Shown here: positions 1-44,790 of the stretch, in pieces
Position numbering within the stretch: position 1 is the first letter of the stretch
Layout of the letters: the number at the start of each line of letters is the position of its first letter
Assembly (NCBI GenBank): GCA_001275005.1
Contig: JWZX01002246.1
Span: 1-44,790 of the forward strand
Direction of reading: 5' to 3'
Length of the DNA: 44,790 bases
From: Chrysochromulina tobinii
Taxonomy: Eukaryota
Notes under the pieces: generated by a model
What the model was told of the DNA's origin: nothing
Seen by the model: only the letters and a program-made list of their open reading frames with translations
Database searches by the model: none
Program-made: the position numbers and the translations under genes

Positions 1-804
1 GAGCTCAAAGACGCTTGCGTCGGCGCGCACGATCGGTGCGAGCTCGAGGGCGCCGAGCTCGAGCCGGATGGCGTCCTTGGAGCCACCCAGCTGCGCCTGG
101 CGCGCGCGCGTGAGCAGCTCGCTCGCCACGAGCGACACGACGAGGTTGCCGTACGACTTGCGCTCCTCGGAGATCAGCGAGATCTTGGTGCGCACCACGT
201 CGCCGCTGCCGCCCTTGGCGACGCTCTGCGCAAGGTGCTGCAGATTGATGAAGCCCTGCGCGAGCTCACGCTCGGGCACGCGCGGTCCCCGCCCCTTGAG
301 CAAAAAGTACACGTCGCTCTCCTGCTCTGGACCCTCGAGCGCACGCCGGAGGGTCTCAAGCTTGTCGCCATCGACGGTGAGCGTCTGCGAGAAGTTGAAG
401 TCGAGTTTGGGCGCCGTCTTGCACAGCGGCGGCGTGCGCAGCGGCGTGCCGCCGTCGAGGTCGAGCATATCGACCTCGACCCACACGTCGACGATCGCGC
501 CGTCGCCCACGAGCGCCTCAGAAGCTGTAAGCTCGCCCACGTCGATGCGGATCGCGTCCGACGAGGACACGGGGAACTGAATGCGCCGGAGCGGCTCGAC
601 GGCGATCAGGCTCACCTGGAGCGTCGCGGCCACGCCGCCCCCCTTGCGCTCGAGCTTGAGCGGTAGGTTGATTTGGTCCGTGCCTTGCTTCAGCATCGCC
701 TCGAGGTTGAGATAGCCCTCAGCGAGCTCACGATTCGCGCCCGAGGGCGTGCCGCTGCCCGCAGAGCACACCGAAGCCGACGGCGCCTTCAGCAGCGAAC
801 GATC
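1..804 (-). CDS. Partial gene (runs off window start) with tandem RPGRIP1/RPGRIP1L C-terminal-type C2 domains; likely ciliary transition-zone related
   Basis: Not in the ORF track. Manual translation of the minus frame 804->1 is open: ...RELAEGYLNLEAMLKQGTDQINLPLKLERKGGGVAATLQVSLIAVEPL..SSDAIRIDVGELT..VWVEVDMLDL..LRTPPL..LDFNFSQTLTV..LRRALEG..DVYFLLKG..RELAQGFINL..YGNLVVSLVA..KDAIRLELGAL. The RELAxGxxNL and DAIRxxxGxL units repeat. The start is uncertain: ATG at 696, or ATG at 832 with a 40-nt intron 826-787. Confidence 0.65.
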
Positions 805-842
805 TCATCAACGGGAGATCGCTTACCGACATCACCGCAAGA

Positions 843-1719
843 ATGAAAACAGCTGCGAGCGCGACGGTCCTCGTCATCGGCTCGGGTGCACGTGAGCACG
901 CCATCGCATCTGCACTCGCCCGCAGCCCGCGCAAGCCGTCGTTGCTCTGCTTTGGGTCGGCCAACAATCCTGGCATCCACGCCCTCTGCATGGACGACGG
1001 CTACATGGTGGGCAAGTTGACAGACGTGTCAGCAATTACGTTGTTTGCCCATCAGCGTGGTGCAACGCTCGCGATTTGCGGACCGGAGGCACCGCTCGCC
1101 GCGGGTGTGTCCGATGCCCTCCGCGCCGTTAAGGTTCCCGTCGTGGGCCCATCAGCGCACTTGGCACAGATCGAGAGCAGCAAGGGGTGGGCACTTGAGC
1201 TTCTGCAGCGTCATTGCGTCGCAGGCATCCCCAAGTTCCGCGAGTTCCTCTCCATGGATGGTGCACGCGAGTACCTCGAGGAGCTCGGCGAGGGAAATTA
1301 CGTCGTCAAGGCCGATGGGTTCTGCGGTGGTAAGGGTGTCAAGGTGGCTGGAGACCACCTGAGCTCAATTGACGAGGCGCTTGCGTACTGTGAGGAGTGC
1401 CTTCCACACTTCGTGCTGTGCGAGCGACTGCGTGGCGAGGAGTTTTCGGTTCTCTCTTTCACCGACGGCGAGACGCTCTCGCACATGCCCGCCGTGCAGG
1501 ACCACAAGCGCGCGTACGAGGGCGACCAAGGGCCCAACACGGGGGGCATGGGCACGTACACGTGCGAGGATCACCTGCTGCCTTTCCTCTCGCAGAAGGC
1601 GCTCGATGAAGCGCGCGCAATAAATGGAGCGTGCGTGCGCGCGCTGCGTTGCGAACTCGGCGAGCTCTACCGTGGCATCCTCTACGGTGGCTACATGCTC
1701 ACGCCCAAGGGTGTCATGC

Positions 1720-1750
<31 letters not shown>

Positions 1751-2828
1751 CGAGTGCATCAATTTGCTCGCGCTCCTCGACCATGAGCGCACCGATTTCC
1801 TTACGGTGTGCGAAGCGACTGCCAGCGGCGGGCTCGCACGCGTGCCCGTCCACTTCCAGCCACTCGCCTCGTGCTGCAAGTACGCATGCCCCGAGGGCTA
1901 TCCCGACACGCCGCTTAAGGGCTTCGAGGTGGACCTCAGCGGCCTCGAGTCGCCCGAATTCGCCTTCCTCGGTGCCATCGACCGCGACGCTGCGGGCACG
2001 CTGCGCGGCACCGGCTCGCGCGCCGTCGGAGTCGTCGCGCTCGCCGCCGACCTCAACTCGGCTGAAGCGCGGGCCGAGCGCGAGGTGAGCGCCGTCAAGG
2101 GGTCGCTCTTCCACCGGAGTGACATAGGCAAGGAGCCGCTCGTCGCCTCGCGCGTCAAGCGGATGCTCGAACTGCAGGCGGCGGCCGCCGCGGACGGAGC
2201 CCCTGGGGGGCGTGTCGTGCGCCTTGGTGTGCTAGGCTCCACGCGCGGATCGTCGCTGCAGCCAGTGCTGCGCGCGCTCGCCGCGGGTGTGCTTCGCCAC
2301 GTGACGATTAACCTCGTGCTCAGCAATAAGAAGGACGCTGGCATCCTGCGGCGCGCAGCGCTGCACGGCCTACCGCACGCCCATGTGCCCGTGAACGGCC
2401 GCAGCCGCGATGCGTACGACGCCGAGATCACGCAGCGGCTGGAGGAGGCTGGCTGTGATGCCGTCCTGTGCGTTGGATGGATGCGCATCCTCTCGGCGCC
2501 CTTTTGCATGCGCTGGCGTCAGCGCGCTCTCAACGTGCACCCGTCGCTGCTGCCCGCCTTCGCGGGCGGCATGGACCTCGAGGTGCACTCGGCCGTGCTC
2601 GCGGCCGGCGTGCCGGAGAGCGGCTGCACAGTGCACTTCATCGAGGAGGCGGTAGATGGCGGCCAGATCGTCGTTCAGAAGCGCTGCCCTGTGCTGCCCT
2701 TGGACACGCCCGAGAGCCTCAAGGCGCGCGTGCAGCCCCTCGAGGGCGTCGCCTTCCTCGAGGCGATTGGCATAGTGGCCGCCCAAGTGCGCGCAGCCGC
2801 CTGTTCTGACCCGCCTGCTCTGAGCTGA
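843..2828 (+). CDS. purD-purN: Bifunctional phosphoribosylamine-glycine ligase (GARS/PurD) + phosphoribosylglycinamide formyltransferase (GART/PurN)
   Basis: PurD motifs: VLVIGSGAREHA, GPEAPL, QDHKR..GDQGPNTGGMG, EFNARFGDPE, FHRSDIG (ends ~2130). PurN from ~2213: LGVLGSTRG, GWMRILS, NVHPSLLP, GCTVHF, VDGG. Confidence 0.95.
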
Positions 2829-3330
2829 TCGGTCCCCCACGCTGGATTGTCGTGGTTGAATTGTCGTGGCTGACACGGCGCCGCGCTGTGCCGGCGGAGG
2901 CTGGAGGGGAGCTCCGCGCTGAGGCCCTGTGTGAGCAGCCCCACGAACATGGGAGCAAGGAACACGGGTGCAAATACAAGGAGAGATCTAGAGGGTAAGT
3001 TCAAGTTCAAGTTACTTCATAAACAACAGACAAGAACCTAACGGCTAGGGAATAAAGCCGAAGTATCTAGTATGGAGACTATGGCGGCGATGCCCGAGGT
3101 GTATGCCCTACGCCTGACCGGCCCCTACGTCGAATCAAATGTGCTCTCGTGTCTCGACACTCGAGGCTGGAGATGATGACACGCAACGGAAGGAGCACGA
3201 ACGGGAAGAGTCCAGAGAGGGTAATTCGTTCTCGAGCAAAAGAGTTTGAGGTTTCATTCGCCAGCATCTCGTTGTATCTTTCCGATCTCCGATGCTGCGG
3301 AGCGGCGCTCGATACCAAGCGGAGAAAAAA

Positions 3331-4810
3331 ATGCTCTACGTACTCACCGTTCTCGTCGTGATTCTGCAGACGGTGCAGAGCCTTCGGGCCGGGCCCATCT
3401 CCATGAACGCCATCCAGAGCATCAAGGCGCGCCAGATCTATGTGCGCTGCGCCATCTGAAAGCCCCTCCCGATTGTTCTTTTCCGGGCATGCCCACAAGT
3501 CTCTGTGCATGTCCGTGTGCTCGCAGGACTCGCGCGGCAACCCGACGGTAGAAGTGGACATGGTCGTCGGTGGCGTGCTCTCGCGCGCGTCCGTGCCTTC
3601 CGGCGCCTCGACCGGTGCTTACGAGGCAGTGGAGCTTCGCGACGGTGGCGATCGTCACATGGGCAAGGGCGTGCTCACGGCAGTTGCCAACGTGAACAAC
3701 ATCCTTGCACCCAAGCTCATCGGCATGGACTGCAGGGACCAGACTAAACTCGACATGATGATGAACGAGATCGACGGCACTGCCAACAAAGGGAAGGTCG
3801 GCGCGAATGCCGTGCTTGGCATCTCTCTTGCCGCCTCCAAGGCTGGTGCGGCTGCCAAGGGTGTGCCTCTGTACCGTCACTTTGCCGACCTCGCGGGCAA
3901 TACTCAGCTGATGATGCCCGTGCCGTGCTTCAACGTCATCAACGGCGGCTCGCACGCGGGCAACAAGCTGCCTTTCCAGGAGTACTTCGTGATTCCGACC
4001 GGCGCAGAGACCTTCAAGGAGGGCATGCTCATCGGCACCGAGGTGTACCACAACCTTGCCAAGATCCTCAAGAAGAAGTTTGGCGGCGACGCGACGCTCA
4101 TCGGCGACGAGGGCGGCTTTGCTCCGCCGTGCGATTCGCGCTCGGGCATCGAGCTTGTGATGGAGGCGATTGAGAAGGCGGGCTACCTGGGCTCGTGCAA
4201 GGTGGGCCTGGATGTGGCCGCCTCCGAGTTCAAGGTCAAAGGCAGCCCGAACGGCAAGGATGCCAAGTACGACCTCGGCATGTGGGACACGGCCCCGCAG
4301 CAGATCTCGGGCTCTGAGCTGATGGAGTTCTACGGTGGGCTGATCCGCGACTTCCCGATCGTCACCATCGAGGACGGCTTCGACGAGGACGACTGGGAGA
4401 ACTGGTCAGAAATGGTCACCAAGTACGGCAAGGACGTGCAGATTGTGGGCGATGACCTCACCGTCACCAACCCGACGAAGATCAAGCGTGCCGTGGCCGA
4501 CAAGGCGTGCAACGCGCTGCTGCTCAAGGTCAACCAGATCGGTTCGATCACGGAGGCCATCCAGGCGGTCAAGGACTCCAAGAAGGCAGGCTGGGGCGTG
4601 ATGACGTCGCACCGCTCGGGTGAGACGGAGGACACGTACATCGCAGACCTTGCCGTTGGCCTGTGCACGGGCCAGATCAAGACGGGCGCGCCCTGCCGTT
4701 CGGAGCGCCTCTCAAAGTACAACCAGCTGCTGCGTATCGAGGAGGAGCTTGGCTCGTCTGCCCCGTACGCAGGCGCCAAGTTCCGCACGCCGCTGTGGAT
4801 GAACAAGTAA
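3331..4810 (+). CDS. ENO: Enolase with N-terminal signal-like presequence; exons 3331-3441 and 3527-4810
   Basis: Splicing joins ..[19 protein letters not shown], restoring the conserved enolase N-terminus. Also [56 protein letters not shown]. An in-frame ATG at 3331 encodes [24 protein letters not shown] before Met 3403. Confidence 0.93.
3442..3526 (+). other. Spliceosomal intron (85 nt, GT-AG) in enolase
   Basis: gtgcgc...tcgcag; removal restores the frame and the conserved motif. Confidence 0.9.
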
Positions 4811-5093
4811 GTCATCGTCATGACGAACTTGCAAGAGCCCGTTCGAAAGCATTCAACAGCACATGGCATCGATGGGTTTTTGCATGAGCATGGGGCGGTT
4901 CGGTGACCCCAGTCTCTACACGCGCACCGAACCGCTTGCATTGGGCCTTCTCGCCACTTCTGAAACTGTATTATGTGGTGGGTGTGCTATACGCGCGCGG
5001 TGTATAAGGTGGGTGCGTATGGCGAAGTGTGTATGAGGTTAAATGATTTTAGTGTCACGCATCGTACTGGCCCAGAATGCCTCGTCGGTTAAT

Positions 5094-5984
5094 CTAAAAC
5101 GGCAGCGCTCCTTTGACAGCCTCCGCAGCCTTCCGTGCAACCAAGCCGGTCAATTTGCTGGGCTGCTTCGCAAAGAAGTGCAATGTGCCCCAGACGCCTC
5201 CGAGCAGGGGATCTGGGATTGGTGGCGCGCGATTAACGGCCACATATTCGAGGATCAGCGCCCCGAGAGCCGCGAACACCAGAGCTGAAAAGAGACCAGC
5301 GAAGGTGTCCCCTCCACTGGCGCTGGCGCTCACATGGAGGAACGAGCTGGTATCAACTAACGTAGTCGGTGGCTCGGCAGCACTTGCTGCCGGCACCCCG
5401 ATAGGTGGTGACACAAACGAGGTCTGCTGGAGCCGTGATAGCTCCTCGCGCAGCTGATCGCGCAGCTGCTGCAGCTCATTGAGAGCGGCTTCAGGAGCAT
5501 CTTGTGGTGGCGACGAGGTGGGTGCCGGTGCTGGCGCGCTCTCCAAATATCGTCGGCCCTCGAGCTTCCATTCCTTTGGTAGCAAAGAGGTGGGGTGACG
5601 CAGCACATCGGCAAAGGGAAACGCGTCCATGGCCTCATCATTCATCAGTGGAGCGGCGGCAGAAGGCCTTGGTGATGGTCTTGCAGAGCATCCCTCTAAA
5701 TTGAACGGTGAACACGATAGGAGACCTACGTTCTGCAGCCCATAATATATATTATTCCCGGCGATGCCACCCAGTGAGGCACCCAGGATCCGGGCACCGA
5801 CTACTGTGTCGGGATCTGCTGCTTCAAAATCCAATTCCTTTGTGGGCGCGATTGGCGGCGTTCGTTTAAACGGATCCTCGGAAGCTAGCGCGCAAAGCCG
5901 TCTGCCTCGATTCTGAACGACCAAGGGGCTGAAGGCGAAGGCTTCCGCGCTTGCAACGAGAGCCCCGAAGACCAAGCGCCACAT
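5094..5984 (-). CDS. Hypothetical plastid-targeted membrane protein
   Basis: Starts MWRLVFGALVASAEAFAFSP (signal peptide followed by an AF cleavage motif, then an R-rich transit-like stretch). It has a short coiled coil and a hydrophobic helix (GLFSALVFAALGALILEYV). No family recognised. Confidence 0.65.
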   Translation of the reverse strand: MWRLVFGALVASAEAFAFSPLVVQNRGRRLCALASEDPFKRTPPIAPTKELDFEAADPDTVVGARILGASLGGIAGNNIYYGLQNVGLLSCSPFNLEGCSARPSPRPSAAAPLMNDEAMDAFPFADVLRHPTSLLPKEWKLEGRRYLESAPAPAPTSSPPQDAPEAALNELQQLRDQLREELSRLQQTSFVSPPIGVPAASAAEPPTTLVDTSSFLHVSASASGGDTFAGLFSALVFAALGALILEYVAVNRAPPIPDPLLGGVWGTLHFFAKQPSKLTGLVARKAAEAVKGALPF

Positions 5985-6492
5985 ATCGCGCGACGGACGT
6001 CGCCGCGGTGAGGAGAGATGTCTTTTCCAGGTTTTCGCCTCGGCTGTGAACACAATTTCATTCCACATGATACATCGATGACACCGCGGCCGGTGCCGAC
6101 AGGCGCATGCCGGGCAGCGACCAGCGTGGACACAACCGCGCGCGATGGGGATGGCCCAAGGCCGTAGTAGGCCGAAGCGCGCAAGGCGCATACGTGATAC
6201 AACCGCAAGGCGCAACAACGAACAAGTTGAAACTTCAAGCGAGACCGTCACCGTGGAGCGCGGAGCGGCGTGACCCGCAATCACACCTATATGTGTGTAC
6301 TCAAAAAGAGTCAAGATCGCTGATCGGTACTGAAATATGAATCTTACTAAAAACTCAAATCTTACTCAAAAATCTGGCATGACCGAGCGTCGGGCGGGGG
6401 TACTGTGCACGCATTGTGCACGCATTGTGCAGCGGTATAGTATCTAAGCGAGAAGCGGGTCGGAGAGGCGCTGAGAGCGCACAGACGGCAGC

Positions 6493-8166
6493 TCAGCCTC
6501 CGAGGGGTTGCGTCAGGGGTTGCGGGACGAAGCTCTCGAGAGTGCTACCGCTGGTGAAGAGCAGCACCTCGGGCACGCCCCTGCTCGGCTGCGCCGGCAC
6601 CGCACACACGCCGCCGCCCTTTTCGACGACCTTTTTCATCCCGTCCATCTCCAGGTTGCACTCTGAGAGACGGCGCCCATCATCGAGCGAAAAGACGCTC
6701 AGCATCTGCGAGTGGCAGCCAAGTGCGCTCACCGCGCGACCACCGTGCGAGAAGCTCGGGGTGAAGATCTTGTCCGTGAATTGGCCATCTTTAGGCTTCG
6801 CGTGGCCGCGAAGGCGAAGTTGCGGCGCCGGCGGACGGCGCAGGTCGTGCACCAGTATCTCGGCGGGGTCGACGCTGAGCACGACGTGTTCCGAGAGCGG
6901 AGACCAGCGCACGCAATAGGCGATGCGGCCGTGCACGTCTGCCAAGGGAGACAAGACGGCCGCGCGGGCGTCTGCGCAGCGCGTATCAACGAGAACGACC
7001 TCGCCAGTATTCCCCGTGCAGGCAAGCATGTGGGCATCGCGCCATCGCGCGCACTTGACGACGCCGACATTGGGAAGGTAGGCGTGCGAGCATGTGAGCG
7101 ACGCCTCGCGCAGCAACGAGATGGCGACCGTTTTGTCCTTGGAGCTCGACAGCACTCGCCCGCCGCACTCGTGCATCGAAAAGATGCCACTGCTGTGTGG
7201 GCTGCATGTGGCGAGCTTGAGCGGCTCCTCATCGCGTCCCTTGATCTTGCGCAGGTCCCACAGCACGACTGTCGCATCATCCGATGCTGTCAGCATGAGA
7301 TTAGGATCATCGTCCCCGGCGGCCGCCGAGCAAAATTGCAGGTCAGCCACCCATTTGTTGTGCGCCTTGAAGCTCCAGAGGGGCTCGAGCGGCGGCGCCG
7401 ACGGGTCGTGGAGATGCGATGCACGGTAAAGGCTCACGTAGCCCTGGGAGCCAGCACAGCCCAGGAGCGGCCGAGCGCCCGCACTGACAGTCATCGAGTA
7501 GACGACTTTGCACTTGCCGGTAGTTATGGGCACTGCGCAGCGCCAGCCATGCAACATACCCGATTCGAATGACTCGCTCATCGGCGAACACTCCGGAACG
7601 GCGCTTGCGCCGGCAGCCTTATCGCACAAGTAGCGGAGCACAGAGGAGTCTGAGTAGGTGCCGTCGGCATCGTCGGCGTCGCTGCCGTCGCTGGCATCGT
7701 CGTCGTTGGCGTCCTGAGCGTCATCGTTAGCGCCACTCGCTTCGGAGCGCTTGACCATTGTGCCGCCCGGCGCTCGAGCTCGGAGTGTCCGAGAACTGGG
7801 CGGAGGCGGCGAAGCGGTCCGCCGCCGCTTGCTGACGCCGGTGGAATCGCGCCGCGGAGGCGGCGGCGCGAGCATCGGCTCGATCAGGCCGAGCGAGCGG
7901 AGCACTTCGTTGTTGCGCTCTATGTTGGCCTGGCGCTCAATCTCGTACGCGCTGAGGCCGCCATTGTGCTCCGCAGATGGCGGCGGAGCAGGAGGCGGCG
8001 CGTTTCGCGGCGGTGCAGGAGGCGGCGCGGGTTCAGGCGGCGCGGGTTGCGGCGGCGCAGGAAGCGGCGTGGGCTGGGGCGGCACACGTGACGGCGCGGG
8101 TTGCACACTGGAGAAGGTCAGTGTGCATTGCTTCAGCTTCGGCATAATTATTCCCGCCTTCTCCAT
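6493..8166 (-). CDS. WD40-repeat protein, WDR76/Cmr1-like
   Basis: N-terminal LSAYEIERQANIERNNEVLRSLGL motif typical of WDR76/Cmr1. WD repeats include AHNKWVADLQF..LTASDDATVVLWDL, HSSGIFSM, VRWSP. Pro-rich N-terminus. Confidence 0.75.
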   Translation of the reverse strand: MEKAGIIMPKLKQCTLTFSSVQPAPSRVPPQPTPLPAPPQPAPPEPAPPPAPPRNAPPPAPPPSAEHNGGLSAYEIERQANIERNNEVLRSLGLIEPMLAPPPPRRDSTGVSKRRRTASPPPPSSRTLRARAPGGTMVKRSEASGANDDAQDANDDDASDGSDADDADGTYSDSSVLRYLCDKAAGASAVPECSPMSESFESGMLHGWRCAVPITTGKCKVVYSMTVSAGARPLLGCAGSQGYVSLYRASHLHDPSAPPLEPLWSFKAHNKWVADLQFCSAAAGDDDPNLMLTASDDATVVLWDLRKIKGRDEEPLKLATCSPHSSGIFSMHECGGRVLSSSKDKTVAISLLREASLTCSHAYLPNVGVVKCARWRDAHMLACTGNTGEVVLVDTRCADARAAVLSPLADVHGRIAYCVRWSPLSEHVVLSVDPAEILVHDLRRPPAPQLRLRGHAKPKDGQFTDKIFTPSFSHGGRAVSALGCHSQMLSVFSLDDGRRLSECNLEMDGMKKVVEKGGGVCAVPAQPSRGVPEVLLFTSGSTLESFVPQPLTQPLGG

Positions 8167-8220
8167 TCATTCATGTTAATACACACAACACGTAATCACA
8201 ACACTCCAACACGCAAAGAC

Positions 8221-8802
8221 CAGTAAACCTGGTCGCGCGTTGAAACTGTGAATTGCAGATCATCAAAGCTACACAAGCAGCCTGGTGAGCGCGAAACCCC
8301 GGTCCCTGCTAAAGCTAGACCAGGCTTACATCGCGGTGGGTGGGCGGGAACACTTAACTCTCGAAAGAGAGACCGACATCATGCGCGTCATTGCGCTGCG
8401 AATCTCCCCCAGAGATGCAGAGGTGCCTAGTAGCACTCTATCTGCCGACGAGATGCAGGGTGCCGAGTTCAGCACACGAATCACGATCTGCCTCGTCTAA
8501 ATCTCCCGTTGGGACTAAACCGGATGCGCATCGGATAGGTTCGAGAGCCCCCTTAGGCCTCGCTCTCCGAGCAGCAGATCTCCAGGTATGTATCCCCATG
8601 GTATGCCCAATACCCCAAACGGCAGGGAGACCTCTCCCCGCATACCCCTTCCCCCTGGCCGGGCGACTGTCTGTCTCTCTTCACACGTTGGTTCACGGCC
8701 GCTTAACCGTTGGGGTCAAGCGGCAGTAAACCTGGTCGCGCGTTGAAACTGTGAATTGCAGATCATCAAAGCTACACAAGCAGCCTGGTGAGCGCGAAAC
8801 CC
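8221..8802 (+). repeat. 79-bp direct repeat: 8221-8299 and 8724-8802
   Basis: Both copies read cagtaaacctggtcgcgcgttgaaactgtgaattgcagatcatcaaagctacacaagcagcctggtgagcgcgaaaccc. Confidence 0.95.
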
Positions 8803-9332
8803 AAGGATCGTCGATCCAGCCCAGCCCCGAAAAACCACGGTAGATGGGCGCCTACAGCTGTTGGAGCAGAGACGCTCGAAGCCGAGTAAGAGCCCGCGAC
8901 GGCGGCGAATTAGCCACGAAGCGGAGCGCCGCCCCCACGTACGCGTGGGGTTCGGTAACCTGCGGCACAACAGCCAGCGCCTCAGGCTGCACCTAACCAA
9001 CGTGTGAAGAGAGACAGACAGTCGCCCGGCCAGGGGGAAGGGGTATGCGGGGAGAGGTCTCCCTGCCGTTTGGGGTATTGGGCATACCATGGGGATACAT
9101 ACCTGGAGTTCTGCTGCTCGGAGAGCGAGGCCTAAGGGGGCTCTCGAACCTATCCGATGCGCATCCGGTTTAGTCCCAACGGGAGATTTAGACGAGGCAG
9201 ATCGTGTGCTGAACTCGGCACCCTGCATCTCGTCGGCAGATAGAGTGCTACTAGGCACCTCTGCATCTCTGGGGGAGATTCGCAGCGCAATGACGCGCAT
9301 GATGTCGGTCTCTCTTTCGAGAGTTAAGTGTT
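8349..9332. repeat. ~340-bp near-perfect inverted repeat: arms 8349-8693 and 8995-9332, 301-bp spacer; probable mobile-element remnant
   Basis: The arms are reverse complements. Differences seen: a 7-bp micro-duplication (cacacgaatcacgatct vs cacacgatct) and one substitution (gcagatctcc vs gcagaactcc). Confidence 0.93.
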
Positions 9333-10050
9333 GCAGGGGCCCAATGGTTCGCACCCTCATCCTTCTCTTCGTCATGGGCCAGCCAAGGGTCCGTCGAATA
9401 CAAAATCGCAGCGGACTAACTTTGGACTAATAACTAATACGTAATAGTCGAAACGAAGCAGTGGAACACAGGGTCGCACGACGCCAATTCAACAACTTAA
9501 ATAAAAAAATATAACACGCGGCCGTTGTCCGTATACGTTGACCGCCCGACTCAAGCTCAACGTCGACGACGTCTCACAGTGAGTCTCTCACACACACGCG
9601 GCAGCGTGCGGCAACACGTCGATGCAACACGTCCCACTCATATCCCCAATCTCTCTATCAACGGCTAATTAATGGATTCCAACGGTCTCTCTGCATCATC
9701 TGCATCTCCGGCAGCGCCCTCGCCTCTATCATCATCACATCAATCCGCCGTGCCGCTCAGGAGACCCCTTTCGCTGCTGCCATGTAACCTACGTAGCGCC
9801 CAGAACGGCGCGAGGCATGGGACGTTCTCACCATAGATTGATCCATATATCTTCATATCCACGCCCCAGTATGTGCGCGGACGCGGCATCGATGCGCTGG
9901 CCTCGAGAAGCCTCGAGAGCACGAGAGGAGGAGCCGCGTTCGATATCCCTCGCGGCAGGCCGACGACTAGCCACCGTCCCAAGGCTGAAATCTCAGAAGC
10001 AGACACGGATGAAATGCGGCGTCGCCTCTACAGCTGCTGCACGTGCGCAA

Positions 10051-11117
10051 TCACTTGCGGCGGTCGAGCGTCGCGATGACGTGCTTGCCGAAGCAGTGCG
10101 TCGCGAGATCGATGCCGCAGCCGTGCAGCAGCGAGACGGCCGCATTGAGCTGCTCGGCGGTCGCGCAGCCAATGACCGCTTCGGCCACGTTGGAACCCGC
10201 CTTGCTTGTGGCGAGCTGCGGCAGCACGGGCAGCAGCAGGTTGGCGAGGTCCTCGCGTTGGCCGGGCAGCGCGATCCGCAGCGCGATCTGCACCACGTAG
10301 TTGCCATATTGGTCGAGGGAGAGGCGTGTGAGCTCGTCGGCGCCGCACGCGATGAGCGCGGCCGCCACGCAGCGCGTGTCGACGTCATGGCTCTCCGCCT
10401 CGGGAAGGATCTTCTGGACGGCGCGCGAGCCGCTCTGCTGCGTCGACAGCACGCTGATCGCCCCGGCGATCTCACGCACGATGAAGGGCGCACGCGTCAC
10501 CTTGAAGGCGGTGCACACGCTCCACGAACCGTTAATGGTCGTGGCGGTGGTCGCCACGTGGCCTTGGAGCTCGTCGACGAGCGCCGCCGCCATCTTGCTC
10601 GGGAGTGAGTGAAGCGCGGCCTGCACGACGCGCGAGCCCTGTGCGTGCTTCATGAACTCGACCACGCGGCCACGCAGCGCGTTTTCCACCCACGGCTGTG
10701 CCTCGGGAAGCGAGGCCATGTTCGAGACGAGGTAGTTGCCAAACAGGTTGGTCGAGAGCTCACCGAGGTGGGGCCCGAGCTCGTCGCACGCCGCCTGAAG
10801 CCTCACGGGCGACATGCCCGTGAGCGCGCGCTGCAGCGTGCGCGAGCCCTCCTGCTCCTTGGCCATCGCAACGAGCCGGCCCGGCTGCAGCACGTGCTGC
10901 GGCACGCGCGCGGGCGAGTAGACCCCCGCGGAGGGCGCAGGTGCGAGCTGCGGCTGCATCGGGCCCATGACGAAGCCGAAGCCCTGGTGGGCGAAAAAGG
11001 GGTTGGGCTGCCCCGGGAGCAGCGGCGGCGGGAGAAGCATCTGCTGCTGGAAGTGCATCTGCTGCTGCTGCATCTGCTGCATTTGCTGCTGCTGCATTTG
11101 CTGCTGCTGCTGCTGCA

Positions 11118-11152
<35 letters not shown>

Positions 11153-12261
11153 ATCTGCTGCATCTGCTGCTGCTGCTGCTGCTGCTGCTGCAGGAGCTGA
11201 TGCTGAATGACGGCGGCGGCCATCTGTTGTTGGAACCCTTGCTGCGCGTGCTGCTGCTGCATGAGCCAAGGCGCTGGCAGCAGGCCTGGCTGCGGCGCGA
11301 GCATGGGCAATGCAAAGGGTGCCACGCCCATCGTCGGCGGTGAGACGGGCTGCGCGCCGGGGAGCACCTCGCCATAGAAGCCTGCGGTCAAGGGCAGGGG
11401 CTCGAGGACGGGCTGCTCGAGCGACGAGAGCGCGTGGCGTTCGTACGTGGCCCAGCGCTGCATCGAGCGCGGCGAGGCGGCGGCGGCCGGCGCTGCCCCC
11501 ATCAGCGGAAGAGGGCTGCCAGTGGTGACGTCGGAGACAGGCGAGCCGCCGGAGTCGGACTCGCTCGCGGTGGCGAGTGGCGGCGAGCCGGCGGCGGCAG
11601 GCGAAATCATGCGCGGCGGCGTCGTGGGTGGCGAGCCGGCCGAGGCGTTGGCCGACGCCTTACACGTCTTGGTCTTGTGCACCTTGTCGACATCAGAAAG
11701 CCAGTCCTGAGGACCGACGCGCTTGGGCGCGTAGAGCACCTCGTGCAGGTCGGGTTGACGGCTCGCATGCGAGTCGTACTTCAGGTTGGACGCGCCGATC
11801 GAGTAGCTGCGGGTGAGGCGCGGACCCGAGCTCTCGGGGCGCGGTGCCGTGGGTTCTCCAGTCTCCTCGGTTGCGTGCTCGTCCTCCTCGTCGAAGAGGC
11901 GCGATATCGAGCGGTGCAGCTCGAAGTCAAGCGAGGCGTTCAGGTCGATCTCGATGCAGTTGTTGGACAACGAGAGCTCGTGCTGCATGTGCTTGTAGCT
12001 GTTGGTGCCGATCGAGTGGCGACGCCCGATCGTGAACGCCCCGACGTCGGCAATTGGGCCGGTCTCGGTCGCCTTCTCATTCTGCAGGTTGGCTGCGCGC
12101 ATCTCCGCCGAGTATAGGTTTGGTGGCGCGGTTGCCGCATTCAGTCCGAGCGGCGAGCGCACGCTTTTGCGGCGGCCCGTCGTCGGTGGCGACTCCGGGA
12201 AGGACTTCTGGCTGACCAGCTGGCCAATGCAGCCTCCAGTGTCGCTCGCCAACGCCACCAT
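10051..12261 (-). CDS. Pumilio/PUF-family RNA-binding protein with polyQ/M low-complexity region
   Basis: Eight C-terminal Puf repeats: EQEGSRTLQ, NLFGNYLVS, HAQGSRVVQ, INGSWSVC, QQSGSRAVQ, DQYGNYVVQ, SKAGSNVAE, HCFGKHVIA. First ATG at 12261; the frame is open to 12291. Confidence 0.9.
11041..11204 (-). repeat. Interrupted (CAG)n trinucleotide repeat encoding polyQ with interspersed Met
   Basis: ctg runs on the + strand; translates as QQQQQQQQQMQQMQQQ... in the Pumilio frame. Confidence 0.95.
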
Positions 12262-12488
12262 GGTCTCCGTCGTCGATCTTTCGGTCGGCAACCTGGAAGC
12301 AGGCGTTGGCCGACGAAAGGCCGACGAACGCGAGCACGCGAGTTGGGAGCGCTGGGTTAGACACTACTCATTGATACACCCTTTGTGTGGAACATGTTCG
12401 AACGGAGGGAAAGTGGGCGGAGGTAAGCGATTTGACTTGACTTGACTTGACTTGCTTCCTCGCTCAATCTTCCGTTTCGCACATTTCA

Positions 12489-14993
12489 ATGCGGCGCTCG
12501 ACGTCCCGATCCGTCATCGGGGGGAGCAACCGCCGCGTGTACACCACAGCGTCCGATGGGTCGTTGGCGGGCTCGCCTGCGCTTCGCCCTCGCACGCCGG
12601 TGGTGTACCAGACTGAAGCGGAGCGCCGCAAGGAGATTGTTCTTGCGCCGGTGATCCCGCCGACAGTGACTTCCATCACGACGCTGCAGCAGTTTTCAGG
12701 CTCATCATTCAACAATAGCTCTGCCGATCTGGAGACCTGCGATATGACTACGGGGCCACAGCTGCGTGCGGTGCGTCGACCACGTCCCAAGTCGGGCGAG
12801 TTGCCGCCCTCACTCACACAGTCTATGTACCCGATAGTTCAGAGGCCAGCGACCGTCGGCGGGTCGCAGTCGTCCTTGAATGGTTCAAGGCCAGCGACTG
12901 TCGGGTCGCAGCCGTCCTCGGATCATTTCAGGAAAGTTAATACTACGACCATCACTGGCGCGCAGGAGTACGCAGTGCAAGTGATGACGGATTTCTTTGG
13001 TCGGAGGCCGATTGAGCACATGCGCAATGCCTTTCGCAACGCCGACGTGGACGATTCGGGCGAGCTCGACCAGCTTGAGTTTCGGCAGGCCATCAAGGCC
13101 ATGAAATGCGGGCTTGGCGACAAGGACGCTGACGCGCTCTTCAAGCTCGCCGACCAGGATGGCTCGGGCTCGATCGGGATCCATGAGTTCTTCGTCAATT
13201 TCCGCCATGATCACTGGCCTCGTGAGCGCTTCTTCTGGACGAAACCCGAACCGAACGTGAACCTGGCAGGCAACCTCACCAAGAAAGAGCGTGTAGATCT
13301 TTCGGACGCTCTAGCGGTGCAGTTTGATCAGCCGGCCCAGCTGAGCACGCCTGATATCATGAAGGTACTCGCCGAGAAGGTGGCGGTGCACGGCTCAGCC
13401 GAGAAGGTCTTCCGGGTGATCGACACCAACGTCAACGGAAAGGTCGATCTCGATGAGATCCCGGAGGCGCTGCGCCCCTTTGAGCTTCACGTGAGCCAGC
13501 AGCAGGCGAAAGAGGTGCTCAAGGAGATAAACCGTATCGTCGGCAAGCCCGCCGATGCACCGATTACTTACAATTCGTTCGCGGTCGCTTTCAACCCCAC
13601 GGCGGGACCGCCGCGCATGGGCTCTGTCGCGTTCCAAGAGCCGCAAACCAACGTCCACGTGCGCCAGCGCGAGCCGATCGACGAGCGCGAGTACGCGTCG
13701 CTCGGGCCGACGCGTTCGCTCGAGTCGTTACATGCATCGAGGAGCTCCAGCGCAGGCTTCGCCGCATTTGGGGAGCGCAGCATGGACGAACACATGCGCT
13801 CGCTTCATTGCATCGCGCCCACGCCACCGCTCTCGCACGCGGCAACCACCCAGACATTAAGAGGGATCGAGAGGGATCGTGAGGCGCGCGGCAGACTTGA
13901 CCAGATGGCAGGCTGGCGAAACGCCCAAGGCGATGAAGCCATCGACGGTGGCGGCGACATGCTCGGCAAGGAGATCCTCAAGACAGGCCGCGACATCGAC
14001 TGGCGCTCAAGTATCCAGGGGCCGGCCAAGCAGTCGATGTTCGCATCGGCCTCAGCGCCCAACCTTCTGTCGACGACGCTGGAGATGGGTGTCGCGGCGC
14101 CCTCGCGCACGCCCCCGGCGGTCGCCTCCCCCACAAAGGCGCCACCGCAAACCGGAGCAGAAGCCGCTCCCGTCGCTGCTGCGGACACCAAGTCGGCCGA
14201 GGCGCCGCCGCCCACCGGATCAAGGTCTCCGCTGCTGCCCTCGTACGCCGCGCCGACGATCGCAAGTCGAAAGCAGCAAGAGCCCTCGCTGCCGCCGGCG
14301 TTCTCTTCGCAATCGACTCTGGGCAGCCTGAGCAGCTCGATGGCCAACTCGACGCTCATGCGCACGCGCTCGCGGATCGAGCTCGCGCGCGACTTAGCTG
14401 GCTCGCGCTCCTCGCGTGAGTGCCTCTACCCTGACGAAACATCGCACCACCACGTGCATGAGCTCGATCGGCTCGCGCACACCTCCTCGATCGCCGCGCT
14501 CAACTCGATGTCGTCGGCCGCCGGGGGCGCCGGCTCGAGCAAGGAGATTGGGTTCCAGCGCTTCGACAAGGAGTGCCGTGCGGATCGGCTGCGCTCGATC
14601 GGTGCGCGCCAGCAGGAGCGTCAGGAGCTCCTCAGCCAGATGGTGCTCCACGTCGAGAAGTCGATGGCCAGCCTCGATGCTCTGCATAGAAACAAGGCCC
14701 AGGCGTACAACCGCCGTGTGGGCCATCACCAGCTCATCGAGCTCACCCGCGGAATGGAGCACGGCCATGCGCCTGTGTTGCTCGAGCCATCGCCGCTACC
14801 CAACTGGGCGCCCGTGCCGCCGCACATGTCGTCGCACTGGAAGACGATCTCGGGCCATCACGTAGACCCGCCACGTGACCCGCAAGCTCACAAGCTACAC
14901 GCCGCCGGCGGTCGCAAGAGTATGAAGTGGCTCTCCGAATCGCCTCCCGTGGTCGACAGCCGACGTGTCGTCTGGGGAGGGTCGCACGCGTGA
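12489..14993 (+). CDS. EF-hand calcium-binding protein with long low-complexity flanks
   Basis: EF loops DVDDSGELDQLE, DQDGSGSIGIHE, DTNVNGKVDLDE; C-terminal coiled coil. First ATG at 12489. Confidence 0.85.
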   Translation: MRRSTSRSVIGGSNRRVYTTASDGSLAGSPALRPRTPVVYQTEAERRKEIVLAPVIPPTVTSITTLQQFSGSSFNNSSADLETCDMTTGPQLRAVRRPRPKSGELPPSLTQSMYPIVQRPATVGGSQSSLNGSRPATVGSQPSSDHFRKVNTTTITGAQEYAVQVMTDFFGRRPIEHMRNAFRNADVDDSGELDQLEFRQAIKAMKCGLGDKDADALFKLADQDGSGSIGIHEFFVNFRHDHWPRERFFWTKPEPNVNLAGNLTKKERVDLSDALAVQFDQPAQLSTPDIMKVLAEKVAVHGSAEKVFRVIDTNVNGKVDLDEIPEALRPFELHVSQQQAKEVLKEINRIVGKPADAPITYNSFAVAFNPTAGPPRMGSVAFQEPQTNVHVRQREPIDEREYASLGPTRSLESLHASRSSSAGFAAFGERSMDEHMRSLHCIAPTPPLSHAATTQTLRGIERDREARGRLDQMAGWRNAQGDEAIDGGGDMLGKEILKTGRDIDWRSSIQGPAKQSMFASASAPNLLSTTLEMGVAAPSRTPPAVASPTKAPPQTGAEAAPVAAADTKSAEAPPPTGSRSPLLPSYAAPTIASRKQQEPSLPPAFSSQSTLGSLSSSMANSTLMRTRSRIELARDLAGSRSSRECLYPDETSHHHVHELDRLAHTSSIAALNSMSSAAGGAGSSKEIGFQRFDKECRADRLRSIGARQQERQELLSQMVLHVEKSMASLDALHRNKAQAYNRRVGHHQLIELTRGMEHGHAPVLLEPSPLPNWAPVPPHMSSHWKTISGHHVDPPRDPQAHKLHAAGGRKSMKWLSESPPVVDSRRVVWGGSHA

Positions 14994-15973
14994 GCCAACA
15001 AGGGCGGTGGCAGCGGCAGCATCGGGCGACTCGCACGCGGCAGCAACGTTGCAACAGCTCTGGTTCAGATGGCAGTTGGTCTCGTGTCTGTTTCTTCGCT
15101 GTATCTTCGCGCCCTTGAGCCTTTCGGTTGTTGCTTGTTCATGGAGCGAATCGACTCGTGAGACCCTGCGTTGCATGCGTGCGTGCGTTGCATGCGTGGT
15201 TAACATGCGTGGTCCTGTGACTGTGCCGCTCCGGTCTGGTGTGTATGTCCCCCGCGTGTCGTGTGAGTGATGTGCCGGCGATCGTGTGTGCCGCGACCGT
15301 GTCGTCGAGATCATGGTTGCGTGAGCTGAGGGAGCGGGCCGGTGCCGAGGCAGGTGGCTGAGTGTGGAGTGGCGTGCTGCTGGCCCGCCCCGACCATCTC
15401 GCGTCTGCGGTCCGGCCGCGGTGTCAGCCCGGTCTCCCACGTGATACGCCCCCCGACACCGCGCGTATTTCGTCATCAACATCACGCAACCGCGGCGTAA
15501 CGGCCAGCTTGCAGCACGCGCGTCGACGCGTGGTCTGCTGGCCGCGAGTCAGGCGACGAGGTCGGAACGAGGCCGGCCGGGAATGGGGAAACCGGAATGA
15601 CTTGACGGCTCTTGAGGCGTACTTGAGGCGGGGGTTTAACGGTTAAACTCTAATTGTCGCCGCCGAACAAAATACCTTGGTATCGCGACCCGATCGCCAG
15701 TATTTATACGCGAAACCGCGCACGATGTCCAATCCGGGCCGAACGGAAGAACCGCGTCGTAGTCGCCGCTTCTCGCCGGACGCCTCTGAGAACGATCAAC
15801 GAAGCAGATGCTCTCGACACTCGACGGAGTGCGGTCTCGCGAGACAAACGATCGCGGAGCAGAGCACGAAGCCGGCGTGCGAATGCGCGTGGGAAGCACG
15901 TAGGAAGCACGGGACCGGCGTACTAGCCTACAGAATGGAAAGGATCAACAGTTCCGTCGCGATGCTGTACGTC

Positions 15974-18313
15974 TTACGGAAAGCTTTGAGCAGCGTTGGC
16001 CGCTGCGTTGGCCAGGCTCAAACCACCAGTGAGACCCGCAATTGTTGCACCAAATGCGGTGGGCGAAGGAAGGGCTTTCCTTAGGGATTCGAGCTGCGAC
16101 TCCGACGTGGTGAAGCCGTTGTGGTTGATGGGCGGGTAATCGGCAATCGGCGCGCTCTGCAGGTAGGCAGCACGGACTCCGTGCTCGCCGTCGGCGCGCG
16201 CGAACTGTTTTTCGCTACCGTGCGAAGGGATGGGCACCGGGATGGGCTGCACGGCCAGGCAACGCGCGGCATCCAGCGTGCTGCCATCCCATCGCGTGTA
16301 ATACTCTGACGCGAAGCCATCGTTCTCGCGTGCCGCGAACACCCACTTCCAGTACTTGACAATCAAATCGTCCCCTGTGGACTTGCCGTGCCAGTTCACC
16401 GCGCCGAGGTCGTCGATGTTGTGTGCCTGGCCCTGCATGACCGAGTAATCCTCGAGGCCAATCTGAAAGTTCCACTGGCGCACCAGGAACTGCAGCAGCG
16501 CCGCGGTGCCAGGGATCTGCAACAGCGTCGTGAGAATGGGGCCCTTGGGGAACCGTTGCCGCAGCAGCACACGCGTGCGCTGGGGGCCGAGAGGGATGAT
16601 GTTGAACTCCTCCGAAAAGCCAGAGACGCCGCCATGCCGCACGATGTTGGGCGCATCGAACCGTACGACCTTGGTGACCTTCTTCGACGTCTTCCCGATG
16701 TGGCCGATGCCGACGTCATCCGTGAAGAAGCGCAGCCCTATCTTGGCGATGTTGTCACGATTGCAGCCGAGGGATTCGATAGGTGGGATCGAGCCGTCGT
16801 GCAGCCAGTACAGGTGGGGCGTGTCCAGATTGTTCTCGACGATGTACTTGTAGTCCACGCCATAATCGAGGATGGTTTCGACCGCATGCGTCTGCTCAGG
16901 CGTGGGATGCGTCGGCAGGGTGGTCACGTCGGCCTTAGCCGGGTCACCCCGCCAGACATAGGCCAGGTCCTGGTGATTCACCGCCACGTACTCCGTGCCG
17001 TCAATGGCCGAGACGGCCGACAGCTTCTTGCCATCGGCGGCAAGCTCCAGGGTCAACGGCTCGCCGAAAAGCCTCGTCGAGTATGGAGTCTTCGGGCGCA
17101 GCTCAGAGGAGTACGCGAGCGCGTACCAGGCGTCAGAAAAGCTTGGCGTCTCGCTGGGCTGGCGCGTGCACCGCTCGGGCGCGTACGAGTTGACAGGCGC
17201 CTCGACGCGCGCGCGCACGTGCTCAGCCAGCGATGTCGGCCGGCCCGCAGTCCCCGGCGTGCGCGCGACTGCATGCATGAACTGCACGGCGCCAGACCAT
17301 CTCGCCGTGTGGCTGAGCACATCGACGGACTGAGCGTCCATGAAGCGCATAATCTCGTCGGAGAAGGGCCCTTGCACAAACGGGCGCATCGAGTCGGTGA
17401 AGCAGTACATGGCCTCGGCCTGCTGCCCGAACTGGAAGATTTCGCCGTACAGGTTGGCGATGGCCTTCGGTTTGACATAGAACATGACCGCTTCTGAGAT
17501 GAAGAGAGTCGGTACGTCGCGCCGCAACCCGTGCTCGCGCTCAAGCAGGTCCAGCAGTGACGTGCGCTCGCATCCGTTGAGGTCGAAACCGACGCGGGTG
17601 GGCAGCCGTACGTTCGGATCGACCTCGTCGCGGTAGCGCTCCTGCACGACACGCTTCGCCTCGATCGTCGAAGGAAGGTCGACCTCGAAGAAGCGCAACC
17701 CTTCGCGCTGGTAGCGGATCGAGCGCGTGTCAAACCCAGCACCAAAGATCACCACCTGGCAATCCTTGCCGCCGGCGCACGCCGGCGACGAAAGGAAGGC
17801 GTCGCATCCCTGATTGAGGAAGTGCGTCCGTGCAGCCACCCACTCAAGCCAGCCGGATACGCCATCGAAAAGGCCTGCCTTGACTACGTGGCGCGTCGAG
17901 CGAGGCAGCAAGTCGTAGGCAACATCGTCCGGCAGCTCGCCGTTTTTGGCCAGCACCGCTCGCGACCATAGCACCTGAAGGTTTTTTGATGAGTCCTGGA
18001 CGGCCTTATCGTCCCAAAGGTGCAGAACGGTGAGCACGTCCTCGCCCACTTTGTCGAAGACCTTGCCAAGCCACTCGAGCGCACCACCCTTGCCGAATGG
18101 GCCTTGCGAGGCCGCAGGCATGTTCGCGTCCTCAGGGGCCACTAGCAGAGCGGCTGCCGCTTGCGGATTCACCTCCAGCTTGAGCGCCATCCGTGCAGCG
18201 TGCGTTTGCGGCAATCGCGATGCGGAAAGTGGAACCCTCGCGTGCTGTTGCACGGGACCGGTCTGCAGCTGCGGCATCAGCGCGGCAAGCGTGAGAAAGC
18301 TGGCGTAGAGCAT
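15974..18313 (-). CDS. Plastid-targeted fusion: LCM-family SAM-dependent (carboxyl) methyltransferase + Rieske-oxygenase-derived (CAO/PAO/TIC55-like) domain lacking the 2Fe-2S cluster
   Basis: Signal peptide MLYASFLTLAAL followed by an R/Q transit-like region. MTase motifs: ARTHFLN, QVVIFGAGFDTR, FFEVDLP, PTLFISEAVMFY. Then WYALAYSSEL..RLFGEPL..AYVWRGDP with no CxH/CxxH ligands. Mononuclear iron motif ENNLDTPHLYWLH (16837-16799), distal ED..QGQ, and D..IVKYWKW. Confidence 0.85.
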   Translation of the reverse strand: MLYASFLTLAALMPQLQTGPVQQHARVPLSASRLPQTHAARMALKLEVNPQAAAALLVAPEDANMPAASQGPFGKGGALEWLGKVFDKVGEDVLTVLHLWDDKAVQDSSKNLQVLWSRAVLAKNGELPDDVAYDLLPRSTRHVVKAGLFDGVSGWLEWVAARTHFLNQGCDAFLSSPACAGGKDCQVVIFGAGFDTRSIRYQREGLRFFEVDLPSTIEAKRVVQERYRDEVDPNVRLPTRVGFDLNGCERTSLLDLLEREHGLRRDVPTLFISEAVMFYVKPKAIANLYGEIFQFGQQAEAMYCFTDSMRPFVQGPFSDEIMRFMDAQSVDVLSHTARWSGAVQFMHAVARTPGTAGRPTSLAEHVRARVEAPVNSYAPERCTRQPSETPSFSDAWYALAYSSELRPKTPYSTRLFGEPLTLELAADGKKLSAVSAIDGTEYVAVNHQDLAYVWRGDPAKADVTTLPTHPTPEQTHAVETILDYGVDYKYIVENNLDTPHLYWLHDGSIPPIESLGCNRDNIAKIGLRFFTDDVGIGHIGKTSKKVTKVVRFDAPNIVRHGGVSGFSEEFNIIPLGPQRTRVLLRQRFPKGPILTTLLQIPGTAALLQFLVRQWNFQIGLEDYSVMQGQAHNIDDLGAVNWHGKSTGDDLIVKYWKWVFAARENDGFASEYYTRWDGSTLDAARCLAVQPIPVPIPSHGSEKQFARADGEHGVRAAYLQSAPIADYPPINHNGFTTSESQLESLRKALPSPTAFGATIAGLTGGLSLANAAANAAQSFP

Positions 18314-18501
18314 CGCGGAAGGACGTGATCGCGCGACACAACGAAGGTCCTTCTTGTGGGGTCGGTCCCAATCGCCGCTCGTGATCTCATCTCAGAGATG
18401 TTAATAATGAGGTGTTAATTATCGAGAAAAAATTCCAGGGCGCCCCGGGGTTAAGGACGACGTACGCATCCAGCGCGATGCCCTCCACCTGCTGGTTGAG
18501 C

Positions 18502-19620
18502 TCAGGACTTCACGGACTTATCATCTCCGTTCTTAGATAAACCCCCTTTTGGCCACGCCTCTGGCGGGAGTCCGAACTGCAGCAGCAGCCGGAGCGCGCC
18601 GTCAGATCGGCACTCTTTGAGCCTCGGGGCGTCATTGTAGTCTCGCGTGATGGCCTCGCCAACGGCAATCTCACGCGTCGCCACGAGCAAGACGTCGTCC
18701 ATATTTGGGTCGCGCGGGTCGCAGCCGACCACCTTGACGTTCTCGCCGCGGGCGTCGCAGTGGGCGAGACGATCGTGCAGTGGCACGAGCGCACACGTGG
18801 GAGTCTCGGCATCCGAAGTCCACTGCAGGTATGTTGCTCGCGCGAGCACCCTGGACAGTGCATCGGACACATCCCACGAGCGGCGGTCGCGTAGCGAGCC
18901 TTTGGACCGAGGCGAGGGCTCAATGACAAGAGGTATCAACGCATCCCTCATGGCACGAAAGGTGGTGCCGCGGCAGGTAAGCGCGTCCAGCGCCGCATTC
19001 TTGTCGGCGCCGGTGAGCATCGCGAGGCCAAGGCCAGCACGGTGCACCACGGGATGGCACGGGAATCGGAACTTAGCGAAGATGTTCTGATCATTATCAC
19101 TGCCTGTCGCCATTAGGTTGCCCGTCACATCGCTCGCTCCCCAACGCACGCCCTCGGCGCCGAGGTCTGCGTTATCTGTCGCCCATCCTCCGTGCTCCCA
19201 TGTTTTTAGCCAGCTGCGAACGGGAGCCACTCGGTCGTCTTTCGAGTGCAAGATGCGAAGCACGGCTGCGGTCAACTCTACTTGCCAGCCTGTGACACGG
19301 GCCGTGCTGGCAAGATTGCAATCGTCTTCTGAAGCAGTCACGGCAAGAGCGCGTGGAATGCGAGCAACCACTTCCATCGGAGCGATAGTTTCGGTTGCAA
19401 ATACGCCGCCCTTGCCACGATCGACTGGCGCCAGTGTGTGCACAGCGAGCTTTGGGGCAGATATGCCGTGTGTCGCCGCCCACGTGCACCACCGATCGTC
19501 GCTGATAGCGCCACGCGGCTGGGTGAGGCACAAACGTGGTTGACAAGCGCGGAGGGAATGTGCTGAACGCATCAGCGAAGTCGCAGCTAACATAATGCCA
19601 CTAAGAGAGGAGACGAACAT
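18502..19620 (-). CDS. SET-domain protein (Rubisco LSMT-like lysine methyltransferase family), probably organelle-targeted
   Basis: GKGGVFATETI..VARIP, ALVPLHDRLAH, LVATREIAVGEAITRDY, LLLQFG; hydrophobic then Ser/Arg-rich N-terminus. Confidence 0.8.
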   Translation of the reverse strand: MFVSSLSGIMLAATSLMRSAHSLRACQPRLCLTQPRGAISDDRWCTWAATHGISAPKLAVHTLAPVDRGKGGVFATETIAPMEVVARIPRALAVTASEDDCNLASTARVTGWQVELTAAVLRILHSKDDRVAPVRSWLKTWEHGGWATDNADLGAEGVRWGASDVTGNLMATGSDNDQNIFAKFRFPCHPVVHRAGLGLAMLTGADKNAALDALTCRGTTFRAMRDALIPLVIEPSPRSKGSLRDRRSWDVSDALSRVLARATYLQWTSDAETPTCALVPLHDRLAHCDARGENVKVVGCDPRDPNMDDVLLVATREIAVGEAITRDYNDAPRLKECRSDGALRLLLQFGLPPEAWPKGGLSKNGDDKSVKS

Positions 19621-20023
19621 GTGGTTGCTCGCTGCCGTACCTCTCTCCCATTTTCATGTGAATACAATTTTATTTGACTCTCACGCCGAGCCCCCATTCA
19701 CAATGAGAACGGAGGGGCTTCGAGAGGGGCTGGGCGAGGAGGGAGTAGAGCCGACGGAGAAAGCCTTTCGAACGAGCCGATTTTAAAACCGATTTATAAA
19801 TGTAATTATAAATTATCCATTATCGTTATCGGGCTATCGGGTGTTGATACATTGTTCGCAACGCCCTCCCGCCGCGGCGCCGTCGTTGCGTTCTCGAGAA
19901 CACCCCGGACGCATGTGGTTCGCAGCTGCAGAGATGCACACAGTCACACAGTAAACACACTCTCTCGAGACTGCTTTCGCAACATATCAGACAGGCCCAG
20001 TCAGCACACATTTGGAGCCCGCG

Positions 20024-21961
20024 CTAAGGTGGCCGCGGGGAGGCTCGGGTCGCACGCGCGATGGCACGCACAGCAGCGTACGCTTCAGCATGCTCGATCG
20101 AGGCTCGAGAGAAGGCGTTCGCGGCCGCGTGTGCAACCGCGCGGGGGGAGACATCGGACGCACTCGGGTCCCTCCCGTCGGAGCCGAGAGAGGGGGACCG
20201 GCCTCCGACGGGCGACACTTGAGGACTCGAGGCACGCAGGAGGGGGATACGGGAGGGCTGAAAACCACCCGGAGACTGACCCGGCGACGGCGGCAGCGTG
20301 ACTGAGGCCGCCGCCGCCGCTGCGGCATTTGCGGCCGCCAAGGCATCACTGCTCGTGGGCATCGGCCAGCGGACGCGAGGGCTCGTGTTGCTTTCGAGCC
20401 TCGGGCTGCGGGGGCTCGGTGTGGGGATCTTGGAGAGAGGCGCGGCTCCTCCTCGTGGTGGACGCTCTGAGGGGGTTGGCTCGAGTGGCCTGCTGCCGTT
20501 GCTCGAGTTGCTCTCGAGTAGTGGGCTGCGAAGGCTCGGGGGCGGGATCTTGGACGGCGGCTGGCCATCGGGCACACGGAGCGGTATGGCCACCTTGGGC
20601 GGCGAAGGGATGTGCGAGGGCGATCGAGGCGGTGAGGCCTCGGCATGGGCAGGTACCGCGACGACTTTGGTGGAGGCGACTCTGCTCGAGGCTCGACCAG
20701 GAGATGTGGGGATGGGGGCGGCTGGGCTCGAGGCTGGCGCTGTCGACGGCACGGTGATGGGGACGTTCTTGGGCTTGCGTGGAGCAGGCGACTTGCCCAA
20801 GTCGGCCGCACCCTTGAGGCTGCGCGAGAGCTCATGGCTCGACAGGTGCGCGACCGGCATGGGACGCGACTTGAGGCGGCCGGCCGCAGCGCCATAGAGC
20901 GGTGATGTGGGAGGTGGGACGAGTGGCGAGGTGGCCACGAGGCCCGACCCGCCTCGGCGCGCCGCCGAGGCATACTTGAACGCGTAATTGGCGCCAAAGT
21001 CGATGGGCGAGTCCTTGGGGAGCGGCCTCTCGCGGCGCTCGGTGGGCGGAGGGACGTTGGCGTTAGCGGGCGGTGGCGTGACGAGTCTCGCACCCGACGG
21101 CGGCGGCACAGGCGGCGGCTGCGGCGGATGACCCCTCTCCCACTCAATCCCCCGGAGAGAATCACGCACCGTTGCGAAGGCATTCTTGAGGTCCTCATCG
21201 GCGGCAGGCGAGAGCGCACTCGCAGCGAGATGGGCGAGTTTGAGCGCCTGCGCGCGCGACTCCGGGTCAGGGTCGGCTTGCGGCTTTCGGCCGCTCAGCG
21301 TGGCGATTGCCTCAGCCTCCACGTCGCGGAAGGCCGCGGCGGGGGGTGCCGGTGGCACACGTCGAGCCACCGACGGCGACGCCTGCACGTTGTCGACATG
21401 ACGAGCTGGTGGCACCGATGCTGTCGGATCTTCGGAGCCCGTGGGCGGCCTAGGCTGTGAAGGTGCTGGTGTTGACGGTGGCGGCGTCGCCCAGCTACCA
21501 CGAGTGGCCGCGGACGCGGGGGCGTCGCCAGACCCGATCTCGTCCTCCTCGCCTTCGTTTGGCCCGCCGTCCTCGTCCTCGTCGTCGAAGACGTTGTCGA
21601 AAGCAGCATCAGTTCGTTCGTCGCCCCTTTCCTTATCGTCCTCATCCTCGTCGTCATCGAGGCCGCCAAGGGCACCGTCGGTACGCCGGCTTAGCTCCCT
21701 TTGGATGCGTTCACGCAGCTCATCGAAGCGGCCGCGCAACTGGCCCAGCTCCGCATCGTCTGCGGCCCCGTGCAAAACAGCGTCTCCGGTGGATGCCTTC
21801 CGGTAGATTGGCACGCGGCCGGTATCGCCGTCCACATGCGTACCGTGGAGGACGCGCTCAAGGAAGAGCTGCGCATCTTCAGGGGGGGCGCGGTTGCTGC
21901 CGGACAGCAGCCCACTGTAGCGCATCAGAGGGCGACTGAGGCTAGGGTGCCGTGCCGACAT
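20024..21961 (-). CDS. Pro/Ser-rich disordered protein with N-terminal coiled coil and four SxIP motifs
   Basis: 645-aa ORF with ATG start; LGQLRGRFDELRERIQREL coil, an acidic tract, and SHIP, SKIP, SKIP, SRIP. Confidence 0.65.
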   Translation of the reverse strand: MSARHPSLSRPLMRYSGLLSGSNRAPPEDAQLFLERVLHGTHVDGDTGRVPIYRKASTGDAVLHGAADDAELGQLRGRFDELRERIQRELSRRTDGALGGLDDDEDEDDKERGDERTDAAFDNVFDDEDEDGGPNEGEEDEIGSGDAPASAATRGSWATPPPSTPAPSQPRPPTGSEDPTASVPPARHVDNVQASPSVARRVPPAPPAAAFRDVEAEAIATLSGRKPQADPDPESRAQALKLAHLAASALSPAADEDLKNAFATVRDSLRGIEWERGHPPQPPPVPPPSGARLVTPPPANANVPPPTERRERPLPKDSPIDFGANYAFKYASAARRGGSGLVATSPLVPPPTSPLYGAAAGRLKSRPMPVAHLSSHELSRSLKGAADLGKSPAPRKPKNVPITVPSTAPASSPAAPIPTSPGRASSRVASTKVVAVPAHAEASPPRSPSHIPSPPKVAIPLRVPDGQPPSKIPPPSLRSPLLESNSSNGSRPLEPTPSERPPRGGAAPLSKIPTPSPRSPRLESNTSPRVRWPMPTSSDALAAANAAAAAAASVTLPPSPGQSPGGFQPSRIPLLRASSPQVSPVGGRSPSLGSDGRDPSASDVSPRAVAHAAANAFSRASIEHAEAYAAVRAIARATRASPRPP

Positions 21962-22158
21962 GGGACCTTCACTCGCATTGCTGGGAAGCCGCGCGGTCGA
22001 CGTTTCCCATTAGTTTGAAAGATCACGTCAAAAAGGGGGGATCGTGCTGTCCTTCGAACTTTTGTGACGAAACCGTTGCGTGGAAAGCAGATTCCGGCAA
22101 CTTGCTCGACTGACGGGTTGTTTGCCCTTTGCCCCATTCCATTGTGTGTGTCTCGCTC

Positions 22159-24261
22159 ATGGACGACTCAGTTGGCGGCGCCGACTGGCAGCCCGTGCAG
22201 GAGATCGTGCGGCTCAACTTCAAGGCACTACATGATGTCGTCAAGGCGCACGGCGAGGCGCTCAAGTCTGTCGAGAAGGCAGTCGGAAGCAAGGTCAATC
22301 GGCAGGAGCACCAGGCGTTGCTGGCGGAAAAGGTGAGCGCGAGCGAGCTCAGCACCACTTTCGAGGAGCTCTCTCGAGTCATCGACGACAAGGCCGACGC
22401 GCGCGATATGAACGCGCTCGTACAGCGCATGGCCGGGCGCGCGGAGGTGCAGGCGGCACTCGCATCCAAGGCTGATGTGACCGAGGTGCAGCGGTGCCTC
22501 GATGCCAAGGCGGGTGTGGCGGAGATGCAGCAAAAGAGCGCGCAGCTCGAGTCGCGCCTCGCGTCCATGGAAGAGCGCTTCGTCGAGACTCTGTCAGCCA
22601 AAGTGGACATGGCGTTTGTTGACAAAGGCCTCGAGAGCCGGGCCACGCCAAACGAGGTGCGCGAGATGATCTCCGACGCGGTCAACGCCCTGCGCGAAGA
22701 CCTGCGCAAGGAGTTCACCGAGGCGCTTGAGGCCAAGGCGAGCAAAGCCTCGGTGGCCGCGGCCCTGCAGAAGAAGACGGCCCGTTCGGACGTCGAGACG
22801 CTGCTGGCCGCGCACGCAGAGCAGGTGAACACGTCGCTCGCGGCCAAGGCGGACGTCGAGGCAGTGTCTTTGGCACTCGCGGCGAAAGCTCCGCGTACGG
22901 AGATGCTCGCGCTGCTTAACGAGAAGCTTGGCGAGGCGCGCACCGCCCTCGAGTCGGCCATTAGGGTGGCGGCGGAGACTACCGCGCAGCAGCTGAGCGC
23001 CTCCCAGAGCGAAACCAAACGGCAGCTGCACGGGCTCAAGGATGACGTGGCCAAGGCTTATGAGGCTCTGAGCGCGACGAGCACGCGGCTCGAGCGTGAG
23101 CTGGCGCGGCAGGCGCAGGAGACGAGCGCGGCGCTCGCGGGTAAGGCCTCGGCCGCCGAGCTGCAGCAGCGCGCGCGCACATCGGCTGTGGATACGATGC
23201 TCTCTCTCAAGCCTGACCGATCGGAACTGGACGCGTCGGTGGCGGCGCTCTCGTCGCGGCTCTCTTCAGACCTGTCCCGCGCGGCGGCCGAGCTGCGCGC
23301 CCTCGTCGATGAGCGCCTCGCCACCGCCCAGATGCACACGCATGCGCTCTCGGAGAGCATCGCGAGTAAGGCCGAGCGAACGCACGTGGAGGCCGCCCTC
23401 ACTGCCAAGTGCGACACGCGCGAGGTCGAGCTTTGGCTACAGTCCAAGGCATCGCTCGAGGAGGTGACTGCCCAGATCGAGATGCGCGAGCGCGAGACGA
23501 TGCTCGCCCTCGACTCGAAGGCGACCGGCGCCGATCTGCGCGCGACCGAACAGCGTGTGGATGCGAAGCTCACCTCCCTCGCGGAGCGCCAAGCTGTGCA
23601 GCTTCGCGAAGCCACCGCGTCCCTCGCGCACGTGTCCGACGTGCAGTCGGTCGTCGAGCAACTCGTGAGCAAGAGCTCGATCGAGGGGGCCCTGCTCGCG
23701 CTCGACAAGAAGGCCAACGTGGATGACATCAACCGATCACTCATGGAGGTCAATCGTGAGCTCGCGCAGCGGCCGACGCTGAGCGAGCTCAACCGGGTCA
23801 TTGGCGAGCAGTCGCTGATCATGGAGTCGCTCTGCTCAGAGCACCTGCTCGGTCGCTGGATTTGGAAGTCAGGCAAGGCCAAAGGCGAGAAGAACACGGT
23901 CCCCTGGAACGTGCAGAACATCAACACCAACCCGGAGAACTTTCTGTGGGAAAAAGACCGGTGCGCGATCACCACCGTCGCCCCCGGGTTGTACGAGGTC
24001 ACATTTGGCTTCTTCACGCGCAAGAAGCCCTCAGTGCAGCTTCTCGTCAACGGCGAGCCGGTGCTCTCCGCCGTCAATTCGGCTTCGTACGCGGTCCATC
24101 ACTCGTCCGGACGTCTGGCTGCCGTTGGACCGCACCCCGCGGGCAACGTCACCGGTCTCACGCTCATCGACTACCTCGCGCTGCCGCCCAAGGCGCGTAT
24201 CTCGTGCTCTTACCAGGGAGAGGAGGGCGGCGAGGGCTTCCTTGGGCTGCGCAAGATGTGA
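22159..24261 (+). CDS. Long coiled-coil protein with recurring L-x-x-K-A-D/S units and C-terminal C1q/TNF-like beta domain
   Basis: Many KAD/KAS/KAN repeats. The C-terminus reads RWIWKSG..VPWNVQ..FLWEKD..APGLYEVTFGFF..QLLVNGE..GFLGLRKM. First ATG at 22159. Confidence 0.75.
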   Translation: MDDSVGGADWQPVQEIVRLNFKALHDVVKAHGEALKSVEKAVGSKVNRQEHQALLAEKVSASELSTTFEELSRVIDDKADARDMNALVQRMAGRAEVQAALASKADVTEVQRCLDAKAGVAEMQQKSAQLESRLASMEERFVETLSAKVDMAFVDKGLESRATPNEVREMISDAVNALREDLRKEFTEALEAKASKASVAAALQKKTARSDVETLLAAHAEQVNTSLAAKADVEAVSLALAAKAPRTEMLALLNEKLGEARTALESAIRVAAETTAQQLSASQSETKRQLHGLKDDVAKAYEALSATSTRLERELARQAQETSAALAGKASAAELQQRARTSAVDTMLSLKPDRSELDASVAALSSRLSSDLSRAAAELRALVDERLATAQMHTHALSESIASKAERTHVEAALTAKCDTREVELWLQSKASLEEVTAQIEMRERETMLALDSKATGADLRATEQRVDAKLTSLAERQAVQLREATASLAHVSDVQSVVEQLVSKSSIEGALLALDKKANVDDINRSLMEVNRELAQRPTLSELNRVIGEQSLIMESLCSEHLLGRWIWKSGKAKGEKNTVPWNVQNINTNPENFLWEKDRCAITTVAPGLYEVTFGFFTRKKPSVQLLVNGEPVLSAVNSASYAVHHSSGRLAAVGPHPAGNVTGLTLIDYLALPPKARISCSYQGEEGGEGFLGLRKM

Positions 24262-24769
24262 GCGCGCACCCGCGCTCTCGAGGATTCGCGCCTCTGCTGC
24301 GCTCTTGGTCGTGTACATCCTTGGTCTATGCACTGCGCTCCTCTGGAAGGCTGACAGCACACTTTTGTGCTCTTGTCGCCCTCCCACGGGTTGGCGGTTG
24401 CGCGGCTGCGGCCATCCAGATGCTGTTTCTCTCGTAGTGTTCCCCGGCAGACGATGTCAGATGACCCATCGCATCGCCGACGCACGTGTGCGTTGAGTTC
24501 GCCTCTTCATAAACATTGCTCATTGGCATTTGGCTGTGAACACCAACGTGGCTGTGTGAAAACCTTTAGATTTATCTAATTCTTAACAGAAGAAGGATTT
24601 GAGAAACGATACATGTAGCGAGGGGCTCGACGGTCGGGTTTGGGAGTACAATCCTGGACCACCTGGAGTATGGAGTGCGGTGCGTGGGGTGTGTTTTGTG
24701 AGAAAGCTCGAATTCTCCTCTGGCGCTTTGTTCTCAACCGTCTTGCACTCGTCTTTCGGCATTGCGCGC

Positions 24770-27700
24770 ATGAAGCTGATGCAAGGTGGCTTTAAGCCAC
24801 AGGTCCTTGTGCAAGCCGCAGAGGCGAGGAGGCAAAATGCCCTGGTGGTCGGCGAGCCCAAAGCGCTGCATCCTCGCCGCAACCTCCACCCGCTGGAGCC
24901 CAACGCTTGGCCGCGGGTAGAGGTCCTGGTGCCACCCGTGGAGAAGCCGGCGGTGAAGGCAGTGGCCCCTGCTCATGCCGCCTTCAGCTCGAGCCCCGAT
25001 GCTTGGGTTCTCTACACGGAGGATGGCAGCGCGAAGCACTCGCTTACCGGTGGCACCCGACTGTGGGTGGGCCGGTGGCACGAAAAGGTGGACCTCTGGC
25101 TTAACGATGAAGGCAAGCTGAGCAAGGCGTCCCGTGTGCACGCACGGCTGGACTTCTCAGAGGAAAAGGGGTTCTGGAGCATCGCCGACAATGGGTCGGC
25201 GAACGGTACCTACGTGAATGGCGTCAAGATCCCGTTGGAAACGCAGGTTGACTTGCACGCAGGCGACCACGTGGGTTTCGGCAGCTGCGCAGAAGATGTT
25301 GCCGCCGAGGCCAAGGAGAAAGAGCGCGAGACGGCACGCTTCCATTTCGTGATGCGCATGAAGCCGCGGCGGAAACCAACCGCATCCGAGCTCGCGGCCG
25401 CCACTACTGCGGCCGAGACTGCTGCCGCCGCTCTCCCGCACGTTGCCCCACCATCGCTCCCCGCACCGGCGTCGCCAACGCTCACGTCAACAGCAACGGC
25501 GGCGCCCGCGGTGGCGCCAGTAGCGGCACCCGCGGTGTTGTCACCGTCTCCACCAGTTGCGGCGCCTGCATCGCCACCGCCGCCACCGTCTGCTGCGAGA
25601 AATGTGCAGGCTGCTGCCAGCCCGCCTACAAAGAAGGCGACGCCCGCCATGGGTAAAGATGCCCAGGCTGCGTACGAGGCGGGCGAGCGCGCGACACTGC
25701 TCTCTCTGCTCTCTGCCCTCAAGGCTCAGATGAAGGCTAGCTCGACACAGCTTCAGGCCGCCACGGCTGAGCGCGACGCAGCCCGTGCGGCGGGAGTCGT
25801 GGATTGCCGCGTGCTCAGCGCCGAGCTCTCAACGGTTGAAGAGCGCACATATGACGCGGAGGCCGCGGTCTGCCAGCTCCAACAGGCGCACGCGGTGGCG
25901 ACGCGAGCGTACGAAGAGGCGCGCTCTGCTTTGGCCGAGATGGAGGTTTCACGCGATGCGGCCCTGCGGGCGGCGGAGGCAGCGCAGAGCGAGGCGCGCC
26001 GAGCCCAAGACGTGGCTGCGGCTGCGGTGCAGCAGCAGCAGCAGGCAGCCGCTGATGAGAAGGCAGCGAGGGCGTATGCGCACAGCCTTGGAGCTTCAGC
26101 ACCGCAGCCGGCGCTGCCGCTACCAGCACAGTCTCAGCCCCCGACGCCGCCGCCGCCCGCCGAGTGGATCGCTGCGCGCCGGGCGCTCCGTGCACCACCT
26201 TTGCAACGGCCCAGCAGCGCACCAGCGCCGCACCTTTGCAGCAATGGCCTGGGCGCACTCCCAGAGGGGAGCGCGAGTACCCCTGACCACCTGTCCGCCG
26301 AGCAGACGCGTGCTGCATGGGCAGAGGCGACGGCGACAGCGGCGGCAGTGCCGACCGAGGCGGCCACCGTTTCCGTTGCGCCGGTTGATGCGCAGGCGGA
26401 GGCGGAGGCGGAGGCGATGCCGGTGCCGGCAGTGCCTGCGTCCGCCACGCCAGCTCTCTCGCCGTTAGCAGCCGCGCTCGGCCGCCCCAGCGTCGCTGCA
26501 GCCGTCTTGAACGCCACCTACGTCGATGTGCAGACCCCGAGCGACCCTAGTGGCAAGATGGTTCTCCTCCCCGGTCAGATAGTTTTGCTCCCTGGCTCCC
26601 CCGGCCTCACCTCGCCCGGAAGCGTCTTCAACCTGTCCTCGCGGCTGCACGAGCTGCTGCCGGAGGGTGAGGAGAGTGTCGATGAGTCGCCCGCCGCGAC
26701 ACGGGCGCAACGCGTCGCCGCCTCTCTTTCGCCGACGACGCCTTCCGTGCCAACTGGCACGCCAATCGTGCCTGGCACCGCGCCAGCCACCGCACCTGGC
26801 ACCGCGCCAGCCACCGCGCCTGGCACCGCGCCTGGCACCGCGCCTGGCACCGCACCTGGGAGTGGCACGGAGGCGCCCGCGACCTCGAGTTCGGCCATCG
26901 ATCGACCCTCGAGCGATGCGGTCCGGGCGGTGCTTGAGGCGGCGGAGGCGCATGCTGCACGTCTGGAAGCGAAGCTGCACGAAGCCACCTTGCGCGCGCA
27001 GCTCGCCGAGGAGCGCAGCAAGCGTGCCGAATGCGATGCATCGCGCTTCGAGGTGCTGTGCAGCCGCGAGGCCGCCTCCGCTAAGGTGGCGGCCGAGGAA
27101 GCAGCCGTCGCCAAGGCGGCTGCCGAGCAAGCGGCTGCCGACCTCGCCTTGACCAAGTCGGCGCTCGCAGACGCGCGGACGGCAGCTCGTGCATCCGCGA
27201 CGGCAGCGGCTGCTGCATCCAAGCAGGCGGAGCTAATGGAGCTCGAGGTGGCGGCGATGCGGGCGGAGATGTGTGCGCGCGAGGAGACGCACCACGCGGC
27301 CATGACGGCGATGGCGAGCATCGTGGGTCAGGTGGAGACCATCGATCGGGACGAGGCGCACGCGGCGATGGCCGAGCCGGGCACGCCTACTGGACGCGAG
27401 CAGCTCCAGGCCACGCTGAATGCGAGCATGAATGCGAGCACCGCCAACCAGGCGGAAGTGATCGCGACGGCGCGTGCGGCCGCGGTGGCTGCCGAGCAGC
27501 AGAAACAAGAGGCGGAGGCGGCGGCATGGTGGGCGGCCACAGCCGCGCGCGAGGAGGCGGCCTCAACCGCAGCGCGAGAGCTGGCGGAGGCGGCGGCGGC
27601 TTTGGAGGCGGAGCGCTCGGCGAGGCGGCAATCGGAGGCCATCTTGAGCGAGCACCTCGAGGACGCTCGCCGCCGCGCCGCTGCCGCCGAAACCGCCGCC

Positions 27701-28306
27701 GCTCGGCGCGAGGCGGAGCTCAGCCAGCTCCGTCGCGAGCTTCAGAGCTCGGTCGGTTCGATGGGTGGCTCGATGTGTGGCTCGATGGGCGGCTCGACGA
27801 GCGTGCCGGCGGCGGCGGCAGCCGTCAGCTCAATCGTCAGCTCGATGAGCCATAGTGGCATGAATGCTGCTGGGGGCTCGGCGGCGGCGTGCTATGCCGA
27901 TTTCGCGGCGGCGGCGGCTTCGTACTACGCCGATGCGGCGCCTGAGCCGGTGCCGCTGCCATGCGTGCCGATGGACGAAATCGAGCTGCCGTTCTCAGCG
28001 CTCAGGGCGTGGGCGATGCAGCCGCAGCCGCTGGCCGAGCCCGTCAAGCCCGCGACGCCGCTCGCTCCCCGGCACGCTCGGAGGCGTAACGAGCGACTCT
28101 CCGTGCCCGCGTTGCCGCCGCCTTCGATGAACCCCGGTCCGTGGCCCGGCGGGCAGGTGGTGTCCGCGACGACGGCCGCCGCGGCTGAGTCGAATCGTGA
28201 GCTCAAGCTGCCGCCGAGCCGCTTGGGCACGCCGACGTCGAAGGGGCTCCTCGGCCGCTTCACGAGCCTCTTCCGTGGCCGCTCGCCCACGAAACCCGAG
28301 AACTAG
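24770..28306 (+). CDS. FHA-domain protein with Ala-rich coiled coils
   Basis: FHA motifs VGR, ASRVHARL, DNGSANGTYVNG, GDHVGFG. First ATG at 24770; introns cannot be excluded. Confidence 0.8.
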   Translation: MKLMQGGFKPQVLVQAAEARRQNALVVGEPKALHPRRNLHPLEPNAWPRVEVLVPPVEKPAVKAVAPAHAAFSSSPDAWVLYTEDGSAKHSLTGGTRLWVGRWHEKVDLWLNDEGKLSKASRVHARLDFSEEKGFWSIADNGSANGTYVNGVKIPLETQVDLHAGDHVGFGSCAEDVAAEAKEKERETARFHFVMRMKPRRKPTASELAAATTAAETAAAALPHVAPPSLPAPASPTLTSTATAAPAVAPVAAPAVLSPSPPVAAPASPPPPPSAARNVQAAASPPTKKATPAMGKDAQAAYEAGERATLLSLLSALKAQMKASSTQLQAATAERDAARAAGVVDCRVLSAELSTVEERTYDAEAAVCQLQQAHAVATRAYEEARSALAEMEVSRDAALRAAEAAQSEARRAQDVAAAAVQQQQQAAADEKAARAYAHSLGASAPQPALPLPAQSQPPTPPPPAEWIAARRALRAPPLQRPSSAPAPHLCSNGLGALPEGSASTPDHLSAEQTRAAWAEATATAAAVPTEAATVSVAPVDAQAEAEAEAMPVPAVPASATPALSPLAAALGRPSVAAAVLNATYVDVQTPSDPSGKMVLLPGQIVLLPGSPGLTSPGSVFNLSSRLHELLPEGEESVDESPAATRAQRVAASLSPTTPSVPTGTPIVPGTAPATAPGTAPATAPGTAPGTAPGTAPGSGTEAPATSSSAIDRPSSDAVRAVLEAAEAHAARLEAKLHEATLRAQLAEERSKRAECDASRFEVLCSREAASAKVAAEEAAVAKAAAEQAAADLALTKSALADARTAARASATAAAAASKQAELMELEVAAMRAEMCAREETHHAAMTAMASIVGQVETIDRDEAHAAMAEPGTPTGREQLQATLNASMNASTANQAEVIATARAAAVAAEQQKQEAEAAAWWAATAAREEAASTAARELAEAAAALEAERSARRQSEAILSEHLEDARRRAAAAETAAARREAELSQLRRELQSSVGSMGGSMCGSMGGSTSVPAAAAAVSSIVSSMSHSGMNAAGGSAAACYADFAAAAASYYADAAPEPVPLPCVPMDEIELPFSALRAWAMQPQPLAEPVKPATPLAPRHARRRNERLSVPALPPPSMNPGPWPGGQVVSATTAAAAESNRELKLPPSRLGTPTSKGLLGRFTSLFRGRSPTKPEN
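26771..26860 (+). repeat. Coding 12-bp-unit tandem repeat (PGTA/PATA)
   Basis: cctggcaccgcg / ccagccaccgca units repeated about 7 times. Confidence 0.85.
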
Positions 28307-28813
28307 ATACCCGAGTGATTTCCGGCGAGCTCTTGTACATCGTGCCTGGTTCGCCTGTGTTGCATGATCGTGAGCTGGAGACGAGGTCTATTCGAGGCGC
28401 ACGCGCGGCCCCGCGTCGCGCGGTCCAGAGGCGGAGCGCGAGCCGCGGAAGTGAACGAGTGCGAACAGCTGCCCTCTGTGCTCTCTGACACTCGTGAGGC
28501 GAGCGCGCTGTGGACTCATCTCGGTTGCAGCAAACTCTACGAAATTGCAGCAAGTGACTTCGACCTAGCCGTGCAAGTTGCCATGTGGAGTTGGGAGTTT
28601 AAACAGGGCATTCTATCATACAGAGGAGAGGGTTCTATGTACGACACACGCACGTCGGCGAGTCGAGCTCCAGAGAGCCAGAGTCGCCCGAGTGTCGGGT
28701 ATGATACTGATCAACCGTATGAGGCCAACGGGGTGAAAGCCGTCGATCGCGTGCGCGGGCTTCACAGATCTCACGCTCCAAGAGTCTAAGACTGCGCACT
28801 AGATGCGCCTGTA

Positions 28814-29221
28814 CTACCTTTGGTGTTGCTCGGGCGCCGCATCAACGTCCAGCTTCTCGCTGCTGTAGAGCTTGACTCTCGCACTGCAGCCTGGATGTAG
28901 TACAAGGATCGTGTGCTCGAGGTAGCGCAAAAAGTGCACGACGTTGGTCGCGTCCTGCCCCGTGGTTGAGTCGCCATAGATCTCGATGAGCCGCTTGTGC
29001 GTGTCCTTCTGGAATTGCAACTTTGACTTGGAGTGCACGAACGGGCTGCGGTTGACAGAGAATTTCATCTTGTCAGTCGGCAGCGGCACCGTGCCCCCAA
29101 GCTTGATGTTCATCTTTTCTGCTGAGCGGCGGATGTCGTTGACCGCGTCGGTCACATATTTGGGATGATAGGAGCGCAGATGCAACTGTGCGAGGCGCTG
29201 AAGGGAGCTGCGAATTGACAT
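28814..29221 (-). CDS. rps10: Ribosomal protein uS10, bacterial-type, probably mitochondrial
   Basis: LHLRSY, GTVPLPT, FSVNRSPFVHSKSKLQF, THKRLI. The short basic/Ser N-terminus lacks a signal peptide. Confidence 0.88.
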   Translation of the reverse strand: MSIRSSLQRLAQLHLRSYHPKYVTDAVNDIRRSAEKMNIKLGGTVPLPTDKMKFSVNRSPFVHSKSKLQFQKDTHKRLIEIYGDSTTGQDATNVVHFLRYLEHTILVLHPGCSARVKLYSSEKLDVDAAPEQHQR

Positions 29222-29388
29222 CGTGTCGCAAGTTGCAGGGATTGCTCACATCATTAAGATCTTCATCTTGTGTGGCCTCACCCCCTTCGTGACACGTCTG
29301 CTCACGAACTCTGCACGACTTTACATGTAGTGTGCATATTGTGCGGGACTTCCCAGCGTTTCAAAAAGGAAGGTCGGAAGGAACCCCG

Positions 29389-32295
29389 ATGGACCTCACG
29401 GCGCCCACCCTGGATGCGCCGCCCGTCCGCTTCTTCGGGGACGACAGTGAATGCGCCAAGTACATTCAGCGCAAGTGGAGGAGTCGCAAGCTTCGCCGGT
29501 TGCTTGCCTCCTTTCCATCAGTAGAACAGCTGCGCTCGCTTTACATGGACAAAAAGGCAGAGGCAGCGGGCGCCGCAGGCTCCAAGTGGTACACTGGCCT
29601 CGCACTCGCCGCACGCGAGCACGTGCGCATGTCCGAGGAGGTTTCGCAGTGCTGCGAGCGCGCGTGGCAGGCAGTCATGGAGTGTACTCGCATCTGGGCA
29701 GCAGCGGAGGCGCGCAAGAAGGTGGCGGCAGAAGGCCCTGCGGCTGCCGAGCTGGCGGCGCAGCAGGCCCTCGCGGAGCTCGCCAACGGGCTTACCAAGC
29801 CCGCGTACACAATTTTGATGCGCAAGCTCTACCTCATGTCGAAGTTGCGTGATGGTGAGACTGACTTCAACATGAGGGACTTCCTCAATACGACCGAGGA
29901 GGACTGGATCGACGACGCCGGGCCGGATGCGACGGTGCTCGACGAGGCTGGCTTCAAGCGCGCGTGGTTCCAGCTCATCGACCTGCATACCGAGTCGATC
30001 AGCGCGGACGACTACGTGAAGTGGGCGACGCAATGCCTCGAAGACATCACCGTTCCAGGCCCGGACGGGGTGTGCACGTGGCGAGACGATGACGACCTGA
30101 TGCGCCTCTACGGCAGCAGCAAAGGAAGGCGGCCCGGCGGCGGCCGGCGCCGCAAGCGCAGGAGTCCCAGGGACCCAGACATAAACTCAAAGCTGGCTGA
30201 CTACATGGGCGGCCAGCTCAGCAAGCGGCCGCAGACGTTGGCTTCCGTCGCAGCCTTCGCGCTAAGAGCAGAGGGTGCATTGGCCGGGGCTGGAAGTGAC
30301 AGCGCAGGCACCTTCGTGCGCGGGGGGGTGACGCGCGGTGACGACGACCGACCGAGGCGGGGAGCCGAACTCTCAAGCGGCGATCGGGGGGCCTGGAGCC
30401 CGGCGGGTCGACCCGACAGCTCCCGAAGTGTCACTGGGGAGATTGGGAAGACGCGCACCCAGTGGGCGCCCGACCCGTGGATTCCGCCCAACCGCAGCAT
30501 GACGCGCGAGGCGAACTCGAGCTCACCGAGGCCGCCGTCTCCGCCGAACTCCAACTCGCTTCGCAGCCTCGCAGATGCAATGCGCGTGTTCAAAGCACTT
30601 GGGAGCCGCCCGTCGACTGCTGAGCCTCCTTCGAGCTCGCGTCGCGAGATGACGCCCCTGGCTCCAGGCACGCCGCTGCTTGGGCTTGAGGCCGTGATTA
30701 CCAAATACGACGGCCGCCCCGCGCCGAGCCAGCCCCCCTTTGGCCTTGGCATCCACGCGCCCACCAACCTCAAGTACTTCGACAGCGAGCCCATCGGTGG
30801 AGCCTCCACAGTGGCTGCGTCGCTCTACCGTCGACACAAGCAGCAGCACATCGACAACGAGCCCGCGCAGGGTCCGTGGCCCCGTTGCGGCGCGGGCGAA
30901 AAGGCGCGGGTGCATGAGCGACCCCCCAGCCTGCGGCAGCGCGGCGGCCGGCCGCTCAGCATCAGCCTGCCTACCTCGCGACGAACGTCGCAGGAGCTGT
31001 CGGACGCCGCCGTTTACTTCCTGGGGCTAAGCACCGACGGCGAGGCTGACCTCAACTCTGCCGCGGCGCACCCATCGGCTGCTGCGTACGCCGCCGCCGC
31101 CGCCGCAAAAGCAGCAGACACCAACACATCCCGCCCCTCTTCGAGGGAGGCTTCGTGGGCGGCAGGCTGGTGGGACCTGTCGGGGGCGGCAAGTTGGTGC
31201 ACCGACGGCAGCCGGCTCTTCATGCCCGACGGCGGCACGTCATCCTCGGCGGCAGCGGTGCGGCGGCCCTCGTCAGGCGGTGCGATGCCCGCATCACAGC
31301 ACAGTGCTGGGGTGCGCTGTGGCGGCGGTGCGGGCGGCATGCGCCGCGCCACGAGCGCTACCACCTACATTCCGCACCGGCGGCAAGAGAGTCCACCAGT
31401 CGCTGCCGCTGCCGCCACCCCAGCCGATATCGCGCCGTCGCGCTCGGTAGCTCATCACACGATGCCGCCGCCCCTTGGGCACCCGCCATCGCTGTTAGCG
31501 CCGCCGGCATCCCCACGCGGGGAAGCGGTTGGACCCGAGATGGCCGCCACCGCGTTGGTCACTATGCGTCCACCGCGAGTTTATGCGGTGCTAGGCACCA
31601 CCGGTGCGCCTTCGGCGGGCGCACAGATACCGTCGGGCATGTCGCGCTCTCGACCTGCCACCTCGGGTGTATGTGTGCGCTCGAGCTCCATGGCAGGCAC
31701 GGAGGCGGCCACGGCCACGGCGGCCGCCAGCATTGTCGCGATCCCTGGCGCGATGCCTAAAGGCGAAGCAGGCGCCTGCAACCCCGCCGATGCCGACGCG
31801 GACGATGTCGTCGCGGTCGCCATGGCTGCCGCCAGGGCGGCGGCGGAGCGAGCCATCGAGCGCGCGCGCACGCCGCACGCCACGTCAGCGCCCTTGAGGG
31901 CACGCATCGGCTTCGCTCCGTCGTCGCGCCCGGGCTCGTCGCCGTTCAAAGGGGGGCGCCGCGCACTCACATCGAGCGCGAGCACCGGATCGTTTGCGAT
32001 GCCCACCGGCGGGTGGGATGCCGAGAGTGGCCACGTGCCCCACCAGCAGAACCAACTCCTGGCAGCCGCCGCTGCCATCGTCTCGCCCGCGACCCTCTCG
32101 AAAGACGTGACACTCGTGCAGCTCAAGGAGAGCGCAAGCGTGGCGGCACTGCAGCGCGTAGCCCTCGGAGGCAACGCCTTCCCATCCCGCTCGCAGCCCT
32201 CGCGCCTCTTCCAGCTGCGCCATGCGCCCGCCAGCACCCCAGTCTCATCATCCACTACTCCGCCGCCTCTTCGAGAGAACTCCCGTCTTGCTTGA
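29389..32295 (+). CDS. IQ-motif protein with EF-hand-like acidic helical domain and long S/P/A-rich tail
   Basis: IQ motif AKYIQRKWRSRKLRR; EEDWIDD..LDEAGFKRAWFQLIDLHTESISADDY segment. First ATG at 29389. Confidence 0.65.
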   Translation: MDLTAPTLDAPPVRFFGDDSECAKYIQRKWRSRKLRRLLASFPSVEQLRSLYMDKKAEAAGAAGSKWYTGLALAAREHVRMSEEVSQCCERAWQAVMECTRIWAAAEARKKVAAEGPAAAELAAQQALAELANGLTKPAYTILMRKLYLMSKLRDGETDFNMRDFLNTTEEDWIDDAGPDATVLDEAGFKRAWFQLIDLHTESISADDYVKWATQCLEDITVPGPDGVCTWRDDDDLMRLYGSSKGRRPGGGRRRKRRSPRDPDINSKLADYMGGQLSKRPQTLASVAAFALRAEGALAGAGSDSAGTFVRGGVTRGDDDRPRRGAELSSGDRGAWSPAGRPDSSRSVTGEIGKTRTQWAPDPWIPPNRSMTREANSSSPRPPSPPNSNSLRSLADAMRVFKALGSRPSTAEPPSSSRREMTPLAPGTPLLGLEAVITKYDGRPAPSQPPFGLGIHAPTNLKYFDSEPIGGASTVAASLYRRHKQQHIDNEPAQGPWPRCGAGEKARVHERPPSLRQRGGRPLSISLPTSRRTSQELSDAAVYFLGLSTDGEADLNSAAAHPSAAAYAAAAAAKAADTNTSRPSSREASWAAGWWDLSGAASWCTDGSRLFMPDGGTSSSAAAVRRPSSGGAMPASQHSAGVRCGGGAGGMRRATSATTYIPHRRQESPPVAAAAATPADIAPSRSVAHHTMPPPLGHPPSLLAPPASPRGEAVGPEMAATALVTMRPPRVYAVLGTTGAPSAGAQIPSGMSRSRPATSGVCVRSSSMAGTEAATATAAASIVAIPGAMPKGEAGACNPADADADDVVAVAMAAARAAAERAIERARTPHATSAPLRARIGFAPSSRPGSSPFKGGRRALTSSASTGSFAMPTGGWDAESGHVPHQQNQLLAAAAAIVSPATLSKDVTLVQLKESASVAALQRVALGGNAFPSRSQPSRLFQLRHAPASTPVSSSTTPPPLRENSRLA

Positions 32296-32515
32296 GAGCT
32301 TGACGCTCTTGTCTCATGATTACATTACTACTGTGGGGCGAACAAGCAGAAACAAGTTTGTACTCAGATGTTAGGATAGGATCATCTGGTTTCATCCTTT
32401 ATTCACATACGTGCGAGTGTCTGTCCGACCAAAACTCCATGAACTTAGCCAATTCGGGAGGACTTTTGGCCTCATGAAACTGCAACAAAGAACAAACTCC
32501 GGGTACTAGTAGCAC

Positions 32516-33118
32516 ATGCCGGTCTCTTCAGGCCGTACGCCGTACCGACCCAAGCGCTGGACGCCGGCAGATGGTTTGTGGGACAAGCAGGAAACGGGCC
32601 TACAGACAGCGGACGGCCACTTGCGGTTGGGGACCAACCGAGAAATTTTGTCGTGGCCGGGCATTGAGCCCACGGTGCGCACGGAGGCCGACGAGGCTGC
32701 AGCACAGGCACGACTCAAGAAGGATCGTGACGACGTGGCAGCGACCATCCGAGAGAATCAGGAGAAGAAAGCGGCTCGTGCAAAGGATCGGCGTGCAAAG
32801 CTGGACGCTGAATTTGCGGCGCGGCAACAGGAGCATGTGTCGACCATGGAACAGGCGCGCCAGCGAGACAAGGAGGAAAACCGCAAGGCGATGGAAATGC
32901 AGGCGCGGCTACGAGAAATCTCCGAGATTGAGCATGCGAACACGGCTAGCCTGTACTCACGCAACACTTTCTCAGGTAGGCCTGGGTCGCCTGGATCACC
33001 CGGATCGCGATCGAGTTCTCCGTCGGGCTCTCCAGGGAGAAAGCCTCGAGGCATTTCGTCGTATACCGTCAGGCCGGGCTCTCCGTCGAGGCATTTTGGA
33101 ATGACTAGGCCCTACTAG
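32516..33118 (+). CDS. Hypothetical charged coiled-coil protein with SP-rich tail
   Basis: 200-aa ATG ORF with an E/K/R-rich helix and PGSPGSPGS tail, flanked by AT-richer intergenic DNA. Confidence 0.65.
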   Translation: MPVSSGRTPYRPKRWTPADGLWDKQETGLQTADGHLRLGTNREILSWPGIEPTVRTEADEAAAQARLKKDRDDVAATIRENQEKKAARAKDRRAKLDAEFAARQQEHVSTMEQARQRDKEENRKAMEMQARLREISEIEHANTASLYSRNTFSGRPGSPGSPGSRSSSPSGSPGRKPRGISSYTVRPGSPSRHFGMTRPY

Positions 33119-33544
33119 ACCGTGCGGCGATACCGCGAACACCGCAAAGCGCGTACCGACACGCTAAGGCGCGGCGTCTCTCGAGGACAGTCATGGCCCA
33201 CATGCTCCCGAGATCGTACGTATTTATTTTGGAAATTGGCGCGGCGAGAGTGGGGTTCGTGATTCGAATTCGTTCGTCTCTGAGCGGTAAGCATACCATC
33301 CAAGCATGCAGTGGACCGCACGGCCGTACGATCGCAATGATCACTATATGATCACAATTTAAACATCTTGCAAGGTCCAAGGTCGAAGGTGTCGGCCGCT
33401 GCGAAACACAGCTTAGACGCTTTAACCTAGGGTAATTAGAGGGTCTTCATAAGCGCGTAGAAAGATCTCAATGTTCCGGCCCCCTGGCCGGCTAGTCGCG
33501 GTTCCCGCGGAAGTCCGAATGCGCGGAGGACCGCCCTGCCGCGT

Positions 33545-34453
33545 TTACTTAGTTGACGCTGCAGGCGAGAGCTCACGCGCCACCGACGCGGGCGCTACGG
33601 CTAGTGTGCACTTGCCGCCGTTGCATGCTGCTAGGCGGCTCGTGAGAGCCTTTGCAATGGTCGCCGCCGCAACTGCTAAAGCTTGTCTCCGCTCGGCACT
33701 CTCGTTGGCCTGCGCGGCCTTCAGCTCCCACGCCCGCCTCATGGGCAAGGCCATCAGCTTCCAGCGACGACGGATGTCCGCCGCGCTATGTCGCAGCGCC
33801 TGCTGCTGAGCTTCCCGGAAAACTGCTGCGCGCGAGCCACCGTAATCGAGGCCGAGCGAAGCAGCCACATCACTCGCGGCGCGATCACTTCGAGAAAGAG
33901 CCGCCTCTCTTTCGGCGCGCGCAAGCAGCGTTGAGATCTTCTGCTCCTCCGCTTCGAGAAAGAGCCCTTCTGCGCTCACCAGCGTCGGCTGCATCCAAGC
34001 CGCACCTTCGAGTGCGCGACCGTGGCGGCAAAGCGTAAGCAAGCTCTCCATGCCACCCTGAATAGCAGCAAGCTGGGCTTCACGATCAATAAAGAAACCG
34101 CCCTGAAGGTGAACCTCTGCCGCCTGCAACGCACCCCACGCGTGGCCCAATGCCCAGCTGTCGGCAAGCACGCACGGTCGGGCGTCGGCGAATAGAGCTG
34201 CGACCTGGCGCAGCCGTGAGGCGAGACGAGCAGCCTCGAGGATCGGAGCTGTGCTGCACATACGGTGTGTTGCCTTACAGACGAGCGGAAGTGTGAGCAT
34301 GTGGTAGTCGTCCAGAGCGAGTGAGACAAAGATCGCCTTCATGCAGTCGTCAGGTAAGTCCATCAGCGAAAACGCGTCCGGACCAGTTGCAGGCGGACCC
34401 AGGGCGGCGCCAACTGACATCCTGAAATTGCGGAATTGCGGCGACTTCTGCAT
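33545..34453 (-). CDS. F-box protein
   Basis: FSLMDLPDDCMKAIFVSL..LPLVCKA F-box consensus. First ATG at 34453. Confidence 0.7.
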   Translation of the reverse strand: MQKSPQFRNFRMSVGAALGPPATGPDAFSLMDLPDDCMKAIFVSLALDDYHMLTLPLVCKATHRMCSTAPILEAARLASRLRQVAALFADARPCVLADSWALGHAWGALQAAEVHLQGGFFIDREAQLAAIQGGMESLLTLCRHGRALEGAAWMQPTLVSAEGLFLEAEEQKISTLLARAEREAALSRSDRAASDVAASLGLDYGGSRAAVFREAQQQALRHSAADIRRRWKLMALPMRRAWELKAAQANESAERRQALAVAAATIAKALTSRLAACNGGKCTLAVAPASVARELSPAASTK

Positions 34454-34604
34454 TATCTCTTCCAAATCGAGACGGGGATGCGGCACGTGTGTCGTTGGCA
34501 GATTTCAGTTTAGAGCATCGTGCATCCTGACCAGGTAAATGCAAAACTTGACTTGACTTTCTTCGCAGCGCCCCCGTCCGCGACCAAACGGCGCGACTGC
34601 CGAC

Positions 34605-35750
34605 ATGGAGGGAGATTTTGAGCCCGCGGACGGACCGGTGCCTGCCGCTGCGCCGAGCGCAGACTCCTCCATTGGCCCAGGTGATCTCTTTGCTCGCATC
34701 GCTGCCACTCTTCCACCTCCATCCGAGGTATCGGGTGCCGCAGACTTTGAGTTGCTCTTCGTGGGCTCCAAGAGTGCGGGCAAGAGCACGCTCGTGAACG
34801 CCTTCCTTCAGAAGGATGAGGTTCCCAAGCCGAGCACGCCGCTCGAGTTCCGGTATGCGCGGAAGACGGGCGCCACCGGTCAGAACATCGTCGCCAATCT
34901 CTGGGAGCTCGCCGGTGCCGCGGAGCTCACGTCATTGCTCAAGGTGGTGCTGCGCCCTGAGCGCCTCTCAAGCAGCGCGGTTGCGATCACGCTCGACCTG
35001 TCGGAGCCCGAGAACGCGCTCGCCACGCTGCTGCAATGGCTCGGGGACCTGCGCCGCCATGTGGACGCGATGGTTGCAGAGCTCAAGCAGCAAGGCGACA
35101 AGGGCGCCGCTGTGCTCGCCAGCGTGCGCAAGGCACGAGACCAGCTGTGGGCAGAGCACCCCGACGCGGCGATCGAGGCGATAGAGGCTGTGCGGCCGAT
35201 CGGCATCCCAGTAGTGGTGCTCGTGAACAAGTGGGACGCCTTCGAGGCGGCCTACGTCGAGGGCGAGTACCGCAAGCTCGTGTGCCGCAGCCTACGCTTC
35301 TTCGCGCACCAGGCGGGCGCCTCGCTGCTGTGCACGCGGCACAAGGACAAGCCGAGCACCGCCATCGTTCGCAACCTGCTCTCGCACATCGCCTTTGGCA
35401 CCGCCGCGATCAAGACGGTGCAGCTCGATCACTCAAAGGCGCTCGTCGTTCCCGCCTCTGCCGACACCTTTGCGGGCATTGGTAAGCCGCCGACTGTCGA
35501 GGGCGTGTTTGCCGACAGCGCGGCCGACAAGTTCAAGGCCGCGTGGGAGGCCACCTTCCCGCCCAAAGAGACGAAGCGCGAGGCACAGGACCTCACGATG
35601 GTCGAGGCAGAGCAGTTCGCCGAGGAGACCATTGATGAGCTGCGCAAGCAGAAGCGCAGCGAGCTCATGCGTCAGCGCAAGGAGGCCGAGTTCGAAGCTA
35701 AGATGACCGACGCATATCAGGCTGCCGAGAGCCTCTACTCGGCGCACTAA
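34605..35750 (+). CDS. DYNC2LI1: Cytoplasmic dynein-2 (IFT dynein) light intermediate chain
   Basis: P-loop GSKSAGKST, KPSTPLEFRYAR, ANLWELAG, LDLSEP, LRFFAH..GASL, DHSKALVVPA.D, and C-terminal E..IDELRKQK. Confidence 0.9.
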   Translation: MEGDFEPADGPVPAAAPSADSSIGPGDLFARIAATLPPPSEVSGAADFELLFVGSKSAGKSTLVNAFLQKDEVPKPSTPLEFRYARKTGATGQNIVANLWELAGAAELTSLLKVVLRPERLSSSAVAITLDLSEPENALATLLQWLGDLRRHVDAMVAELKQQGDKGAAVLASVRKARDQLWAEHPDAAIEAIEAVRPIGIPVVVLVNKWDAFEAAYVEGEYRKLVCRSLRFFAHQAGASLLCTRHKDKPSTAIVRNLLSHIAFGTAAIKTVQLDHSKALVVPASADTFAGIGKPPTVEGVFADSAADKFKAAWEATFPPKETKREAQDLTMVEAEQFAEETIDELRKQKRSELMRQRKEAEFEAKMTDAYQAAESLYSAH

Positions 35751-36473
35751 ATCATAGAGACACGGCGGCTGTGATATGACGGGTCGAGGGCCAACGTGGT
35801 CAGGGGTCTTTTTGACTTCATCCGTTCGTATCCCGCGGGTGACGGGCGTCACGGCGTGTATTGGTCGTTAACGTGGTCCCCGCAACCCGGCCGCGGGGCG
35901 CGCGCGCTCGTCGTTTGGCTTTCGACGTCGATCTCAATCCAAGACGCGTGGCCGGCCGGCGCCACGTGACCGATCGATCGTGTGCCAACCGCAACGACTG
36001 CAGTCTGCACCCGTGTACCCAGCAACCCAGGCCGTGTAGGTGTACCCCCGCAGCCCGCACCGGGGAATCGCGCAATGCGGCACGCCGGCGCGTCTTCGAG
36101 TTGCTTCTCGTTCTCCGCCGGTCCCGCGTCCTTTTTTGGCTTTTACGTTTTAGAGTGATTCTAAGGTCAGATCTACGAGATAGCAGTTCGGCGCACCCGC
36201 CTGAGCAGTAACGACGAGTTAATTTCCTCGTACACGTCAATTCGCTTGAAGCGCGCCGCAGGCGTCGCGATGAAACGTTTGAGGCGCAATGTTTGAGGCT
36301 TCTGTTGCGCAAAACAGTCACCTCGCATGCGGCGACGAACGGAACCGAGCGGCCCATCCACGCACGAGTCTAGATTGAGGTTAAGCGTTGATGACGATGT
36401 TGTGCGGCAGACGGGCAGCGAGAGCGGCACGCTTCGTGGCAGCGGCGCAAGCTTCGTACCCCCTCCGCCGGAT

Positions 36474-38027
36474 TCAGTGACTTGCCGGGTCGAGCTGCTC
36501 GCCCTCGGGACGGTCGAGGACACGGATGCGAAGCTCTTCGCACCCGAAAGAGGTGGGCGTCAGTTGGATGACCGTATTGAGGGGAACAGAGACGCCGATG
36601 CACTGCTCGCGCGGGTAACCCATAAAGTAAGCGTAGAGCACGCGCAGAATCGCTTGGTGGGCGATGATCACCACGGGCTCGCGCAACCGCTCGATCTCGT
36701 GCGCGATGGGCTCGAGCCGCGCGATCAGGTCCGTGTATGACTCGCCGCGCGGGTAGCGGTACCTGAACTTGTCCTTCGCGCGCTGTGCAGCTTCCTCAGG
36801 GAACTGCTCGATCACCTCTTCGTTCGTCAAGCCGTCGCACACGCCAGCATAAATCTCATCGAGGTTGCGGAACGACTTGAGCCGCATATTGATCCACTCC
36901 TGCCCGTTCGGACCGTCAATCTTGGGGTGCGGTATGTGCTTCGCGGTCTGCCGCGTGCGCAGCAGGGAGGACGTCCACAGCCGAGCTGGCCGTGGCGTGC
37001 CGTCCGGATGCACCATGACGTTCTCCTCCACCCACTTGCCAAGTTCGATCGCATAGTCATGTCCGTGCTTGGTCAGGTCTGAGTCGCCGCCGAGCTTGCC
37101 TAGCCGATTGTATTCCGATTGACCATGCCGCGAGAGGTAGATAGTGCGCTGCTGCACGTGCAAGTTGATCAAGAACTGGGCGATCCGCGACGGCAAGAAG
37201 CCGCGAATATTGTTCATGCTCATCTCGCGCCCGCCGTCGATGAGCTTGATCCAAATAAGGTCCTTCTCGGTCAGCGTCTCGTACACCTCCGCGTACTTCG
37301 CGATGCGCTCCTGGAAGTCGGACACTGCGGTGCTCACGTCGACGCCTCGATAGTCCTTGGTGGCTTTCGTGTCTACCTTGGAGTTCATGATGTTCTCCAG
37401 AATCCTCTTCTCGTCGTTGCAGATCGATTCGATGAAGATAATTTTGGCGCCCGTAGGTCTCAGCTGCTCGACGATCCACGCCCTGCGCTCCTGTGTGGAG
37501 TTGGTGGCATCAAAGATTGCCACACACCCGAAGTCGCCCGAGAGGAAAAGGTCATCCATGGCAGGCTCCAGCCGATGCGGCGAGACGTTGAGCATCCACC
37601 TGGTCAGGTCCGCGAGAGCGAGCTCCGAGGCCTTGCGCCGAATCCGCATCGCCTCCTCGTTGCGCACGTCAAAAAAGGTTGCATCTTGGTATGAGTCGCC
37701 TGTGGCGCCTTGTGCTTCAACGCGCCGATAATCACCTACGTTGAAGACCTTGGTCGGCACACCGTAGAAAAACTGGAGGTACTGTGCGAGCCGTCGGGAA
37801 ATGTAACTCTTGCCTCGCGCAGGCAGGCCGACCATCACGCACACAATCTTGTCCGATTTCGTAGCCCACGAGGGCTGCGGTCCGGTCCACGTCTGCGGAA
37901 ACGGATTGCTTTCTGAAGGGGCCCCGGCGACAGGCGGCGGCGGTGGCACGGGCGGTGGCGCGGCGCCGTGCTCGTGGCCGTGTAGAACAGTGCCAGGCGA
38001 TGGGTCCATGTTGGTTGGCTCCTCCAT
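36474..38027 (-). CDS. PFKFB: 6-phosphofructo-2-kinase/fructose-2,6-bisphosphatase
   Basis: MVGLPARGKS, FNVGDYRR, FDATNST.ERR, LSRHGQS, WTSSL.RT, YRYPRGESY, HQAILR. First ATG at 38027. Confidence 0.95.
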   Translation of the reverse strand: MEEPTNMDPSPGTVLHGHEHGAAPPPVPPPPPVAGAPSESNPFPQTWTGPQPSWATKSDKIVCVMVGLPARGKSYISRRLAQYLQFFYGVPTKVFNVGDYRRVEAQGATGDSYQDATFFDVRNEEAMRIRRKASELALADLTRWMLNVSPHRLEPAMDDLFLSGDFGCVAIFDATNSTQERRAWIVEQLRPTGAKIIFIESICNDEKRILENIMNSKVDTKATKDYRGVDVSTAVSDFQERIAKYAEVYETLTEKDLIWIKLIDGGREMSMNNIRGFLPSRIAQFLINLHVQQRTIYLSRHGQSEYNRLGKLGGDSDLTKHGHDYAIELGKWVEENVMVHPDGTPRPARLWTSSLLRTRQTAKHIPHPKIDGPNGQEWINMRLKSFRNLDEIYAGVCDGLTNEEVIEQFPEEAAQRAKDKFRYRYPRGESYTDLIARLEPIAHEIERLREPVVIIAHQAILRVLYAYFMGYPREQCIGVSVPLNTVIQLTPTSFGCEELRIRVLDRPEGEQLDPASH

Positions 38028-38157
38028 TGTCACGTGTGTGTTCAGAGTTGATTGCAGTCTGGTTTTTTATGCAGCCCGAGGGCAAAGCGGCAAACGCCCC
38101 GGGGTTTCAGTTTGGGAACGGAGTACTGGTGGTTTCGGACTCCGCTCACTCAGGGAC

Positions 38158-39549
38158 TCACTCGGGCATGCCCTCCCCGGTGGTGGTCTTGGCTGCCCGG
38201 CCGCCCTTGAGCAAGCTGCGCAGATCTCCTCCCGGGGCACCCTCGGGGAAGCTGGGCAGCACGCTGGGCGGCGCAGCGCGCGCCAGATCAGCCAGCGTAG
38301 GGCCGGCATGGGCCACCTCGACGTGGCGCCCTGCGGCCATGTCGGCGAGCGTGGGGCCCACAGGCATGGCGCCAGCGCTCGCCATCTCGGCAAGCGTCGG
38401 TCCCGCCGGCGCCGAGCGGATCGCGATGATCTCGGCCAGCGAGGGGGCATCTTCACGAGCAAGCTTCGGCAGATGGTGGGAGATCATTTTCTTGGCCGCG
38501 TTGGCGTTGGACGGGCCACGAGGAGCGTAGGGCGCGGAGCTGGCCTGCCGGCCGTGGCGCTTGTCGGCGATGGCGCCCTTTTTGCCGCCCGAGTCGCCGC
38601 CGTCGAGCTCGCCGTACCAGCGCGAGATGGCGCGCTTAGGCGGTTTGATGTCACTTGTACTCGCGAGCCGGAAGAGAAGCTGGAGTCCCTTTCCCGCCGC
38701 GGCCAGCTCGGTGGGCAGCGTGCGCCACGAGGTCGTGTCGACGCCCTGCGCGTTCGGGAGCAGCGGCACCGTGCGCTGCTGGAGCGCCGCAGCCGCGGCG
38801 CTGGCATCCGAGAAGACGACGTTGGCCGAAGAGTCGTTGACCCACTCCACGAATAAGGGCGGCGCGAGCCCTTCGGCCATGAAGTAGCCAAAGAGGTCCT
38901 CGGTACTCATCCGGTCGGTGCCGAAGATGTGCACCGCCTCGGGCCGTGGGACCTCGAAGGCCGACACGTCGCGCCGATTCTCCCAGAAGGCGTCGGGGCC
39001 GGCGAGCGTAGAGATCAACGCGAGCGGGTCTTTGGTTGCCTCGACACCAAACTTGGACGCGCGCGCCTGCATCTTGGCGATCTCCTCCATGGTGAGCAAC
39101 TGCGCTGGCACGACGGGCGCGACGGGCGCGACGGGCCGCGCAGCGGGCGCTTCGATGCCAAACTTGGCCGCGCGCTGCTGCCTGCGCGCCAGCTCCTCCT
39201 CCGTCAGTGGCACGGACGCGTGTGCTGGCGCCTGCAGCGTGTGCTGAATGACTGGGCGCTTGCCCGACTTTAGCTTGGGCGGCCTAGGTGGTTTGGTGGG
39301 ATCTCCCTCGCCCAACATCGCCGCCTCGTCCTCCTCCAGCATCGCTTCCTCCGCTGCCTCCGCTGCGCGCTGCCGCTCCCGGGCAGCGGCTCGCTGAGCT
39401 TCCTCTTCCGCAGCCTCGAGCGCCCTCTCCTCCGCCTCCTCCATCTGTGCCTCCTCGTCTATGCCCCCGAGGACGTCGGCGTCGGCGGACACATCGAATG
39501 TGTCGGGCACGTCGGCGAGCAAATCGGCGTCGCTCATCGTGGTCTCCAT
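38158..39549 (-). CDS. NCBP3: Nuclear cap-binding protein subunit 3-like (NCBP3/DUF2414 RRM-like domain)
   Basis: RPEAVHIFGTDRMSTEDLFGYF..VEWVNDSSANVVF; two RxxKFG motifs upstream. First ATG at 39549. Confidence 0.8.
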   Translation of the reverse strand: METTMSDADLLADVPDTFDVSADADVLGGIDEEAQMEEAEERALEAAEEEAQRAAARERQRAAEAAEEAMLEEDEAAMLGEGDPTKPPRPPKLKSGKRPVIQHTLQAPAHASVPLTEEELARRQQRAAKFGIEAPAARPVAPVAPVVPAQLLTMEEIAKMQARASKFGVEATKDPLALISTLAGPDAFWENRRDVSAFEVPRPEAVHIFGTDRMSTEDLFGYFMAEGLAPPLFVEWVNDSSANVVFSDASAAAAALQQRTVPLLPNAQGVDTTSWRTLPTELAAAGKGLQLLFRLASTSDIKPPKRAISRWYGELDGGDSGGKKGAIADKRHGRQASSAPYAPRGPSNANAAKKMISHHLPKLAREDAPSLAEIIAIRSAPAGPTLAEMASAGAMPVGPTLADMAAGRHVEVAHAGPTLADLARAAPPSVLPSFPEGAPGGDLRSLLKGGRAAKTTTGEGMPE

Positions 39550-39793
39550 TGCCAATTGGCACCGGTCAGCTCTGAGGCCTAGCTCGTGCGAAGAGGAGGC
39601 GCGCACGTGCACGTGACGCCTCTTGGGCTGAAAGAGTCCCTAGTTTCCATATCGTGAAGGGAGGTGTGAACTGGATCTTGTCCACCTAAGTGCGTCTCGC
39701 TGGTGGAAAATAGGTAGCCTAAGGCTATTAATCCTTCAAGTTCCTGCTGAAGTTTTGCCTTCGGGAGTCGAGCGTGCGAGCGCTGTACGAGCC

Positions 39794-42700
39794 ATGCGCC
39801 GGCCGCTGCTGGCGGTGTCGCTCTTCGCGATCACGACCTCCTCCTCGGCCTCCGCCACGCGCCTTTCGATGGGCCTGACCGCGCTCGCCGCCGCGCCGCC
39901 CGTCGTCATGCGACGGCGAGGCGCGGCGGCCGTGCCGCCGCTCGAGCCAGCAGCGGCGGCGGCGGCGGTGGCGACGGCGCGCACGCGGCCCATCTGCGCG
40001 ACGGCGGCCACTATGCCGCCGCCCGCCGCCGACGCGCCACCCTTTTACATCACCACGCCCATCTACTACGTCAACGGCCAGCCGCACATTGGGCACGCCT
40101 ACACGACGCTGGCGTGCGATGTGCTCGCACGCTTCAAGCGGCTCGATGGGTACGATGTCAAGTTCCTGACGGGCACGGACGAGCACGGCCAGAAGGTGGA
40201 GCAGACGGCCGTCGCCGCCGGCGAGACGCCCATCGCCTTTGCCAACCGCGTCTCGGCCACGTACCGCGCGCTGCTCGATACGTACGACTTTTCGTGCGAC
40301 GAGTTCATCCGGACGACAGAGCCGCGGCACTACGAGGCGGTGCAGGCGCTCTGGTGCAAGCTGCGCGACGCGGGCGACATCTACCTCGGCGCGTACGAGG
40401 GCTGGTACTCGGTGCGCGACGAGTGCTTCTACGGCGAGGACGAGCTCGTCGACGGCAAAGCGCCCACCGGTGCGCCGGTCGAGTGGGTCGCCGAGTCCTC
40501 CTACTTTTTCCGGCTGTCCAAGTACGCGGAGCCGATCGCGCGGCACATTGAGTCGCATCCCGAGTTCATCCGGCCCGCCGGCCGACGCAACGAGGTGCTC
40601 TCCTTCATGCGCGACGGCCTGCGCGACCTCTCGATCTCACGGACCACCTTCGGGTGGGGCGTGCCCGTGCCCGAAGACCCGATGAGCCCGGGCGCGCACG
40701 AGGGGCACGTCATGTACGTGTGGCTGGACGCGCTGACCAACTACCTGACGGCGGTCGGCTACCCGCACACGAGCGCCTCGCAGTACGAGCGATATTGGCC
40801 TGCGAGCGTCCACATGGTCGGCAAGGACATTCTGCGCTTCCACGCCATCTATTGGCCCGCCTTTCTGCTCGCCGCCGGGCTGCCCCTGCCCCAGCGGCTC
40901 TTTGCCCACGGCTGGTGGACCGTCAATGGCGAGAAGATGTCCAAATCGGTGGGCAATGTCATCGAGCCCGTCGGCCTCGTCCAGCGGTACGGCTGCGACC
41001 AGGTACGCTACTTTATGGTGGGCGCTAATGAACCTCTGATGAGCCTCTGATTGCGTCCCTCATCAGGTACGCTACTTTATGGTGAGCGAGGTGCCCTTTG
41101 GCTCGGATGGCGACTTTTCGCACGAGAAGATGCAGGACATCATCAACGCGAAGCTCTCGAATGACCTGGGCAACCTCGCGTACCGCACCCTCTCGTTCGC
41201 GTACAAGCACTGCGCCGCGACCGTGCCCACCCCCGGGCCGCTCAATGCCGACGACGAGGCGATGCTCGAGGCCGCGCGCGCCCTGCTGCCCGCGCTGCGT
41301 GAGCTCGCGGACGAGATGCAGCTGCATCGGATCACGCAGCAGACGAATGCGCTCGTGCAGCAGGCGAATCGGTACATCGACACGCAGGCGCCCTGGTCGC
41401 TGCGCAAGACGGACCCGGCGCGCATGCAGACGGTCCTGTGGGTGCTCATGGAGACCATGCGATACGTGGGCATCGTCTCGCAGCCGGTGACGCCCACGAT
41501 CGCCAGCGCGCTGCTCGACCAGCTGACCGTGCCCAAGACGGCGCGCGCCTTTAGCGCGCTCGTGGAGCCCGCGTGCGTGCTCGCGGGCGGCGGGCCGCTG
41601 CCCATGCCGCAGATCATCGTGCCGCGGTACGAGGCGACGGAGGAGGAGGCCGCTGCCGATGCGGCCGACGCGATGGCCAAGGCGGCCAAGGCGGAGGCGG
41701 CGAGTGCGGCGAGTGCGGCGGCGGCAAAGGCGGGCACGGCGGCGGCAAAGGCGGCGGCCACAGCCCCCCACCTTCTCACGGGCGCGGCGCTCGCGGCGCT
41801 CGAGGCGCAGGTGCGCGCGCAAGGCGACAAGGTGCGCACCGTCAAGGCCGCGATCAAGGCGGGGGAGGTGGAGGAGGGTGCGCTGCAGCCGGAGCTCGCG
41901 GAGCTCATCGCCCTCAAGAGCCAGCTGCCGCCAGATATGTTCGGGAAGTTCCGAGATCAACAAGAAAACCTGATCGACACAGCGAGACCTGCACTCCCAA
42001 CGAAGCGGGGCAACCCCGTCGGCTCGCCTATGCGACGGGCGCAGGACGCGGTGCGCCAAGGCAATGTGTCCTATGCTTTGTCCACGGCGATGGCAGCGAT
42101 CGCGCTCGCGGGCCCAGCATGCTCGGTGTTCGAGTGCAATCAGCTTTTGCGCGTTCTTGGCGACAGCGGGCATGTCGACGCGATGATGGCCATCTTCGAC
42201 GCCATGGTAGCCGCGGGCGCAATGCCGACGCAGGTGACCTACGGCACGCTCATCTCGCGCGCGGGCGCCTGCCGGCAGCCACAGCTGGCAAGCCGCTTCT
42301 ACCGCGACATGCTGCGCCGCGGGCTGGAACCGGACGCGCAGACGCTCAACTCGCTCATCAACGCCTACGCCAAGGCGGGCCACGTGAGCAAGGCGTACGC
42401 AGCCGCTGATGTGATGCGAAAGCGTGGTGTGAGCCCCACGTTGATCACGTACAACACGTTGCTCGACGCATGCGCGCGCGGTGGCAACGTGAGCCTGAGC
42501 CTCGCGTACCAAACGCTCCAGCAGGTGCTGGCCGCCAAGCTGCAGCCGAACGCGCGCACCTTTTCGATCCTCATCCACCTGTGCGCTCGCGTGGGCCGTG
42601 TCGACGACGCCTTCGGCTGGTTCCGGCGCATGGTGGCCGCTGGGGAGACGCCCACAGCCGTTACGTACTCGACGCTGGTGAACGCGTGCGGCCGCGCGGG

Positions 42701-44435
42701 CCAGCTCGAGCGTGCCTTCGCCGTGCTCGACCAGATGAGCCTCGTGGGGCTACAGCCGAATGTGGTCACGTACACCTCGCTCCTCGACGCGTGCGCCAAG
42801 GCGCGCCAACTGCCGCGCGCGCTCGGGGTCTTCCGTGCCATGATCGCCGCCGGAGTGCAGCCTAATCGTATCACGTGCACCGCGCTCTTCCACGGCTGCC
42901 TCACCGCGGGCGAGGTCCTGCTCGCGCGCGAGGTCATCAAGCACATGAGCAAGCTTGGGCTCACCCCCTCGGCGCACTCGTTCACCGCGCTGCTCACCGC
43001 CACGACGAACCTCGACTCGAGTGAACAGAACTCGGCAGCCGTCGCGTGCCTGCTGCGCCAGATGGCCGCTGCGGGCGTCGCGTCGGGTGGAGCCGCCTCC
43101 GCGGGCACATCTACCCTGGCCAGTGCCGCCGCGCCAAAGGATGCCGCCGACGCCGCCGACGCTGCCCTTCAAAGCGTCGTCACGGGCGGCGACCAAAAAG
43201 ATGGCGGCAAGACGAGTCTCGAGGACTCGATCCTGGGCATCCTCGAGCAGCTCACCAAGCGCCCGCGCGCAAGCCGGATCCAGCAGAGCCTCGCCCTCCT
43301 CGACACGGTGCTCTCCGCGCGGCTGCGCCCACCAACGGCGCTCTGGCTCACACTCTTCGCCGCCGCCGACACGAGTATCGAGCTGCAGGCGGCCGTGAAG
43401 CGCTTCCATCGTGCGCGCGACGCTGGGCTCGCCTCGCGAGATAGCCCCGAGAGCGCCGCCCTCGTCGCTGCCACCGCACGCATCGCGTCGAGCCCCGGAG
43501 GAGGCGGCGGCTCCGAGGGAAGCGAGAGCCTCCAAGCAGAGGGCGGCGCAGAGAAAGTGCGCCCTCAACGCGTCCAGCCGTTCCTCTCGTCGGAGGCCGC
43601 TGCTTCGAGCAAGCCCGTGGCCGCCGCCTCCGACACACTGCAGGCCGTCTTCACGGTGTTCACAGAGATGCGCGCCGCTGGAGTGGCACCCGACCTCGCG
43701 GCCTTCAATGCCCTCATCAACGCGTGCGCGAGCGTCGGTGACGTGTCACGCGCCGAAGGCGCTTTTGGCGAGCTCTGTGCGGCCGGCCTCTCCCCAGATA
43801 CCATCTCGTACACGAGCCTCATCAAGGCGTGTGCCGTCGCAGGCGACGCCGCGCGTGCGGATCGCGTCTATCACGAGATGCAGCAGCGCACCAACCATTT
43901 CTCGACCTTCACGCCGCCGAGCGCACACACTTACCGCCATCTGATGGCAGTCCACCTCGAGGCAGCCCACGCACACACCGTCCTCGACCTTTTCGACGAG
44001 ATGAAGGCCCGTGGCATCGCGCCCGGGCACGCGCACTACGCAGCCGTGCTCGGCGCCATCACTCTGCACAGTGAGCTGCCCAGCTCGGTACGGCGCGCCG
44101 AGGAGGTGTACGAGGCGATGCGTCACGACGGTTTCCGTCTTGACACGCGCACGCTACTCCAGTTGGACTCCCTCTGCCGCCGGCATGACCGAGTCGATCT
44201 CGCAAGTCGGCTGCGCCGTGAGCGCTCGATCCCGCCTCGACTCGACACAGCCGCAGAGGCGGTGGTGGCGAGGCGGGCGGCCGAGATGGCGAGGCAGGCG
44301 GACGAGGCGGCCAGGGCCGAAGCCGAGGCGGTGCGGCTTCAGGAAGCAGAGAAGCTGGCGGAGGAGCGGCGACGCGCGGTACTCTCGAGATTGCGCTCGG
44401 GCGGGACTAGTGTGAAGTGGGGGGAGATTTCTTAG
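39794..44435 (+). CDS. metG: Organellar methionyl-tRNA synthetase continuing in frame into a WHEP-like domain and two PPR arrays; exons 39794-41002 and 41067-44435
   Basis: FYITTPIYYVNGQPHIGH, GTDEHGQK, YVWLDALTNY, GKDILRFH, KMSKS. The anticodon-binding domain runs to ~41630. Then QVRAQGDKVRTVK..ELIALKSQL (WHEP-like) and 35-aa PPR units (VTYGTLI, ITYNTLLDACAR, VTYSTLVNACGR, VTYTSLLDACAK, AFNALINACA, SYTSLIKAC). Confidence 0.85.
41003..41066 (+). other. Spliceosomal intron (64 nt, GT-AG) in MetRS, flanked by a 21-bp direct repeat
   Basis: gtacgc...catcag; removal joins ..GCDQ|VRYFMVSEVPFG in frame and skips the stop at 41048-41050. Confidence 0.88.
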
Positions 44436-44790
44436 CGGAGCCTAGTGCGGGGCGGCACAGGGCACCAGGCTGGCCCTGCTCGGATCCGCGCCCAAGCAGC
44501 CAGCACGCAGCAGGCACAGGGCGCCGGGCCCCGCTTTTATCTTCATGCTTAGCCGTCGAGGGCAAGGCTCAAGCTCTTGGCGTCGCCGGTCGTGCGTCTC
44601 AGTGGGGCGGGTGCCGGAGTCGAGCTGCGAGGAGCTCCGCTTGTACGCGGCTTTCACGCGCGCCGGCGTTCCCCGCGGCCCGCGCGCGTACGCCCCGCTT
44701 TCGCTAGCTCGGTCAGACGGCCTGGGGAGCGAAAATTGACCATCGCCAAAATGATCAATTCTGATGATGTCTCTATGGAATAAGGGTGCC

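Follow-up and report, generated by a model that had tools for sequence, protein, structure and literature searches.

A duplicated methionyl-tRNA synthetase fused in frame to a conserved PPR protein in Chrysochromulina tobinii: a likely case of leader capture

If a synthetase and an RNA-binding protein share a single reading frame, their union could serve a joint function, could give one protein access to an organelle, or could be an error of assembly. Which of these applies is the question raised by a gene on contig JWZX01002246.1 of Chrysochromulina tobinii, in which an organellar-type methionyl-tRNA synthetase (MetRS) does not end after its anticodon-binding domain and continues into two arrays of pentatricopeptide repeats (PPRs; Table 1; the 44,790 nucleotides analysed are called the window). 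The genes of the window cluster with named proteins of C. tobinii and C. parva, and the organism is accordingly a haptophyte alga, with a secondary red plastid. The original prediction suggested that the fusion might tether the charging of Met-tRNA to particular organellar RNAs or let two proteins share one targeting peptide. Our preferred explanation, to which we give a probability of about 65%, is that a MetRS duplicate lends its start codon and import leader to a leaderless PPR protein, which keeps its old RNA target.

Table 1. Coordinates of the fused gene, its parts and its neighbour (L, loci from the metagenome scan).
Feature	Position in window	Strand	Basis or remark
Divergent neighbour, NCBP3 domain, synteny marker	38158..39549	-	PF10309 E 4e-17
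Duplicated MetRS segment	39756..41936	+	Five full-length stand-alone copies at 98.2-99.3% identity, whose flanks differ on either side
Fused MetRS-PPR gene	39794..44435	+	403-aa exon 1 + 1122-aa exon 2 = 1525 aa predicted
Exon 1 (403 aa): N-terminal leader + MetRS catalytic domain	39794..41002	+	PF09334 E 1e-94; TIGR00398 metG 362.9 bits, above cut-off
Predicted organelle-targeting leader (81 aa)	39794..40036	+	Hydropathy and charge count
HIGH motif, intact	40085..40096	+	From translation
KMSKS motif, intact in window	40934..40948	+	From translation; KMSES variant (40943 A>G) in other assemblies
64-nt GT..AG intron, phase 0	41003..41066	+	Spliced joint in contigs of 3/4 RNA runs
Exon 2 (1122 aa), MetRS into PPR, open	41067..44435	+	Translation; same frame open in L004, L007
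MetRS anticodon-binding domain (Anticodon_3)	41223..41543	+	PF19303 E 1e-10
Ala-rich linker, predicted helical	41634..41780	+	Segment composition and AlphaFold2 model
WHEP-like helix-turn-helix, inherited from parent MetRS	41781..41918	+	Pfam, AlphaFold2 and structure match
Junction	41937..41999	+	Two new codons + GKF + 16 residues
PPR array 1, nine motifs (ninth degenerate)	42126..43076	+	Pfam, motif count, AlphaFold2, structure match
PPR array 2, half motif + five motifs, insertion marking orthologue family	43641..44201	+	Motif count, homologue comparison

The frame had been described as uninterrupted past the anticodon-binding domain, which holds once a short intron that the original prediction missed is spliced out; because the ATG frame from 39794 otherwise stops at 41050, the 1525-aa reading needs this removal. 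The intron is flanked by a 25-nt direct repeat (D11), its core is found in all seven of the close loci (defined below) that cover the position, and it is common to the fused and stand-alone MetRS copies. A further locus, L013, has the same exon 2 frame open from the WHEP domain onward. The leader contains an N-terminal hydrophobic stretch, no acidic residue among its first 40 residues, and internal Met codons.

With HIGH, KMSKS, a class I catalytic domain and an anticodon-binding domain all present, the fused product would by its sequence be assigned to the bacterial-type organellar MetRS class. The short, Cys-poor knuckle that had been pointed out is visible in the sequence and is common to stand-alone MetRS relatives; the Ala-rich linker and the WHEP-like helix pair were both recovered. 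An AlphaFold2 model covering 41634-43004 (mean pLDDT 88) places a helix-turn-helix in the WHEP stretch, followed by a low-confidence linker (low pLDDT at about 41970-42017) and a PPR solenoid that matches known PPR structures. The Pfam score of the WHEP stretch stays under the curated cut-off (WHEP-TRS, PF00458, E 9e-5, 22.9 bits against 32.5), and the closest solved structures, the WHEP domains of HisRS, match weakly (best E 0.004). PF00458 is found in 9 of 11 stand-alone MetRS matches; it is evidently no peculiarity of the fusion and comes from the parent MetRS. The fusion is without the lysine tail after WHEP, a lysine run being present in 12 of 14 stand-alone MetRS proteins.

The C-terminal part has the features of a P-class PPR protein, its helical repeats of 35 aa following one another in tandem and their code residues being conserved (PPR_2, E 5e-88). 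Some 12-14 repeats in two arrays had been anticipated, and we count 14 motifs (9 + 5, some degenerate). Its orthologues include one from Prymnesium parvum, with 49% identity, and one from Nemacystus, a brown alga; among the best 150 matches to array 2, 18 carry the family signature and none is like MetRS or the SAP donor described below. Judged by its homologues, the protein that forms the PPR part is of old origin, has been conserved and usually stands alone. Many full-length orthologues begin with signal-like leaders, which makes it likely that the protein is targeted to the plastid. A scan of viral contigs gave no relative of the PPR part, and an Atlas search with a homologue returned generic PPR clusters only.

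One possible explanation for so unusual a frame is an assembly artefact arising from a collapsed MetRS repeat, and the original prediction had itself warned of a mis-join or of two adjacent genes. The MetRS copies are indeed near-identical and assemblies mix their SNPs, so that the haplotype within the window may be mosaic. Unfortunately, this hypothesis does not account for the recurrence of the junction, which is seen in assemblies made separately as well as in runs of both DNA and RNA from several studies, nor for the fact that both MetRS copies reach the ATG. A metagenome scan with the C-terminal part of MetRS yielded 13 loci, nine of them close (98-100% DNA identity) and four more distant. 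Three of the nine (L004, L007 and L013) run on into the PPR and six end with a short lysine tail and a stop; of the distant loci, three stop and have no PPR, and the fourth is truncated. L007 is a single contig matching 39735-44704 at 98.9%, a single contig of DNA run X2 spans 41043-44683, and the PPR contig of DNA run X4 (41902-44732) is unbroken and starts in MetRS sequence. The compositional shift suspected near 41935-42100 is real: GC3 is 0.52 at 41937-41999, compared with 0.91-0.93 for the leader and for the catalytic, anticodon and WHEP parts. What it marks is a genuine boundary between two genes and no fault of the assembly. The in-frame fusion is genuine DNA; the mis-join caveat is refuted, and an artefact is exceedingly improbable.

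In addition to the fusion there is, elsewhere, an intact stand-alone MetRS-WHEP gene, and the MetRS part is, from the near-identity of the two, evidently a recent duplicate of it. The duplicated segment takes in about 40 nt upstream of the ATG and the whole gene with its intron, ending 24 codons before the parent's stop, and no element ends were recognised around it among the repeats listed. Because both copies retain the intron, the duplication must have occurred at the DNA level. A retrocopy (retrogene chimera) was considered and rejected on account of the same intron. Fused and stand-alone types appear twice under one contig-name prefix (L004 with L012, L001 with L013). The depth of the MetRS contigs in X4 is 74-77 vs. 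46 upstream and 44 over the PPR, and in X9 it is 24-29 over MetRS vs. 14; a copy number cannot be read from contig depth alone, yet these values are in agreement with the separate assemblies. Over the coding part before 41932, an alignment of eight full-length copies has only two positions, 39831 and 41879, that separate the types cleanly, which points to a recent duplication or to ongoing homogenisation. The 5' donor has a surviving parent copy, as would be expected of a leader capture.

Junction-spanning sequence is also present in RNA libraries: X14, X15 and X17 each have contigs that begin with 35 letters of MetRS sequence, from 41902 on, and continue into the PPR. A second X14 contig (41774-41931) carries the fused-copy allele 41879T, and an X16 contig, which departs from the window after 41936, has the stand-alone allele at 41879. 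No single RNA contig covers the gene from end to end, as they are interrupted in the Ala-rich linker. X15 also contains an unspliced contig across the intron and must therefore include DNA or pre-mRNA. RNA contig depth is higher over MetRS than over the PPR, an observation that, like the empty bins, we leave out of the evidence.

It is conceivable that one frame gives rise to two products, the PPR being made from an internal start, by an unseen splice form, or by cleavage of the linker after import. In-frame ATGs at 41937 and 42030 and the low-pLDDT linker would offer places for such a division, and there is a precedent in SODcp-RPL32 of Malpighiales, where, in the sections cited, import was gained by fusion to a transit-peptide gene and two products arise by alternative splicing (PMC8429499). 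The 64-nt intron, however, is the only GT..AG joint listed in four RNA runs, and no stop interrupts the frame at the junction, be it in the window or in L004, L007 and L013. The start at 41937 is not followed by any hydrophobic, signal-like stretch; a moderately hydrophobic one (2.40) follows 42030, and an exact look-up of PPR-only ORFs starting at either position found none. We consider two products unlikely. Cleavage at the linker after import would be compatible with a borrowed leader.

An argument for leader capture comes from what precedes the PPR elsewhere. In a sister PPR cluster (94% identical), 13 of the 15 listed members have a short leader of their own and two are too short for a call; the native leader is thus present in orthologues and gone in the fusion. 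The window's own cluster has 38 members, 16 of them listed: four are MetRS-fused (one being the window ORF), four are fused to a SAP-domain protein, and eight come without 5' information. The SAP-fused alleles are 99% identical to the window PPR, and their donor also exists as a stand-alone protein of 261-269 aa with a hydrophobic N-terminus. In two of these alleles (P0035 and P0041) the donor sequence breaks off 17 residues short of its C-terminus (139 aa compared, 90% identity), and two (P0037 and P0043) contain an internally deleted form of it; the junctions of SAP-fused and unfused alleles are known from protein sequence. All four share with the window the same 16-residue stretch before PPR homology begins, which is absent from the sister lineage, and the GKF at the window's junction matches the last donor-derived residues of P0035. 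Because the window junction keeps this GKF of the SAP donor, serial capture is likely, the simplest order probably being native leader, SAP-gene capture, MetRS capture. A tblastn search for a SAP-gene remnant upstream of the MetRS copy in the window and loci found none (best E 1.7).

MetRS-fused, SAP-fused and unfused PPRs are likely to share one locus, as indicated by matching longest-contig values: those of the unfused P0050 and P0049 (29187 and 27384) are the same as for homologues of the window's phosphofructokinase-2 gene, and that of P0037 (40001) is the same as for homologues of three window genes, a weaker link since 40001 may be a cut-off. The PPR polymorphisms common to MetRS-fused and SAP-fused alleles would fit alleles that recombine within one species. 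When the window, two SAP-fused forms and the unfused form are aligned, the PPR code residues are the same at all 14 motifs; across ten aligned proteins they agree in all ten at motifs 1, 7 and 10, and in nine at motifs 2 and 3. To judge from these alignments, neither the MetRS nor the SAP fusion altered the code residues.

Alternatively, the fused protein could be bifunctional, i.e., an active MetRS held on organellar RNA by PPR arrays that replace the lysine tail. In human MetRS, WHEP and the lysine cluster are reported to aid tRNA binding, and HIGH and KMSKS are called essential motifs, in the portions cited of the same account (PMC8216282). The window, L007 and P0149 have both motifs in intact form, and the model has separate domains with a low-confidence linker between them, as a bifunctional protein might. 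When the two copies are pooled, the enzyme core varies at 18 synonymous vs. 6 replacement sites (380 and 1177 sites, respectively), so that decay of the core is not evident. The variant KMSES (K384E) occurs in two of seven close loci, one per copy type, and in three of four RNA runs, whereas K384 is kept in all 11 more distant homologues. KMSES is carried by the stand-alone assemblies L002 and P0153, which would favour an active fused enzyme, but also by the fused assembly L004, and K is likewise seen in both types; it is likely that the variant lies on one of the two copies. X4 contig depth fits about one collapsed SNP in 40880-41009, by a rough calculation.

Against a bifunctional protein, L007 has two private replacements in its MetRS core, and the fusion lacks conservation, being absent from the sister lineage and replaced in other alleles by one with an unrelated donor. 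No MetRS-PPR fusion was found in other lineages: none of the best 120 listed of 4593 long MetRS matches has a PPR family, a weak negative, and none of the 150 best PPR matches is MetRS-like. We therefore regard a bifunctional enzyme as doubtful. The proposed tethering of tRNA charging is unsupported: the same PPR is stand-alone or SAP-fused in close relatives, its code residues are unchanged, and an intact MetRS gene exists in addition to the fusion. The other suggestion, a shared targeting peptide, comes close to the supported reading, with the difference that the PPR borrows the leader of a spare MetRS copy.

According to the leader-borrowing explanation, the resident gene of the locus would be the PPR, which lost its own leader, was first joined to a near-complete SAP-domain gene, and later had this gene replaced by the MetRS duplicate. 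The duplicate would now supply the start codon and import leader, its MetRS body being a passenger. The predicted product is a single 1525-aa preprotein that would enter the plastid, and there its PPR arrays would bind the same RNA target as their unfused orthologues; most charging of Met-tRNA would be done by the stand-alone MetRS. In a bolder reading, to which we attach little probability, a plastid PPR, likely essential, cycles through whole-gene partners within a single living species, with at least two donors segregating, while the fused MetRS is active and KMSES lies on the stand-alone copy. If the fused MetRS were active, it would represent an aminoacyl-tRNA synthetase-PPR architecture that was not found elsewhere in our searches, and if KMSES lies on the stand-alone copy, we would be looking at a synthetase of very recent birth in which a programmable array for RNA binding has taken the place of the lysine tail.

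The gain of an import leader by fusion is already known, usually from old, fixed events; the present case is of interest mainly for the serial, seemingly still-segregating captures of whole genes. Close relatives display three forms of a locus that is probably the same in all, namely, the native leader, the SAP fusion (one form trimmed internally) and the MetRS fusion. How targeting signals for a four-membrane plastid arise and are replaced thus becomes testable in a culturable alga. It is also a reminder that even a conspicuous fusion of domains may be incidental. No earlier report of a Chrysochromulina MetRS-PPR gene was found in the open-access literature, and the main text of a survey of plant synthetase appendages, in the sections cited, has no mention of PPRs (PMC7564348).

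Several known systems share features with this gene. For organellar synthetases of diatoms, cryptophytes and ochrophytes, dual targeting is documented, and a bacterial-type MetRS (metRS2) with an N-terminal extension is predicted for both plastid and mitochondrion, in the parts cited of two studies (PMC4494062, PMC5462543). Like metRS2 of diatoms and cryptophytes as portrayed there, the present enzyme is of bacterial type with an N-terminal extension; unlike it, the haptophyte relatives add WHEP and a lysine tail, and the fused duplicate has lost the tail and gained 14 PPR motifs. As in human cytosolic MetRS, going by the cited portions of its description (PMC8216282), there is a WHEP-like helix-turn-helix, next to which the parent has a lysine-rich peptide, although the human enzyme is of another MetRS lineage and the lysine cluster was cut off in the fusion. 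The repeats resemble those of P-class proteins such as maize PPR10 in being 35-residue helical units with canonical residues at the code positions, and differ from PPR10 in the long insert between the two arrays and in having a whole enzyme as the N-terminus. BnChimera/BnRf-b of Brassica napus is, in the passages cited (PMC9162185), likewise a young chimera that is present in some lines only and carries the chloroplast-targeting peptide of one parent; unlike that harmful mosaic, the present fusion keeps a whole, conserved PPR and is apparently the sole copy in the culture run examined. The closest parallel is SODcp-RPL32, to the extent of the account cited above: there, as here, a plastid-destined protein gains import via fusion, and duplication preserves the donor's function separately. 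The passenger of SODcp-RPL32, however, is a gene freshly transferred out of the plastid, whereas the PPR gene that swaps its leader here is nuclear and old, and almost the whole donor gene is taken, apparently twice.

The two MetRS copies in the cultured material, one in the MetRS-PPR fusion and the other in the stand-alone gene, are likely told apart by a change of the class I synthetase motif from KMSKS to KMSES. In addition, eight linked differences, seven of which are synonymous, are clustered within a short tract in the fused metagenome locus L004 and in three RNA runs; this cluster forms a two-path bubble in the DNA sequencing run X4 and may represent a divergent tract in which homogenisation between the copies is still incomplete.

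Features of the window and of L003, the metagenome locus with a stand-alone MetRS
Coordinates	Feature
window:843-2828	PurN-like/PurD gene
window:39550-39790	NCBP3-like gene/fusion spacer
window:40792-40879	difference cluster
window:40943	KMSES change
window:41000-41088	MetRS intron
window:44698-44790	high-copy sequence
L003:6486-13469	2327-aa ORF

The intron of the MetRS part consists of a 25-nt exon-boundary duplication and a short core, which, as seen from a depth spike in the DNA runs, is high-copy in the genome; the intron looks like a recent gain. For the Introners of Chrysochromulina, one account describes 4-bp duplications (bioRxiv 2022.06.06.494994), against which the longer duplication here is unusual.

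The short spacer between the fusion and its divergent NCBP3-like neighbour varies strongly among strains, with about 190 additional bases in L007. At the other flank, the window closes with high-copy sequence (X4 depth about 690) that is absent from the same site in L007 and L013, both fused loci, and is likely the end of a mobile element inserted about 260 nt past the fusion stop.

Elsewhere in the window, a formyltransferase (PurN-like) domain is fused to PurD (GARS), adjoining enolase. The ORF downstream of the stand-alone MetRS in L003 presumably encodes two blocks of Sel1-like repeats and a RING-like Cys pattern at its C-terminus.

The proteins P0009-P0019, related MetRS of the bacterial type, end in a WHEP domain and a lysine tail, an arrangement that, in a separate lineage, parallels the one of human cytosolic MetRS.
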